In this document: positions 1 through 64,000 of the stretch, piece after piece
Numbering within the stretch: position 1 is the stretch's first letter
How the letters are laid out: every line of letters begins with the position of its first letter
Assembly (NCBI GenBank): GCA_963812135.1
Contig: CAWETU010000001.1
Coordinates: forward strand, 512,001 to 576,000
Direction: 5' to 3'
DNA: 64,000 nt
From: Vulcanimicrobiota bacterium
GTDB taxonomy: Bacteria > Vulcanimicrobiota > Vulcanimicrobiia > Eremiobacterales > Eremiobacteraceae
Made by a program: the position numbers and the translations under genes
The notes under the pieces: generated by a model
Seen by the model: only the letters and a program-made list of their open reading frames with translations
Databases searched by the model: none
Told to the model about the DNA's origin: nothing

Positions 1-734
1 CGGTTCGGCGATTGCGCTCCCACCTTCGTACGTTTCTCCCGCTCATGGACATCGAATGGGCCACCTCGTTGCGGCAGGAGCTCGGCTGGCTCGGCGACGA
101 GTTAGGCGCCGTGCGAGACGCCGACGTGTTGATGGATCGATTGCGCAAAGATGCGAACTCGCTTCCGCCGCGCGATCGCACGGTGGGCGCCAAGATCCTC
201 TCGCTGCTCGCGGGCCAGCGCGAGGAAAGCATGAAGCGCCTGAATGCGACGATCCACGAAACGCGGTACGTCGATCTGCTCAAGCGGCTGGTGGAGGCCG
301 CGCGCGCGGCGCAGTTGGCGCCGATCGCCGCCGAATCAGGATTGTTGACCGTCCCACCGCTCGTCGCGAGCCTGTGGCGGAACGTCCGCGCCATGGTCGA
401 TGATTTCGGCCAAGAACCAACCGACGACCAGTTGCACAAGCTGCGCATCCGATCGAAACGCTGCCGCTACGCGGCGGAAGCGGTTGCGCCGGTCGCCGGC
501 AAGCGTGCGCGCAATTTCGCGCGCGCCGCCGCCGATCTGCAAGAAGTGCTCGGCGAGCATCATGACTCGGTGGTGGCTGCGCAATGGCTTCGCGAACACG
601 CCTCCACGGGACCGCTGACCTTTGTCGCCGGCCACTTCAGTGCGCTCGAGCTGACCGCGGCCGCCGCGGCGCGGGCGCGCTGGCCTGAATACTGGCGCGC
701 GTTCGATCGAAAGAAGCTTCGCACGTGGATGTGA
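1..734 (+). CDS. CHAD domain-containing (polyphosphate-binding) protein, 5' truncated by window edge
   Basis: CHAD motifs LGAVRDADV, LHKLRIRSKRCRYAAE, LQEVLGEHHD; reading frame open to the window start. Confidence 0.85.
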   Translation, partial: VRRLRSHLRTFLPLMDIEWATSLRQELGWLGDELGAVRDADVLMDRLRKDANSLPPRDRTVGAKILSLLAGQREESMKRLNATIHETRYVDLLKRLVEAARAAQLAPIAAESGLLTVPPLVASLWRNVRAMVDDFGQEPTDDQLHKLRIRSKRCRYAAEAVAPVAGKRARNFARAAADLQEVLGEHHDSVVAAQWLREHASTGPLTFVAGHFSALELTAAAAARARWPEYWRAFDRKKLRTWM

Positions 735-1654
735 ACGGCGTCGTCCGCGCGGCCGGCGGCATCATCGTGCGATCCAAGCCCGAGGGCGCGCTCGAGGTGG
801 CGATCGTGCATCGCCCATCGTATGACGATTGGACGTTCCCGAAGGGCAAGCTGCAGGTCGGCGAGCGCGAGGAGCACACCGCGATCCGCGAGGTCGAAGA
901 AGAGACGGGCATGCGCTGCCGCCTCGAGCGCGCGCTCGGCACCACCAAATATAAGGATCATCGCGGCCGGCCGAAGGTCGTGCACTATTGGGTCATGCGC
1001 GTGCTCGACGGTCATTTCCGCCCGAGCAAAGAGGTCGACGAACTGCGCTTCGTCTCGCTGCGCCAAGCCGCGTCGCTGTTGTCGTACAATCACGACCGGG
1101 CGCTCCTGCGCGGCCTTTCCAATGAGGTCGACGCCGCCGCGGTGCAAGCGGGTGGCGAGCGGCAGGGACGCGCTTCACTGCGTAACCAGGTGAGCCCGAC
1201 GATCTATCTGGTGCGTCACGCGAAGGCGCTCAACCGCAGCGAGTGGACGAATGCCGACGAGCTGCGGCCCCTCACCAAAGCCGGCCGGCGCCAGGCAGAA
1301 GAGCTCGTGCAGCGCCTCAGGGCCTTCTCGTTCGCGCGCGTCATCACCAGTCCGCACGTGCGTTGCAAAGAGACGGTCGAAGCGCTGGCCAAGGAGCGCA
1401 AGCTGGCGCTCGAAGTCTCCGAACAGCTGGCCGAGAACACCGACGCCGACGACGTGCTGGCGTTCATCAAGACGCTCGGCGGACGGCCGGCGGTGTTGTG
1501 CACCCACGGCGACGTGATCGCCGACCTGATGACCAATCTCGTGAACGACGGCCTCGCGACCGAGAGCGAACTGCGCTGGGAAAAAGGTTCGACGTGGGTG
1601 CTCGAGTCCGACGGCGAGAGCTTCCTCTACGGCCGGTATCTTCCGCCGCCGTGA
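725..1654 (+). CDS. NUDIX hydrolase fused to histidine phosphatase (MutT1-like)
   Basis: NUDIX box GKLQVGEREEHTAIREVEEETG; C-terminal LVRHA...SP..RC.ET...CTHG phosphatase motifs; start 725 or 731. Confidence 0.88.
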   Translation: MDVNGVVRAAGGIIVRSKPEGALEVAIVHRPSYDDWTFPKGKLQVGEREEHTAIREVEEETGMRCRLERALGTTKYKDHRGRPKVVHYWVMRVLDGHFRPSKEVDELRFVSLRQAASLLSYNHDRALLRGLSNEVDAAAVQAGGERQGRASLRNQVSPTIYLVRHAKALNRSEWTNADELRPLTKAGRRQAEELVQRLRAFSFARVITSPHVRCKETVEALAKERKLALEVSEQLAENTDADDVLAFIKTLGGRPAVLCTHGDVIADLMTNLVNDGLATESELRWEKGSTWVLESDGESFLYGRYLPPP

Positions 1655-2169
1655 CGCAGGAACGGTCGAATGAATTCGACCGCTACAAACCCGTGATTCG
1701 GGAGGCGCGCGACGACGACGCAGCGGGGCTGATCGCGTTGATCGACGCCGTGTTCTCCGAGTATCCGGGCTGCGTGCTCGAACTCGAGCATGAGATGCCG
1801 CAATTGAAAGCGATCGACACGGCGTTCAAGGCGATGGGCGGGCGCTTTTGGACGGCCGAGTTGGACGGGACCATCGTTGGTTGCGGCGGCATCGCGCCGG
1901 CACACGATCCTGCTGGCGCCGAGCTCAAACATCTCTATGTCTCAAGACATACGCGCCGCGCGGGATTGGGCACCGCGTTCGTGCGCTTAGTCGAAGAAGA
2001 AGCGGCACGCCGGCGCGCGAGCTTTGTGGAGCTGTGGAGCGACACGCGTTTTCTCGACGCGCATCGCTTGTACGAACGGCTCGGCTACACGCGCCTCCCC
2101 GACACGCGCGAGCTGAACGATCTCAGCAACAGCATCGAGTTCCATTTCATAAAGCGGGGCCTTTCTTAA
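1651..2169 (+). CDS. GNAT family N-acetyltransferase
   Basis: AELKHLYV..TRRAGLGTAFV, AHRLYERLGY; GTG at 1651 overlaps upstream stop (alternative start GTG 1693). Confidence 0.85.
   Translation: MTQERSNEFDRYKPVIREARDDDAAGLIALIDAVFSEYPGCVLELEHEMPQLKAIDTAFKAMGGRFWTAELDGTIVGCGGIAPAHDPAGAELKHLYVSRHTRRAGLGTAFVRLVEEEAARRRASFVELWSDTRFLDAHRLYERLGYTRLPDTRELNDLSNSIEFHFIKRGLS
1663..1686 (-). repeat. GTAG-type REP-like palindrome, copy 1
   Basis: Minus strand reads GTAG-CGGTCGAAT-TC-ATTCGACCG (9-bp perfect stem). Confidence 0.65.
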
Positions 2170-2726
2170 GGAGTAGCGCCTCGTATGCGATAGTGCACGT
2201 GGATCACTCCAGTGCTGAAACGGCGCGTCTCAAGGAGTTCGAGATTCCGTCGTACGGCGGCTCGGAATGCCCGCTTTCCGCCGCCGACGATCACCGGGTT
2301 GAGAAACAGGTGACATTCGTCGACGAGATCGGCTTCAAGCGCAAGCCCCGCAAGCTCGGCGCCGCCAATGATGATGTCGTGCTCCGATTCGCGCTTCAGC
2401 TTCCGAATAGCCTCGAGGTCGAAGTCCCGCTCGACACGCGCGTTGCGTGTCGTCGCGCCTGTCAGCGTTCGTGAAAAAACGATTTTCTCGGCCTTCTGCC
2501 AGACGCGTGCGAAGTCACGCTGTTCGGGTGGATAGTCTTCCACCGGCGCATCCCAGTAGGCCATCGTCTCATAGAGTCGCCGCCCGTAGAGATGGGTTCC
2601 GATCGGCTGCAACAACTCAGTGATGAACGCGAATACTGGATCGGGATTGACCCAATCGAAGGCGCCGGTTTCGTCCTCGATGTATCCGTCGAGGGACGTA
2701 TTGGTCATGTAGAATAACTTCGACAT
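2166..2726 (-). CDS. Dihydrofolate reductase family / RibD C-terminal domain protein
   Basis: TSLDGYIED, LYGRRLYETM, IIGGAELA, LVDECHLFLNPVIVGGG. Confidence 0.9.
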   Translation of the reverse strand: MSKLFYMTNTSLDGYIEDETGAFDWVNPDPVFAFITELLQPIGTHLYGRRLYETMAYWDAPVEDYPPEQRDFARVWQKAEKIVFSRTLTGATTRNARVERDFDLEAIRKLKRESEHDIIIGGAELAGLALEADLVDECHLFLNPVIVGGGKRAFRAAVRRNLELLETRRFSTGVIHVHYRIRGATP

Positions 2727-2731
2727 ACGAA

Positions 2732-2746
2732 AATTTATTCGACCGT
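2732..2746 (+). repeat. Partial REP-like copy (3' half)
   Basis: AATTTATTCGACCGT identical to 29181-29195; overlaps the stop of the DUF4126 gene. Confidence 0.45.
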
Positions 2747-3325
2747 GAGTGGTGGCGCCGCCCTAGAGCCGGCATACGCGCGCCAGCCGAGCGCGATCAG
2801 CGTGATGACCACGAGAAGCGCGAGGATCGCGGCGATGATCGGGAACGCGAACGTCACGACGAGGCTCCCAATCGCGAGCACGTCTTCAACGATGCTGATC
2901 GCGGGATTTGCCAAGCCGAATGTGGCCACCGAAGAAGCCGCGCGGGCTGTGGCCGACGAGGTGTGCACCACGAGTGCGTTGAGCGCGCCGGCGGCCATCA
3001 ATCCGACGAGCTCACCCGGGCTGCTCGTGTTGACGGTGCCGCCGACCAAGATCGCTGCCGCCACGGGCCGCACGGCGAACGAGATCGCGTGCAACGCGTG
3101 ATCTACCGCCGGCACTTTGTCCGCCACCATCTCCAACAGCGCGAAAATGCCGAGCACGAGCACCGTGCCATCGGCCCCGAGCCACACGAATGCGGGGCTC
3201 GGATGGATCACATGGTAATGCGCCGCGACCGAGGCGGCGAACAGCGTGAGGAATCCGCGCAGGCCGGCAGTGGTCGTCAGCGCGTACGCGAGCGCATACT
3301 GAGTGGTGGCGTCCATGGTGGACAC
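2735..3325 (-). CDS. DUF4126 family membrane protein
   Basis: AGLRGFL, EMVADKVPAVDH, ANPAISIVED; several TM segments. Confidence 0.8.
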   Translation of the reverse strand: MSTMDATTQYALAYALTTTAGLRGFLTLFAASVAAHYHVIHPSPAFVWLGADGTVLVLGIFALLEMVADKVPAVDHALHAISFAVRPVAAAILVGGTVNTSSPGELVGLMAAGALNALVVHTSSATARAASSVATFGLANPAISIVEDVLAIGSLVVTFAFPIIAAILALLVVITLIALGWRAYAGSRAAPPLTVE

Positions 3326-3350
3326 GTACCTCGGATGCCGGGTCGGGGTT

Positions 3351-5600
3351 TCAGTGCGGGAACGCCGGCAGTGACGTGGACTGTGTGACGCGCTCTCCTT
3401 GCGCTCCTACTGAGACCACTTGCACGAACACGCCGCCGTGGTAGGTGCGCGGGACGTAGAGCACGGCGCTATAACGTCCGCCAGGGACATCGGTCTCGCT
3501 CAGCACGCTGCCGCGATCGTCTTGCAGCTGCACGTGCGCCTGCGCTTGGCCGCTCGCGCCCCAAAGCACGCGGATCGCGTGGCCGCCGGGACCATAGTGC
3601 GCGTCGACGCCTTGCATCGCGACGATGACGTTCGGATTTGCGGGGATCGGCCGGCGGGTCGGGCGCGGCCGCGGCGCCGGTCTGTGGACAGGTTGCGGCG
3701 CGAGCGCGACGTGCGCGGGGGTGGCCGCTGGGCGCGGTGGTGCGGGCGGGTTCGTGGCCACCACCTGCTGCGTCGCCGCGACCGCGACGCGCGACGCCGT
3801 CGAAGGCGCGACGTGCGGAGCGGGATTGCTCGATGACTGCGCAGCCGGCGACGCGCCCGGCGAGCCCGCATTCTTGCCCGGAGTGTGCGCGACGCTCGGC
3901 ACCGGGCGCGGCGTTTCGAGAACGACGGCCGGCGGCACGGTCGCGGTGGCAACCACTTGCGGCGTCGGCGCCGGGGTGTGAGGCCGCAAGTAGAAGAGCG
4001 TGGCAAGAGCGATCGCGACGATCGCGGTGCCGCCGATCACCAGCGTGCCGAGCTGACCTTCGTGCCCGCGTGGCGGAGGCTCCGCGTAATCCGCAGTGCG
4101 GCGCGCGCTCGCGGCTTTGTGTTCCTTGGCCGTTTCGACGGCCCGGGCGAGCGACGGCGGTGGCCCGACGACCGACGCCTCGAGCGCGGATTCGCCAAAA
4201 ATTCCCTCGGGTGCGGCGGGCTCGCCTGAAACATCGGCGGGTTGATCGGTGGTGGTCGCCTGTGAGAACGCGCGCCGATACGGTTGCGCAGGTGCATCTG
4301 CCGCAGACTCGACCGATGCTGCAGCGGGCGCAGTTCGCGACGGCGGCGGCACGGCTTGCGGTGGCGGCGGTGCGGGTGGACGCACGGGCGGCGGTTGTGG
4401 CGGCGTCGGAGTCGGTGGCGGCGCGGGCGCTGGTGGCTGCGGCTGCGGGGGCCGCGCGACGTTTGCCGGAGTGCGCGCGAAAATAGAAGGCGGTTCGGTC
4501 GGCGGCGCGTCAGATGCATCGCGTCCAGGGCCGCGCCAACCGGCGGGCGGCGAAACGGGTTTGCCGACGAGCAACGACATCAACTCCTCGTTGTTTTCGG
4601 GAGTGGTGAAATCAGGTGCGGTCGCCGGTGGTTTCGTCGCATCAGGAGGCGCAGTCTGCGCGCTTGACGCGTACTGGACCGTCGGAGGTGCGATCGTGGG
4701 AGGCGATGAGACTGCAGGAAGCGTCGGCGTGCTCGACGGCGGCAATTGCGATTCGTTTTGTGGCGCCTGCGCTGCCTCGTCCGCCGGTGGCGCGGCCGCG
4801 GCATTCGAGGCTGCAACGTTCGCCGCAGCGACATTCACCGCTGCGGCATATTCAGCCGCAGCGCGTTCGGCAGCGGCGCGTTCGGTCGCGGCGTTCGCCG
4901 CGGCTGCGGCTGCTTCGGTCTTCGCGACGAACGATGCCAATTTGCTATCGATCGTATCCCACGGCAGCCGGCCCGTACGCTTGCCCTGCGACACCGCGAC
5001 GCCGATCTCGACGACATGCGGGTGGTTGTTGCCTTGCGCGTCCTTGACGGCGCGTTTCCAAAGGATCGGCACCGCGACGGTCTGCGTCTGTCCGGGCTCC
5101 ATCCTGATGGGCGCGACGTCGACGAATTCAAGCGATGGATGAGGCGTGAACTGCAATGCGAACTGGCCGCCCGTCGCGCTCAAGCTCTTGATCGCACAGG
5201 AGACGACGAAACCGCGCACGGCATCGCCGTCGAGGATCGGCTCTTTCCACGCGAGCGCGATGGTGCAATCGGTGCCGCCGGCCGAGATGAGGCCGCGCTC
5301 GAGCGACGCGATGACGTCGCCGCTGGGGTCGCGCACCGAGATGAGGGCGATTTGGTCGCGAGGCACCGTCGTGCTCTCGGCAAAGGTGAGGGCGACGGTC
5401 TTACGTTCGCGCGGACGCAGCGTGAACGAGGCCGGCTCGAAGGTACCTCCTCCGGGCGGCTCGTCCAAGGACATCGTGCACTCGACGCGCTCGTCCCCGG
5501 ACTTGTTTATCACGATGATCTCGTATCGCGAAGACTGTCCGGGCGTCAGGTACCACCTAACGGAACGGTCGGCGCACTCGATAGTCAGGTTTGTCGCCAT
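3351..5600 (-). CDS. Bitopic Pro/Ala-rich hypothetical membrane protein
   Basis: 749-aa ORF with SD GGAG; beta-rich N-terminus, long P/A-rich linkers, one TM (LVIGGTAIVAIALATLFYL), small C-terminal beta domain. Confidence 0.7.
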   Translation of the reverse strand: MATNLTIECADRSVRWYLTPGQSSRYEIIVINKSGDERVECTMSLDEPPGGGTFEPASFTLRPRERKTVALTFAESTTVPRDQIALISVRDPSGDVIASLERGLISAGGTDCTIALAWKEPILDGDAVRGFVVSCAIKSLSATGGQFALQFTPHPSLEFVDVAPIRMEPGQTQTVAVPILWKRAVKDAQGNNHPHVVEIGVAVSQGKRTGRLPWDTIDSKLASFVAKTEAAAAAANAATERAAAERAAAEYAAAVNVAAANVAASNAAAAPPADEAAQAPQNESQLPPSSTPTLPAVSSPPTIAPPTVQYASSAQTAPPDATKPPATAPDFTTPENNEELMSLLVGKPVSPPAGWRGPGRDASDAPPTEPPSIFARTPANVARPPQPQPPAPAPPPTPTPPQPPPVRPPAPPPPQAVPPPSRTAPAAASVESAADAPAQPYRRAFSQATTTDQPADVSGEPAAPEGIFGESALEASVVGPPPSLARAVETAKEHKAASARRTADYAEPPPRGHEGQLGTLVIGGTAIVAIALATLFYLRPHTPAPTPQVVATATVPPAVVLETPRPVPSVAHTPGKNAGSPGASPAAQSSSNPAPHVAPSTASRVAVAATQQVVATNPPAPPRPAATPAHVALAPQPVHRPAPRPRPTRRPIPANPNVIVAMQGVDAHYGPGGHAIRVLWGASGQAQAHVQLQDDRGSVLSETDVPGGRYSAVLYVPRTYHGGVFVQVVSVGAQGERVTQSTSLPAFPH

Positions 5601-5705
5601 CCATTACTCCCGCATCTTATTGTATCGGAAATCTCGGCTGCGGGTAGGAGGGGCTAGAACGCCGAAAAGGCGCTATTCCCCACTGTCCCTGGAGCGCCAT
5701 CACCG

Positions 5706-6146
5706 ATGCAGCCCGACGATATCGTCCGAGAATTCGACCGTCTGTTCGCGGAGCTGAGCCTCCCGCTGACCCGCCACGCGCGACGCGGGTCGTTCAACCC
5801 CAACGCAGACGTCTATCTCGTGGACCGGGGCCGGACGGTCGTCGTGCGGGTCGAGCTGGCGGGGGTCAATCCCGCCAACATCAAGCTCGTCGTCGAGGGC
5901 GCCAGCCTCTATTTGGCGGGTTTCCGCGAGCCCGACATCCGCCGTGCCGAGGCCGTGCTGCAAAAAGAGATCGAGTACGGCTGTTTCCTCAAGCGCATCC
6001 AGCTGCCGTCGACCGTGTCGGTCGAAGCCGCTAAGGCGGATTATCACGCCGGTACGCTGATCATCAAGCTCCCCGTCTCCACCGGTTCGCCGATCGACGG
6101 CGTCGATCGCATGGAGATCCGCATGGCGATCCGAGGCCGCGGCTGA
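5706..6146 (+). CDS. Hsp20/alpha-crystallin small heat shock protein
   Basis: PNADVY, VELAGV, EIEYGCFLKRIQLP, ADYHAGTLIIKLP. Confidence 0.9.
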   Translation: MQPDDIVREFDRLFAELSLPLTRHARRGSFNPNADVYLVDRGRTVVVRVELAGVNPANIKLVVEGASLYLAGFREPDIRRAEAVLQKEIEYGCFLKRIQLPSTVSVEAAKADYHAGTLIIKLPVSTGSPIDGVDRMEIRMAIRGRG

Positions 6147-8554
6147 TGGCGAGCGAGTTCAACGCGCACGAAGCGGGCAGTATTCCGTCAGAGCTCGCGA
6201 TCCTGCCGCTGCAAGACTCGGTGCTCTTCCCGAATACCGTCATGCCGTTGGCGGTGACCAAGCCGTACGGCATCAAGCTCGTGGAGGACGCGCTCAAAGC
6301 GAGCGCGCCGATCGGCGTGGTCGCGCTCAAGAACCGCGATGCGTCGCCGCCCGCGCCCGATGACGTCTACACGGTCGGCACCGTCGCCATCATCCAGAAG
6401 ATGATCAAAATCCCCGACGGTACGCTGCGCTGCATCATCTCCGGCACCGTGCCGTTCACCGCCACCGAATTCACGCGCGCCGAGCCGTATCTGGTCGCCA
6501 AGGTCGAGCCGCTCGAGGAACAGACCACCGAAAGCGACGAGCTGACGGCGCTGTCGCGCAACCTCGCGTCGCAATACACCCGTCTGCTCGCGTTCCTTCC
6601 GTCGGCGCCCAAAGAGCTCGAGCTGGAAGTCAACAACATCACCGATCCGAATCTGCTCTCGTATTTCATCGCGTCGACGATGCGTCTCGACACGCACGAG
6701 AAGCAGTCCGTGCTCGAAGAGCGCGATACGCTCGCGCGCTTGCGCATGCTCACCGCATACCTCACACGCGAACTGGAAGTCCTCGAGCTCGGTCACAAGA
6801 TCCAGTCCGACATCCAAAAGGAGATGGACAAGAACCAGCGCGAGTACTTCTTGCGCCAGCAGCTCAAGGCGATCCAAGACGAGCTCGGCGAGTCGGACCC
6901 GACGCAAGCTGACGTCAACGAGCTGCGCGAGAAGGTCGAAGCCGCCAAGATGCCTGAGGACGCGAACAAGGCGGCGTTGCGCGAGCTAGACCGGCTGGCG
7001 CGCATCCCATCGGCGAGCCCCGAGTATTCGGTGATCCGCACGTATCTGGATTGGCTCGTCACGCTGCCGTGGAGCGTCACGACTGACGACAGCCTCGACA
7101 TCTCCAAAGCGCGCAAGATCCTCGACGAGGACCACTACGATCTCGAAAAAGTCAAAGACCGCATCATCGAGTACCTCGCCGTGCGCAAGCTCAAGAACAC
7201 GCTCTCCGGTCCGATCCTGTGCTTCGTCGGTCCGCCCGGCGTCGGCAAGACGTCGCTCGGCAAGTCGATCGCGCGAGCGATGAACCGCAAGTTCATCCGC
7301 CTGTCGGTCGGCGGCGTGCGCGACGAAGCGGAGATCCGCGGCCACCGCCGCACGTACATCGGCGCGATGCCCGGCTCGTTCATCCGCGCGATCCGCGACG
7401 CCGGCACGAGCAACCCGCTTATCATGATCGACGAGATCGACAAGGTCGGCGCCGATTGGCGTGGCGATCCGTCGTCGGCACTGCTCGAAGTGCTCGATCC
7501 CGAGCAGAACAATTCGTTCCGCGACCACTATCTCGACTTGCCATACGATCTGAGCCGCGTGCTGTTCATCGCGACGGCCAACCAACTCGACACGATCGCG
7601 CCACCGCTGCGCGACCGCATGGAGATCATCCAGCTCGCAGGTTACACGCAGGCTGAGAAGGTGGCGATCGCTCGCAAGTACTTGGTGCCGAAGCAGCTCA
7701 CCGCCAACGGCCTGACGTCCAAGCAGTGCGCCATCTCGACGACTGCGCTCGAGAGCATCGTCGCAGATTACACGAGAGAGGCCGGAGTACGCAACCTCGA
7801 GCGCGAGATCGCCACCATCTGCCGCAAAGTCGCGCGCAAGGTCGCCGAGAAGCCGAAATTCGAGGCGAAGATCACCGCCACGACGCTGGCCAAGTATCTG
7901 GGCAAGCCGCGTTTCTTCGCGGAAGTCGCCAAGCGGACGGCTGCGCGCGGTGTCGCGACGGGATTGGTGGTGACGCCAGTCGGCGGCGACATCGTCTTCA
8001 TCGAGTCGAGCGTGATGCCGGGCAACGGCAAGCTCACGCTCACCGGTCAGTTGGGCGACGTCATGAAGGAGTCCGCGCAGGCCGCGCTCTCGTTCGTACG
8101 CAGCCGCTCGACGGAGTTGCACCTACCGTCCGACTTCTTCGGCAAGCACGACGTCCACGTGCACGTGCCGGCCGGCGCGGTTCCCAAGGATGGTCCGTCA
8201 GCTGGTGTCGCAATCGCGACGTCGCTCGTCTCGGCCGTCACGGGCAAGAAGGTCGACAAGAACACCGCGATGACTGGCGAGATCACGCTCACCGGCCAGG
8301 TCTTGCCGGTCGGCGGCATCAAGGAGAAGGTGCTCGGCGCGCGCCGCGCAGGTATCAAGAAGATCGTGCTGCCCAAACGCAACGAGCCCGATGTGTTTGA
8401 AGACGTGCCGGTGGACGCGAAGCGCGCGCTCAAGTTCGTCTACGCGGAAGAGCTTTCTCAGGTGCTCGACGAGGCGCTCGGCTCGCCGATGATCACACCG
8501 GTTGCGACCGGCAACGGCCGCAACGGAAGGCAGCTCCCCGCAGCCGCGCGATGA
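6146..8554 (+). CDS. lon: ATP-dependent endopeptidase La
   Basis: LON N-domain, Walker A GPPGVGKTS, catalytic PKDGPSAG, VGGIKEK. Confidence 0.98.
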   Translation: MASEFNAHEAGSIPSELAILPLQDSVLFPNTVMPLAVTKPYGIKLVEDALKASAPIGVVALKNRDASPPAPDDVYTVGTVAIIQKMIKIPDGTLRCIISGTVPFTATEFTRAEPYLVAKVEPLEEQTTESDELTALSRNLASQYTRLLAFLPSAPKELELEVNNITDPNLLSYFIASTMRLDTHEKQSVLEERDTLARLRMLTAYLTRELEVLELGHKIQSDIQKEMDKNQREYFLRQQLKAIQDELGESDPTQADVNELREKVEAAKMPEDANKAALRELDRLARIPSASPEYSVIRTYLDWLVTLPWSVTTDDSLDISKARKILDEDHYDLEKVKDRIIEYLAVRKLKNTLSGPILCFVGPPGVGKTSLGKSIARAMNRKFIRLSVGGVRDEAEIRGHRRTYIGAMPGSFIRAIRDAGTSNPLIMIDEIDKVGADWRGDPSSALLEVLDPEQNNSFRDHYLDLPYDLSRVLFIATANQLDTIAPPLRDRMEIIQLAGYTQAEKVAIARKYLVPKQLTANGLTSKQCAISTTALESIVADYTREAGVRNLEREIATICRKVARKVAEKPKFEAKITATTLAKYLGKPRFFAEVAKRTAARGVATGLVVTPVGGDIVFIESSVMPGNGKLTLTGQLGDVMKESAQAALSFVRSRSTELHLPSDFFGKHDVHVHVPAGAVPKDGPSAGVAIATSLVSAVTGKKVDKNTAMTGEITLTGQVLPVGGIKEKVLGARRAGIKKIVLPKRNEPDVFEDVPVDAKRALKFVYAEELSQVLDEALGSPMITPVATGNGRNGRQLPAAAR

Positions 8555-9027
8555 CGCGCTTAGCTCGCTTCGCCGTTATCACGGGAATGGTCGCCGCCGC
8601 CGCCGCCGCTCTCCTGATGAGCCCTGCGGGCGCAGAAACCACCATGATCAAAGGGTACGTTTCATTCTACGCTACAGAAGAAATCAAAATGCCCCTGGCG
8701 GGGATACTGGTTCGACTGCATTCTCGCAGCCAATCGATGGAAGCGTATACGGATAAGCGCGGCTTCTACAGTTTGGTGGGCGTGACGCCGGAAAAGCAGG
8801 TCGAATTGAGATTCTCGCGGGAGGGCTGGGCTACGAAAATATTTCGCGTGACAGCGTGCGTCGACTCAACGCTTGAAGTGGATGCGATGCTTGCGAACAA
8901 GGTTACCAACCTCGGCTACTTCTTGGTCCCGCCCTCGCCCCCAATGATCGATTACCAGCACTCCGCAACGCTCTACGGCATCGACCCTGATGCTGATCTG
9001 GGGAATCAGGGATCGGAAGGCTGTTAG
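8551..9027 (+). CDS. Secreted protein with carboxypeptidase-regulatory-like beta-sandwich domain
   Basis: Signal peptide; IKGYV...PLAGILVRL...TDKRGFYSLVGV pattern; ATGA overlap with lon. Confidence 0.6.
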   Translation: MTRLARFAVITGMVAAAAAALLMSPAGAETTMIKGYVSFYATEEIKMPLAGILVRLHSRSQSMEAYTDKRGFYSLVGVTPEKQVELRFSREGWATKIFRVTACVDSTLEVDAMLANKVTNLGYFLVPPSPPMIDYQHSATLYGIDPDADLGNQGSEGC

Positions 9028-9031
9028 CTGG

Positions 9032-9772
9032 CTAGCGGCCGCCAAGCCGATACGACACGAAATATTCCAGCGCGATCGGGCCGCCGTCGAATTGCGGTGC
9101 ACTGAACACGGTCTTGCGCGCCGCGCTGAGCGCCGCCGCATCGAGCGACGGATAACCGGACGACTGGTCGATTCGCGCCGCGACGATATTGCCACCGGCG
9201 CCGACCGTCACCGCGACGACGATCGGACCGGAGAACTGCGCACCGCCGGTCGGGAACGCCGCTGGCGCCGACTTCAAGACGTGCGCTTCGGTCACGGGTC
9301 GAAGATAGAGAAGATCGCTCGCGGACAGCGCGCTATCGTCGAACTGACCGACCGATCCGGCCGGCGCTGTTGTGACCAACCGGATTGGCTGCTTGCAGAC
9401 CAGGGAGCGGTCGCCGCGGCCGTGGATCAACAAACCGTACACCGTGATGCCGGTCGGTGAGACCGCGCGAGGAACGTCGAGCACGTAATGGTTGAGCGAT
9501 TCGACGCCGTTCGGGTCCGGCGGGATGACGGGTGAAGTGATGTCGTTCTGTAGTCCAGGTATCTGGAGATTCGCGGTGACAGGATCGCTGCCGCGCAAAA
9601 GAAGCGCGACCACATACCGGTCCACATGACCGGTTTGGCCGCGCGCGACCATCATGAAACTCGCCGCGTGAAGCGGACACGGGTCCTTCACGGGTGTGGT
9701 GGCTGCCGCAACCGCTCGAGGCCACGAAAGCGCAAGCGTGATGAGAAGTAAAAGACAACGCCCTGCGATCAT
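9032..9772 (-). CDS. Exported protein with TonB C-terminal domain
   Basis: Signal peptide; VAVTVGAGGNIVAARIDQSSGYPSLDAAALSAARK..F.AP..DGGPI. Confidence 0.8.
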   Translation of the reverse strand: MIAGRCLLLLITLALSWPRAVAAATTPVKDPCPLHAASFMMVARGQTGHVDRYVVALLLRGSDPVTANLQIPGLQNDITSPVIPPDPNGVESLNHYVLDVPRAVSPTGITVYGLLIHGRGDRSLVCKQPIRLVTTAPAGSVGQFDDSALSASDLLYLRPVTEAHVLKSAPAAFPTGGAQFSGPIVVAVTVGAGGNIVAARIDQSSGYPSLDAAALSAARKTVFSAPQFDGGPIALEYFVSYRLGGR

Positions 9773-10632
9773 GCCGGCTGTTTCGCGTTCTCGAGCAATA
9801 GCACCCCGGCCATCGGGCCGTCACGCCGCGCCGCCTCCCCGCGCCACCACCCGGGCATCAGCATCCGGAAGAACCACGCGCCGCGGAACTCGCGCTTGAG
9901 ACGCTGGGCCTCGACGATATTAGCGTGATATTCAACGATGTGCCAGCCATGTTGGGCGAAGAACGCGGACGCGTCTTCGGGCGCGAACTGGAACTCGGCT
10001 GTTGAGCCCAATGCCTTGCCCCAGGCTCGCTTGATCATCTTCAGCACAAAAGGCGACGCGATGTCCGTTAGCCACCAGCGGAACGACGGCTGACCCGAAA
10101 GGTCATCAGCGAGCGCGCCCACTTCTTCGGCCTTCAGATATACGAGTAATCCCTCGCTGATGACGAGGACCCGTTTGCATTGCGAGCCGATGCGTGCGAA
10201 AAGCGCTGCACGTGCAGCTGAGTCCGAGAGATCGAGCGGGATGCGCTCGAGGACGCACACCGGCTTGGCGTCGCCAAGGATGTGCGCTTTGTACTCGAGC
10301 TGTGAGGGAAAGTCGACATCGTACCAGCGCAATCCGGCCGGCAGCGGCATTCGATAGGGTCTTGCGTCGAGACCGGCGGCTAAGTTAAGCACTCCATCGA
10401 GCTGCTGCGCAAGCCGTACGATGATCTCGTCCATGACGGCCGTGCGCACGACCATCGGCCAGCCGAACGACTTGCCGCGCGGCATCTTGAGCACGATCTC
10501 CTCGCCGCGCGGGCCGGCGAGCGAGCGCGCGTAAGGGTCCTTGAAGATGGCGTCAGGCCGCTCCGACTCCAACGCGCGGTAGAACGCCACCCAGTTGGCG
10601 GTCTCGGGCAACGTGACCGGTCGTTCAGACAC
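9769..10632 (-). CDS. SAM-dependent methyltransferase (leucine-carboxyl MTase/ML2640-like)
   Basis: TANWVAFYRALESERPDAIFKDPYA, NLAAGLDAR, ISEGLLVYL; GTG at 10632 overlaps the pgl end. Confidence 0.88.
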   Translation of the reverse strand: MSERPVTLPETANWVAFYRALESERPDAIFKDPYARSLAGPRGEEIVLKMPRGKSFGWPMVVRTAVMDEIIVRLAQQLDGVLNLAAGLDARPYRMPLPAGLRWYDVDFPSQLEYKAHILGDAKPVCVLERIPLDLSDSAARAALFARIGSQCKRVLVISEGLLVYLKAEEVGALADDLSGQPSFRWWLTDIASPFVLKMIKRAWGKALGSTAEFQFAPEDASAFFAQHGWHIVEYHANIVEAQRLKREFRGAWFFRMLMPGWWRGEAARRDGPMAGVLLLENAKQPA

Positions 10633-11371
10633 GCGACTTGAGATTGACGGCGGCGGCTTTGTCCACGAGCCACACCAGCGATCCGTTCTCGGGCGAGACG
10701 CCTTGCGCGGGCAAGCGGCGCGCATCGTGCGGGCCTTCCAGGATCCGCCCGAGCACCTCGGCCTTGCCGGCGCCATCGACGAGGAAGATCACGGCGCGCG
10801 CCGCGTTGATCACCGGAAACGTGAGGGTGAGCCGCCAGTGCGCGATCGGATTGGTCGGCGCGTGCACGGCGACGCACGTTTCGTCGACGACGTCGAGTGC
10901 CGTGCTGTTCGGAAACAACGACGCGGTGTGGCCGTCCTCGCCAAGGCCGAGATAGATCAGATCAAAGACGGTGTCAGCGCCGAAAAACGCCGTCAGTTGG
11001 TCGCGATAGTCGAGCGCGCCCTGGCGCGGCTCGAGCTCGCCGCGCATGCAGTGGACGTTCTCAGGCGCGATCCGCATCGGATCGAGCAGCAGTTTCTTGG
11101 CCTCGCCGAAATTGCTGACCGGATCTTGTGGAGGCACGCAACGCTCGTCGCCCCAGAAGAAATGGATGCGGCTCCAGTCGATGTCCTCTGCGAACTGCGG
11201 CGACGTCAACAGCGCATAGAGCGCGCGTGGCGTCGAGCCGCCGGACAACGCCACCGCGAATCGTTCGTGGTCTTCGATCGCTGCGCGGGAGCGCACTTCG
11301 AACTCGACGGCTGCCTGGTATGCGAGATCATCGGGCGTGTCCAACACGACGACGCGGCGCGCCTGTGTCAT
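10625..11371 (-). CDS. pgl: 6-phosphogluconolactonase
   Basis: VALSGGSTP, FWGDERCVP, LGLGEDGHTASLFP. Confidence 0.97.
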   Translation of the reverse strand: MTQARRVVVLDTPDDLAYQAAVEFEVRSRAAIEDHERFAVALSGGSTPRALYALLTSPQFAEDIDWSRIHFFWGDERCVPPQDPVSNFGEAKKLLLDPMRIAPENVHCMRGELEPRQGALDYRDQLTAFFGADTVFDLIYLGLGEDGHTASLFPNSTALDVVDETCVAVHAPTNPIAHWRLTLTFPVINAARAVIFLVDGAGKAEVLGRILEGPHDARRLPAQGVSPENGSLVWLVDKAAAVNLKSRV

Positions 11372-11374
11372 GAT

Positions 11375-12435
11375 CTATCCCTCCGCGAGTGCGGCTTCGA
11401 GCATGGGGTCGCGAGCAGGGTCATCGATCGAGCGATGGAGCAATTCGGCTTCGGCGAGCTTCGTCGCAGGGAAGCTCCAGGACCGGATGCGCTTGCCGCT
11501 CGCATCGCGCGCTTCGGCGATGATGCTGCGCGGATTGTCTTGGCGCGTGAGCGTGAGCGCCGCTTGCGAGCGAGCGGTCTGGAATACCAGGGAAGCGATG
11601 CGGCCGGGCCGCGCCCCGGCGATGGCGACCGGCGCCGGCCGCACGCGGCCGTGCAGCTTCGGGATGCAGCACGCGAGCCAGCCGGCGATCAACGTCGCGC
11701 GCGCGATTTTGTGCTGGGCATCTGGTTCATCTGGGTCGGCGGCGAATTCGATGCAGCATTTGTCGAACGTGCCGAGCAACCCGAGCACCGCAGGGTCGTC
11801 GAAGCACGCAGCGATCGCGGAGCGCCACGGCTTGATGCGTTTCCAATTCAGGTCGGCGACCGCGACATGGCCCGCGCGGTGCTCGGTGAGGCGGCGCAGG
11901 GTGTCCAGCGCGGCGTTTGTATCGCCGAAGCGCATCGAGTCGACGACGATCTTCTTCATCAGCGGCGCGACCATGCGGAACAGCGGCTTCCCGAAGGGCG
12001 AGTCACCGCGCCACCACAGATAGACCGGAAGATCGGCGGCAAGCAATGCGAGCACCGCCGAGGTCGCGGACGCCGATGCGCGCGGGTTGACCCGCACGAA
12101 GACCTCTTCGCTGAAGTTCGAAGCGTCGACGCCGTCGCCGGGCCGGATGAACGCCTGTGGCGATTCCTCTTCAGCCGTCGCATCTTCGATGACGGTCACT
12201 GCGCGGATGGAATGCGCGCCCGCGATGTCGGCCAAGATCTGAGAGACTTCACCGCTCGCCTCCGGCCGGTCGACGTAGGTCACGAGGTTGAGCGTGAGCG
12301 AGCGCGCGGTCGGCGTGCCGGGCGAAGTCGCCACGATCTCTCGCCAGCGCGCGGTCAACGTGGATTCGGCGTCCTCGACCTTGACCGGCGCGAAGCCGGC
12401 GGTCCACACGGGTGTCGCAGCGCCGTCGCGCGCAC

Positions 12436-12439
<4 letters not shown>
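11375..12439 (-). CDS. opcA: Glucose-6-phosphate dehydrogenase assembly/activator protein OpcA
   Basis: LTLNLVTY, ADLPVYLWWRG, IVVDS, DLNWKRIKPWR; GTGA overlap with the zwf stop. Confidence 0.85.
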
Positions 12440-13971
<1,532 letters not shown>

Positions 13972-14904
13972 CTACGATTTGGCCGGCGCGCTCGCGCCCG
14001 GCGTCTCCGGGTGCACAGCGTGGCCGCCGAACTGATGGCGCAGCGCGGCGACGACTTTGGCCGAGAACGATTCCTCTTGACGCGAGCGGAACCGCGCGAG
14101 CAGCGATTCGGTCAGCACCGGCGCCGGCACCGACAGGTCGATCGCATCGGTGACCGTCCAGCGGCCCTCGCCCGTATCGTCGACATAGCCGCGGATGTCA
14201 GCAAGTTTCGGATCGTCCTTGAACGCAAGCTCCGCGAGCTCGAGCAGCCAGGAGCGCACGACGCTGCCCTGATTCCACAGATGGCTGATCTTCGCGAAAT
14301 CCAAGCCGGGGCCGAACTGCGACGCCTGCATGATCTCGAAGCCCTCGCCGTACGCCTCCAGCATCCCGTACTCGATGCCGTTGTGCACCATTTTGGTGAA
14401 GTGGCCAGCGCCCGCCGGCCCGACTCGCAGATATCCGTCTATCGGCGCGAGCGTCAAAAAGATCGGCTCGAGGCGCTTGCAGGTCGCTTCGGATCCGCCG
14501 ACCATCAGGCAATAGCCCTCTTTGAGACCCCAGATGCCGCCCGACACGCCCGCGTCGATGAAGTCGATTCCCTTTGGCGCGAGATCTTTGGCCTGCTGCT
14601 GGCCGACTTTCCAATACGAGTTGCCGCCATCGATGACGACGTCGCCGCGCTCGAGCAAACCGCCGAGCGCCGCGACCGTGTCATTGGTCGGCGGTCCGGC
14701 GGGCAGCATTACCCAGACGTTGCGCGGCGCGCGAAGCGCTTTGACCACCCCTTCAAGCGAATCCGCGCCCGTCGCTCCGCTTGCGACTGCCGCTTTGATG
14801 GCGTCGGCAGAACGGTCGTAGGCGACGACTTCGTGTCCGCCGAGCAACAAGCGCTCGACCATATTACCGCCCATGCGGCCCAGCCCGATCATCGCGATTT
14901 GCAT
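13972..14904 (-). CDS. gnd: 6-phosphogluconate dehydrogenase, decarboxylating (short type)
   Basis: GLGRMG, IDGGNS, GVSGG, KMVHNGIEYG, FGGH. Confidence 0.95.
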   Translation of the reverse strand: MQIAMIGLGRMGGNMVERLLLGGHEVVAYDRSADAIKAAVASGATGADSLEGVVKALRAPRNVWVMLPAGPPTNDTVAALGGLLERGDVVIDGGNSYWKVGQQQAKDLAPKGIDFIDAGVSGGIWGLKEGYCLMVGGSEATCKRLEPIFLTLAPIDGYLRVGPAGAGHFTKMVHNGIEYGMLEAYGEGFEIMQASQFGPGLDFAKISHLWNQGSVVRSWLLELAELAFKDDPKLADIRGYVDDTGEGRWTVTDAIDLSVPAPVLTESLLARFRSRQEESFSAKVVAALRHQFGGHAVHPETPGASAPAKS

Positions 14905-17720
14905 CAGGCTTTACTCCCCGGCGCGGTGGGCGCCAGCGAATTTGCGACCTTCGAGATGGTGCGTAACAGCGTCGCGAGCGACGCGTCGACGTCGTCGCCG
15001 AGATCGACGCGCACGACGCGCCGCCCATGATCGCGCAGCGACTGCAGATCGCCGAGCGCTTGTGCGGCCGCCAGCGTGGCGAAGTCGAACGGCTGGCCCG
15101 GGATCGGCACGCGCTCCTTGGAGCGGCAGACCAGTTCGATGAACACGCCGGTGTTGGGGCCGCCTTTGTGCAGTTGACCGGTCGAATGCAGGTAACGCGG
15201 TCCATAGCCGAACGTCGTCGCGGCTTTCGTCGAATCGCGCAGCATCGCGCGGATATCGTCGAACGCGTCATCGCGGGCGCGGGTCTCGTGCACGTACGCC
15301 AGCAATGCGAAGTAGTCGCCATCGCGCGCGCCCCGAACGAAGCTCGAGAGCGCGGCTTCGTCGTCGGGCGCGATCGCTTCGGTCTTTGCGGACGCGGCGG
15401 CTGGCTGCGTCAAAATGCGATTGGTGTTGTCCTTGCTCTCTTGGACGTTCGGTTGGTCAAACGCGTCGACGCCCAAAAACGCGCCGACGGTGGCCGTGGC
15501 GAATTCCCAGCGGAAGAACTCCGCGCCGAGATCGAGCGCGTCGCGCATGCTCACCCTGATCACCGGATGGCCGGCGCGCTGCAGCGCGTCGCCGCGCGCG
15601 TCGAGACTGCGGTCGTCGCCCAACCTCAGATGCACGAAGACGCGATCGGCGCCGTACGCGCCGGGATCACCCGGCGGTTCGCCCGCGACCGGGATCAAGC
15701 CGCGGCCCTCTTTGCCGAGGCTCTCGGCGATGAGCTGTTCGAGCCACAACCCGAAACTCGCGATGCCCGGCGACGCGAGCACCGTCACCTTGTCGCGGCC
15801 GTGCTTGAGCGCGAGCGTGGCCAACGCGGCGCCGAGCCGCACCGCTGGATGCTCCGACGCCTTCACACCGCTCGCGCAGGCTTGCACCATGCCGCGCGCG
15901 CGATCGAGCAAGCCCGCGACGTCGACGCCCGCGGCGGCTGCCGGCACGAGTCCGAAATACGTCAGTGCCGAGTAGCGCCCGCCGATGTCCTCCGGATTGA
16001 GGAAGATCTGCCGGAAGCCCCGCTCGCGAGCAAGCGTCTCGAGCGGCGTTCCCGGATCGGTGATGCACGCGAAGCGCGCCGCCGCCTTTTCGCGGCTGCC
16101 GAGCGCGGCCGCGACCTTGTCGAAGAAGTATTCCGAGAAGACGCGCGGCTCCAGGGTCGTGCCCGACTTGCTGGACTCGATGAAGACCGTCGCCTTCACG
16201 TCGATCGCCGCTTCGAACGCACGCACGCTCTCGGGCAGCGTGCTGTCGAGCACGAGCAGTCGCGGGTAGCCTTTGCGCGTGCCGAACGTCTCGCGCAACA
16301 CGATGGGGCACAGACTCGATCCACCCATCCCCATGACGACCACGCTGGTGATGCCGTCCTTGCGCAAGCCCTCGGCGAACGAGTCGAGCTCTTGCGTGCG
16401 GTGATACATGAGATCGGGCGAGTTCAACCAGCCGAGCCGATCTTTGACGATGGCGGCATGTTCTGGGTCGCCCTTTTTCCAGAGATCAGGATCGCGCTGC
16501 CAGAATCGCGCGACGAAGCGCTCGCCTTCCAGGCGCGAGAGAGCATCCGCAAGCTCCGCCGGATCGACGCCCGATGTGGTCAGCCGGTCGGTGGCGCCCT
16601 GAATCGCTTGCGCTTTCTGCGCGAGCACGGCGAGCAGTTGGTCGTATGACGCTTGGAACGATACAAGCCCGTCGGCAAGCAGCTTGTCGGTGATCGACTT
16701 GAGCGAGATGCCAAGCTCTTCGAGCTCGGCCAATGTCTCTTCGGCCTTGTCGATGCCTTGGTCGAGGTTCGGTTTCACGATGCCATGGTCGCGGAACGCA
16801 TCGATCGTCGCCGGCGGCATCGTATCGACGGTGTCAGGTCCGATGAGCGCCTCGACGTAGTACGTGTCTTTGTACTTCGGGTTCTTGGTCGACGTGCTCG
16901 CCCAGAGCGGCCGTTGCCGGCGCGCGCCCGCGGCGGCCAGCGTCCGCCAGCGTTCGCCTTTGATCGAGCGCTGGTAGACCGAGTACAAGCGCTTTGAGTT
17001 GGCGATAGCCGTGGTGCCAAGGTGCGCTTCCAGGCGCGCCGTCGTGGGCGCGTCGGCGTCCTTCATCGCAGCGGCGATGCGCTTGTCGGCCTCCGTATCG
17101 ACGCGGCTGACGAAGCACGACGCCACTGACGCGATGTTGTGCAGCGGCTGGCCCTTGGCGAGCCTGTCTTCCAGGCCGCCCATGAACGCATCGATGACGC
17201 CCTCGTAGTACCCCGCGCCGAACATCAACGTGATGTTGACATTGATGCCGTCGCCGATGAGCCGCCGGATGACCGGCATGCCCTCGGACGTCGCGGGCAC
17301 TTTCACCATGACGTTGGGCCGCGCGACCAGTTTCCACAGGCGATGCGCCTCGACGATCGATGCGTCGCTGTCTTTGGCGAGCTGCGGCGGTAACTCGATC
17401 GAGACGTAGCCGTCGCCGCCCGAGCTCGTGTCGTACAGATCGCGGAAGGAGTCGCATGCCTCGCGGATGTCGGTGGTCGTGAGCGCGTCGTACATCGCCG
17501 ATGGGCTGGCGCCTTCGGCGACGAGCGCCTTGATCTGATCGTCGTAATCAGAGCTCTCGGCGATCGCCTTCTCGAAGATCGTCGGGTTCGACGTCTCGCC
17601 GCGCAGCCCGTCGTCGTCGATCATGCGGCGCAGCTCGCCCGAACGCGTGAATCCGCGTCTGACGTTGTCGAGCCAAAAGCTTTGTCCGAAATCGATGAGG
17701 CGCTGGAGTGGGTTTGGCAT
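14904..17720 (-). CDS. Bifunctional transaldolase/phosphoglucose isomerase
   Basis: N-terminal TSNPTIF, KVPAT, NITLMF, WASTSTK; C-terminal GMGGSSL, SSKSGTTLE, GGRYS, DQPNVQESK, HSTGQLHKGGP. Confidence 0.95.
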   Translation of the reverse strand: MPNPLQRLIDFGQSFWLDNVRRGFTRSGELRRMIDDDGLRGETSNPTIFEKAIAESSDYDDQIKALVAEGASPSAMYDALTTTDIREACDSFRDLYDTSSGGDGYVSIELPPQLAKDSDASIVEAHRLWKLVARPNVMVKVPATSEGMPVIRRLIGDGINVNITLMFGAGYYEGVIDAFMGGLEDRLAKGQPLHNIASVASCFVSRVDTEADKRIAAAMKDADAPTTARLEAHLGTTAIANSKRLYSVYQRSIKGERWRTLAAAGARRQRPLWASTSTKNPKYKDTYYVEALIGPDTVDTMPPATIDAFRDHGIVKPNLDQGIDKAEETLAELEELGISLKSITDKLLADGLVSFQASYDQLLAVLAQKAQAIQGATDRLTTSGVDPAELADALSRLEGERFVARFWQRDPDLWKKGDPEHAAIVKDRLGWLNSPDLMYHRTQELDSFAEGLRKDGITSVVVMGMGGSSLCPIVLRETFGTRKGYPRLLVLDSTLPESVRAFEAAIDVKATVFIESSKSGTTLEPRVFSEYFFDKVAAALGSREKAAARFACITDPGTPLETLARERGFRQIFLNPEDIGGRYSALTYFGLVPAAAAGVDVAGLLDRARGMVQACASGVKASEHPAVRLGAALATLALKHGRDKVTVLASPGIASFGLWLEQLIAESLGKEGRGLIPVAGEPPGDPGAYGADRVFVHLRLGDDRSLDARGDALQRAGHPVIRVSMRDALDLGAEFFRWEFATATVGAFLGVDAFDQPNVQESKDNTNRILTQPAAASAKTEAIAPDDEAALSSFVRGARDGDYFALLAYVHETRARDDAFDDIRAMLRDSTKAATTFGYGPRYLHSTGQLHKGGPNTGVFIELVCRSKERVPIPGQPFDFATLAAAQALGDLQSLRDHGRRVVRVDLGDDVDASLATLLRTISKVANSLAPTAPGSKA

Positions 17721-17729
17721 TGCTCTTCC

Positions 17730-19739
<2,010 letters not shown>

Positions 19740-19763
19740 GCGAACCTCCGTGTATTGGTGCTG

Positions 19764-20810
19764 TTAGCCGACGGTGATCCCGGGTTGCGCCGTCACGCTG
19801 CCGATGACGGCGGCATGGGCGACGCCGCCTGCCGCCAGGGCATCGAGCAGCGTCGCGGTCCTCTCCTCTGATACGGCGATGAGCAGCCCGCCGGACGTCT
19901 GCGCGTCGCACAGCACGATGCGCAACGCTTCGGGAACGCTTGACTCGAAGACGACGCCGTGCGCCAGCGCGAGCGCGAGGTTCGCCTTTGTACCGCCCGG
20001 CGCGCAATCCCGCTCCGCGAGGGTCATCGAGAGGTCGAAGAGCGGGACCGCAGCCGCATCGATGCGCGCGCCCACCCCGCTGCCTGCAGTCATCTCGCCC
20101 AAGTGCCCCATCAACCCGAAGCCCGTGACGTCGGTCGCTGCGTCGACGCCGACCGCCACCATCGCTTCAGACGCGGCGCGGTTGAGCGTCTGCATGGAGG
20201 CGATCGCTTCTTCAAGCTCCTGTTCGCTGATCACGTCGCGGCGCCGCGCGGTCGTGTACAATCCGGTGCCCAACGGCTTCGTGAGCACGAGCAGGTCGCC
20301 GGGTCGCGCCGTCGAGTTGCGAACCACGCGGTCGGGATGCACGCGCCCGGTCACGGCGAGGCCGTACTTCGGCTCGGGATCCTTAACGGTGTGGCCGCCG
20401 ATCACGTGGATGCCGGCTTCGCGAGCTTTCTCGGCGCCGCCGCGCACGATCGAGTGGAGGATGGTCAGGTCAAGACCGCTCTCTGGGAACGTCGTGACGG
20501 CCACCGCGAACAGCGGCACCGCGCCCATCGCGTAGATGTCCGAAATGGCGTTCGCGGCGGCGATCCGGCCGAAGGTCTCGGGGTCGTCGACGATGGGAGT
20601 GAAGAAATCGACGGTCTCGACGAGCGCGAGATCGGGACCGAGCTGATAGACGCCGGCGTCGTCGCCGGTTGCGGTGGCCACGAGCACGCGCGGGTCGTCG
20701 ACGGCCGGCAGCTCGCGCAGGACGCGCGCGAGCACATCGGCTTGCATCTTCGACGCGCAGCCCGCGCATTCGACCATGCGCGTGAGGCGAGGCTTGGTTT
20801 CTTGAATCAC
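19764..20810 (-). CDS. selD: Selenide, water dikinase (Cys form)
   Basis: CAGCASK (TGC codons, no UGA), DDAGVY, TVDFFTP, GGHT, TDVTGFGL, DAQTSGGLL; GTG start with GGAG SD. Confidence 0.95.
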   Translation of the reverse strand: MIQETKPRLTRMVECAGCASKMQADVLARVLRELPAVDDPRVLVATATGDDAGVYQLGPDLALVETVDFFTPIVDDPETFGRIAAANAISDIYAMGAVPLFAVAVTTFPESGLDLTILHSIVRGGAEKAREAGIHVIGGHTVKDPEPKYGLAVTGRVHPDRVVRNSTARPGDLLVLTKPLGTGLYTTARRRDVISEQELEEAIASMQTLNRAASEAMVAVGVDAATDVTGFGLMGHLGEMTAGSGVGARIDAAAVPLFDLSMTLAERDCAPGGTKANLALALAHGVVFESSVPEALRIVLCDAQTSGGLLIAVSEERTATLLDALAAGGVAHAAVIGSVTAQPGITVG

Positions 20811-20888
20811 AATCGCTCCATCGGTCCCAAACAACGTTTACCCGGGCGGCGACAGGCGCCCTTTGGGAGCGGCTCGAAGCGACGCCAA

Positions 20889-22064
20889 ATGCAGGAATTG
20901 CTCATGATTCCGGGCCCCGTCACCGTGGCGCCGGATGTTTTAGCTGCGTCGTCGCAGCCGATGCGCAACCATCGCGGCCCGTTCGCGGCGGGAGTCTACG
21001 CACGGCTTGGCGAGCGGCTTAAAAATGTTTTCCAGACCGCACAGCCGGTGTTGCTGCTCGGCTCGTCCGGCACGGGAGCCATGGAGGCGACGATCGTCAA
21101 TCTGTTCTCGCCGGGCGATCGTTTGCTGGCGATGCCGATGGGCGCGTTCGGCGACCGGCACATCGCGATCGCGCGAGCGTACGGTGCGGACGTCGAGGTC
21201 ATCGAGACCGAGTGGGGCGACAAGGTCGACCCTGCGCGCCTGCGCGACCGTTTGGCGCAAGACCGGTCGGGCGATATCAAAGGCGTCTTGGTCACGCACA
21301 ACGAGACGTCGACCGGCGTGCAATCCGATCTTGAGGCGCTGGCACGCGCGCGCGGCGACCACCCCGCGCTGCTCGTGGTGGACGCGGTCAGCAGCGTCGG
21401 TGCGGTGGATCTACGCATGGACGAATGGGCGCTGGATGCTGTGATCGGCGCTTCACAAAAGGCGCTTGCCGGCGTGCCCGGGGCGGCCATGATCTCGTTG
21501 AGCGAACGCGCTTGGAAAGCGGCCGAAACCGCGCGCATGCCCCGGTTTTACTTCGATGTGCGCAAGGCGCGGGCGGCCGCCGAGAAAGGCCAAACCCCCT
21601 GGACACCCCCCTTCAGCGTCCTATTGGGTCTCGAACAGGCGACCGATAACTATGCTAAGGAGGGGCGGCTTTTCGCCTTCGCCCGCCACGCCCGTTTCGC
21701 CGAGGCGATTCGCGCGGGGTGTGCCGCGATGGGTCTGCGCATCTTTGCGCGTCCAGGCGCGCATTCGAACACGGTGACCGCCGTGTCCGGACCGGCCGGC
21801 ACCGACCACAAGGCTTTGCAGCAGACGCTGCGCGAGAAGCATGGGGTCGTCGTCGGCGGCGGGCAGATGAAGTTGGAAGGCACGATTCTCCGGATCGGCA
21901 ACATGGGCGCCATCGGGCGCGACGACATCCTCACCGTGCTCGCAGCGCTCGAAACCGCGCTGCGTGAGAGCGGGGTCGCAGTGTCGCCTGGTGCCGGCAT
22001 CGCAGCTGCGAACGCCGTGTTCGCGCGAACGGAAGCCGCGCAGCCTCGCCTCGCGGTCGGATAG
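20889..22064 (+). CDS. Class V PLP aminotransferase (alanine-glyoxylate/serine-pyruvate family)
   Basis: MIPGPV, SSGTGAME, HNETSTGV, VDAVSS, ASQKAL, RIGNMG. Confidence 0.93.
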   Translation: MQELLMIPGPVTVAPDVLAASSQPMRNHRGPFAAGVYARLGERLKNVFQTAQPVLLLGSSGTGAMEATIVNLFSPGDRLLAMPMGAFGDRHIAIARAYGADVEVIETEWGDKVDPARLRDRLAQDRSGDIKGVLVTHNETSTGVQSDLEALARARGDHPALLVVDAVSSVGAVDLRMDEWALDAVIGASQKALAGVPGAAMISLSERAWKAAETARMPRFYFDVRKARAAAEKGQTPWTPPFSVLLGLEQATDNYAKEGRLFAFARHARFAEAIRAGCAAMGLRIFARPGAHSNTVTAVSGPAGTDHKALQQTLREKHGVVVGGGQMKLEGTILRIGNMGAIGRDDILTVLAALETALRESGVAVSPGAGIAAANAVFARTEAAQPRLAVG

Positions 22065-22084
22065 CGTAAGGAGTCATAGCTGCC

Positions 22085-23548
22085 GTGAATCGTAAGCTTT
22101 ACTTGACGACGATGTCGCGCGCGCTCGCCGTGCTCGCCGCGCTGGCGTGCACCGCGGTCGCGATCATCCCTGGCGTTCCCGCGGCGCGCGGCGCCGGCAC
22201 GGTCGCCCTCGCGGTCATCTCACCTGAGAATAGCGGCGCTGTCACGCCTGCAATCTTGTCGCAAGTCGCCCAAGCCATGTACGACGGCGTCGTCGCTAGC
22301 GGACGATATGACGTGAAGGGCGGCGGGCCGCTCAAGATCCAACTCGCCTCCGACGGCGACGCGCTCGCCGCGGCGTTGTCGGCGGGCAGCAAAGCCGAAG
22401 CCGACCAAGTGCTCATCACCGACGTGCTCAAGGTCACCAACGGCAAGATCCTTTACCGCATGACGATCTACAGGATCGACCCGGTGACGTTCGGCCGGTC
22501 ACAAGTCTTCCAGCAGCCGTTCCCGCCGACCGATGCGCACGTGTTCTCATCGCAGTTCGGCAGCGACCTCGCCGCGCTCGAGGCGCCGCGCACCAACACC
22601 GGCACGATCTACGCGGTCGAAGCGTCCGGCGTGTACACCGACACCGGCGCGGCCAACGGGTTCCACCTCGGCCAGCGCTTCAACGTCGTGCGCCTCGGCA
22701 AGAAAGTCGCCGAAGCGCAGATCAGCGGGATCACCGACGTCAACGCGACCATCGAAATCCTGAACCCGACCCCGAGCTACCGGCCGGAGGTCGGCGATCT
22801 TCTGATCAGCCAAGAACCTGGCCCCGCGATTCCGGTCAACAACACGATGACGAAGAGCGGCGGCAACGGCGCGTTGGATGTCATCGCGCTGCTGGTCGGC
22901 GCCGGCGCTGCGCTCTTGGCGATCGGCCACCACGGCAATCCGGCTACTTTGGACTGCCCACCACCGACGCCGTCCGGATCGTCGTGCGTGAGCCCGTCGC
23001 CGACGGGCACTGGTGCGGGAAGCTTCACGGTCATCGAAAGCAGTGTGGTCGCACCGAACCAGCGCATACCGACGTTCACCTTCATCTTCAGCAAGCCCGT
23101 ACAAAACGCGGCGACCTTCGACTTCACAAGCATCGGTCAGATATACGTCCTCGATCAGGTACCACCGAACCCCGCGGGACCGCCTGGATCTGTCAGCGGG
23201 TTCGCGGGTGCGGGTGCGACGGCATCGTTCGACGGAACTGGCACGACGCTCACAGTCGCCGTCAGCAGTGCGCTCACGCCTGGGCACGCATACTTCATCA
23301 ACTTCACGGCCGGCGTCTTGGCGACGGACTCGACGATGCTAACGCCGGCGAGCTTCCGCTATCCTTCATCGGGTACGATCACCTCGGCCTTCATCCACCC
23401 GATGCCGGGTGTGAAGGCGAACGCGCCAGTGTCCAATCCTAATGGAGGCAATGGCCAGGGCGGCAGCAATAATGGTAATAGCGGCAACAACGGACCGAAG
23501 GGTCCGCCGCCTCAGCCTGGCGGCCATGGGCCGCATTCTGGACAATAA
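22085..23548 (+). CDS. Exported multidomain protein (FlgT/CsgG-like + hydrophobic segment + Ig-like domain)
   Basis: SD AAGGAG; signal peptide; FlgT_C-like GTIYAV...TGAANGFHLGQRFNV...VGDLL; Big_5-like FSKPV...LTPGHAYFI; G/N/P-rich tail. Confidence 0.65.
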   Translation: MNRKLYLTTMSRALAVLAALACTAVAIIPGVPAARGAGTVALAVISPENSGAVTPAILSQVAQAMYDGVVASGRYDVKGGGPLKIQLASDGDALAAALSAGSKAEADQVLITDVLKVTNGKILYRMTIYRIDPVTFGRSQVFQQPFPPTDAHVFSSQFGSDLAALEAPRTNTGTIYAVEASGVYTDTGAANGFHLGQRFNVVRLGKKVAEAQISGITDVNATIEILNPTPSYRPEVGDLLISQEPGPAIPVNNTMTKSGGNGALDVIALLVGAGAALLAIGHHGNPATLDCPPPTPSGSSCVSPSPTGTGAGSFTVIESSVVAPNQRIPTFTFIFSKPVQNAATFDFTSIGQIYVLDQVPPNPAGPPGSVSGFAGAGATASFDGTGTTLTVAVSSALTPGHAYFINFTAGVLATDSTMLTPASFRYPSSGTITSAFIHPMPGVKANAPVSNPNGGNGQGGSNNGNSGNNGPKGPPPQPGGHGPHSGQ

Positions 23549-23586
23549 GCGAGAACAGCTGTAGAACCCGAGCTAGTTTCGGGTGC

Positions 23587-23617
23587 GCCTCGGGCGAACG
23601 CTCGAGGCTCTTTTTTT
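23587..23617 (+). terminator. Rho-independent terminator
   Basis: GCCTCGGGCG-AA-CGCTCGAGGC followed by TCTTTTTTT. Confidence 0.8.
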
Positions 23618-24143
23618 ACAGCCGGTGGTGCAGCATGTACGGGCGCACGATCGGCCGGTAGAGACGCGGCGACATCGAGATCACGACATCGTTGATCGCC
23701 GGATAATAGCGGTCGAAGCCGTTGGCGATCGGGGAATGACGCAGCGTGTCGCGCACCTGCGAATCGATCGGCAAGAACAGCGCGAAATACAGCAATGCGA
23801 AAAAGGTCGCCAACACTTTGGCGCTCGCGATCAGCCCGCCGCCGATGCCGCTCACCAGCGCCGTACCGCGCCACTCGCGGTGCTGGACGTAGAAGCCGAG
23901 CGCGCGCAATGCGGCGTACACGAACAAGAAGACGATCCAAAACGCCATCAGGTGGCGCGACGCTTCGGACAAGGGCCATGTCGGCGGCAGCCCGGACGCG
24001 AACCCGCCCGACCACATGCCCCCGAGCAACGCCGCGAAGACGAGCGAGCCGACGTCGAAGAACTCAGGGATGAGCCCGGTGCGCCAGCCGCACGCAAACG
24101 CGATCGCCAACGTGAGCAACGCGAGACCGTCGATCCACGTCAC
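23616..24143 (-). CDS. CvpA family membrane protein
   Basis: WIDGLALL..AFACGWRTGLIPE N-terminus, about 4 TMs; overlaps the pheT stop. Confidence 0.75.
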   Translation of the reverse strand: MTWIDGLALLTLAIAFACGWRTGLIPEFFDVGSLVFAALLGGMWSGGFASGLPPTWPLSEASRHLMAFWIVFLFVYAALRALGFYVQHREWRGTALVSGIGGGLIASAKVLATFFALLYFALFLPIDSQVRDTLRHSPIANGFDRYYPAINDVVISMSPRLYRPIVRPYMLHHRL

Positions 24144-26623
24144 GACGCGTCGCCCCGCAGCGTCGCGCCGAAGCGCTCGCGCACTGCGTTGATGATCAGC
24201 GCCATCGCGGCGTCCGCCTCAGCATCGGTGATGGTGGTGTCGAGCTTACGCAGCCGCACGGTCAACGCCACGCTCTTCTTGCCGGCAGGCACTTGCGGAC
24301 CGCGGTACTCGTCGAACGCGCGGACGTCTTCGAATGCAGGCGCGCCGGCGGCTCGCACCGCCATCATGAGTTGGCCCGCCTCGACCGAGGCGTCCACGAC
24401 GACCGCGATATCGCGCTGCGTTCCCGGGAATTTCGGCAACGGGCGATACGCGAGGACCGGTCTCGTCGCCGGCAGATTTTCCAGGTGCAGCATGAAGGCG
24501 TAACTGCGCTGCGGCAGATCGTATGCGGCCGCAAGCCGCGGGTGCAGGCGTCCGAATTTCGCCACCGGCCGATCATGGATCTCGATCGTGCCGCTCGCGC
24601 CCGGATGGAAATAGCCGCGGGCTTTGGAGCGCGTCTCACCCGGCGTGCCGGCAAGCATCGTGACGAGCGCCTCAGCCTCACCTTTGACCTGGAGGAGCCG
24701 CCGGTCGATGGCGGCGTTCTCGCTCGCATCGTCGGCGAAGACCGTTAACGCGCACAATGAAGGCCACTCGATGACGCCGGCCGTTTCATAGGCGCCTGCC
24801 ACCGGCAACGGAACATCGTTCGATGGATCGTGATGGTGGGCGTGCGCCGGCTCGCCTTCGGCTTGCCGGAAGATGTGGCCGATCTCGAACAGCCGCAGCT
24901 GGCCGCCGGCGTGCTTCCACGAACGCGCGGCGATCTCGAGCACGCCGGGCAACAGGCTCGGCCGCAAAAAGCGCTGCTCGTCCGACAACGGATTGACCAC
25001 CGGCACCGGTGTTTTCCAAAACGGCAGGCCGGAGCGCTCCCACGCGGCGATCGTGCGGCTGCCTTGGAGCGCGAGCGCGACGACTTCGTGATAGCCGAGC
25101 GCGGCAGCCCGGTGCGCGAGCAAAGTCTCTTGATCGAACAGGCTCTCGTCGACGTCCTGCGGCGATGCGTTGTCGCGTCGCTCGGCGATCGAGTAGAAAC
25201 CCACGCCGCGCGCGATCTCCTCGACGACGTCGATCTCGTCGTTGACGTCGCCGCGCCAGTACGGCGGGGTCACTTGGAGCGGCGCGTTTCCCTTGACGGT
25301 GAAGCCGATCGTCGCAAGCGTTTGCGCCATCGCATCGCTGCTCAGATCCGTGCCGAGCACGTGATTCACGCGCACGGGGCGCACCGCGATCTTCTTCGGC
25401 GCGCGTTCGCGCTGCCCGACATCGATGACGCGCGACGGCACCGCGCCCGCGGCGACGAGCAGCGCCGCTGCGGCGCGGCGTCCGAGCTCGGGATACTCGA
25501 GCGGCAGATCTTTCTCGTGGCGCGCGCTGGCTTCGGTGCGTAACCCGAGCGCGACCGCGGCGCGACGCACCGCGGCGCCCGCGAAGTTGGCCGCTTCGAT
25601 GAACAGTTCGGTCGTCGAGTCGGCGACGCCAGAGCTCTCGCCGCCGAACACGCCGGCGACGCCCACCACGCCCTGCGCGTCTGCGATGACGGGCGCGCCG
25701 AGCGGCAGCGGGCGGACGACCCCGTCGAGCGTGACGACGCTTTCGCCCTCGCGCGCGCCGCGCGCCGCGAGGACGCCGCCGCGGATGCGCGCGGCGTCAT
25801 AGAAGTGCAGCGGCTGGCCCGTCTCGAGCATCGCATAATTCGAGATGTCGACGAGCAGATCGATGCTGCGGATGCCGGCGGCGTGCAGCCGGAGCGTCAG
25901 CCACATCGGCGAGCGCCGCGCGCGTACGCCGCTGAATTGTTGGCCGACGAAACGCCGGCACAGCGCCTCATCGTCGATGGATACCTTGATCGCAGGCGCG
26001 GCGGTGCCGGCGTTCTCTTCGAATTGCGGCTCGCGCCACGGCACGCCGAGGCCGGCAGCGACTTCGCGCGCCAAGCCGATGATCGACAAACAGTCGGGGC
26101 GGTTCGACGGCACCTCCACATCGAGCACCGCGCCGCCGAAGCGGACGGCGCGCCAAAAATCCTCGCCGATCGGTGCGTCGTCGTCCAGGATGAGGATGCC
26201 GTCTTCGAACTCGCCCGGCAGCGCGAGTTCGGTCGACGAGCACATCATGCCGTTCGATTGGACGCCGCGCAACGCGCTCGCGCTGATCGTCTTGGTCGAT
26301 CCCGCTGCGCCGTCGGTCGCGCCGTGTTCGTACACCTCCGCGCCGACCAGCGCGATCGGCACGCGATTGCCGGCCGCGACGTTATCGGCGCCGGTGACGA
26401 TCTGCAGGCGCTCGTTGCCGACGTCGACGGTGCCGACGAGCAGGCGATCGGCGTTCGGATGGCGCTCGAGCGACTCGACCTTGCCGACCACGATGCGCGC
26501 CGGCGTCGGCTGCGGTTCGATGGCGTCGACGACGAAGCCGCGCGCAGTCAACACGTCGGCGATCGCGCGCGCGTCAGCGGATGTCTGGACGTGCTCGGTG
26601 AGCCACGAAAGCGGCACGCGCAT
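24140..26623 (-). CDS. pheT: Phenylalanine--tRNA ligase beta subunit
   Basis: MRVPLSWL, HPNADRL, RGVQSNGMMCS, NRPDCLS, EEIARG, LRPSLLPG, FDX-ACB domain; TGATG coupling to pheS. Confidence 0.96.
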   Translation of the reverse strand: MRVPLSWLTEHVQTSADARAIADVLTARGFVVDAIEPQPTPARIVVGKVESLERHPNADRLLVGTVDVGNERLQIVTGADNVAAGNRVPIALVGAEVYEHGATDGAAGSTKTISASALRGVQSNGMMCSSTELALPGEFEDGILILDDDAPIGEDFWRAVRFGGAVLDVEVPSNRPDCLSIIGLAREVAAGLGVPWREPQFEENAGTAAPAIKVSIDDEALCRRFVGQQFSGVRARRSPMWLTLRLHAAGIRSIDLLVDISNYAMLETGQPLHFYDAARIRGGVLAARGAREGESVVTLDGVVRPLPLGAPVIADAQGVVGVAGVFGGESSGVADSTTELFIEAANFAGAAVRRAAVALGLRTEASARHEKDLPLEYPELGRRAAAALLVAAGAVPSRVIDVGQRERAPKKIAVRPVRVNHVLGTDLSSDAMAQTLATIGFTVKGNAPLQVTPPYWRGDVNDEIDVVEEIARGVGFYSIAERRDNASPQDVDESLFDQETLLAHRAAALGYHEVVALALQGSRTIAAWERSGLPFWKTPVPVVNPLSDEQRFLRPSLLPGVLEIAARSWKHAGGQLRLFEIGHIFRQAEGEPAHAHHHDPSNDVPLPVAGAYETAGVIEWPSLCALTVFADDASENAAIDRRLLQVKGEAEALVTMLAGTPGETRSKARGYFHPGASGTIEIHDRPVAKFGRLHPRLAAAYDLPQRSYAFMLHLENLPATRPVLAYRPLPKFPGTQRDIAVVVDASVEAGQLMMAVRAAGAPAFEDVRAFDEYRGPQVPAGKKSVALTVRLRKLDTTITDAEADAAMALIINAVRERFGATLRGDAS

Positions 26624-27645
26624 CAGGCGAACTGCTCCAAGAAAGCGGGATCGTTCTCCGTGAACAGCCGGATGTCGTCGATGCAGTGTCGCAGCATCGT
26701 GATGCGCTCGATGCCCAGGCCCCACGCCCAGCCGGTGAATTCTTCCGGATCGTAGCCTGCCAGACGCAGCACGTTCGGATGCACCATCCCGCAGCCGCCC
26801 ATCTCGAGCCAGCCCGAACCTTTGCACACGCGACACCCGGCGCCGTCGCACGTCGCGCACGAAAGGTCGATCTCTGCCGACGGTTCGGTGAACGGGAAAT
26901 ACGACGGCCGAAAGCGCGTGCGCCGCGATTTACCCATGAGATGGCGGCACAGATCGCTTGCAAATCCTTTGAGGTGGCCGAACGTGACGCCGCGATCGAC
27001 GTGCAGACCTTCGATCTGGTGGAACATGAACGAGTGGCTGGCGTCGAGCGCATCGCGCCGATACGCCTTGCCGGGTACGAGCACCGCGAGCGGCGGCGGG
27101 TACGTCTGCATCGCGCGCATCTGCACGGGCGACGTGTGCGGGCGAAGCAGCGTCCCCGGTGGGAGATAGAACGTGTCCATGCCTTCGCGCGCTGGATGAT
27201 CGGCCGGGATGTTCATCGCTTCAAACGCGTAGAACTCGGTCTCGACCTCGGGTCCGGTGATCACCGCGAAGCCGCGCGAGCGGAAATACGCCGCGACATC
27301 TTCGAGCGTGCTGCGCAGCGGGTGGATGCTGCCGATGCGTGGGGGAATCGCGCTGAGCGTGACGTCGTAGCGCTGGCCGAGCTCGCCGGCGAGTGCCTTG
27401 TCTTCGATGCGCGACTGCGCCTGCGCCAGCGCCGCTTCGATTGCCGCCTTCGCCTCGTTCGCCGCCTTGCCGAACGCGGCGCGGTCGTCCGCTGGAAGTT
27501 TGGCGAGGCTCGCCATGGCCGCGGACAGCTTGCCGCCCTTGCGCCCCAAGAACGCCGTGCGCAGCGCCTCGACGTCCTCCATGGTGGAGGCCGCAGCCGC
27601 GCGCTCGCGCGCCTCGTCCTGGAGCTGTTTTAGTTGGTCGCTCAC
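26623..27645 (-). CDS. pheS: Phenylalanine--tRNA ligase alpha subunit
   Basis: HPAR, LLRPHTSPVQ, FHQIEG, YFPFTEPSAE, GCGMVHP, GLGIER. Confidence 0.98.
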   Translation of the reverse strand: MSDQLKQLQDEARERAAAASTMEDVEALRTAFLGRKGGKLSAAMASLAKLPADDRAAFGKAANEAKAAIEAALAQAQSRIEDKALAGELGQRYDVTLSAIPPRIGSIHPLRSTLEDVAAYFRSRGFAVITGPEVETEFYAFEAMNIPADHPAREGMDTFYLPPGTLLRPHTSPVQMRAMQTYPPPLAVLVPGKAYRRDALDASHSFMFHQIEGLHVDRGVTFGHLKGFASDLCRHLMGKSRRTRFRPSYFPFTEPSAEIDLSCATCDGAGCRVCKGSGWLEMGGCGMVHPNVLRLAGYDPEEFTGWAWGLGIERITMLRHCIDDIRLFTENDPAFLEQFA

Positions 27646-27668
27646 ATCGTCTCGCTCACGCCGCCCCG

Positions 27669-27701
27669 AAATACAAAGATGGCCGCATCTCTGCGGCCAC
27701 C
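27669..27701 (-). terminator. Intrinsic terminator/attenuator hairpin upstream of pheS
   Basis: GGTGGCCGCA-GAGA-TGCGGCCATC then TTTGTATTT. Confidence 0.7.
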
Positions 27702-27725
27702 GTACATAGAAGAAACTCGATTATC

Positions 27726-27824
27726 CTAGTGGGACCCTGATGGTGCCATTCGGCGGTAGATGAGATACGCTTTGACGGAGCCAGTGGTGATGAACAAGTT
27801 CCAAAACAGCACTGGTGAAAGCAT
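27726..27824 (-). CDS. 32-aa YqzL-like small protein (not in ORF track)
   Basis: MLSPVLFWNLFITTGSVKAYLIYRRMAPSGSH; W-x2-F-x2-TG-x3-AY-L-x-Y pattern; SD AAGGAGGT upstream. Confidence 0.7.
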   Translation of the reverse strand: MLSPVLFWNLFITTGSVKAYLIYRRMAPSGSH

Positions 27825-27867
27825 CCGGATTTCCAGACCTCCTTCGTACTCCTGTTCGCCGGACCTG

Positions 27868-27896
27868 AGTATAACATAGGTACGTACGCATAACAA
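27868..27896 (-). promoter_or_regulatory. Sigma70-type promoter with extended -10
   Basis: TTGTTA-17 nt-TATACT, with TG one base upstream of the -10. Confidence 0.7.
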
Positions 27897-27933
27897 GGGT
27901 GTGGAGGACTTGACATTTTACCGAACTTTGTTC

Positions 27934-28755
27934 TCACTGTTCAGCGCTTAGTTGAGATCCACGACGCGCCAATTCGTAGAGCAATATCGAGCCTGCGACG
28001 GCGACGTTGAGCGACTCGCCTTGCGGGCGCTGCGGTATCCCGACCGTGAGGGCGACCGCATCAGCTGGGAGCGCGCTCAGCCCCCGGCGCTCGTTTCCCA
28101 GGATCAACGCGCTGCGGGCCGGCGGCTGGACCGAACGTATGTCCGGTGCGCCGGCGGCGGCGCCGACGCCCTTCATGCCGATCTGTTCCAGGGACTTGGC
28201 GAGTTCAGGCCACGCCTCGTAGCGCACGATGGGTACTCGAAACAACGCTCCCATGGTCGCTCGCACAAGCTTATCGTTGTACGGCTCGACCGATTCGGGA
28301 CCGAAGCAGACCGCCCGCACGCCGAACGCCTCGGCGGTGCGCACGAGCGTGCCGGCATTGCCCGGATCGTCAAGATCGTGGAGCACGAGAATCGTCGCCG
28401 GACCGTCGGCCGGCACGAGCGCTGCGAGATCCTCCGGACCCTTACGTTCGACAAAGGGGACTTGCGCGACAATGCCCTGCGGCGCGCGCGTCTGCGCAAG
28501 CGAAACCAACGTGCGCTCGTCGACGGTGTACACGGGCACACCCGCGGCCTCGGCCGCAGCGGCGGACGCATCGCTCGCCGCGCTGCGTTCGGGCAGATAG
28601 AAAAGGGCGGTGGGCATCGCGTCGGCATCGAGCGCCGCGCTCACCAACGCCGGCCCCTCAATGAGAAAGCACCGCGCGCTGGCGCGATGCTTTTTCGAGT
28701 GCAGAAGACGGGCTGCGCGGACGTGCGGACTATGGAAGCCCGCCGTCACCGCCAT
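27934..28755 (-). CDS. TrmH/SpoU family RNA methyltransferase
   Basis: FLIEG, PQGI, DPGNAGTLVRTAEAFG, RATMG, LGNERRG, ESLNVAVA. Confidence 0.93.
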   Translation of the reverse strand: MAVTAGFHSPHVRAARLLHSKKHRASARCFLIEGPALVSAALDADAMPTALFYLPERSAASDASAAAAEAAGVPVYTVDERTLVSLAQTRAPQGIVAQVPFVERKGPEDLAALVPADGPATILVLHDLDDPGNAGTLVRTAEAFGVRAVCFGPESVEPYNDKLVRATMGALFRVPIVRYEAWPELAKSLEQIGMKGVGAAAGAPDIRSVQPPARSALILGNERRGLSALPADAVALTVGIPQRPQGESLNVAVAGSILLYELARRGSQLSAEQ

Positions 28756-28759
28756 GCGT

Positions 28760-29134
28760 CTAAGCTCCGGCGGCTGCCGCCGGAACGTGCTTCTTCGCGA
28801 TCTCGAGCAGCCGTCCGAATGCGGCTTGGTCGTTGATCGCGAGGTCGGCGAGCACTTTGCGGTTGATCGCCAGGCCTTCTTTCTTGAGCCCGCTCATGAG
28901 CCGGCTGTAGGTGAGCCCTTCGCGCCGCGCCGCGGCGTTGATGCGCGCGATCCACAGCGCGCGGAAATCGCGCTTGCGGACGCGCCGGTCGCGAAACGCA
29001 TACGTCAGCGAGTGCAGCAGCGCTTCGTTCGCTGCTTTGTACGTCCGGCCGCGGGCACCCCGGAAGCCTTTGACGGCCTTGAGCACCTTGCGTCGCTTGT
29101 TGAGCGACATCATCCCGCGTTTCACGCGTGCCAT
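28760..29134 (-). CDS. rplT: 50S ribosomal protein L20
   Basis: MARVKRG, YAFRDRR..KRDFRALWIARINAA. Confidence 0.98.
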   Translation of the reverse strand: MARVKRGMMSLNKRRKVLKAVKGFRGARGRTYKAANEALLHSLTYAFRDRRVRKRDFRALWIARINAAARREGLTYSRLMSGLKKEGLAINRKVLADLAINDQAAFGRLLEIAKKHVPAAAAGA

Positions 29135-29152
29135 AATCTAATTTCCTTATAT

Positions 29153-29195
29153 GTAGCGGTCGAATTTGTTTCGACCGTTGAATTTATTCGACCGT
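29153..29195 (+). repeat. GTAG-type REP-like palindrome, full copy plus tandem half copy
   Basis: GTAG-CGGTCGAA-TTTGT-TTCGACCG followed by TTGAATTTATTCGACCGT. Confidence 0.65.
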
Positions 29196-29399
29196 TTATG
29201 CATACGGCAGATGGACTTGCAGCTTCTTCAGGTCCGTCTTGTCGACGAGGGTCTTCTTGCGGAACTTGCGGATCCGCTTGGGCGACTTCTTGGTGAGGAT
29301 ATGGCTGCATCCCGAGAACTGGCGCTCCCGGAGGAACTTCCCTGTCCCCGTTTTCTTGACGCGCTTCGCCGTCGCGCGGTGCGTTTTCAACTTAGGCAT
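29196..29399 (-). CDS. rpmI: 50S ribosomal protein L35
   Basis: MPKLKTHRATAKRVKKTGTGK...HILTKKS...LPYA. Confidence 0.97.
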   Translation of the reverse strand: MPKLKTHRATAKRVKKTGTGKFLRERQFSGCSHILTKKSPKRIRKFRKKTLVDKTDLKKLQVHLPYA

Positions 29400-30003
29400 T
29401 CTTGACCTCAACCTCAACTGGCTTTTCGTGGTGCTTGGCGGCCTCGGCGGCGATGTGCGCCGCTTTGGTCGCGCTGTGCGCAGCGACGACTTCCGGCTTC
29501 GGCGAGAGGATCATGAACATGTTGCGTCCCTCAAGCCGTGGCTCGCGCTCCACGATCGCGATCGGCGCGGTGTCTTGCGCCATGCGATCGAGCAGCCGCC
29601 TGCCGTGCTGCGAGTAGGAGATCTCTCGACCGCGGAACATGATCGTGACCTTCAGTTTATCGCCGTCCTGCAACAGCCGTTCGGCGGTATGGAACTTGGT
29701 CTGGTAGTCGTGTTCCTCGATCTTCGGACGGAGCTTGACCTCCTTGAGCTCCATCTTGTGCGACTTCTTTCGAGTCTCTCGGTCTTTCTTGTCCTGCTCG
29801 TATCGGAGCCGCCCGTAGTCATCGAGCCGGCAAACCGGCGGCGCTGCGGTGGGCGAGACTTCGATCAGGTCGACGCCGCGTTCGCGGGCTAACCGGATGG
29901 CGTCGTAGGTGGACATGATGCCGAGTTGGGCGCCGTCATCCGCGATCACGCGGACCTGGGGCACCCGGATCTGTTCGTTGACGCGGAGCGCTTTCGAGCT
30001 AAT
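29392..30003 (-). CDS. infC: Translation initiation factor IF-3 (probable ATT start)
   Basis: ATT AGC TCG AAA... gives (I)SSKALRVNEQIRVPQVRVI; KEVKLRPKIEEHDY, FRGRE; in-frame stops just upstream. Confidence 0.93.
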   Translation of the reverse strand: MSSKALRVNEQIRVPQVRVIADDGAQLGIMSTYDAIRLARERGVDLIEVSPTAAPPVCRLDDYGRLRYEQDKKDRETRKKSHKMELKEVKLRPKIEEHDYQTKFHTAERLLQDGDKLKVTIMFRGREISYSQHGRRLLDRMAQDTAPIAIVEREPRLEGRNMFMILSPKPEVVAAHSATKAAHIAAEAAKHHEKPVEVEVKNA

Positions 30004-30059
30004 GGCGGGTGATTTCGCCGCGCGTCATCACGCTGGTATTCGTTGGCGACCTCCTCTAA

Positions 30060-30185
30060 TAAAAAAGCCTGCTGATGCAGGCTACCCTCAAAGCAAAGCG
30101 TGAGCTTTTGATTTTCGGCCTTCGTCTTTGCTGACCGGACTGGCAGCCGAGGCGCCGTCCGGTGCGAAGGGTAGTCGTAAGTGCC
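30060..30185 (-). ncRNA. L20-leader-like attenuator in infC 5' UTR
   Basis: CTACCCT/AGGGTAG long-range stem, ACCGGAC/GTCCGGT hairpin, terminator AGCCTGC-ATCA-GCAGGCT-TTTTT; position ahead of infC-rpmI-rplT. Confidence 0.6.
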
Positions 30186-30190
30186 TACGC

Positions 30191-30219
30191 ATTATACCAA
30201 GGCGGAAAGGGACGGTCAA
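30191..30219 (-). promoter_or_regulatory. Sigma70 promoter of the infC operon
   Basis: TTGACC-17 nt-TATAAT with extended -10 TG. Confidence 0.85.
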
Positions 30220-30341
30220 GGGCGCTCCTGCTGCCTCCGACACGCGAAAACGCCTGTCTGCGGGGCGTGGTAGCGGGTGCAACGAAACGCCTGCGTCTCA
30301 CGTTTCCGCTTGGAGTGACATCGTCACGTAAGGAGCCGTTC

Positions 30342-30848
30342 ATGACAGCCCTTCGCATCGTCGTACTGGCCCTGCTCTGCGCGGTGCTCGTCCCTGCCAC
30401 ATCGCCGGCCGCGCCGATTCCCGGCGGCGCCAATCAGGTCAACGCGATCTCAGGCAAGCTGGGCGACACGTTGTGGAACGGCGTGCTGCGCTTCAAAGTC
30501 GTGGAAGTACGCGACGCGACGCCGGCCGATCATCCCGAATCCATCGTGCCCTTGCCGAACCAAAAAGTGCTCGTCGTGACCGCGATTCTGCGCAATGGCA
30601 CGAACAGCGACTGGGGCGAACTCGTCAGCTACACGCTGGCCGATCAGAACGACGTCGTGTTCGAAATACCTGGGCACCTATTCACGCCGGTCGCGCTCCA
30701 CATCGCACCGGCTGCGGCCGTCCGCCAAACGGCGTTGGTGCCGATCGACAAGACCTTCGTGCCGGTGAAACTGATCTTCTCATGCGGTTCGTGCGCGAAG
30801 GGCAGCTTCAAGCCGTTTCGCGTGACGTTGACGCCGCCCGCGCAGTAG
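30342..30848 (+). CDS. Secreted hypothetical protein (Ig-like, DUF4352-like)
   Basis: SD AAGGAG; signal peptide; KLGDTL.NGVLRFKVVEV...VVTAILRN beta-sandwich pattern. Confidence 0.7.
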   Translation: MTALRIVVLALLCAVLVPATSPAAPIPGGANQVNAISGKLGDTLWNGVLRFKVVEVRDATPADHPESIVPLPNQKVLVVTAILRNGTNSDWGELVSYTLADQNDVVFEIPGHLFTPVALHIAPAAAVRQTALVPIDKTFVPVKLIFSCGSCAKGSFKPFRVTLTPPAQ

Positions 30849-30851
30849 ACG

Positions 30852-31907
30852 ATGGGCGCCAACGTATTGGGGCTCGCGTTATTCGTCGTCTTGCTCGGCG
30901 CTTCAGGTCCCGCGTCGCTTGCTGTAAGCCATATGCCGACGACGAGCAATGCAGCGATCATCGCTCGGTTGAAAGCTGCCGGCTTTAATCCGAACGATCC
31001 AGCGCTCTCGGCCAAACTCGCCGACTTCGCAGCCAAGCAGCTGCGTGTTGAGCGCCTGCATTTCAGTGAAGTGCGTTTGCATGTCGCGAAAGCGACCCTT
31101 CCGATCGAGGAGATGGCGGCTCACCTTCCCCCGGGCGGCGCGACGAAACCGCATCTGCCGCCCCCGCAACCCGCGCCGGTCCTGACCAGCGCGACTACCT
31201 TTGATTTCGGCGACGACCTCTGGGTACACGGGCAGAACCTTCGCTCAACGGACCAGTCAGCGACGACCTATACGATCGATTTGGGAGCGTGCGGTAAGTA
31301 CTCGGGTTCGACATCCTGGTCTCTGGCAGACAAGAACGGCACTACAACCCGGGTGGAGTGGTGGACGCCAGTGAGTCACGCAAACTATCCGGCCACGATC
31401 CAAGTGGCAGTGCAGGGTCAGACCTCCAATACACTCTCGTTCAAGTACCTAGAACCTTCCAAAACGGAGTTGGCGGAGACCTCGGTCGCTCCCAATGCCC
31501 CACATCTGACAGGCGATGCAGGGCTCGGGCTCGCCGAAGGGACCAACGTCGTCTACTCGACCAGCGCGGATCGCGTCTCGATCGACCCCTTCGCCACCCA
31601 AGGTGGATCCGGGGAAGACATTCTTGGGCGCGGCGTTTCCCTGGTGAATGGCGCGACCGCGACCGCGTCGATCATCTCTGCGCAGTCGTACATGGATGCT
31701 GTCGGCTACAATCAGCCGACTGATTCGCATCGCGGCGCGTCGATCACCGTCCAGCCGGCGAACGGCCGGCTCGAAACGCGCGTCGCATGGTTTTACAATC
31801 CCGGCGAGTCGATCTCGTACACGATAGGATGGGTGGTCAGCTACCCGCGCGGCATGCGGCCGGTGAACAGCATTCTAAAGACGAGCAGCTGCACCGACGA
31901 GCAGTAG
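30852..31907 (+). CDS. Secreted hypothetical protein with IPT/TIG-like domain
   Basis: Signal peptide; PVLTS...GDDLWVHGQNL...IQVAVQGQTSNTLSFKY. Confidence 0.6.
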   Translation: MGANVLGLALFVVLLGASGPASLAVSHMPTTSNAAIIARLKAAGFNPNDPALSAKLADFAAKQLRVERLHFSEVRLHVAKATLPIEEMAAHLPPGGATKPHLPPPQPAPVLTSATTFDFGDDLWVHGQNLRSTDQSATTYTIDLGACGKYSGSTSWSLADKNGTTTRVEWWTPVSHANYPATIQVAVQGQTSNTLSFKYLEPSKTELAETSVAPNAPHLTGDAGLGLAEGTNVVYSTSADRVSIDPFATQGGSGEDILGRGVSLVNGATATASIISAQSYMDAVGYNQPTDSHRGASITVQPANGRLETRVAWFYNPGESISYTIGWVVSYPRGMRPVNSILKTSSCTDEQ

Positions 31908-31910
31908 CCG

Positions 31911-32231
31911 TTAGCGCTCGCCGCCCTTAGGGCCCCAGAAGATCACCCACGTCGCGAAGTCATCGCTGAACTCTTCGAAGCGATGTTCCACGCCCGCCGG
32001 TACGAACAGGACGTCGTGCGGCGCGAATTCATGCCGCTCGTCGCCGTTGCGAAACCGCCCGCGGCCTGAGATCACGATGTAGAGCTCGTCGCGATCGTGC
32101 GGCTTTTGCGCGTCGCGGCCGCGCGGCGCATAATACTCAAGCTCCATCGTGCCGTGCTTGAGGAGCAATGCGGCCAATCCGCTTGGCGGCGTCGCCGCGG
32201 CTTGAGCGACGGTGAAACGGCTCATCTTCAT
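31911..32231 (-). CDS. Cupin domain protein
   Basis: QKPHDRDELYIVISGRG...LFVPAGVEHRF. Confidence 0.88.
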   Translation of the reverse strand: MKMSRFTVAQAAATPPSGLAALLLKHGTMELEYYAPRGRDAQKPHDRDELYIVISGRGRFRNGDERHEFAPHDVLFVPAGVEHRFEEFSDDFATWVIFWGPKGGER

Positions 32232-32358
32232 ACTCCGAACGCACCCATGGGGCGACGTTCGTCGCGCTCCGGGCGCTTTACCTCAGCGCAGGCGAGCCCC
32301 GTCCGCGAAGCGAAAACGTCGAACAGCCCTATAATAAGGATAAAGGACGTTCGATTTC

Positions 32359-34050
<1,692 letters not shown>

Positions 34051-34052
34051 GC

Positions 34053-34460
34053 ATGGCGCGACCCATCCGAATCCTCGTCGCCAAAGCCGGGCTTGACGGT
34101 CACGACCGTGGCGCCAAGGTCATCGCGCGGGCGCTGCGCGACGCCGGCTTCGAGGTGATCTACACTGGGTTGCACCAGACGCCGGAGCAAGTCGTCGAGG
34201 CGGCGATCCAAGAGGATGTCGACGGCATAGGACTATCGATTTTGTCCGGCGCGCACGGCACGCTCTTCCCGCGCATCAAGCAGCTGCTGAACGAAGCCGG
34301 CGCGTCCGACATCGTGCTCTTCGGCGGCGGCACGATTCCAAACGAGGACATCCAACCATTGCTCGATGCCGGCGTGGCCGCGGTGTTCACGCCCGGCACG
34401 CCGATCGCGACCATCGTCGACTTCGTGCGCCGCGAATGCGGCAAGCGAGTCGAAGCGTAA
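34053..34460 (+). CDS. Acyl-CoA mutase small (cobalamin-binding) subunit
   Basis: [10 protein letters not shown] (DxHxxG), [20 protein letters not shown]. Confidence 0.95.
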
Positions 34461-34474
34461 CGGCAGCTTCGCAC

Positions 34475-35935
34475 GTGGGCGCGAGGCCAGTCCGGGTGCG
34501 CTTCGCACCCAGTCCAACAGGTTTCTTGCATGTCGGCGGCGCGCGCACCGCGCTCTTCAATTGGCTGTTCGCGCGCCACAACGGCGGCGTCTTCGTCCTG
34601 CGCGTCGAGGACACCGACACGGCGCGATATTCCGACGAGTACGTCGACGCGATCTACTCGGCGCTGCGCTGGCTCGGGCTCGACTGGGATGAAGGGCCTG
34701 ACGTCGGCGGACCATTCGGGCCGTATCGGCAGCGGGAGCGCCAGGCGCTTCATGCGGCCGCGGCGCGCGAGCTCGTCACCCGTAACGCCGTCTACGAATG
34801 TTTCTGCGGCCCGAAGCAAGACGACGATACGGCACCGTGCGTGTGCGCGACGCTGAGCGACAGCAAACGAGTGGAGCTGCGAGCGCAGGGGATCAAGCCG
34901 GCACTGCGCATGCGGGTTGACCCACAGCGAGCGGTCGTGGTCGACGACATCGTGCGCGGGCGTGTCGAGTTTCCCGCGGGCACGATTGGCGACTTTGTCA
35001 TCGTCAAGAGTGACGGTGGCCCGTTGTACAATTTCGCGGCGGTCGTCGACGATCACGCGATGGAGATCACGCACGTCATCCGCGGCGAAGAACATCTCGC
35101 CAACACTCCAAAACAATTGCTCATCTATGAGGCGCTGGGCTGGGAGCCGCCGGCCTTCGCCCACATCCCGATCATCCTGAACGAGCAGCGCCGCAAACTC
35201 AGCAAGCGCGACGGCGCGACGTTCGTCAACGAATACGAAGCACTTGGCTACTTGCCCGAAGCGTTGGTGAACTTCTTGGGGTTGCTGGGCTGGTCGCCAG
35301 GCGGCAATCGCGAGTTGATGACCCGCGAGGAGATGATCCGCGATTTCACCATCGAGGGCGTGGTCAAGCATCCGGCGATCTTCGATCACGCCAAGCTCGC
35401 CTGGATGAACAAAGAGTATCTCAAGATGCTGCCGGCGGATGAGCTCGTGCGCCGGGTTGGTGATCTACTGGCGCGCCGGTCACCACCGCTGGATCGAATC
35501 GACCCAGCGCACGTCGCGCGCGTCGCCGCGCTGCTGCAAGAGCGTGCGCACACCATCGGCGATATCGTCGAGCATGGCGCGTATTTCTTCACTCGTGGCC
35601 CGATCGAACTGGCGCCTGAAGCGCTCGCGAAGTATTGCGCGACGCCAGAAGCGTTAGATCGTCTCCGCGAAGTTCACGCCGCCCTCGCAAATGTAGCGGT
35701 CGACTTTACGTCGGCCGAGATAGAAGCCGCGATCCGCGGGCTCGCTGAGCGCACCGGACTAAAAGCTGCGGCCTTCATTCATCCGCTGCGTGTTGCGGTC
35801 ACGGGCCAGGCAGTGAGCCCCGGTATCTTCGAGGTGTGCAGCATTCTCGGCCGCGACGTCACACTTGCGCGCATCGACGCGCTGCTCGAGCGCCTGCAGC
35901 ATCCTAATGCGGTTGGGGCTGAACAAGCGCGATGA
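34475..35935 (+). CDS. gltX: Glutamate--tRNA ligase
   Basis: RFAPSPTGFLHVGG, RVEDTD, THVIRGEEH, KLSKR. Confidence 0.96.
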   Translation: MGARPVRVRFAPSPTGFLHVGGARTALFNWLFARHNGGVFVLRVEDTDTARYSDEYVDAIYSALRWLGLDWDEGPDVGGPFGPYRQRERQALHAAAARELVTRNAVYECFCGPKQDDDTAPCVCATLSDSKRVELRAQGIKPALRMRVDPQRAVVVDDIVRGRVEFPAGTIGDFVIVKSDGGPLYNFAAVVDDHAMEITHVIRGEEHLANTPKQLLIYEALGWEPPAFAHIPIILNEQRRKLSKRDGATFVNEYEALGYLPEALVNFLGLLGWSPGGNRELMTREEMIRDFTIEGVVKHPAIFDHAKLAWMNKEYLKMLPADELVRRVGDLLARRSPPLDRIDPAHVARVAALLQERAHTIGDIVEHGAYFFTRGPIELAPEALAKYCATPEALDRLREVHAALANVAVDFTSAEIEAAIRGLAERTGLKAAAFIHPLRVAVTGQAVSPGIFEVCSILGRDVTLARIDALLERLQHPNAVGAEQAR

Positions 35936-37299
35936 GCGTACGTGTGAACGCGGTGATCCTAGCGGCCGGTAAAGGCACTCGCATGAAGAGCCGCACACCG
36001 AAAGTCTTGCACGAGCTGTGCGGTAAGACGATGCTCGATCACGTCATCCTCACCGTCGCCAAGGCGGGTGTGGATCCGCAAAAGGTTGCGGTCGTCATCA
36101 GCCCCGAGCTCGAAGATCCGCTTAATAAGCTCTACGCTGGTGGCTTGCACACGGTCGTCCAGAGCCCGCAAAACGGCACCGGCCACGCAGCGCAGCTCGC
36201 GCTCGACGAACTGCCCGGAGACGACCCCGTGCTGATCGTCAACGCCGACATGCCGCTTCTGACCGACCAGTTGTTGAGCGCCGTCATCGAAGTTCGCGCG
36301 CGCGCGAAAGCAGCGGTCGCGATGCTCACCGTCGAGATGGCCGGCTCGACGTTCGGGCGCATCATCCGCAAATCTGGCCGCCCAGTGCGGATCGTCGAAC
36401 ACTCAGATGCGACGCCTGACGAACGGCTGATCACCGAAGTCAACGCCGGCGTGTACTGCTTCGATTCGGCGGCGCTGCGCAAGTATTTGACGAAACTGCA
36501 CGCCAGCAACGCGCAAAAGGAGCTGTACCTTACCGATTGCATCCAACTTGCGGTCGAGTCCGGCGCGTTGGTGGAAGCGGTGACGACGCGAGATCGCGCT
36601 AGCGCGCTCGGCGTGAACACGCTCGCCGAGCTCGCGACGGTGAGGAACGTCATGCGACGGCGTATTCTGCGCCGTCACATGCTTTCCGGCGTGTCTGTCG
36701 TCGATCCGGCAACAACGTATGTCGATGTTGACGCGGACATCGCCCCTGATGCCACGCTGTATCCGCAAACCCATGTGCTCGGCGCAAGTGTCGTCGGCGC
36801 AGGCTCGCGAATCGGTCCGAATACGACGCTGCACAATGCCGCGATCGGGAAAGACGTGACGATTAGCTACTCCGTCGTGCGCGATTCGGCGATTGCGACC
36901 GGTGCGAAGATCGGGCCGTTCGCCCATATCCGCGACGGGTCGCAGATCCAAGAGGAAGCCCGCGTCGGCAACTTCGTCGAGGTCAAGAAGACGAAGCTAG
37001 GGCGCAAGGCGAAGGCAAGCCATCTCACCTATCTGGGCGATGCTGACATCGGCGATGAAGCCAATATCGGCGCGGGCACGATCACTTGCAATTACGACGG
37101 CGTTCGTAAGAACAAGACCAAGGTCGGGCGGCGCGCGTTGATCGGTTCCAATTCATCTCTTGTCGCCCCAGTGGAAATCGGTGATGGAGCATTGACGGGC
37201 GCCGGGTCGGTCGTGACGCACGACGTGCCGGCTGGCGAACGTGTGGCGGGCAACCCAGCACGCTCGTTGCTGAAGAAGGAGCAAACCGAAAAAAGTTGA
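35932..37299 (+). CDS. glmU: Bifunctional UDP-GlcNAc pyrophosphorylase/glucosamine-1-P acetyltransferase
   Basis: LAAGKGTRMKS, GTGHA, EVNAGVY, GNFVEVK, HLTYLGD, CNYDG. Confidence 0.97.
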   Translation: MSVRVNAVILAAGKGTRMKSRTPKVLHELCGKTMLDHVILTVAKAGVDPQKVAVVISPELEDPLNKLYAGGLHTVVQSPQNGTGHAAQLALDELPGDDPVLIVNADMPLLTDQLLSAVIEVRARAKAAVAMLTVEMAGSTFGRIIRKSGRPVRIVEHSDATPDERLITEVNAGVYCFDSAALRKYLTKLHASNAQKELYLTDCIQLAVESGALVEAVTTRDRASALGVNTLAELATVRNVMRRRILRRHMLSGVSVVDPATTYVDVDADIAPDATLYPQTHVLGASVVGAGSRIGPNTTLHNAAIGKDVTISYSVVRDSAIATGAKIGPFAHIRDGSQIQEEARVGNFVEVKKTKLGRKAKASHLTYLGDADIGDEANIGAGTITCNYDGVRKNKTKVGRRALIGSNSSLVAPVEIGDGALTGAGSVVTHDVPAGERVAGNPARSLLKKEQTEKS

Positions 37300-38543
37300 C
37301 CCAGGGTGCGAACGGGTCGTATCTTGCCGCGACGATTTTCTTTTTGATCGCCGCCGCGCTCATCATCGCGCAATGCGTGATGATCCTAAGCCTGCGTCGC
37401 CGGGTCATTCGAGCCGAACGCCGCTTCGAGACGCTGCAACAAATCGCGCCCGCGCTCACGGGTGCCGCAGCTGAATCCACGCTTGCCACGTGCGGTCGCA
37501 TCTTAGAGCGAACCTCGCTGCTCGTGCACGCTCAATCATTGTTGTGCTTCTACGTCGAGAATTCTCGTCTGATGCTCGGCGCGCGCTCGGGTTCCGGCTA
37601 CGTCGGCTTCTTGCGCGAGGGCGAAGCCTACGACGGCAATACCATTGCCGACTGGGTGCGACGCGAAGGCAAGCCCGCGATCGTGGGCCCGCGGCCAAGT
37701 TCGCTACCGGCTGAATCCGGCGTCTATGATCTCTCTGGAGAGTCAGCGGCCGGGCGTATCGGCGCGGGGCCGATTGCCGGCAGCCGCGACACGGTGTGGG
37801 GTGTCGCGGTGCCGTTGATGCGAATGGCAGCGCCAAATGAACGCGCGGAGGTCATCGGAGTGCTCTATGCCGATAGGCCTCGCGACGACGCATTTGCCGA
37901 AGACGACGTGAGCACGCTGTTGACCGTCGCGCAGCTCGCGGGTGACGCGCTCGCACGAGCGCTGTTCGCCGACCGCGTTCGCCATGAAGCGACGCGCGAT
38001 CCGCTCACTGGGCTGCTGACACCCGTCGGGTTTCGGAAGCGATTACGCCAGGAAGTCGACGCGCGCCGCGTCGAGACGCGGGTCGCGGCAACGCGCGACG
38101 TCGCTTTGTTCTTCATCGACACCGACCATTTCAAGACTTGGAACGACACGCATGGGCACGCGTCGGGTGACCAATTATTGCGCCGTCTCGCAGCTATGTT
38201 TTCAAAAATCGCGGAGCAGGCGCACGGGTTCGCCGGTCGCAACGGCGGCGATGAATTCTGCATCGCGCTCTTGGACCGGAGCAAAGACGCGTCGATCAAG
38301 CTCGCGCAAGATCTTTGCGCTCAGGTGGCCGATGCGGATTTCCGCGCACTTGCGCCAAACGCCGATTCGCCTGGTGTGCATATCACAGTCAGCATCGGCG
38401 TGGCGCATTTTCCGATGGACATTTCGCCTGACGAACGCCAACCAACGGATCGTCTGCTCGAAGCAGCAGACCAGCGGATGTATGAGGCCAAACACGCTGG
38501 CCGCAATCAAGTCGCGTTTTCGCGCGCACGTCTGCGAGCGTAG
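37296..38543 (+). CDS. Membrane-anchored GAF-GGDEF diguanylate cyclase
   Basis: N-terminal TM, GAF-like VPL..VIGVLYAD, DPLTGL, DHFK..NDTHGH..GD, GRNGGDEF. Confidence 0.9.
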   Translation: MTQGANGSYLAATIFFLIAAALIIAQCVMILSLRRRVIRAERRFETLQQIAPALTGAAAESTLATCGRILERTSLLVHAQSLLCFYVENSRLMLGARSGSGYVGFLREGEAYDGNTIADWVRREGKPAIVGPRPSSLPAESGVYDLSGESAAGRIGAGPIAGSRDTVWGVAVPLMRMAAPNERAEVIGVLYADRPRDDAFAEDDVSTLLTVAQLAGDALARALFADRVRHEATRDPLTGLLTPVGFRKRLRQEVDARRVETRVAATRDVALFFIDTDHFKTWNDTHGHASGDQLLRRLAAMFSKIAEQAHGFAGRNGGDEFCIALLDRSKDASIKLAQDLCAQVADADFRALAPNADSPGVHITVSIGVAHFPMDISPDERQPTDRLLEAADQRMYEAKHAGRNQVAFSRARLRA

Positions 38544-38546
38544 AAA

Positions 38547-39068
38547 ATGATCAAATACTTCGCAGCGGTGATCGCCTTCATTTGCATAATGGCTGCTTCA
38601 AGTGCCGCAAAGGCGCTCGCTATCGAAGACCAATCCGCTGGAGACACAATCGGCCCGTTGGTGAACAATCTAGCGGTCTCCGCGAAACTCGACCAGCAAG
38701 TGGTCGATATAGGCGCGCCGGTTGTCGTGACCATTGCTCTTAAGAACTTCGGGCCCCCGATATGCCTTTCACGACTTAATGCGTTTATCGACTACGCTTT
38801 GGCAGGTACTGGTCCGGACAGGTCTCCTATCGCAAGAACCCATGAGCCCGGATTCAGCGGAAGTGTTCCGTCATGCTGGAATATTGGGACGGGCGACGCC
38901 TTACAAACCACAAGGGATCTGAGCAAATTATTTGATTTCAGCATGCCCGGCCGATACACGTTCTGGTTCCAAACCACCGCGCATTTGGAATATCAATGGG
39001 ACGATGCGTATGCGATCTTGCGATCCAATACGGTAGTTCTCGACGTGAAATATCCGTGGACGTTCTAA
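38547..39068 (+). CDS. Secreted hypothetical protein (Ig-like fold)
   Basis: Signal peptide; GAPVVVTIALKN...DLSKLFDFSMPGRYT...SNTVVLDV; visibly AT-richer codons. Confidence 0.6.
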   Translation: MIKYFAAVIAFICIMAASSAAKALAIEDQSAGDTIGPLVNNLAVSAKLDQQVVDIGAPVVVTIALKNFGPPICLSRLNAFIDYALAGTGPDRSPIARTHEPGFSGSVPSCWNIGTGDALQTTRDLSKLFDFSMPGRYTFWFQTTAHLEYQWDDAYAILRSNTVVLDVKYPWTF

Positions 39069-39078
39069 AGCTCGGTGA

Positions 39079-39507
39079 TTGGTCACATTTGACCGGGAAG
39101 CTACCGTTCGCGCACACGCCGCGATGCAGCGCGGTGGCGCCGATGACTGCGGCTGTAATTCTTGCCGAAACTTCTCGCTCCAAAAGCCGGTGGCTTATCC
39201 GGCTGAGTTCTTGCAGGTGCTCGAGCGGCTGGGTGTCGATCCAACTCGAGAGATCGAAGTCTATTCTTTTGACCGCGAAGATGCACTCGGACAAGAGTAC
39301 CATGGTTGGTTTTACTTTGTCGGCCTCGCAAAGTGCGACGCGGTTGCGGTAGAAGAAGGCGCTTTCACATATTATTTCATGGAGGGGCCCGCATATGCAG
39401 TCCCTGAGTTCGAAGGGCTGCCGGTTTCGCGCGTAGAGTTTGCTTACTTACATTTGCCATGGGCAAACGGTATCACAGCCACAACTCCACCAATCCAAAG
39501 CGAGTAG
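39079..39507 (+). CDS. Hypothetical protein with CxCxxC motif
   Basis: DREAT...CGCNSCRNF...LGVDP...YHGWFYFVG; start codon uncertain. Confidence 0.65.
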   Translation: MVTFDREATVRAHAAMQRGGADDCGCNSCRNFSLQKPVAYPAEFLQVLERLGVDPTREIEVYSFDREDALGQEYHGWFYFVGLAKCDAVAVEEGAFTYYFMEGPAYAVPEFEGLPVSRVEFAYLHLPWANGITATTPPIQSE

Positions 39508-39518
39508 GCGCGAAGAAC

Positions 39519-39546
39519 GCGGCCCCTCGGAGTCTCGAGGGGCCGC
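39519..39546. terminator. GC-rich hairpin between convergent genes
   Basis: GCGGCCCCTCG-GAGTCT-CGAGGGGCCGC, 11-bp perfect stem; weak U tails. Confidence 0.6.
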
Positions 39547-39571
39547 ACTTGCCGCTAGCGGGTGATGGAAT

Positions 39572-40048
39572 CTAGCCCTTGATGCCGATGCGCTCGGCTT
39601 TGGGCACTTTCGGTGCCGGTATCATGACCTTCAGGATACCGTACTCGTATTCGGCCTCGACCTTCTTCGGATCGATCGGCTCTGGGAAGCTCAGAGTGCG
39701 TAGGAACTCGCCACGCTGACGTTCGCGGTAGATGTACTGCGGGCGATTTTCTTTCACCAGCTCTTCGCTATGAGCCGTGATCGTAAGCGCTTTACCGCTG
39801 GCCTGGATCTCGATGTTCTCCTTTTTCACTCCAGGGAGCGCGCACTCCACCACATACGTCCCGTCTTTCTGGTAGACGTCGAGGTCGAAGCTGAACGTAG
39901 GCGTGCGAAATGCTGTTTGCGCTGCGGGTAGCCAGCTGAAAAGCGGTTTGAAGCCTTCTCCAAGCCGGGTGAACTCCGCAAATGGGTCAATCGTTTGCAT
40001 TTTTTGCAGTTCGGTCGAACCATTCTCGCCATTAATCATGGTCTTCAT
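39572..40048 (-). CDS. Hsp20/alpha-crystallin small heat shock protein
   Basis: SD AAGGAGG; LDVYQ, LPGVKKENIEI, RERQRGEFLRTL, AEYEYGILKV. Confidence 0.92.
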   Translation of the reverse strand: MKTMINGENGSTELQKMQTIDPFAEFTRLGEGFKPLFSWLPAAQTAFRTPTFSFDLDVYQKDGTYVVECALPGVKKENIEIQASGKALTITAHSEELVKENRPQYIYRERQRGEFLRTLSFPEPIDPKKVEAEYEYGILKVMIPAPKVPKAERIGIKG

Positions 40049-40133
40049 GATGGTTCCCTCCTTGCGTTGTTCCGGCCATATCCGGAACTTGACCCAAGCG
40101 TACGCCCGCCGTCGCACCGTAGTTGTGAAAATG

Positions 40134-40628
40134 CTACAGCGAATTGCGACTTTCGGCGCGCTCGATCCGGAAATCATAGCAGCCAGCTTCAGTGTCGCGC
40201 ACATGGATGTAGTCCACATCCGGCCGCGCTAGCAGTCGCTCCACATGAGCGTCGATCGCCCCATTCGTGCCGTACGCTTGTGCGACAAGCCGTCGACCAC
40301 TGCTGTACGCGTTGAAGGTCAATTCGTGTGCGCGCAGGTCCGAAGGGAAGCCCGCCGTTTCCGGGTAGCGCTCGCAGGCACGCGAATGCACGAACACGGG
40401 ACCCGGCAACGGTAGGCGCTCGAGATCCGTAAACGGATCGTACGTGAAGAGGACGCGCGGCTCAGCGCCGACTACGAACTCGCGTAGGCAGTGCCGGCAC
40501 GGTCCGTACCCCTTCGCGACTTCTTCCGAGGCCGGATGGTCGTAGCGCGGCGAGCGCATCGTCGCGCGCACCGTTTCGACGACGTCTGTCGGAATCGCCA
40601 CCACGCGAACACCAAGATTCTCCATCAT
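40134..40628 (-). CDS. DUF1203 family protein
   Basis: GPCRHCL, YDPF, GPVFVH...C, RPDVDYIHVR...GCY; SD GGAGG; ATGA overlap with upstream ORF. Confidence 0.85.
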   Translation of the reverse strand: MMENLGVRVVAIPTDVVETVRATMRSPRYDHPASEEVAKGYGPCRHCLREFVVGAEPRVLFTYDPFTDLERLPLPGPVFVHSRACERYPETAGFPSDLRAHELTFNAYSSGRRLVAQAYGTNGAIDAHVERLLARPDVDYIHVRDTEAGCYDFRIERAESRNSL

Positions 40629-40816
40629 CCAAGCCCTCCGAGCAACAACTGGCCGGCGGCGACGAGCGCTCGCCCGAGACGCGTGCGCCAACGTACGAGC
40701 GCCGACGTCGTGTGATGTCGTTGCGCGCGCATCTTCGCGCCGAGCCGATGTCGCGCGATCTCTGCGCTCATCGCTTCATGCTGCTGCCTGACGAGATCCA
40801 ACACATAGCGCTCCAT
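40625..40816 (-). CDS. 63-aa Arg-rich microprotein B (paralog of 40870-41088)
   Basis: Ungapped alignment to its neighbour, 24/60 identical; stop coupled to DUF1203. Confidence 0.7.
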   Translation of the reverse strand: MERYVLDLVRQQHEAMSAEIARHRLGAKMRAQRHHTTSALVRWRTRLGRALVAAGQLLLGGLG

Positions 40817-40869
40817 CGCTGCACACGACTGTATGATAGCCTGCGGCCGCGCTGCGGTTCTATCCGTTT

Positions 40870-41088
40870 TTACCGCAGCGCGTTCGCAGACTCGGACGCG
40901 CGTTCGTCACCCTCGATCACCCGACCGACACCGATGACGATGCGCCCCAAGGCGCGTCGCCAACGAGCGGCGACGCTTGGTCCTGACACGCGCCGTGCAC
41001 GCAATGCGATGCCCAGACGATGGCGCACGATCTCTTCGCGCACCTCATCCTGCCGCTCGCGTACGGCTCGCAACCAATCCCGATCCAT
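40870..41088 (-). CDS. 72-aa Arg-rich microprotein A
   Basis: Strong SD GGAGGTG; shares EI.RHRLG...RWR..LGR motif with paralog B. Confidence 0.75.
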   Translation of the reverse strand: MDRDWLRAVRERQDEVREEIVRHRLGIALRARRVSGPSVAARWRRALGRIVIGVGRVIEGDERASESANALR

Positions 41089-41121
41089 GTTCTCACCTCC
41101 CCTCTTGCCAGCGCGAGAGAG

Positions 41122-41160
41122 ATAAAACAACGAGGCCCCCGCTTAGTGCGGAGGCCTCGT
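41122..41160 (-). terminator. Intrinsic terminator (attenuator)
   Basis: ACGAGGCCTCCGC-ACTAA-GCGGGGGCCTCGT then TGTTTTAT. Confidence 0.85.
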
Positions 41161-41187
41161 CGGCATCGATTGGGTCTTGCGACCCGC

Positions 41188-41319
41188 TCACACACCGTTA
41201 AGCACATCTCCGCACGGAACGACGCTCTTCACGCTCGCATCGAGTGCAAGCGTGGCGCACAGCTGCGCGATCCCCAGCGGGGTCGCGTTCACTGTCAGCA
41301 GCGTCGTCATGTTGCTCAA
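41188..41319 (-). CDS. 43-aa putative leader peptide
   Basis: SD AAGGAG, 7 nt, TTG; MSNMTTLLTVNATPLGIAQLCATLALDASVKSVVPCGDVLNGV; lies between promoter and terminator. Confidence 0.6.
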   Translation of the reverse strand: MSNMTTLLTVNATPLGIAQLCATLALDASVKSVVPCGDVLNGV

Positions 41320-41378
41320 AAAATGTCTCCTTTGCTGTTTTTGCCGAACAAAATTCGGCGGCCACAACACAGATTGCC

Positions 41379-41407
41379 ATGGTAACACGCCTTTGCGAGG
41401 TTGTCAA
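41379..41407 (-). promoter_or_regulatory. Sigma70 promoter of leader peptide unit
   Basis: TTGACA-17 nt-TACCAT with extended -10 TG. Confidence 0.8.
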
Positions 41408-41433
41408 ACCCGCGCGCACGAAGCCGCGCGATT

Positions 41434-44400
41434 ATGCGCCGATTATTTGATGCAATCATAATGTCTGTCGTCGTGCTCAGCGTCGCTGTCCCGGTCTTAG
41501 CGGACACACAACCGTACGCCAATCTGAAATGGCGCGCGATCGGGCCGGCGCTCTCCGGCGGACGTGCCGCAGCGGTCGCTGGCACGGATGCTGATCCGCT
41601 TCTTTACTATGCGGGAGCGGCCGGCGGCGGCATCTGGCGTTCCGACGATGCGGGCTCGACATGGACCGCGGTCTACGAAGACTTGCCCGTCAACGCGATC
41701 GGCGCGATCGCGATCGCGCCATCAAACAAGCGCGTCGTCTGGGTCGGCACCGGCGAATCCAATCCGCGCAACGACATCTCGTGGGGCGATGGCGTCTGGG
41801 TCAGCACAAACGGCGGCTCTTCATGGCAGCACCGCGGTTTGGAAGCGACCGCGCACATCTCCAAGATACTCGTCGATCCGCACAATCCCAACATCGCGCT
41901 GGTCGGTGCATTGGGCGACATCTTCAAAGACAGCGAGGAGCGCGGTGTTTTCCGGACGGTTGATGGCGGCAAGACCTGGACGAAGACGCTGTACGTCGGT
42001 CCGAGCAGCGGCGCATCGGATCTATCGTGGGATCCAAGCCATCCGAACATCGTCTACGCAGGCGTCTGGCAGATCCGCCGCTTGCCCTGGTCGCTGGAGA
42101 GCGGCGGGCCCGCTGGCGGCGTGTATCGCTCGAGCGACAGTGGACAGACGTGGACCAAATTGTCGGGCAACGGATTGCCGTCGGGTGACACCGGCCGCAT
42201 CGGCGTCGCGGTCGCGCCCAATCATCCGAATCGCGTCTACGCGCTCATCCAATCAAAAGAGGGCGTGCTGTGGCGCTCGGACGACGGGGGCAATCAGTGG
42301 CGGCTCGTCAGCTCGAACACGCTGCTCAACCAGCGGCCGTTCTATTTCAGCCGGCTGGTCGTCGATCCGACGAATCCCGATCATTTCATCGCGCTCTCCG
42401 AGTACATGGCTGAAAGCCGCGATGGCGGGCGGACGGCGAAGAAGATCGCGAAAGCCATCCATGTCGACAATCACGACGCATGGTGGTCGCGCGACGGCCG
42501 GCGGCTGATCGATGCGAACGATGGCGGCGTCGCATGGTCGATGGACGGCGCGAAGACGTGGAGTGCGGCCTCTAATATGCCGATCGGGCAGATCTATAAG
42601 CTTGGCTACGATGAGCAGGTGCCGTATCACGTCTGCGGCGGCCTGCAGGACAACACGACTTTCTGCGGCCCGTCCAACAGTAACGACGCGGGTGGCATCC
42701 TCAATCGCGACTGGATCAGCGTCAACGGCGGTGACGGCAACTTCGTCTGGCCGGATCCACTGGACCCACAGCTGGTGTGGAACGCGACGGAGAACGGCAC
42801 GGTCTCTATCTTCGATATGCGCTCCAAACAGAACGTCGATGTGGAGCCGTACCCGCGCGACTTCAACGGCATGGCGATCGAAGGCGTCAAATATCGTTGG
42901 AATTGGACGACGCCGATAACATTCTCGCCGCAAGACCCGCACATCGCGTATGTGGGCGCAAACGTCGTGTTCAAATCAACGGACCGCGGCCGCCACTGGA
43001 CCCCGATCAGTCCGGATCTCACGCTCAACGACAAGGCGCATCAGCAGATCTCGGGCGGCCCGATCAATCCCGACGTCTCGGGCGCCGAGGTCTACGACAC
43101 GGTGACCGAAATATCGCCGTCACCGGTGCAAGCCGGCCTCATCTGGGTCGGTACCGACGACGGCCTGATCCAATTGACGAGCGACGGGGGAGACCACTGG
43201 AAGAACGTCACGATGTCCGGCCTTGCTCCCTACGGCTTCGTGCAGAGTATTGATCCGTCGACGCATGCGGCGGGCACCGCATACGTCGCGATCGACCGGC
43301 ACACGATGGGAGACCGCGCGCCGTACGCATTCGTGACCGACGACTACGGCGCTTCGTGGCGATCGATCGCGGCGAACCTGCCGGCGGACCAACCGGTGCG
43401 TGCATTGCGGCAAGATCCGCGCAACGCGAATATCCTGTATGCAGGAACCGAGCAAGGCATTTGGATCTCTTTCGATCGCGGCACATCGTGGCAGTCGATC
43501 AAGTTGAATCTGCCGACCGCCTCGGTGCGCGATATCCGCGTGCACCCAGTCGCCAATGATCTCATCATCGCGACGCACGGGCGCTCGATGTTCATCCTCG
43601 ATGACCTTGCGCCGTTGCAAGACCTCCAGCCGGCACAAACCGCCGGAACGTATCTGTTCCAGCCGCGAACCGCGTATCTGTGGTGGCAGTGGACGAGCGA
43701 AGACCTGCAAGACAGCACGGTACCCGCGAACGAGTTCGCCGGCGACAATCCCGACGTCGGCGTGATGGTCTCGTTCTATCTCGCCAAACCGGCGCCAAAG
43801 CGCCCGACGATCGATGTGCTGGACAGCAGCGGACATCTCGTGCGCCGCCTCACCGGTACGCATCTCGTGAGCGACAAGCCCGAGTATTACGTCACCAACA
43901 AATCGGGCGTCAACCGCCTCACCTGGAACTTGACCGAAACTGGACCGGTCAAGCGCCTGAGCGCGCCCGCGAAGTATCAAGGATCGGACGACGGCGCAGT
44001 CGTCGTACCAGGCACGTATACGATCGTGTTGCGAGCGAATGGCCGAACTCTAAGCCGCAGCATCAAAGTCGTGGCCGATCCACGTTCGCCCTGGTCGCAA
44101 GCGGATTACATCGAGCGCTATCATTTCGACGTCGAGCTCAACAACGAGTTGTCACAGATCGATACGGCGCTCAACTCGATCGACGCGATCAGGCGACAGA
44201 TCAACGCTGCGCTCAAACCGCTGCGTGCAGCGGCGACGCCATCACCGGTCGTCACGCAAGGCGACGCGCTGCTCGCGCGGCTGAGCGCGCTCGAGTCGGA
44301 GATGACGTCGAACCCCCACAACGACGAAGACAGCATCCTGTACGCGGATAAGGTGCGCGAACGGATCCTTGCACTCCAAGGGAACCTCAGCGAGTCGCAG

Positions 44401-44553
44401 CAACCGCCGTTCGCAGCGCATCGCGAGCAGGCAGACGAAATCCACGCGGACGTCGAGCGGGTCTTGGGCGACTACCAGAAGCTAGTCGCGACGGACGTCG
44501 CGTCGTTCAATGCCGCGCTGCGCGTGGCCGGGATCGCGCCGCTGAAGTCATAA
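41434..44553 (+). CDS. Secreted VPS10/BNR-repeat beta-propeller protein (putative glycosyl hydrolase)
   Basis: Signal peptide; WRAIGPA..GGR; many S/T.DGG.TW Asp-box repeats; GGLQDN; ATHGRS. Confidence 0.88.
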
Positions 44554-44970
44554 GCCGAACGCTTTGAGGATCACGCGCTTGGGGCGCTGACCGTCGAACT
44601 CGCCATAGTGGATGCGCTCCCACGGGCCAAGGTCGAGCGCGCCGCCGGTCACGGGCACGATCACCTGATGTCCTAAGATCGAGCGTTTGAGATGCGCATC
44701 GGCGTTGTCCTCGCCGGTGCGATGATGTTCGTAGTCGGGTTTCGCGGGCGCGAGATCTTCGAGCCAGTGGCCGATGTCAGACCACAAGCCCGGTTCGTGG
44801 TCGTTGACGAACACGCTGGCCGTGATGTGCATGGCGCTCACCAAGATGAAGCCGTCCTGCAGCTTCGACTCGGCGCGAACGCGCTCGACCTCCTCGGTGA
44901 TGTCGAGGATCTCGCGACGGCTCTTCGTGTTGATCGTGAGATATTCGGTATGGATAACCACGTCCGCCAC
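44548..44970 (-). CDS. YjbQ/UPF0047 family protein
   Basis: [35 protein letters not shown]. Confidence 0.92.
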
Positions 44971-45014
44971 TCCGGAAGAGGACCCGCGCGCGCAAGCGCG
45001 GGACTAGCGTTTGC

Positions 45015-46229
45015 ATGGTGCCTTTTCCGCCGAACATCGAACACCTCGTGGACGCGCTCTATCCTCCCGCGCGCCAAGCGCTCGCGCTCGAAGTGGCGAA
45101 CACGGCGCGCCGGCTTTTCTGGCTCGGCGCTGCGCTCCAGCTCGCGATCTTCGCAGGGCTCTATTTCTCGGGCGCGACGACCTGGCTGCGTACGCGCGTC
45201 GAGCGCCTGACCCAAAAAGACAAACCGGCCACCACGTTGTCGCGACTGCTCACCGCGGCCGCGGTCATCGCTGCTGTGCTGCTCGCATCCGCGATCATCA
45301 TGCTGCCGCTCACCTGGTACGATTCGTTCACGCTCATGCACCAGTACGATCTCAGCCGCGAGACGCCCGCGAACTGGATGCATGACTGGGCGGTCGGTCT
45401 GGCGCTCGGCGTCCTGATCGCCGCGGTGCTCGGTGCGGTCTTCTTCGAACTCGCTCACCGATTCGAACGCGCGTGGCCGACGATCGCCGCTGTCCTTGCC
45501 GTCCCCATCGTCCTCGCGAGCGCTGTCATCTTGCCCGTGTTCATCGAGCCGCTGTTCAACACGTACACGCCGCTGCCGCCATCGCCGCTGACGAAGTCGA
45601 TCCTCGATCTCGCACAGCAGCACGGCGTCCACGCCTCGTCCGTCTACGTCTTCGACCTATCGAAGCAAGAGACGTCCGCGAACGCGTTCGTCTCGGGCAT
45701 CGGTTCCGTCGAGCGCATCGCGCTGTCCGACACGCTGCTCCAGACGTTCAAGCCCGATGAGGCCCTGTACGTAACCGCCCACGAGCTCGGGCATTACGTG
45801 CACGGCGATCTTTGGCGCGGCGCGCTGTACGAATGGCTGGGCGCGCTCGTGATGATCGCGTTCTTGTACTTTATAGCAGGCGCGATCGTCCAGCGGACGC
45901 CTTCGCTTGTGCGCGGTTTGAGCGATCCGGCGGGGGCGCCGTTGCTCTTCGGCCTGCTGCTGTTGTTCGGCTTGGCGGCAGAGCCGGTCGGCAACGCGCT
46001 GTCGCGCCAGATCGAGCACAACGCCGATGTGTTCGCCGCCGCCAACACGCATTTGGGCACGGCGGGGGTGCGCGCGTTCGCAAGACTCGGATCGCAAGGG
46101 CTCTCGACGCTGCATCCGGACCCGCTCGTGGTCTGGTACTTTTACACCCATCCGCCGCTCGACGAACGCATCGACTACGCCGCGGCCCATGCCGGGCTAA
46201 CGGGCGGCCGGTCGCCCGACGCGCAGTAG
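45015..46229 (+). CDS. M48 family (Ste24-like) membrane metalloprotease
   Basis: Multiple TMs, ANAFVSG, HELGH, EHNAD, THPP...RI. Confidence 0.92.
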   Translation: MVPFPPNIEHLVDALYPPARQALALEVANTARRLFWLGAALQLAIFAGLYFSGATTWLRTRVERLTQKDKPATTLSRLLTAAAVIAAVLLASAIIMLPLTWYDSFTLMHQYDLSRETPANWMHDWAVGLALGVLIAAVLGAVFFELAHRFERAWPTIAAVLAVPIVLASAVILPVFIEPLFNTYTPLPPSPLTKSILDLAQQHGVHASSVYVFDLSKQETSANAFVSGIGSVERIALSDTLLQTFKPDEALYVTAHELGHYVHGDLWRGALYEWLGALVMIAFLYFIAGAIVQRTPSLVRGLSDPAGAPLLFGLLLLFGLAAEPVGNALSRQIEHNADVFAAANTHLGTAGVRAFARLGSQGLSTLHPDPLVVWYFYTHPPLDERIDYAAAHAGLTGGRSPDAQ

Positions 46230-46322
46230 GGAGTTCGCGCCCGGGAAACTAACCTTGAGCGCCCGCGTCGCAGGGCGCCCTTGAGCGCCGGCGGGTTTCT
46301 CGTAATCGGAGGCTCGAGCATC

Positions 46323-47573
46323 GTGCGCTTTGCAAACGATCGGCATCATCGTCTTTTCGCATTCTTCGCCGGCATCACCGCGGCAGCGATCCTCGCCGCT
46401 ACGGGCGCTGCCAGCATCTCGCAACCCGCCGCCGCAGACGACGTCATCACGTTCGGCGCGGCGCTGTCGGCGACCGGGCGCGATTCGCGCGAAGGCGCGC
46501 TGACCAAAGAAGGCTACGATTTCTGGAAGGACTATGTCAACGCGCAGGGCGGCATCAAAGTCGCCGGCAAGCTGTACAAAGTCGACATCAAATATTACGA
46601 CGACGCGAGCGACCCGACGACGTCTGCGAAACTCGTCGAGCGCCTGATCACGCAGGATAACATCAAGTTCATCCTCGCGCCATACGGTTCGAGCGCAACC
46701 GCAGCTGCCGCAGCGATTTGCGAGAAATATCAAGTGCCGATGGTCGACCCAAACGGCGCCGCAGAAGTGATCTTCAGCCGCGGCTACCACTACACGTTCG
46801 CGATCCTAAGCCCAGCCAAGAAATATCTCGTCGGCATTCTCGAGCTCGCACAGACCATGAAGCCGCGGCCGACGACCCTCGCGGTGCTCGCGGCCAACGA
46901 CGCGTTCTCGATCGAAGTCGCGGGCGGTCTTCGCGACTACGCCAAGGGGAATGGCTTCAATGAGGTGTTCTATTCGGAATACCCGCCCGACACCAAGGAC
47001 GTTGCGACGCTCCTCACCCAGGTCAAGGCGAAGAATCCGGACATCATCCTTGGTTCGGGTCATTTGCAGGACTCGCTGTTGATCATGCGCGCGGCCAAGG
47101 ACCAGAACGTGCAATCGAAGATCATCGGATTCTCGGTCGGGCCGTCCACCCCCGACTTCATCACCAGCCTCGGCAACGACTCGAACGGCGTGATGGGCGG
47201 CGCCCAATGGACGACCGCGCTGACGTACACGGATCCGGTCTTCGGCAGTGCGCAGCGGTACACGCGGCTGTTCCAAGCCAAGTACGGCCATTTGCCGGAC
47301 TACCACAACGCCGAGTCGACCGCAGCAGGCGAGACGTTCCAGTACGCGATGCTCAAGGCCGGCAGCCTCGACCCGGCCAAGGTGCGCGACGCGCTCGCGA
47401 CGCTCGACATCGACACGTTCTATGGAAAGATCAAGTTCGACAGCCGCGGCGTGAACATGTATAAGCCGATGGCGGTCGAACAGATCCAAAAGGGCGCGCA
47501 CGAGACTGTGTGGCCGGCCGATGCGGCCAACGCGAAAGCGGTCTATCCGCTGCCGCCGTGGGGCAAGCGGTAA
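46323..47573 (+). CDS. Branched-chain amino acid-type ABC transporter substrate-binding protein
   Basis: SD GGAGG; VNAQGGI, YYDDASDP, APYGSS. Confidence 0.9.
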   Translation: MRFANDRHHRLFAFFAGITAAAILAATGAASISQPAAADDVITFGAALSATGRDSREGALTKEGYDFWKDYVNAQGGIKVAGKLYKVDIKYYDDASDPTTSAKLVERLITQDNIKFILAPYGSSATAAAAAICEKYQVPMVDPNGAAEVIFSRGYHYTFAILSPAKKYLVGILELAQTMKPRPTTLAVLAANDAFSIEVAGGLRDYAKGNGFNEVFYSEYPPDTKDVATLLTQVKAKNPDIILGSGHLQDSLLIMRAAKDQNVQSKIIGFSVGPSTPDFITSLGNDSNGVMGGAQWTTALTYTDPVFGSAQRYTRLFQAKYGHLPDYHNAESTAAGETFQYAMLKAGSLDPAKVRDALATLDIDTFYGKIKFDSRGVNMYKPMAVEQIQKGAHETVWPADAANAKAVYPLPPWGKR

Positions 47574-48450
47574 CGGCGTAGCCACGCTCTACATCCAAGT
47601 CCTCATCAACGGGCTGCTCGTAGGCGGCATTTATGCCGCCTGCGCGCTCGGTTTTTCGCTCGTGTGGGGCATCATGAACGTGATCAACATCGCGCATGGC
47701 GCGTTCATCATGCTCGGCGCGTACGCGTCGTACTGGCTGTTCGTCGGGCCGATGCACATGGATCCGCTGCTCTCCATCCCGCTTTCGATGGCCGTGATGT
47801 TCGTGCTCGCCTACATCATACAGCGCTTCATCGTGAACCAGGTGATCCGCGCGCCGATCCTCGCGACGTTCTTGCTCACGTTCGGCCTTTCGATCCTCAT
47901 CGCAAACCTCGCCCAAGTGCTCTGGTCATCCGACATCCGTTCGATCACCACGGCATACACGGGATCGGGCTTGGTGGTCGGCGGCCTGACGGTGCCGTGG
48001 GTGAGGCTGTGGACGCTGGTCATCGCCATCGTGCTCACGCTCGCACTGCAGGCGTTCATGACGCGCACCAAGATCGGGCGCGCGATCCGCGCCACGAGCA
48101 TGGACGTCGACGCGGCCCGCCTCTCCGGCGTTGATGTTGCGAACATCTACGCGCTGACGTTCGGCATCGGCGGCGCGCTGGCCGCGGCGGCGGGCTCGCT
48201 GATCAGCGTGTCGTACGCGATCACGCCGACCATGGGCGATTCGTTCGTCGTGCGCGCCTTCGTCGTGGCGGTGCTCGGCGGACTGGGCAACGTCACCGGC
48301 GCGCTCGTCGGCGGCTTGGTGTACGGCATCATCGAGTCGTTCGGAGCGCTTTGGTTCGGCGAGGGCATGAAAGACGTGGTCGCCATGGTCGTGCTCTTGC
48401 TGGTGCTGCTGTTCCGTCCGTACGGTTTGGTAGGAAGAGCGACCGCCTAA
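47521..48450 (+). CDS. livH: ABC transporter permease LivH-like (start uncertain)
   Basis: GLLVGGIYA..ALGFSLVWG..NVINIAHG, GRAIRA, VLGGLG. Confidence 0.88.
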   Translation: MRPTRKRSIRCRRGASGNGVATLYIQVLINGLLVGGIYAACALGFSLVWGIMNVINIAHGAFIMLGAYASYWLFVGPMHMDPLLSIPLSMAVMFVLAYIIQRFIVNQVIRAPILATFLLTFGLSILIANLAQVLWSSDIRSITTAYTGSGLVVGGLTVPWVRLWTLVIAIVLTLALQAFMTRTKIGRAIRATSMDVDAARLSGVDVANIYALTFGIGGALAAAAGSLISVSYAITPTMGDSFVVRAFVVAVLGGLGNVTGALVGGLVYGIIESFGALWFGEGMKDVVAMVVLLLVLLFRPYGLVGRATA

Positions 48451-49410
48451 ATGCAGGCTGGCCAGCGGCTGACATACGCGATCATCGCGCTGCTCGCGCT
48501 CTCGGCCCTGCTGCCTCCGCACCTCAACGGCAACTGGGTGCACGTGCTCACGCTGTTCTTCATGATGGCGTCGCTCGCCCAAGCGTGGAATCTGATCGGC
48601 GGCTATGCCGGCTATGCGAGCTTCGGCAACGTCACGTTTTTCGGCGTCGGCGCGTATTGCTGCGCGTATGCGATGAACGTGCTGCTGTGGCCGTTCTGGG
48701 GCGCGGCCCTGCTCTCGCTCGCGCTCGCGTCGGCGCTCGCCGCGCTGTTCGGCTGGCCGATTCTGCGGTTACGCGGCCACTACTTCGCGATCGCGACGCT
48801 GGGCATCGCGATCGGCATGGGGGCGCTGGTCGCCGAATTGCCGGCGCTCGGCAAGGGCAGCGGCATGACGTTGCCGATCAACAGCAACTTCCATTTCTTC
48901 TATTGGACGATGCTCGGCATCCTGATCTCGAGCATCGTCTTCACGGCGCTGATCTCGCGCTCGCGTTTCGGCTACGCGCTCGTCGCCATCCGCGAGAACG
49001 AAGAGGCCGCCGCGGTGCTCGGCATCAATGCGCCCCGCATGAAGGTCGCCGCATGGGCCGCGTCGGCCGCGATCACCGGTGCAGTGGGCGCGACCTACGC
49101 GTATTGGAACAGCTTCATCGATCCGCCGACCGTGTTCGATCTGAACTTCAACGTCCTTATGATCATCATGACCCTGCTCGGCGGCGCGGGCAGCGTCGTC
49201 GGTCCCGCGATCGGTTCGTTCATCTTGAGCGCCATCGGCGAATATCTGGGGGCGCAGTCGGTGTCGCCGTGGCACACGGTCGTGCTGGGCGCGATCATCG
49301 TCATCGTCGTCATCGTGCTGCCGCGCGGCATCATGCCGTATCTGACCGGCGGCCTGCGCGCATGGAACTTGAACGCGCTGCGCGCCCAGCTGCGGGCGAC
49401 GCGGATATGA
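48451..49410 (+). CDS. livM: ABC transporter permease LivM-like
   Basis: WNLIGGYAGYASFG, LRLRGHYFAIATL, AIRENE..A..LG, LGGAG. Confidence 0.9.
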   Translation: MQAGQRLTYAIIALLALSALLPPHLNGNWVHVLTLFFMMASLAQAWNLIGGYAGYASFGNVTFFGVGAYCCAYAMNVLLWPFWGAALLSLALASALAALFGWPILRLRGHYFAIATLGIAIGMGALVAELPALGKGSGMTLPINSNFHFFYWTMLGILISSIVFTALISRSRFGYALVAIRENEEAAAVLGINAPRMKVAAWAASAAITGAVGATYAYWNSFIDPPTVFDLNFNVLMIIMTLLGGAGSVVGPAIGSFILSAIGEYLGAQSVSPWHTVVLGAIIVIVVIVLPRGIMPYLTGGLRAWNLNALRAQLRATRI

Positions 49411-50183
49411 GCGCGATGGCGGCACCGGCGCTCGCGCCCGCGGTCGAGGCCAAGGATGTCGTCGTGCGCTTCGGCGGCCTGGTGGCGCTCGACGGCGTGT
49501 CGCTTTCCGTGGCGCGCGGTGAGATCTTAGGGCTCATCGGACCCAATGGCGCCGGCAAGACCACATTGTTGTCGGTGATGTCCGGCACGCAGCGCCCATC
49601 GTCGGGCGCCGTCTTCGTCGAAGGCCACGACATCACACGCGTGCCCACGTATCGCATCATCAGGCTGGGCTTAGCTCGCACGTTCCAAGTGGTCAAACCG
49701 TTCGCCAATCTGACGGTGCGCGAAAACGTCGCCGTCGGCGCGCTCTTCGGACGCCACGGCACAAGCCGTTCATCGCGCGCCGCATTCGCGGCTGCTGACA
49801 TGGTGCTCGAACGCGTCGGGCTGGCGCCCGAAGCCAAGCGAGCGGCGTCCGAGCTGACGCTCGCCGGCCGCAAGCGTCTCGAGATCGCCAAGGCGCTGGC
49901 GACTGATCCCGAAGTGCTGCTGCTCGACGAAGTGATGGCGGGCCTCACGCCGCATGAAGTCGATCGAGCGATGGATCTACTGCGCGACGTGAATGGCAAC
50001 GGTGTCACGCTGGTCGTCGTCGAGCACGTCATGAAGGCCATTATGGGCATCTCGCAGCGCGTGGTCGTGCTGCATCAAGGGCGACTCATCGCGCAAGGGT
50101 TGCCCGCAGCCGTCGTCGCCGATCCGCTCGTCATCGAAGCGTATCTCGGCACGCGGTATGCCGGAGGCGATCGCGGTGCTTGA
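49407..50183 (+). CDS. livG: ABC transporter ATP-binding protein LivG-like
   Basis: FGGLVAL, GPNGAGKTT, ARTFQ, LLLDE, VEH, EAYLG. Confidence 0.92.
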   Translation: MSAMAAPALAPAVEAKDVVVRFGGLVALDGVSLSVARGEILGLIGPNGAGKTTLLSVMSGTQRPSSGAVFVEGHDITRVPTYRIIRLGLARTFQVVKPFANLTVRENVAVGALFGRHGTSRSSRAAFAAADMVLERVGLAPEAKRAASELTLAGRKRLEIAKALATDPEVLLLDEVMAGLTPHEVDRAMDLLRDVNGNGVTLVVVEHVMKAIMGISQRVVVLHQGRLIAQGLPAAVVADPLVIEAYLGTRYAGGDRGA

Positions 50184-50877
50184 GGTCGCCGGCCTCGACG
50201 CGGGCTACGGTGAGGCGCAAGTGTTGTGGGATGTGTCGCTGCGCGTGGACGCGCGCGAGATCGTCGCGCTCGTCGGCGCGAACGGCGCGGGCAAGACCAC
50301 TCTGCTCTCGACGATCGCAGGGTTGGTCGCGCCGTCGCGCGGTTCTATCATCTTCGACGCCGCGGAGATCGCAGGGCGCACGCCCGAGAAAATCGTCGCG
50401 ACCGGTATCAGTCTGGTGCCGCAAGGGCGGCGCCTCTTCGGCGGCCTCACCGTGCACGAGAACCTGCTCATGGGCGCGTTTCACCGGCACGATACCGATG
50501 TTGCCGCCGACCTCGAGCACATCTACGGGCTGTTCCCGCGGTTGCGGGAGCGCGCCGACCAACTCGCAGGCACGCTGTCAGGCGGCGAGCAGCAGATGTG
50601 CGCGATCGGCCGGGCGCTCATGGCGCGTCCGAAGCTGCTCCTGGTCGACGAGCTCTCGCTCGGCCTGGCGCCGATCATCGTCCAGCAATTGCTCGAGGTG
50701 TTGGCCGGGCTGCGTCGCGACGGGATGACCATCGTGTTGGTCGAGCAGGATGTCCAAATCGCGCTCGAGACCGCCGATCGTGGGTACGTCATCGAGAACG
50801 GCCGGGTGACCCTCACCGGGCCCGCGAGGACCGTGCTGGCCGACCCGCACGTGAAGACCGCATATTTGGGGCTCTAA
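50158..50877 (+). CDS. livF: ABC transporter ATP-binding protein LivF-like
   Basis: GANGAGKTT, LSGGEQQM, DELSLGLAP, VEQ, AYLG. Confidence 0.93.
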   Translation: MPEAIAVLEVAGLDAGYGEAQVLWDVSLRVDAREIVALVGANGAGKTTLLSTIAGLVAPSRGSIIFDAAEIAGRTPEKIVATGISLVPQGRRLFGGLTVHENLLMGAFHRHDTDVAADLEHIYGLFPRLRERADQLAGTLSGGEQQMCAIGRALMARPKLLLVDELSLGLAPIIVQQLLEVLAGLRRDGMTIVLVEQDVQIALETADRGYVIENGRVTLTGPARTVLADPHVKTAYLGL

Positions 50878-50917
50878 GCCCCCGACGAGGCGGTTCCCGG
50901 GACGCAGCCAAGCGGTC

Positions 50918-50947
50918 TTGACACTATTTCTCCAAGAGTGATAGGCT
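50918..50947 (+). promoter_or_regulatory. Sigma70 promoter upstream of iclR
   Basis: TTGACA-18 nt-TAGGCT with TG extension, in an AT-richer patch. Confidence 0.6.
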
Positions 50948-50996
50948 ATTTCCACAATCCAAAAACCCGGGCCAGCCCCGGATGGAGCGAGTTGGG

Positions 50997-51815
50997 ATGG
51001 CCGATCCCGGTCCGAACGGAGAAACGGGCCGCCGCGAACGCGCCGGCGTGCAGTCGGTTGAGCGTACCCTCGACATCCTCGAGTCGCTGGTGGATTTCGC
51101 GTCGGAAGTGGGTCTTGTTGAGATCAGCCAAGCCGTCACCCTCCCGCTCGCGACCGTCCACCGCTTGCTTGGCACCCTCATCCGACGCGGCTACGTCAAA
51201 CAGAACCGCCAGAACCGCAAGTACTCGCTCGGCTTCCGCGCGCTGCAGATGGGCAACGACATGCGCCAGCGGTTCGCGCTGCGCTTGGAAGCGCGACCGT
51301 TCCTGCATCGCTTGATGGAGCGCACGGGCGAGAGCGCAAACCTAGCGGTGCTCGACGATGGCGAAGTCGTCTACATCGATCAGGCGCAGTCGTCGAAGAT
51401 CCTGCGCATGTTCACGCAGCTGGGCAATCGCGTGCCCGCGCACTCGACCGGCAGCGGCAAGGTGATGCTCGCGTTCGGCACCGCTGAAGCGACCGACGGC
51501 GTGATGCGGCGCTACGGCATGCCGCGACGCACGCCGCACACGATCGTCGACCCGCAGCTTTTCCGCGACGAACTCGCGCGCGTTCGCGCGCAAGGCTTCG
51601 CGCTCGACGACGAAGAGCATGAAGAAGGCGTGCGCTGCCTCGCGGTACCCGTGCGCGACGGCTCGGGTCAGGTGGTCGCGAGCCTGAGCGTGTCGGGGCC
51701 GGTGACGCGTCTCGGCGATCAGCAGATCCACGACTTCACCGCAGAAATCCTCGAATGCGGCGCGCAGCTGTCGGCCCGCATGGGTTTCGCACCCGCGGCT
51801 GTTGCGTCCAGCTAA
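50997..51815 (+). CDS. IclR family transcriptional regulator
   Basis: VQSVERTLDILE, ATVHRLL, GESANL, HSTGSGK.ML, GFALDDEE. Confidence 0.95.
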   Translation: MADPGPNGETGRRERAGVQSVERTLDILESLVDFASEVGLVEISQAVTLPLATVHRLLGTLIRRGYVKQNRQNRKYSLGFRALQMGNDMRQRFALRLEARPFLHRLMERTGESANLAVLDDGEVVYIDQAQSSKILRMFTQLGNRVPAHSTGSGKVMLAFGTAEATDGVMRRYGMPRRTPHTIVDPQLFRDELARVRAQGFALDDEEHEEGVRCLAVPVRDGSGQVVASLSVSGPVTRLGDQQIHDFTAEILECGAQLSARMGFAPAAVASS

Positions 51816-51847
51816 CAGCTGGGAACACTACTGATAAGGGGACCTCA

Positions 51848-53272
51848 ATTTCCGAAGATCAAGCATCGGCGGTGACGCCGAAGCGCCATCCGTTGACCGG
51901 GCACCGCGATGACCCCGAGCAGCTGCTCGCGGGCGTCATCGAGTTGTTCGTGCGCGAGCCGATGGCCACGCTCAATGTCGCCGATACATCCCGCACGCTC
52001 GGCACGACCCCTGCCGCGGTCGCCGAAGCGCTCGACACCCTCACGCGGTTGGGGGTCGCCAAGGCCCACCTCGCACCCGATGGCTCTCAATCCTATCAGC
52101 TGCGGTTGGCGGACAGTTTTCTCGACGTGCTCGAGCGCCTGACGCGCTTCTATACAGAACAATTGGAGCGGGTCGCGATCCTGCCGGAACGAGCGTTGCT
52201 CTCGAGCGGCGAAGTCGTCTCGGAGCTCGCGACGGTGCGCGCGTTACGCGCGCGAGTTGCTAGCCTCGAGACCAGCGGGGCGCTGCTGCAACGCAAGAAC
52301 CTCGAACTTTCCTTGCTTTACAGCGCGAGCTTGTTGCTCGCCAGCTCGATCGAGCCGATGACGCTCGCGCAAGGAGTCCTCGACGTCGTCGGCCCGGCGA
52401 CGAACGCGAAGGCTCGTGCATATTTCGTCGCGCTCGTCGATCAAGGCATGTTGACATTCCAGGGCGGTTTCAACATCGACAAGCGCACCGCGGAAGCGTT
52501 CCTGACCCGCCACGCGTCGCTCATCGACGCGTCGATCGAGAAAGGATCGCTCATCTCGATGCCGCGTCAAGCGCGTATCGGCCGGACTCCCGAGTCGCCG
52601 TTCGTCGTGCTGCCGCTTTCGAGCGGCCCTGGAGCGCGCGGTCACGGCTGCATCGCGATCACTGAGATCGCGGATGAAGGTCTGAGCAGCGACGATCTGC
52701 GCGTCCTCATGCAGCTCGCCGAGATGGGCGGGCGCAGCCTCGACAACGCGGAGATATTCACGCAATCGGTGTCCATCGGCGCGACCGACGAATTGACCGG
52801 CGCGCACAACCGCCGCTACCTTTTCCGCAGGCTCGCCGAAGAGATCACGCGCTCACGCCAAAGCGGGGCGCCGCTCTCGGTGTTCATCTTCGACATCGAC
52901 CGCTTCAAGCAGGTCAACGACGTGTACGGCCATGCGGAGGGCGATCGTCTCCTCAAACAGATCGCCAAGACCGCTGCGCAAGCGGTGCGCGACATCGATC
53001 TGGTGGCCCGGCTCGGCGGCGAAGAGTTCGCCGTCATCTTGCCCGGCACGAACATCGCGGACGCCCTGACGATCGCCGAACGCGTGCGAACCGGGATCGA
53101 AGAGCTCGGCTACGTGACTCAGGGAGGCGTCGCGCTCACGACCGCGGTATCCGCCGGCGTCGCCGCGCTGGACGAGAATCGGCAGACGCCTGCCCAGCTG
53201 CTCGCGGCAGCGGACGCCTGTTTGCTGGAGGCGAAGCGCGCGGGCCGCAACCGATCCATCGCCGCCAGGTGA
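51848..53272 (+). CDS. wHTH-GAF-GGDEF diguanylate cyclase (start ATT 51848 or GTG 51872)
   Basis: DELTG..NRR, DIDRFK.VND.YGH..GD, RxxD I-site (RDID), GGEEF; N-terminal HTH-like segment. Confidence 0.88.
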   Translation: MSEDQASAVTPKRHPLTGHRDDPEQLLAGVIELFVREPMATLNVADTSRTLGTTPAAVAEALDTLTRLGVAKAHLAPDGSQSYQLRLADSFLDVLERLTRFYTEQLERVAILPERALLSSGEVVSELATVRALRARVASLETSGALLQRKNLELSLLYSASLLLASSIEPMTLAQGVLDVVGPATNAKARAYFVALVDQGMLTFQGGFNIDKRTAEAFLTRHASLIDASIEKGSLISMPRQARIGRTPESPFVVLPLSSGPGARGHGCIAITEIADEGLSSDDLRVLMQLAEMGGRSLDNAEIFTQSVSIGATDELTGAHNRRYLFRRLAEEITRSRQSGAPLSVFIFDIDRFKQVNDVYGHAEGDRLLKQIAKTAAQAVRDIDLVARLGGEEFAVILPGTNIADALTIAERVRTGIEELGYVTQGGVALTTAVSAGVAALDENRQTPAQLLAAADACLLEAKRAGRNRSIAAR

Positions 53273-53751
53273 TGCCGATCTCGGTCCGCCCTGCGCGTCC
53301 GGACGACCGGCAGTTCATCGATCGAGCGGGGTCCGACAGCGCGATCACCAGCATCTCGCCGATCAGGCCGGCGCGCGCGGGCGACGCGGCCGCGGCGTTT
53401 CGGCGCGCGGCGGAGTTCTGCGCCGATCGGCGCGACGGCTTGACGCTTATCGCTGAACGCGACGGCGAGCGCGCCGGTTTTGTCATGCTGCTCTTCGAGC
53501 TTACGGATGACGTCACACTGCAGCAGCAAGCGTTCATCGTCTACATGGCCGTGGAGCCCGCTCATCGACGTGTCGGCATCGCGCGGGCGCTGCTCGGCGC
53601 CGCAGAGGAGGAGGCGCGCGCGCGCGGAGCGTCGCACCTTAGTCTGATGGTCACCGAAGCAAACGAGGCAGCCAGGACGCTGTACGAGCGCGCTGGTTTT
53701 CTCGACGAGCGTGTGCAGATGACCAAGAACCTCGACAAGGCGGCCCGGTGA
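53269..53751 (+). CDS. GNAT family N-acetyltransferase
   Basis: MAVEPAHRRVGIARALL, NEAARTLYERAGF. Confidence 0.9.
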   Translation: MMPISVRPARPDDRQFIDRAGSDSAITSISPIRPARAGDAAAAFRRAAEFCADRRDGLTLIAERDGERAGFVMLLFELTDDVTLQQQAFIVYMAVEPAHRRVGIARALLGAAEEEARARGASHLSLMVTEANEAARTLYERAGFLDERVQMTKNLDKAAR

Positions 53752-54851
53752 TCACGAGCTCGCCGAGCGGCGCTACAGTGAACTGGGGCGCGGTCGTCCG
53801 CTTCATCACCATCGCACTCGCGCTCGCCTTCGTCGTCTGGGTCCTCAGTCTGATCCCGAAAACCGTCGAGGTCTTCGTGATCGCCATCCTCATCGCGTAC
53901 GGCCTGAGCCCGGTCGTGCGCCGCTTGTCGCGCCGGATGCCGCGCGCGGCAGCGATCGTCGTCGTCTACGTCGCCTTGATCCTCGTCGCTGCGCTGTTCT
54001 TCTTGCTGATCATACCGGCCACGCTCGACCAGTTCCAAGCCGTGTTCGCGAACGCGCCTTCCTACGTCGATGCTGTGCGCCATTTCATCGACGCCATGCA
54101 AGTGTGGCTCAAACAGCATTTTGGATCGCTCGTCGCCACCAATCAGATCTCACAGATCGAGGCGACGAGCATGGGCAGGCTGTCGAACGGCATCGAGATG
54201 GCGATCGGCTCGATTAGCACAATCGCGGTCGGCATCGGCAGCGGCGTGGTCGTCGCAGTGTTCGGCGTGATGCTGTCGTACTTCATGCTGGCCAACAGCG
54301 ACTTGATCCGCACGTCATTCTACAGCCTTTTCCCGGACCACGCCCAAGCGCAAGCGCGTTTTTTTGCCAATGAAGTCGGCCGCGTCGTCGGCGGCTTTAT
54401 CGTTGGACAACTCATCCTGTGCGCCATCGTGTTCGTGCTGACGTATGTCGCGCTGCTCGTGATCCGATCGCCCTTCGCTTTGTTGCTCGCGGTGCTGGCC
54501 GGCATCTGCTACGCGATCCCATACTTCGGCGTGGCCATCGCGTCGGTGGCGGGGTTCTTGATGGGCGCATTGACATCATGGCGTGCCGGCTTGTTCGTCG
54601 CCGTGATCATCATGGTCACCAGCAAGATCGCGGATTTTCTCGTGCCGAAGATCATGGGCGACAGCGTCGGCGTCTCGCCGATCGCGATCATCTTCGCGGT
54701 GTTCGCGGGCGGCGAGCTGTTCGGTCTGTGGGGATTGCTACTGGCGATCCCAGCCGCTGCGTTGTTCAAAGTGGTGTGGACTTTGTGGCTACACCCGTGG
54801 CTGACGGGCCGGCCGCTCCTCATCGCGGAATTGCCGGGCGAAGCGGCCTAG
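53748..54851 (+). CDS. AI-2E family transporter
   Basis: Multi-TM; AYGLSPVV, IPYFG, PKIMG..VGVSP, GGELFGLWGLLLAIP. Confidence 0.92.
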   Translation: MITSSPSGATVNWGAVVRFITIALALAFVVWVLSLIPKTVEVFVIAILIAYGLSPVVRRLSRRMPRAAAIVVVYVALILVAALFFLLIIPATLDQFQAVFANAPSYVDAVRHFIDAMQVWLKQHFGSLVATNQISQIEATSMGRLSNGIEMAIGSISTIAVGIGSGVVVAVFGVMLSYFMLANSDLIRTSFYSLFPDHAQAQARFFANEVGRVVGGFIVGQLILCAIVFVLTYVALLVIRSPFALLLAVLAGICYAIPYFGVAIASVAGFLMGALTSWRAGLFVAVIIMVTSKIADFLVPKIMGDSVGVSPIAIIFAVFAGGELFGLWGLLLAIPAAALFKVVWTLWLHPWLTGRPLLIAELPGEAA

Positions 54852-54879
54852 GTCTTTGAGGGCGCGACAGACCGGCGCG

Positions 54880-56574
54880 TCACATCTTCTCTGGAGCGGA
54901 CACGCCGAGCAAACCGAGCGCTGAAGCGAGCACGGTCTTGCTCGCGATGCACAGCGAGAGTCGAGCGCTCGACGTCGCATCGTCCTCACCGAGGACGATG
55001 CACTCTGTGTAGAAGCTGTGGAAGTCGGTGGCCAGGTCGCGCGCATACTCCGCGAGCCGATGCGGCGCACGCGCACGTGCCGCATCCGTCACGGTCCGCG
55101 AGAAGTCTGCGAGCCGGCGAATGACGGCGATCTCGGTCGCATGGTTTAAGCGCTCGAGATCCGCGCCGGCACGCGCCCGCTCGAGCAGCGCTGCGCGTCC
55201 GGTCTCCTCCGCCTTGCGCAAGATCGAGGCGATGCGCGCGTGGCCATATTGCACGTAGTAGACCGGATTGTTCGAGGATTGCTCGACCGCGAGCGCCAGG
55301 TCGAACACCAACTGCGACTCGGGCGCACGATTGATGAAGAAGAACCGTGCGGCATCTTTGCCGACTTCGTCCACCACGTCGCGCAAGGTGATGACCTGCC
55401 CCGCGCGCTTGCTCATGGCGACCGTCTCAGTGCCGCGTTTGAGCGTCACCTGCTGGGCGAGCAGCACTTCGAGCATGCCCGGATGGCCGAGCGCTGCGGC
55501 GACCGCCTTGATGCGCGCGAGATAGCCGTGGTGGTCGGGGCCGAGGATGTCGATGAGATAGCGGTTGCCGCGTTCGAATTTGTCGCGGTGATACGCGGCG
55601 TCGGGCGCGAGATAGGTCGGGCGTCCATCGCTGCGGCGCAGCACGCGGTCTTTGTCATCGCCGAATTGCGTGGAACGCAGCCATACCGCGCCGTCTTTCT
55701 CGTACGCGACGCCGCGCGCCATCAACCAGTCGACGACTGCGTCGACTTTGCCGGCTTCATAGAGCGACGCCTCCGAGAACCACCGGTCGAAGACCACGCC
55801 GAAATGCTCGAGATCCTCGCGTTGCTGCGCGACGATGGTGTCGCGCCCGAACTGCGCGAGCGCGCGGCGGCGCTCGTCGGCGGGGGCGTTCAGCCAGCGA
55901 TCGCCGTCGCGTGCGCGCAGCGCCTTCGCGACGTCGATGATGTCGTCGCCTTGATAGCCTTCCTCTGGCAACGGCGTCGGAACGCCGCACAGCGTGGCGT
56001 AGCGCGCGAAAATCGAGTCGGCGAGCAGATCGAGTTGCGCGCCGGAATCGTTGACGTACGTCTCCGTGCGGACCTCGGCGCCTGCGAAGCGCAGCATACC
56101 GGCCAGCGTCGCGCCGAGCGAGCTCGACCGGCCTTGCACGACGTTGAGCGGGCCCGTTGGATTGGCCGAAACGAACTCGAGCAGGATCGGGCCGGTGCCC
56201 GCAAGCGCTTGCGATCTGCCGAACGCGTCGCCGAGCTCGAGGGCCTCACGGACCACATCCGCCCAGAAGGCCGCCGTCATGCGCAGATTGATGAAGCCCG
56301 GCGCCTTGACTTCGATCGACGCGACGCCGCCCATGCGCGCAATGCCGTCCGCGGCGACGTGCTGCGCGATCTCGAGCGGGTTGCGCTTCCAGCGCTTGCC
56401 GGCGGCGAGCGCGGCGGCGGTCGCAAAGTCGCCGTGCGACGGATCGCGTGCGGGCGCGAGCGCGACCTCGTTCGGCGCCGATTCGCCGGCACCGAACGTT
56501 GCGGCCGCCTTTGCGAATCGCGCTTGCAGCTCGGCGTCAAGCGCTGCGAGCGACTGCGAATAGCGCGTCGTCAT
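54880..56574 (-). CDS. argS: Arginine--tRNA ligase
   Basis: GDFAT, PGFIN, EFVSANPTGPL, GPDHHGY, MSKRAG, YVQYGHAR. Confidence 0.97.
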   Translation of the reverse strand: MTTRYSQSLAALDAELQARFAKAAATFGAGESAPNEVALAPARDPSHGDFATAAALAAGKRWKRNPLEIAQHVAADGIARMGGVASIEVKAPGFINLRMTAAFWADVVREALELGDAFGRSQALAGTGPILLEFVSANPTGPLNVVQGRSSSLGATLAGMLRFAGAEVRTETYVNDSGAQLDLLADSIFARYATLCGVPTPLPEEGYQGDDIIDVAKALRARDGDRWLNAPADERRRALAQFGRDTIVAQQREDLEHFGVVFDRWFSEASLYEAGKVDAVVDWLMARGVAYEKDGAVWLRSTQFGDDKDRVLRRSDGRPTYLAPDAAYHRDKFERGNRYLIDILGPDHHGYLARIKAVAAALGHPGMLEVLLAQQVTLKRGTETVAMSKRAGQVITLRDVVDEVGKDAARFFFINRAPESQLVFDLALAVEQSSNNPVYYVQYGHARIASILRKAEETGRAALLERARAGADLERLNHATEIAVIRRLADFSRTVTDAARARAPHRLAEYARDLATDFHSFYTECIVLGEDDATSSARLSLCIASKTVLASALGLLGVSAPEKM

Positions 56575-56631
56575 ACGGCTTCATTGGCAAGAAGCCGCGA
56601 CGCGCCCTCCGCTCGCAAGCGATTCGATCGT

Positions 56632-57072
56632 TCAGCGGTGATACGGTTCGCCGCGATTGATCTTGACCGCGCGGAACAACTGCTCGAGGGCGATCAGCCT
56701 CGCCATCTCGTGCAAGAACGTCAGCGGCGAGAGCGACCATCGGAAATCGGCGCGTTTGAGCGCCGACGCGTGCAAGCCGTCGGGTCCGCCGATGAGCAGA
56801 GCGAGCCGCCGCCGGCCAGAGCGCTGCGCGTCCGCCAGCCGGGTGGCAAGCGCCGGTGACGACAGCGCTTCGCCCTCACGATCGAGCGCCCACACGATGG
56901 TGTCCGGATCGATGCGCGTCAACATCTTCTCCGCTTCGGCCTCCATCGATTGCGGTTTGATCTCGACGATGTCGACCGGCAGATACGGCGCGAGCTTCGC
57001 CGCGAACCGCTCGCAGCCGGTTCGCAGATACGGCTCGCGCATCTTGTCGACGGCGAGGATCGTCAGGTTCAT
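56632..57072 (-). CDS. rlmH: 23S rRNA (pseudouridine1915-N3)-methyltransferase
   Basis: IGGPDG, WSLSPLTFLHEMAR, EQLFRA, GEPYHR. Confidence 0.95.
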   Translation of the reverse strand: MNLTILAVDKMREPYLRTGCERFAAKLAPYLPVDIVEIKPQSMEAEAEKMLTRIDPDTIVWALDREGEALSSPALATRLADAQRSGRRRLALLIGGPDGLHASALKRADFRWSLSPLTFLHEMARLIALEQLFRAVKINRGEPYHR

Positions 57073-58181
57073 GCGCCGCTGTTCGCCGTCGCGTGGCTCC
57101 CCACCGCCGCGTACACGCCGCCGGCGCCGCGTTCGACGAAGCCCTGCAGTTCCAGCACGACCAGTTTGGCGGATAGATCGGCGACGCTCTCACCGGTGAG
57201 CGCCGCGAGCTCGTCGATCGCGCGTGCTTGACGGAGCAGCTCTAACAACGGATCCGGCTCCAGCGACAGCTGCGTCGCGCGACCAAGCGCAAGGTCCCAC
57301 CGCATATGCGTCGCAACGTCTGCGGCCGACGTGATGAGCGGTATCCCGTCAGCGATCAACGCGTTCGTGCCTTTGCTCGTCGCGCGTCCAACGTCTCCAG
57401 GGATGGCGAAGACCGCGCGTCCGAGCTCGTCGGCTAGGCGCGCGGTGATGAGCGCCCCGCTGCGCGTGCTCGCTTCGACGACGACGGTCGCGTGAGCAAG
57501 CGCGGCGACCACTCGGTTGCGCATCGGGAATTGAAACGCTCGCGCGCACTCGTCCGGCGGGAATTCCGAGATGACCGCACCGCCTCGCTCGACGATCTCG
57601 TCGGCGAGCAGCGCGTGATAGCGCGGATACAGCGCGCGTATCCCTGAGCCCAGCACGGCGACCGTCGGAACGCCGGAGTCGACCGCGCCCTTGTGCGCCG
57701 CCGCGTCGATGCCGCGCGCGAGCCCCGACACGACGGTCGCGCCGAAGGCTCCGAATTCGGCGGCTATCGATGCTGCGACCGAACGTCCGTATGAGGTTGC
57801 GGCCCGGCTGCCGACGATCGCCACTGCTCGCGCGCGCAGGCATTCAAGATCACCGCGGACATAGAGGACGAGCGGTGCGTCGCACAGGTCGAAAAGTGCG
57901 GCCGGATAAGCGGGGTCGGAACGAAGCACGATGCGCGCGCCGGAGCGCTGTGCGGCTGCCAGCGCCGCGCGTGCGACCCCATCGTCGATGAGCGCGAGGC
58001 GAGCTAGGGCTGCCGGTGCGAGTTTTTCGACGCCGGAAGGGGGCTCGCCGCCCTCGCGATGGACAAATTCCAATATTGCGCGCGGCGAGCCTAAGGCCGC
58101 GAGCCACGCCGCCAACGCACGTGGCGACCACATGCCCGCGGCCGCGACGGCGAGTAGATAGCCGGGTTCGAGGTCGTCCAT
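57069..58181 (-). CDS. dprA: DNA-processing protein DprA
   Basis: AIVGSR, VSGLARGIDAAAH, FPMRNR, SGALITA, GTNALI. Confidence 0.95.
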   Translation of the reverse strand: MDDLEPGYLLAVAAAGMWSPRALAAWLAALGSPRAILEFVHREGGEPPSGVEKLAPAALARLALIDDGVARAALAAAQRSGARIVLRSDPAYPAALFDLCDAPLVLYVRGDLECLRARAVAIVGSRAATSYGRSVAASIAAEFGAFGATVVSGLARGIDAAAHKGAVDSGVPTVAVLGSGIRALYPRYHALLADEIVERGGAVISEFPPDECARAFQFPMRNRVVAALAHATVVVEASTRSGALITARLADELGRAVFAIPGDVGRATSKGTNALIADGIPLITSAADVATHMRWDLALGRATQLSLEPDPLLELLRQARAIDELAALTGESVADLSAKLVVLELQGFVERGAGGVYAAVGSHATANSGA

Positions 58182-58235
58182 GGGATTGTACTATCACGCG
58201 GCACAGCTGCGATGTAAATGCGCGCGCAGCGCGCG

Positions 58236-58940
58236 TCACATCAATTCGAGCAGCTCGTCGAGCGAAACCACGCGCGGTGCGCGATCGAACTGCGGATGCG
58301 CGCCTTCACGGTCGAGCAGTGCGGCGCGCAATCCCGCGGCGAGCGCTCCTTCGACGTCGTGTCCGGGCGAATCGCCGACGTGGATCGCGTGTTCGGGCGC
58401 GACGCCCGCGCGTCGCAGCGCTTCGAAAAAGATCTCGGGATGCGGTTTCTCCCACCCGAGATGCGCCGAATCGAGCACGAAATCGAAGTGATGGTGCAGC
58501 TCGACGCTGCGCAGGACGTCCTCGAGATCGCCGGTCCAGTTCGAGATGATCCCCAGCTTGATGCCGCGCCGGCGCAACGCTTCCAGCAACGGCCGCACTT
58601 CGTCGTAGACTCGCCAGCTCAAATGCGCGGTGAAGCGTCGATAGACCGCCTCGGCGCGATCCGCGTCGCGCGGATCGACGGCGCAGATCGACAGCAGTAC
58701 GCGATGATAATCGGTCCAAAAACGGTCGACGGCTTCCATCGAAAACGGCTGCTTTTCGCGGGCCGGCGTGCGCGGCGCGAGCATTTCGGAGGCGACTCGA
58801 ATGCCTTCGCGCAGCCTCGAATGGTCGATTTCGATGCCCAAATCGGCGCAAGAACGCAAAAAGTTGGTCTTTTGGTCCGGTTCCATGCAAAGGAGCGTGT
58901 AACCGGCGTCGAAAAAGACTGCCCGTGTGGTTCGGTCCAT
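58236..58940 (-). CDS. HAD-IA family hydrolase
   Basis: FFDAGYTL, ISNW, EKPHPEIF, HVGDS..HDVEGA. Confidence 0.9.
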   Translation of the reverse strand: MDRTTRAVFFDAGYTLLCMEPDQKTNFLRSCADLGIEIDHSRLREGIRVASEMLAPRTPAREKQPFSMEAVDRFWTDYHRVLLSICAVDPRDADRAEAVYRRFTAHLSWRVYDEVRPLLEALRRRGIKLGIISNWTGDLEDVLRSVELHHHFDFVLDSAHLGWEKPHPEIFFEALRRAGVAPEHAIHVGDSPGHDVEGALAAGLRAALLDREGAHPQFDRAPRVVSLDELLELM

Positions 58941-59015
58941 GCTGGAGGGGCCTTCGAACTCCAGCCGGGCGGTCCTTCGCATGTCAGGGCCGGCCATCTC
59001 GAGGGAGCAAGATAG

Positions 59016-59162
59016 ATGCCCGAAGCGTATTGCGTGAAATGCAAGTCCAAGAGAGAGATCAAAAATCCCGCGCAGATCACCATGAAGAACGGCCGACCTG
59101 CCGTGCAGGGCGAATGCCCGGTGTGCGGCACCAAGCTGTTCAAGATCGGGGCCTCCAAGTAA
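59016..59162 (+). CDS. 48-aa DUF5679-like zinc-ribbon protein (not in ORF track)
   Basis: MPEAYCVKCKSKREIKNPAQITMKNGRPAVQGECPVCGTKLFKIGASK; SD GGGAG. Confidence 0.85.
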   Translation: MPEAYCVKCKSKREIKNPAQITMKNGRPAVQGECPVCGTKLFKIGASK

Positions 59163-59194
59163 CCATCTTCCCGGCGAGCCGGGCGCGCTGACAT

Positions 59195-59647
59195 ATGGTG
59201 TGTCCGGCTTGCCGCAACGGCGACACGCGAGTCATCGATAGTCGCGACGACGAGACCGCTGTCCGCCGCAGGCGCGAGTGTCAATCGTGCCGGCATCGAT
59301 TCACGACGTACGAGCGCATCGAAGCGGCCCGCCTCTTCATCGTCAAAAAAGATGGGCGGCGCGAGCCGTACAACCGCGACAAAGTGCTCGCCGGATTACG
59401 CAAAGCGTGTGAGAAGCGCCCTATCTCGGAGACGCAGATGCAAGAGGTCGCCGACGGCGTCGAGCGCGAGCTCTATGCGCGCGGCGAGAGCGAGGTTCCG
59501 ACGGAGAAAGTCGGCGAGCTCGTCATGAGCGCGCTCAAGCGGCTCGACAAAGTCGCCTACATACGTTTCGCTTCGGTCTACCGCTCGTTCACCGACCTCA
59601 ATTCGTTCCAGGAAGAACTCGCGCAGCTGCTTCCTAAGAACGAATAG
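59195..59647 (+). CDS. nrdR: Transcriptional repressor NrdR
   Basis: CPAC, VIDSR, RRRREC..C..RFTTYE, ATP-cone, AYIRFASVY. Confidence 0.97.
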
Positions 59648-60099
59648 TGGACGTCGCGGTCGAGATCACCGTGCTTCCCGAAGGCGTCGGCCTGCCGCTG
59701 CCGCAGTACATGAGCGCGGATGCCGCGGGCTGCGATCTGATGGCCGCCGTTCCTGCCGATGTGGTGCTTGCGCCGCATGCGCGCGCGCTTATCTCAGCGG
59801 GATTCTGCATGGCGCTGCCGCCAGGGTTCGAGGCGCAGGTGCGACCGCGCTCGGGTCTTGCGCTCAAACACGGTGTAACCATTCTCAATGCGCCGGGCAC
59901 GATCGATGCGGACTACCGCGGTCCGGTTTCCGTGATACTCATCAATCACGGCGCCGAATCGTTCGTCATCCGCCGCGGCGACCGCATCGCGCAGCTGGTC
60001 ATCGCCCCGGTGCAACACGCGCGTTTCGAGCAGCGCGACTCGCTGGCCGATACCGAACGCGCGACGGGGGGCTTTGGTTCGACCGGCCGTGGATCGTAG
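59647..60099 (+). CDS. dut: dUTP diphosphatase
   Basis: [36 protein letters not shown]. Confidence 0.97.
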
Positions 60100-60102
60100 C
60101 GC

Positions 60103-61143
60103 GTGCGCGTACTGATCGTCGGCGCCGGCGCGATCGGACGTTTCATGGCCGCGCGGTTGAAACTCGCGGGCCATGACGCGGTGCTGCTCGCACGGCCTGA
60201 CGGGGCGGCGCAACTCGCAGCGGGTTTCACCTTCGCGGCCGACGGCAAGCAATACAGCGTCACGGCGCCGGTCGCCACGGCTCCAGACGACGTGGCGTTG
60301 CGCGACCCCTTTGAACTCGCCGCGATGGCGGTAAAGTCGTTCTCGACGCCGGGCGCGATCGAGTCGATTCGCGCGATCCCCACGTGCGAGCGCGCGACGA
60401 TACTGACGCTGCAAAACGGCATCGGCAACGAAGAGCTTTGCGCGGCAGCATTCGGAGACGAGCGCGTCGTCGCGGGCGCGCTCACCACAGCTGTCGAAAA
60501 GGCCGCCGACGGCAGCATCGTCGCATCGAGCAAGGGCGGCCTGAGCATCGCTCCGCTCGGCAAGCTCCCGCACAACTGGCTTCTCGCCGTCTTTGAGAAC
60601 AGCGCGATCAAAGTCGCTGCAGCGCCAGATTGGCGCGCGCTGAAGTGGTCGAAGCTCTGCATCAATCTGCAGGCCAACGCCGTCTGCGCGGTTCTCGACT
60701 GGACGCCCGAGCAAGTCTATGCCGACAAGACGGCGTTCTCGATCGAGCGACGCTGCCTGCTCGAAGCCTTTGCGGTGATGACCAAACTCGGCATCACGCC
60801 GATCGCACTGATCGATTTTCCGGTGCCGCTGCTTCTCGCCGCTGCCCGAACGCTGCCCGAAGCGGTGCTGCGCCCAGTGCTTGCATCGCGCGTCGCCAAA
60901 GCGCGAGGCGGGAAGCTGCCCTCACTGCTCATCGACGCGCGGGCGCATCGCCCACGTACGGAAGTCGACGTGCTGAATGGCGCGGTCGCCGAACGCGCTG
61001 CCGCTGCGGGTGTCGCCGCGCCGGCGAACGCTGCGGTGGCGCGGATTCTGAATGGCATCACTGGCGGCTCGATCGATTGGGATACGTATCGCGGGAAACC
61101 CGCGGCGCTCGTCGCGGAGATCGACGGGGCGCATCCTCGTTAG
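60103..61143 (+). CDS. panE: Ketopantoate reductase family protein
   Basis: GAGAIG, AVKS, LQNGIG, KWSKL..N, TEVDVLNG. Confidence 0.85.
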   Translation: MRVLIVGAGAIGRFMAARLKLAGHDAVLLARPDGAAQLAAGFTFAADGKQYSVTAPVATAPDDVALRDPFELAAMAVKSFSTPGAIESIRAIPTCERATILTLQNGIGNEELCAAAFGDERVVAGALTTAVEKAADGSIVASSKGGLSIAPLGKLPHNWLLAVFENSAIKVAAAPDWRALKWSKLCINLQANAVCAVLDWTPEQVYADKTAFSIERRCLLEAFAVMTKLGITPIALIDFPVPLLLAAARTLPEAVLRPVLASRVAKARGGKLPSLLIDARAHRPRTEVDVLNGAVAERAAAAGVAAPANAAVARILNGITGGSIDWDTYRGKPAALVAEIDGAHPR

Positions 61144-62333
61144 CTCGCGCGCAGACGCTGAGCGCCTGTCGGGCAGCGTGTTGAGAGCGCGCATGCGCCG
61201 CATTGCGGCTCCGGATTGCAGGGTCCGAGCGCCGCGAACAACGCAAGCAGTCCTTCAACTGCATATGGATCGCGCAGCAACGCCTCGGCAACCGACCCGA
61301 CGAGCAGTTGGCCTGTCGCAGGAGTGGCCGTTGCGTCGATCAGACCGAGACGCTCGATCACGCGCCGAGACCCTGGGTTTCCAAACGCGGTGAAGAATCC
61401 CCAGCGCTTGAGGGTCTGACGCCCTGCGGTTTCATTAATGCGCGCGAAATCTGCCGCCAGAGCGGCGGTCAGCGCCGGCCAGCCTTCGGCCGGGGCATCG
61501 GCGGCGGCGATGCATGCGATGCGCGCAAGGTAACTGCCTTCGGATTTGGCGACATCGCTCCAGCGTTGCGCGTTTTCGATGCACCCGCGGATCTTCGATT
61601 CGTTGCGGATGATCGGCGAGCCGAGCAAACGTCGCACGTCCGCCTCTCCATACGACGCCACCGTCGCGGGAGTGAAGCCTTCGAACGCGGCGGCGAGCGC
61701 CGCGCGCTTGCGGATGACGATCGCGTGCCCGAGCCCCTGCGCGAAGATCACCTCGCATAACCGGGCGAATGCGCACGCATCGTCGGCGGGCGCGTCATGA
61801 TCGGCGACATACCGGCGCAAGCGCGCCGCGCACTCATCCGCCCCGAGTAACGCGTCCACGACCAGGTCGACGGCGCGCACGAGCGACGCTCCAGCGCGCG
61901 CGACTGCCTTTGCGCCCTTGCGGCGAGGCGCGCGACTCGGCGCCGCACTTGAGGGTTTGACTGGGGTTTGGTTCGACATGTCAGGGACCTCCACGAATGC
62001 CGCACGCATGCGCGCGATGAGCGCGCGCCACGTACCAATCCTCGACAACGGCACCGGCGCGACGCGCATCGCGGGGCACCAGCGAACGCACACGCCTTCG
62101 AGACCGCGCGCTGCGAGCGCGATAAAGCGGCGGGCGAATGCCCGCACGGCATCGGACCGCCGCGCGAGAATCAGAGCGCGCGCCCCGCACGGCACGACGC
62201 AGGCGTCAACTACCACGACGCCGGCAGCCGTGGCCGCCGGCGTGAGTGCGTTGCGCGCGGCCTGAGCGCGAGCGCCTGAGAGCGCGAAGCGCAACCGCTC
62301 GGTGTCGAGGACGATGAACCAGAGCCGATCCAC
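61140..62333 (-). CDS. Inactive IS200-TnpA-like domain fused to Tag-like DNA glycosylase with C-terminal Fe-S motif (alternative internal start 61979)
   Basis: Tag-like AFEGFTPATVASYGEADVRRLL..IIRNESKIRGCIENA; C-x5-C-x2-C-x5-C; N-terminal 118 aa align with Y1 transposase consensus. Tag part is high confidence, the fusion moderate. Confidence 0.7.
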   Translation of the reverse strand: MDRLWFIVLDTERLRFALSGARAQAARNALTPAATAAGVVVVDACVVPCGARALILARRSDAVRAFARRFIALAARGLEGVCVRWCPAMRVAPVPLSRIGTWRALIARMRAAFVEVPDMSNQTPVKPSSAAPSRAPRRKGAKAVARAGASLVRAVDLVVDALLGADECAARLRRYVADHDAPADDACAFARLCEVIFAQGLGHAIVIRKRAALAAAFEGFTPATVASYGEADVRRLLGSPIIRNESKIRGCIENAQRWSDVAKSEGSYLARIACIAAADAPAEGWPALTAALAADFARINETAGRQTLKRWGFFTAFGNPGSRRVIERLGLIDATATPATGQLLVGSVAEALLRDPYAVEGLLALFAALGPCNPEPQCGACALSTRCPTGAQRLRAS

Positions 62334-62418
62334 GCGCGCTTCCTTATCACGCGGGTCAGCTCAGCGGTCAAGCGGTCGGAAAACGCGAACGCAACGTCAG
62401 GATAAGAAAAACAACAAC

Positions 62419-63102
62419 ATGCGAGACGAAAAAGCGCAACGCGCCGGTAAGCCCGGTATCCCGCGCACTGCGATCACTCTGGCTGTTCTCGCCGCCATCG
62501 GCGTGGGCGTCGCGCTCGCCTGCGCTGCCGCATTTCTCGCCGCCAAAACCAAAGATGCACGCTTCACTGACATCGCTCACGTCCCGGCCGAACCCGTGGC
62601 GATCGTGTTCGGCGCCGGCGTCGAACGCGACGGCACGCCGTCAGGCATGCTCGCCGACCGGCTCGACGCAGCCGTCGCGCTGTACAAGAACGGGACCGTG
62701 CAGCGCTTGTTGCTCACCGGCGACCACAGCCGTACCGACTACGATGAGGTCGATTCGATGCGGCGTTACGTGCTCGCGCGTGGCGTCCCAAGCGCACACG
62801 TCGCGCTGGACTTCGCGGGTTTTCGCACGTATGATAGCTGCTATCGAGCGCGCGCGATCTTCGGTGTCACGCGCGCCGTGCTCGTCTCGCAGCGCTACCA
62901 TTTGCCGCGCGCGGTGTACACGTGCCGGCAGCTCGGCATCGCGAGCGTCGGTTTAGGAACGCCCGACTGGGGCGACTACTCGAATCAGATGATGGCGCAG
63001 TACACTGCGCGCGAGTGGATCGCGTCGGCGGTCGCGCTCTGGCAACTTCACGTCACCAAGCCGCCGCCGGCATTCCTCGGCAAGTTCGAAGGAATGCCCT
63101 AA
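62419..63102 (+). CDS. SanA/ElyC (DUF218) family protein
   Basis: TM; IVFGAG, MLADRL, LTGD, YDEV..M, DFAGFRTYDSCYRA, SQRYHLPRA. Confidence 0.9.
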   Translation: MRDEKAQRAGKPGIPRTAITLAVLAAIGVGVALACAAAFLAAKTKDARFTDIAHVPAEPVAIVFGAGVERDGTPSGMLADRLDAAVALYKNGTVQRLLLTGDHSRTDYDEVDSMRRYVLARGVPSAHVALDFAGFRTYDSCYRARAIFGVTRAVLVSQRYHLPRAVYTCRQLGIASVGLGTPDWGDYSNQMMAQYTAREWIASAVALWQLHVTKPPPAFLGKFEGMP

Positions 63103-63117
63103 CGGGGGCCTGTGGGG

Positions 63118-63561
63118 TTAGAAGACCTCGGTGCTGATGGCGCCCGCGCCAGTGAACATCTCCGTGAGCGCATCGACGTTATCCGTCGCTGGGTAACCGG
63201 CGACACAACGCCCTGCGTCGATCGCCATCTCGTAGTCCTCGGAGCGCTTGTCGGGCACACCCATATCGGCGAGCAACTCATCGACGTTGTCCTCGCCGAC
63301 GACCTGCGGCAGCTGTTGCCCGATCAGGCCAGGCACCTCGGTACCACCTGAACTCGTGATGATGCCGCGTTCCGAGTCGAGCAACCCCGCATCAGGCTCA
63401 CCGGTGAGATTGAACTGAACGCCGCTGGTGATCAACGAGCTATCGGGCGCTTCGTCGGCGATCACGACGAGCGCCTCCAGATCGAGGCCGGCAGCCTTGA
63501 CCGAATCCATCAGTTTCTTGATCCCGGCATAGTTCGGGAAAATACCAACGACGACCGGCAT
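63118..63561 (-). CDS. Hypothetical acidic protein, general-stress-protein-like
   Basis: VVVGIF...MGVPDKRSEDYE..IDAGR pattern; SD AAAGGA. Confidence 0.65.
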   Translation of the reverse strand: MPVVVGIFPNYAGIKKLMDSVKAAGLDLEALVVIADEAPDSSLITSGVQFNLTGEPDAGLLDSERGIITSSGGTEVPGLIGQQLPQVVGEDNVDELLADMGVPDKRSEDYEMAIDAGRCVAGYPATDNVDALTEMFTGAGAISTEVF

Positions 63562-63693
63562 GGGTCTGTCCTTTCTTTTTCAGGGAGCCCCTGGTTCGGA
63601 CTTGACGCCCGGCTCGCCCTCTATTTGCCATATCCACGTGGACCCAGCCGCGTTTTCAAGGCGAGCAGCGACTCGGCTGCGAACCCGGGCCAC

Positions 63694-64000
63694 GTGTCGG
63701 CGATCAAGCTCACCTACTACCTCGACGTCCTTTCATCGTGGTGCTTCGTGGTTGAGAGCGCCCTTGCGCAACTGCGGCAAGAACTAGGTCCACGATTGGA
63801 AGTCGACTGGCGCCTCGCGTATCTCTTCGGCGGGGGCCCGATGGGCTATGGACCCGAGATGAACGCGTGGTATTACGGCCGCACAGGGTCGATAACCGGC
63901 GTCAAGCTCAATCCCACCTGGAAAGAATCTGCCGGCGAGACGACGTGGTTCGCAAATCTCGCGACCCAAGCGACGCGTGAACTCGGCGTCACCGACGACC
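63694..64000 (+). CDS. DsbA/FrnE family thioredoxin-fold protein, 3' truncated
   Basis: Read by hand: MSAIKLTYYLDVLSSWCFVVE...VDWR; frame open to the window end. Confidence 0.8.
   Translation, partial: MSAIKLTYYLDVLSSWCFVVESALAQLRQELGPRLEVDWRLAYLFGGGPMGYGPEMNAWYYGRTGSITGVKLNPTWKESAGETTWFANLATQATRELGVTDD

Follow-up and report, generated by a model that had tools for sequence, protein, structure and literature searches.

On the minus strand of the DNA examined here, a short leader probably acts as a translation-stress attenuator of the whiB7/wblC type, placed before the gene of an Arg-rich microprotein (A); a second microprotein (B) and a DUF1203 protein appear to have a separate promoter. The window, the whole 64,000-nt stretch of Vulcanimicrobiota DNA that was analysed, carries all leader elements and the three genes on that one strand. 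In the proposed mechanism, a strong constitutive promoter would produce a leader of ~250 nt, in whose nascent RNA an antiterminator would form by default, so that read-through is the default state. A ribosome that had started at the TTG of an open reading frame placed upstream (uORF) and stood anywhere from about codon 32 to the stop would cover the antiterminator strand, the terminator would form and transcription would end. Were the ribosome absent, late or stalled earlier (by an antibiotic, an uncharged tRNA or damaged mRNA), polymerase would read through into microprotein A. The folded body of the uORF probably shields the switch and slows the ribosome, and B and DUF1203 would depend on a separate, activator-dependent promoter, perhaps with added read-through.

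Conservation was assessed from three DNA sequences of one family and two informative peptides (P0012 and P0026). Close relatives of microprotein A number 14, and those with a name come from Ca. Eremiobacteraceae or Eremiobacteraeota in the phylum Vulcanimicrobiota. With an 11-sequence alignment as query, a genome scan gave matches in 137 stretches, among which two homologous loci were confirmed: L001, in a Vulcanimicrobiota MAG, and L002 (DASRXC010000118.1), which bears the label Ca. Binatus. The two share synteny with the window, their flanks being 68–79% identical to it; because of this synteny and the ~70% identity to Eremiobacteraceae DNA, the L002 contig is probably misbinned. The promoter, Shine–Dalgarno sequence (SD), TTG start, a uORF of 39–43 codons, the 8-nt antiterminator and the terminator are kept in all three loci, and no variation occurs in the promoter hexamers, AGGAGA, the U-run with the TTG, the octamer of the antiterminator, the arms of the terminator or the SD of A. 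In P0012 the N-terminus is mis-extended and represents the translation of a fourth terminator region, which is close to that of the window. No second copy of the leader was found within the window, comparison of the leader DNA with plasmids and with phages gave one weak chance match each, and the window had no Rfam match at the gathering score (riboswitch, T-box or other families), with eight weak, unrelated sub-threshold matches at E up to 10.

The surroundings differ among the loci. A VOC/glyoxalase gene follows DUF1203 in L001 (5108–5497) and L002 (4903–5298), and hsp20 (40048–39572) stands at that place in the window, with a perfect 7-bp inverted repeat and a loose match to the CGG-box pattern discussed below upstream of it (40090–40068, minus). 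Between a GGDEF gene and hsp20, two ORFs of 173 and 142 aa without a family match occupy 38547–39507 (plus) of the window; L001 is without an insert in this region and L002 has a DUF4760 gene. Elsewhere in the window, a transaldolase fused to a phosphoglucose-isomerase-like domain, a fusion already known, lies within a pentose-phosphate gene cluster (14904–17720, minus).

The leader elements named in the original prediction were all recovered in place on the minus strand. The predicted promoter (41379–41407) comprises TTGACA (41407–41402), a 17-nt spacer and TACCAT (41384–41379); it is of housekeeping type, with 10 of 12 consensus matches and a TG extension, both hexamers are invariant in L001 and L002, and it is the better of two promoter-like sites in 38000–44000, where shuffles give 1.8. 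Transcription would start near 41372, followed by a hairpin, GCCGAA/TTCGGC (41343–41359), with four of its six pairs invariant and two broken in one locus, which probably guards the 5′ end of the transcript. The SD, AAGGAG (41332–41327), is separated by a U-rich spacer from the TTG start (41317–41332 in all, AGGAGA being invariant), with a spacing of 7–9 nt, and the SD/start region folds as a weak hairpin of –2.7 to –4.2 kcal/mol. The uORF (41188–41319) has 43 codons in the window, and 40 and 39 in the homologs. The GGGTC-GCAA-GACCC hairpin (41172–41185) caps a longer stem that the antiterminator encloses; it shows one compensatory change from G-C to A-U and is possibly an RNA-polymerase pause hairpin. 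The intrinsic terminator (41122–41162, stem 41162–41128) consists of 15 pairs and a U-tract, spans –27 to –31 kcal/mol across the loci and is the longest of nine terminator-like sites (shuffles 4.9); its presence and place had been correctly foreseen, and its length, given before as 13 bp, becomes 15 pairs when G-U is counted. Folded as a whole, the window leader has z = –6.9, which none of 200 shuffles equals.

Central to the switch is the antiterminator 5′ strand, GTGCGGAG (41208–41215), which is indeed the exact 8-nt complement of the terminator 5′ arm and loop (41215–41208 against 41153–41146). The octamer taken alone is no more than suggestive, since 185 of 5000 leader shuffles (3.7%) contain a complement of at least 8 nt to the terminator 5′ arm. 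In the homologs the antiterminator comprises 9–11 contiguous bp with extra pairs into the terminator arm. All eight octamer pairs are invariant, and outside the terminator no invariant run exceeds the octamer in length, in an alignment with 154 of 269 columns invariant; by our own arithmetic from these columns, the chance of this is ~1% for a site named in advance. Its first base is the invariant third position of a codon that itself varies (P/S/L). In all three loci a uORF with a ribosome-binding site precedes an intrinsic terminator, and the antiterminator, which is computed to be exclusive of the terminator, overlaps the uORF's 3′ end; it is invariant, not covarying.

Switching was modelled by thermodynamic folding of transcripts ending just past the terminator loop, with a simulated ribosome. 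Without a ribosome, the probability of the antiterminator in the nascent leader was 0.99, 0.96 and 1.0 in the three loci. It remained at least 0.92 in the window for sampled P-site codons 1–31; simulated stalls before about codon 31 leave the antiterminator formed, in agreement with the proposal that a stall upstream of the PCG codons would correspond to the ON state. From codon 31–32 to the stop it was ~0 in both homologs (12-nt footprint; for L001, at the positions listed), and when the upstream footprint was set to 15 nt, some of the early stalls in L001 also came out as OFF, the first at codon 8–10. The window differs at its 3′ end: relative to three homologous peptides its uORF carries a 1-nt deletion near 41206, right after the octamer, its C-terminus reads CGDVLNGV where L001, L002 and P0026 have CGGCV, and its stop is displaced 10 nt beyond the homologous stop, the TAA of which is kept at 41200–41198 in another frame. 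With a ribosome at this displaced stop, the antiterminator probability was 0.99, 0.56, 0.12 and 0 for upstream footprints of 12, 15, 16 and 18 nt. The deletion is possibly a recent change, or possibly a sequence or assembly error, and might make the switch leakier. At full-length equilibrium the antiterminator probability is 0 in all three loci and the terminator wins, so the switch would have to be kinetic, operating co-transcriptionally. An anti-antiterminator, formed by pairing of the SD spacer with the antiterminator, appeared in the full-length window fold and was set aside, not being dominant on the nascent transcript in any locus.

The dominance of the terminator at equilibrium, together with the strong predicted promoter, the 5′ hairpin, the strength of the terminator and the z of –6.9, would also suit a stand-alone structured sRNA of ~250 nt, from which microprotein A is made only by leaky read-through. 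We regard this as most unlikely, because it leaves unexplained both the invariance of the complement to the terminator's loop and arm and a conserved, promoterless gene A with a strong SD; a secondary role in trans of the released leader RNA is compatible with attenuation and could exist beside it. Attenuation by a ribosome-dependent switch of whiB7 type, as originally proposed, is in turn supported by the retention of SD, start, frame, stop geometry and antiterminator in all three loci.

Across the loci the uORF keeps its frame over 37 codons, with a single 3-nt deletion in L002, and variable columns are distributed over its codon positions as 13/16/14 (35 each, three loci), whereas the first codons of microprotein A in the same three genomes give 9/8/19. 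Only 13 residues and the start are invariant in the first 37 codons, many of them at paired RNA positions, and the +2 frame is likewise open in all three loci. The idea of a meaningful leader peptide finds no support in this comparison, and the PCGD of the window becomes SCGG and LCGG in the homologs. Nor was the leader ORF wholly unannotated, as had been thought: its 40-aa form is a public predicted protein (P0016). Searches with the uORF peptide returned only the window's own ORF, a three-sequence profile added one homolog, and there was no atlas match. An in-frame fusion of leader and A was ruled out, the open frames differing between loci.

An amino-acid-specific leader peptide (Thr, Ala or branched-chain) resembling the thr and ilv attenuators is very unlikely. 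Codons 2–31 do hold 5–6 Thr and 4–5 Ala per locus, with Thr clustered early, and the whiB7 uORF also senses amino acids through its composition, according to the available part of PMC10274678. Against this, no tandem run of one codon type was found, which bears out the earlier observation that no single-amino-acid run is present, little of the peptide is invariant, and the genes downstream are not for amino-acid biosynthesis; the conserved Cys lies within the antiterminator, so that a stall there would be OFF.

The RNA of the uORF tells a different story from its peptide. A three-way junction (41219–41308), made of a closing helix, a long arm and a hairpin at 41254–41230, lies inside the uORF and shows compensatory changes. 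Its core is found in all three loci (z of –4.4, –2.4 and –3.0). In the window, the uORF core has z = –5.1 and the uORF z = –3.2, surpassed by only 3 of 160 sampled 132-nt windows, two of which represent the hairpin after microprotein A. Covariation, which had been recommended as a check on homologs, was found as double-sided changes at 5 of the 62 pairs of the read-through structure, a count reached by 10 of 500 shuffles; the antiterminator pairs never vary and so contribute none. Slid-alignment controls brought the read-through structure down to 29–47% paired. Because the structure was derived from those same three sequences, the covariation lends moderate support. In an insulation test, the native antiterminator probabilities of 0.96–1.0 compared with values below 0.5 for 14, 30 and 7 of 60 shuffled uORF bodies, which is suggestive only. 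Taken together, a peptide without coding signature and a covarying RNA argue for a generic stalling sensor over an amino-acid leader, and point to the RNA structure, rather than the peptide sequence, as what matters.

The same two observations would also fit an untranslated, ligand- or protein-binding riboswitch-like element in which the junction is an aptamer and the ORF incidental. Pairing of the SD with the U-run over the start, a start that is a weak TTG within a hairpin, and the ease with which frames of uORF length stay open at 65% GC (as the +2 frame does) fit such an element too. Its closing helix, however, is clear of the antiterminator and so offers no switching strand, the junction bases are not conserved, no Rfam family is matched at the gathering score, and the SD, the start, the frame-keeping indel and the stop position are all kept, so we consider this explanation unlikely and retain ribosome-dependent attenuation as the preferred reading.

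The gene immediately behind the terminator encodes microprotein A (40870–41088, ATG at 41088), an Arg-rich protein of 72 aa with a strong SD, two predicted helices and no family match. No -10-like hexamer (TAnnnT) occurs between the terminator and A in any of the three loci, so microprotein A appears dependent on read-through. Microprotein B (40625–40816, 63 aa) is a paralog, 42% identical over 45 aa; L001 has a B-type gene and L002 has none. A profile search with A against 1.84 billion representatives gave 10 matches, nine of them small proteins of like pattern; P0025 (1647 aa), a repeat match, was removed from the family. None of the 18 A/B family members reaches a Pfam cut-off or matches DUF1127 in Pfam, and searches of NCBIfam, PHROGs and PDB sequences with A returned nothing credible. 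The notion that A is RbpA- or DUF1127-like found no support in the sequence searches. A is predicted to fold into two plain helices (pLDDT 72), for which Foldseek gave 0 matches and VIA-align only generic helices (best Z 5.9, uninformative), and a predicted complex with B. subtilis SigA scored 0.01, which carries no weight either way. In the window, A ends in ESANALR and runs into an arm of the hairpin that follows (40900–40870, compared with L001 4200–4260), and most homologs end in SLPCN; it looks as if a short deletion took out an older stop. The hallmarks of WhiB7 are a four-Cys cluster and an AT-hook. Microprotein A has no four-Cys cluster, no AT-hook-like motif and no WhiB match; it contains no Cys in the window, and its close homologs have one at the C-terminus at most.

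Downstream of A the original picture of a single attenuated operon needs revision. At the end of the gene lies a long hairpin of 19–27 pairs (40838–40892; z –4.3 to –6.9); its stability is greater on the sense strand, where G-U pairs contribute, and it has no U-tract. In its loop is the box of a conserved motif that we predict to be an internal promoter, AAAn-CGGATAGA-N19/20-TATCAT (40833–40870). Five copies of the motif occur in 160,768 strand-bases, all within the unit of microprotein A/B and DUF1203: one in the window, before B, and two each in L001 and L002, where the second copy lies outside hairpins and 6 nt before the DUF1203 ATG, so that a leaderless DUF1203 mRNA would be expected in these two loci. 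DUF1203 itself (40134–40625, 163 aa) starts in overlap with the stop of B in the window. The claim that the attenuator governs the whole operon therefore fits microprotein A and is not supported for B and DUF1203, which at sequence level have the conserved putative promoter ahead of them, the very arrangement that had been named as speaking against operon-wide control. Since the hairpin after A has no U-tract, some read-through into B and DUF1203 may still occur.

The internal promoter is probably activator-dependent, and two kinds of activator come into question. WblC target promoters, as given in the available part of PMC7157823, consist of a TKGMNN -35 element, GAAAWY 3 bp before it and a spacer of 16–19. 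The internal sites match the GAAAWY hexamer exactly in one of five cases and at 5/6 bases in the other four, with the 3-nt gap, a spacer of 17–18, a good -10 and a weak -35 in which position 2 is mismatched at all five. This fairly good fit to WblC geometry, and a layout in which an attenuated small basic protein lies near an activated promoter as in whiB7, would allow A to activate the internal promoter as an analog of WhiB7 outside the WhiB family, through which the attenuator would control B and DUF1203 indirectly. We hold this to be improbable: besides the missing WhiB features, searches of Pfam, NCBIfam and PDB sequences give A no match to WhiB, RbpA or DUF1127; three spacer bases that may vary in WblC sites are fixed here, and they match a CGG box found at DUF1203 in phyla where no A homolog was seen; and the leader promoter is without the site, so that whiB7-like feedback would be lacking.

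The invariant CGG suggests the other kind. The site of Cada2, the Caulobacter activator of the methylation-damage response, consists of GCAA, an AT-rich spacer and CGG (available part of PMC10957082), and that of E. coli Ada of AAT-N6-GCAA (available part of PMC3788762). All five Eremiobacteraceae internal sites have the Cada2 X-box CGG behind an AT-rich spacer; at the place of the B-box GCAA they have GGTA, CGAG, GATG, TGCG and GACA, with near matches elsewhere at other spacings, and for this reason they are not classed as Cada2 sites. The invariant CGG and the lack of WhiB features in A nonetheless favour an Ada/Cada2-like reading over A as activator, and we put at about even chances that the predicted internal promoter is of the Ada/Cada2 methylation-damage type, with a putative regulator. 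Among 54 window ORFs scanned, none encodes an Ada-, AraC- or Cada2-type regulator. In a more novel reading, A may be the founder of a group of small activators that take the part of WhiB7 without its chemistry and, once induced by the stall attenuator, turn on AAAn-CGGATAGA promoters (B, DUF1203, VOC); more boldly, the stall sensor may be tied to the methylation-damage response, with alkylated mRNA as natural trigger and DUF1203 as alkylation defence. We judge this reading unlikely.

DUF1203 promoters outside the family bear on the methylation-damage reading. The comparison covered DUF1203 starts from 6 of 10 records and 3 of 17 Bacillus records, and ogt starts from four actinobacterial records of 60 listed (364 matched); 21 gene starts were examined, and the box patterns were derived after the sequences had been seen. 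All six non-actinobacterial DUF1203 starts (Sinorhizobium, Shinella, Hymenobacter and three near-identical Bacillus copies) have an AT-rich tetramer and CGG upstream, separated by 24–25 nt from an xAxxxT hexamer; in most of them GCAA, or a variant differing by one base, stands ahead. The same geometry occurs at all five Eremiobacteraceae sites and loosely at hsp20 of the window, and is absent at both VOC starts, the leader and all seven actinobacterial starts; the background of the loose pattern is 0.06 per 150 nt in the window. All three actinobacterial DUF1203 starts have at exactly -49 a related box in the opposite orientation, shared with two of the four ogt starts and absent from the other two and from both VOC starts. 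Related boxes are thereby present at DUF1203 promoters of four other phyla. Boxes lie at 2420–2489 in L003, 2428–2501 in L004 and 1436–1501 in L012, at -49 from the start in L005, L006, L011, L007 and L009, and at -98 in L013–L015. In Hymenobacter, DUF1203 sits after a split AraC and O6-methylguanine methyltransferase gene. Subject to the post hoc derivation of the patterns, DUF1203 looks like a member of methylation-damage regulons and may be an unrecognised alkylation-response protein.

In S. meliloti (L004, 1–4747) the DUF1203 gene is flanked on one side by alanyl-tRNA editing, sseA and GNAT genes, and on the other by a convergent alanine dehydrogenase gene and its Lrp regulator. The window also has a methyladenine glycosylase-like gene with a long N-terminal extension (61140–62333, minus), and a 9-nt partial match to the actinobacterial box at 62385–62377, at another distance from the start, which is probably due to chance. 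The predicted model of DUF1203 has a pLDDT of 39 (three-sequence alignment), and a PDB sequence search gave no credible relative. The text supplements of PMC10957082, in the part available, do not mention DUF1203, and a literature search with subscription journals mostly outside its range found DUF1203 (PF06718, IPR009593) only in an incidental table mention.

The attenuator itself has close parallels. In thr, ilv and trp leaders, the position of the ribosome selects terminator or antiterminator. ABC-F leaders such as Listeria rli53/lmo0919 follow the same logic, as described in the available part of PMC11550727. Compared with both groups, the leader described here lacks a run of regulatory codons, its ORF is longer, neither resistance nor biosynthesis genes lie downstream of it, and its untranslated state is computed to be ON. 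It is nearer to whiB7/wblC of Mycobacterium and Streptomyces, with which it shares a long variable uORF, a Rho-independent terminator, a small basic protein as first gene and an antiterminator formed, here by computation, under poor or missing translation (PMC10274678 and PMC11550727, as far as available); loss of the whiB7 uORF start codon raises expression, according to the accessible text of PMC10274678, with like logic in that of PMC11550727. It differs in the phylum (Vulcanimicrobiota, also Eremiobacterota), in a target that is not WhiB, in a leader promoter without an autoregulatory site, in a uORF body that is a covarying three-way junction, and in composition, Ala making up 25–40% of whiB7 uORFs and 4–5 of the first 30 codons here. 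In S. meliloti duf1127-1, a uORF controls a tetracycline-induced, Arg-rich small protein (available part of PMC12218461). That system likewise senses the state of translation ahead of a small Arg-rich protein, with a uORF ribosome-binding site able to pair with downstream sequence; as described there it is Rho-dependent, without an intrinsic terminator switch, and A has no DUF1127 match. The internal promoter resembles Cada2/Ada promoters in its AT-rich spacer with CGG, good -10 and poor -35 (available parts of PMC10957082 and PMC3788762), and its CGG-to-(-10) distance equals that of DUF1203 promoters with GCAA-N4-CGG; it differs in lacking GCAA at the B-box, in an invariant ATAGA after the CGG and in that no regulator gene was found nearby.

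A literature search for attenuation in Eremiobacterota or Vulcanimicrobiota had neither name among the matches listed. The mechanism is of a known kind; what is new is the phylum of the host, the structure in the uORF body and the microprotein that is the target. If the reading is correct, generic translation-stress sensing in the style of whiB7 extends to the Vulcanimicrobiota (Eremiobacterota), from which there is little cultured material, and is tied to a microprotein family without known function. Genes behind such sensors usually encode ribosome-rescue, resistance or regulatory factors, which makes A a well-motivated target. The promoter boxes of DUF1203, which link it to methylation-damage regulons in several phyla, offer a separate testable lead that may be equally important.

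Follow-up and report, generated by a model that had tools for sequence, protein, structure and literature searches.

On the minus strand of the window, the 64,000-nucleotide stretch of Vulcanimicrobiota DNA analysed here, a leader of ~250 nt places a promoter, a short open reading frame (uORF) and a terminator ahead of an arginine-rich microprotein gene. The question raised by this arrangement is what the leader senses and which genes it controls. The initial annotation, made from the sequence itself, had proposed a leader-peptide attenuator governing one operon of two microproteins (A and B) and a DUF1203 gene. Our data show that the attenuator is real and lineage-wide: its mechanism is known, the lineage is new and the effector has no name. 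Most probably the leader responds to a slowing of ribosomes by switching on microprotein A, which appears from comparison across genomes to be its only conserved target.

A leader ORF with a fixed stop

A check of the window sequence placed all leader elements on the minus strand, and the promoter, 5' hairpin, Shine-Dalgarno sequence (SD), 43-codon ORF, post-stop hairpin and terminator each lie exactly where the initial annotation had put them (Table 1). To these we add an extended -10 TG before TACCAT, absent from the earlier description. Of 2 promoter-like sites within 6 kb, this promoter scores best; shuffled sequence nearly equals that number (1.8), which is not significant alone. The whole leader, terminator included, has a more stable predicted fold than any of 200 shuffles (z -6.8). 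When we scanned the same genome for a short ORF followed by a terminator, we obtained 16 candidates; the window locus alone had a promoter match, and it had the top antiterminator score among the 16. Divergent from the leader lies a gene for a 1050-aa sortilin/VPS10-type beta-propeller protein (41401-44553, plus strand), syntenic in genera g1 and g6 only. In many genomes of a second family (L086, L090, L125-L130), inspection by eye places an opposite-strand tRNA gene next to the leader promoter.

Table 1. Positions of the leader elements and downstream genes in the window.
Feature	Position	Strand	Remarks
Housekeeping-sigma promoter	41379..41407	(-)	TTGACA 41407-41402, 17 nt, extended -10 TG-N-TACCAT (TACCAT 41384-41379)
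Predicted transcription start	~41372	(-)	
5' hairpin	41343..41359	(-)	Kept in the window's genus, optional elsewhere
SD AAGGAG (41332-41327), U run, TTG start codon of leader ORF	41317..41332	(-)	
Leader ORF (uORF), 43 codons	41188..41319	(-)	TTG 41319 to TGA 41190-41188; stop position conserved, peptide not
Antiterminator strand, leader codons 35-38	41208..41215	(-)	Pairs with 41153-41146
GGGTC-GCAA-GACCC hairpin just 3' of leader stop	41172..41185	(-)	
Intrinsic terminator, 13 bp (41160-41130) plus U tract	41122..41160	(-)	
SD and microprotein A gene, 72 aa, 24% Arg, two helices	40870..41100	(-)	ATG at 41088; conserved regulated gene
Second promoter-like site	40833..40870	(-)	A-rich, CGGATAG box, 21 nt, TATCAT; between A and B
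Microprotein B gene, 63 aa	40625..40816	(-)	Paralog of A (~40% identical); in 3/7 genus genomes
DUF1203 gene	40134..40628	(-)	Start overlaps stop of B; Pfam PF06718, E 1.7e-25

We compared 56 loci, 29 from the window's family and 27 from the second family, after dropping false profile hits (L091, L096, L098 and L132) and leaderless paralogs (L094 and L095). A strict parser handled 50 of the 56, the remaining six failing at the terminator step; because the loci are related, counts across them overstate independence and are not those of independent trials. All 50 strictly parsed loci have a TTGAC-N, 17-18 nt, TG-N-TAnnnT promoter and a terminator between the uORF and the regulated gene. The extended TG was present in 50/50 parsed homologs and in 19 of 20 blind loci, under a search pattern that did not demand it. 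An SD-linked uORF with a start codon (22-46 codons) was likewise found in 50/50 strictly parsed loci, and in 67 of 76 loci with a relaxed parser. Start codons across the class are ATG (30), TTG (14) and GTG (6) (n=50), with TTG in 7/7 genomes of the window's genus.

The position of the uORF stop is conserved. In a first run it lay 26-48 nt before the terminator core in 50/50 loci, while the other two frames had a stop within 20-50 nt in 1 and 12. Since that run sought the terminator only after the stop, we repeated the test with the terminator located first. With the relaxed parser, the SD-linked frame stopped 20-50 nt before the core in 67/67 parsed loci (76 given), against 2 and 16 for the other frames, where the +1-frame control is biased by stops near the start codon. 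Among 20 previously unseen loci, all 11 that were strictly parsed showed the same geometry, with 0 and 1 in the other frames. This anatomy, its conservation and the stop geometry can be read directly from the compared loci, as can the covariation described below.

The encoded peptide, by contrast with the stop, is not conserved. Ten close pairs of leaders differ by 29 synonymous and 106 non-synonymous codon changes, distributed 56/63/71 over the three codon positions, suggesting that the peptide evolves near-neutrally. Leader peptides cannot be aligned across genera, and the primary sequence of the leader is conserved at the promoter, SD, antiterminator and terminator only. The leaders compared contain no run of single-amino-acid codons, in agreement with what had been seen in the window peptide, and merely a mild excess of Met, Asn and Thr in codons 2-11. 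A 4.3x enrichment of Cys was discarded as a signal: with the antiterminator codons removed, it vanishes against base composition (0.71x). The initial annotation had singled out the P-C-G-D codons of the leader; we found the antiterminator in all three frames across loci, and the identity of these codons is therefore incidental.

Pairing within the leader and its probable response to ribosomes

Near the end of the uORF, GTGCGGAG (41215-41208) is the exact 8-nt complement of CTCCGCAC (41153-41146), as first reported, and this helix forms in the minimum-energy structure when the transcript is truncated 3' of the terminator loop. At the window locus alone the match is borderline: an equally long complement arose in 6 of 100 dinucleotide shuffles, and the duplex (p=0.19) is not significant by itself. 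We therefore drew its significance from homologs. When the entire leader is searched for the best complement of the terminator arm, this complement lies 10-45 nt ahead of the stop in 39/50 loci, with 11.1 expected. A fixed window outpaired the adjacent upstream window in 25/26 loci of the window's family, 20/26 of the second family and 15/15 blind loci, and the duplex reached p<=0.05 against shuffles in 19/26, 11/26 and 7/15, respectively. These comparisons point to a conserved antiterminator that overlaps the uORF and is mutually exclusive with the terminator, strong in the window's family and weaker in the second.

Covariation in homologs had been named at the outset as a check on this pairing, and we find it in the window's genus. 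An alignment of seven genomes that was not fitted to the pairing has 51/51 cells paired and one compensatory A-U to G-C change, a single change common to two genomes that was equalled in 33 of 500 shuffles. A second position alternates between A-U and G-C in another genus, and loop bases change along with the antiterminator. Family-wide, pair types vary at two positions; here the register was set by best complement, a choice that favours pairing, and MAFFT alignments shift the antiterminator by 2 columns from one genus to another, so that the family-wide pair types are not a formal covariation count.

We modelled the two alternative folds of the leader by computational folding. In transcripts cut just after the terminator 5' arm and carrying no ribosome, the antiterminator forms in 41/50 loci. 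Because it forms unaided, no protector (anti-antiterminator) helix is predicted, and an untranslated leader is expected to read through. When a masked ribosome was placed on successive codons, the antiterminator survived at every position as far as ~13 codons from the last and disappeared across about the following 12; the disappearance is partly a product of the masking, and the informative outcome is the missing protector helix. With the ribosome on the last codon it re-forms in 46% of the 50 loci in this model, which has neither timing nor pausing; timing and pausing must therefore matter. Overall, the folding predicts that read-through rises when uORF translation is impaired.

We propose that a strong constitutive promoter makes the leader transcript and that the first ribosome, if it keeps pace, would occupy the last ~12 codons as RNA polymerase reaches the terminator. 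The antiterminator strand would then be covered, and transcription would end within the U tract, near 41124. Were initiation or elongation slowed anywhere upstream, the antiterminator would instead pair with the 5' arm and loop of the terminator, and polymerase would continue into microprotein A. Possible causes of slowing include a ribosome-targeting antibiotic, uncharged tRNA, damaged mRNA or a shortage of ribosomes. The leader would act as a general speed sensor, not as a single-amino-acid counter or an arrest peptide. Its timing is perhaps set by the hairpin at the leader stop (41185-41172), a candidate pause site for RNA polymerase that may also form the inner helix of the antiterminator. 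Of 36 de-duplicated leaders, 17 have a hairpin at or around the stop that scores better than shuffles (p<=0.1), and just 11 have such a 5' hairpin. We infer both leader translation and the trigger. The ribosome-mediated attenuation put forward in the initial annotation is upheld, in its whiB7-type form, by the conserved stop geometry, the covarying antiterminator and the unconserved peptide. We consider it likely that the leader is a ribosome-dependent transcription attenuator working like that of whiB7/wblC, with general speed sensing as its input and microprotein A as its effector.

Three soil studies yielded RNA-library contigs from close relatives, which cover 41094-41358, 40989-41323 and 41024-41174. 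The last two bridge the terminator into gene A. These contigs show neither strand, level nor ends, and all may include DNA. No contig falls over 40116-40962, which is not evidence of silence.

Classical amino-acid attenuators (trp, his, leu, thr) also combine a leader peptide, a pause hairpin, an antiterminator and a terminator. The window leader shares these parts, counting its candidate pause hairpin, but lacks a single-residue run, a biosynthetic gene downstream and a predicted protector helix. We rejected an amino-acid biosynthetic attenuator on finding neither a regulatory codon run nor biosynthetic or aminoacyl-tRNA synthetase genes downstream. Arrest-peptide leaders of the ermCL/tnaC type have a conserved peptide motif; this class was set aside for want of such a motif and on the codon changes given above. 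The same attenuator might instead be tuned to Met, Asn and Thr (the aspartate family), which we regard as improbable. Compared with the same positions in 274 genes of the genome, a background of one genome only, the 36 de-duplicated leaders use more Met (OR 4.4), Asn (4.4) and Thr (2.2) in codons 2-11; Thr occurs in 36/36 of these peptides and Asn in 34/36, and the available account of the mycobacterial whiB7 uORF, Ala-rich and tuned to alanine, offers a precedent (bioRxiv 10.1101/2023.06.02.543512). Runs of one codon are nevertheless missing, the excess fades after codon 11 (Asn OR 1.4, Thr 1.2), A-rich codons near the start may be selected for open structure, and the regulated gene is not biosynthetic.

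Two further explanations dispense with the uORF as a ribosome sensor. A riboregulator sensing a ligand or protein, with the ORF incidental or secondary, would account for the strong fold of the leader and the unconserved peptide. We judge it very unlikely: the window has no Rfam match at gathering score and only six chance matches at E<=10, so that no known riboswitch or T-box was recognised by a covariance model; primary sequence is kept solely at the four elements named above; and an SD-linked frame with a fixed stop in every parsed locus is hard to explain without translation. Still less probable are two independent units, a constitutive sRNA or small-protein gene ending at the terminator and a microprotein A gene with its own promoter. 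A promoter-like CGGATAG-N20/21-TAnnnT site does lie after the terminator, ~80 nt before gene A, in 5/6 loci of genus g2 (L025, L026, L027, L028, L038), and leaderless microprotein paralogs exist behind a glyoxalase-type gene. Against such a division, the ATG of gene A in the window lies only ~34 nt past the U tract, leader and gene A remain adjacent in differing genomic settings across the two families, the antiterminator covaries, and two RNA-library contigs bridge the terminator.

The attenuator favoured here resembles known translation-sensing leaders to different degrees. In whiB7/wblC of actinobacteria, efficient uORF translation leads to a Rho-independent terminator and inefficient translation to an antiterminator (bioRxiv 10.1101/2023.06.02.543512; PMC7157823), and, as far as the available text of the former goes, the whiB7 uORF varies in length and sequence. 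By analogy, the window leader would share the variable uORF, the choice between terminator and antiterminator and read-through into a small protein gene. It differs in belonging to another phylum, in a target that is unnamed and lacks a cysteine cluster, and in a near-consensus promoter with no evident positive feedback; the likeness is one of logic and layout. A whiB7/wblC locus proper was rejected, as the genome contains no WhiB family gene (PF02467) and the microprotein has no Pfam match. The nearest precedent is in Sinorhizobium meliloti, where, in the part of the report available, tetracycline induces the gene of a small arginine-rich DUF1127 protein of unclear function by way of a uORF, in a Rho-dependent manner (PMC12218461). 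Both systems place a small arginine-rich protein behind a uORF, but S. meliloti uses Rho and a C-rich element early in the uORF, whereas the window leader has an intrinsic terminator and an antiterminator late in the uORF. From the accessible accounts, vmlR and other ABC-F genes have antibiotic-sensing uORF leaders (PMC9226507), and Escherichia coli toiL is uORF-based, with translational repression plus Rho (PMC12121999). The window leader would resemble these in uORF sensing of ribosome-targeting stress, and differs in that its target is no known resistance or toxin gene. The literature searched, which consisted of sources other than subscription journals, contained no report of this attenuator, and the DUF1203 literature found there was unrelated.

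Microprotein A and its distribution

The layout of promoter, uORF, antiterminator in the last codons, terminator and microprotein is conserved in two families of Vulcanimicrobiota (Eremiobacterota). At the DNA level, the leader matches 6/6 other genomes of the window's genus and 0/54 further relatives. Protein profiles detected gene A in 30/32 genomes of the window's family, two of the 30 being unpublished and left out of the analysis, and in 145/301 genomes of the phylum (139/295 without six unpublished genomes), a lower bound because just 20 candidates per genome were scored. By family, the counts are 17/19 and 127/220 in two families and 0/61 in the others. The gene is nearly always present in one copy per genome. 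In genus g11, which scored 0/20, two loci (L356 and L357, ~1470-1310, minus strand) keep the whole leader before a shortened, diverged gene of ~52-56 aa with a weak SD that profile searches had missed; eight other profile-negative genomes gave no match to the terminator pattern.

Close homologs of microprotein A, at up to 90% identity, carry the label Candidatus Eremiobacteraceae or Eremiobacteraeota, and named leader matches belong to Vulcanimicrobiota, Baltobacteraceae and Velthaea; together these names suggest Ca. Eremiobacteraceae as the source of the window. A DNA-pattern scan of GTDB returned at least 119 stretches, at least 8 of them with the microprotein downstream at E<1e-6; the six named among those microprotein-bearing matches listed are all Eremiobacterota/Vulcanimicrobiota. 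No plasmid match to the microprotein was found, nor was anything found in nine other actinobacterial, chloroflexal and other genomes. We excluded a Streptomyces look-alike in which only the first helix matches and no leader is present, and a 79-aa look-alike family recruited at E 0.16-0.69 only, whose homology is doubtful and whose loci (18 inspected of 48) have no leader. The genes of this 79-aa family, which we did not find in GTDB, come from metagenome loci (L252-L299), where by eye each is the first gene before ECF-sigma-like and methyltransferase-like genes, behind a conserved ECF-type promoter-like motif.

Across 30 members, the microprotein has 57-90 aa, 14-25% Arg, a net charge of +1 to +12 and an amphipathic second helix. 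Microprotein A belongs to no Pfam or NCBIfam family at cut-off, and the DUF1127 Pfam model matches 0/30 members at E<=1. A search of PDB sequences gave no match (best E 0.25). AlphaFold predicts two unpacked helices (pLDDT 77, pTM 0.32); the model has no Foldseek match, and the ESM Atlas returned unnamed clusters only, at 0.89-0.90. Composition and regulation tentatively suggest, at somewhat under an even chance, that microprotein A is a basic, helical binder of RNA or of ribosomes under translation stress, a guess with no homolog of known function in support. We rank this ahead of binding to a membrane surface and of partnership with a regulator, each of which seems rather unlikely. In two loci of genus g3 (L094 and L095), a leaderless paralog follows what by eye is a glyoxalase-type gene, transcribed away from a WYL/YafY-type regulator that was likewise recognised by eye; a palindromic operator-like site lies between the glyoxalase-type gene and the regulator, and in L095 short tandem repeats follow the gene.

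Leaders that sense ribosome slowing usually control genes that deal with slowing, such as WhiB7 and ABC-F proteins. Here two families of a soil phylum that is abundant but barely cultured retain such a sensor for one gene of ~65 codons without a family name, and this makes microprotein A a strong candidate for a new translation-stress factor. A bolder reading, possible though we would not bet on it, is that microprotein A founds an unrecognised family of translation-stress effectors, which would bind the ribosome for rescue or protection or, in a lineage that lacks WhiB, act as a master switch comparable to WhiB7. A whole class of soil bacteria would then retain this single-copy protein behind its own ribosome-speed sensor and would have wired it more than once into methylation-damage (Ada) and WYL regulons. 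Were that true, mRNA alkylation, ribosome stalling and intrinsic antibiotic tolerance would be linked. Should the microprotein prove incidental, the finding would reduce to one more independent attenuator in the style of whiB7, of use but not out of the ordinary.

Microprotein B, DUF1203 and a second promoter-like site

The single operon of two microproteins and DUF1203 under attenuator control is not supported. Downstream of A in the window's genus, microprotein B is present in 3/7 genomes and DUF1203 in 5/7; among the other loci of the family for which downstream sequence exists, DUF1203 follows in 0/19. B and DUF1203 are additions at the level of the genus, and they stand behind a promoter-like site of their own (40870-40833). 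The initial annotation had held that a separate downstream promoter would count against its proposal, and for these two genes we find a promoter-like site of that kind.

The pattern AAAnCGGATAGA-N19-21-TAnnAT has 12 matches in the genus and 0 in a reversed control. Seven lie at the window locus and five directly before a gene combining AraC and O6-methylguanine methyltransferase domains, so that the box stands upstream of an Ada-like gene in 5/7 genus genomes, as in an Ada/Cada2 regulon. One such copy (G000:C1:812065-812101, L056) precedes an Ada-like gene, starting near 812111, whose product begins at the AraC helix-turn-helix and has no N-terminal four-cysteine domain. Among 20 DUF1203 loci of the family, 13 have a site of this kind within 260 nt upstream, 10 with the exact CGGATAG. 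A looser pattern, CGGATAG-N20-22-TANNNT, shows no genome-wide enrichment over its reversed control; in our reading of the sequences, only position and the longer pattern (12 versus 0) carry weight for the second site. The site resembles the Cada2 B+X box as presented in the available text (PMC10957082), with CGG after a GCAA-like A-rich stretch, and differs in a spacer of 3-4 nt and a box extended to CGGATAG.

From these matches we consider it probable that a separate methylation-damage promoter drives B and DUF1203, that DUF1203 is a member of an Ada-type regulon serving the adaptive response to alkylation, and that an Ada-like regulator reads the second site. In the window's genus, the paralog B and DUF1203 would have been added behind a separate promoter of this methylation-damage (Ada-type) regulon. 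DUF1203 would thereby gain its first functional context, the Ada-type methylation response. Read-through from the attenuator may reach B and DUF1203 too. The CGGATAG site before gene A in genus g2 is a possible second input to that gene; 0/5 Ada genes of that genus carry the box, which, like the missing enrichment of the looser pattern, speaks against the Ada link.

Three further DUF1203 loci, in genus g4 (L314, L317 and L318), have a full-length Ada-type gene directly 3', with its N-terminal cysteines recognised by eye. At the end of gene A in the window, a 9-bp inverted repeat (40880-40848, minus strand) with no U tract encloses the CGGATAG box and is not obviously kept in relatives. An Hsp20 gene (40048-39572, minus strand) follows DUF1203 in this genome only, and RNA-library contigs cover Hsp20 apart from the leader.
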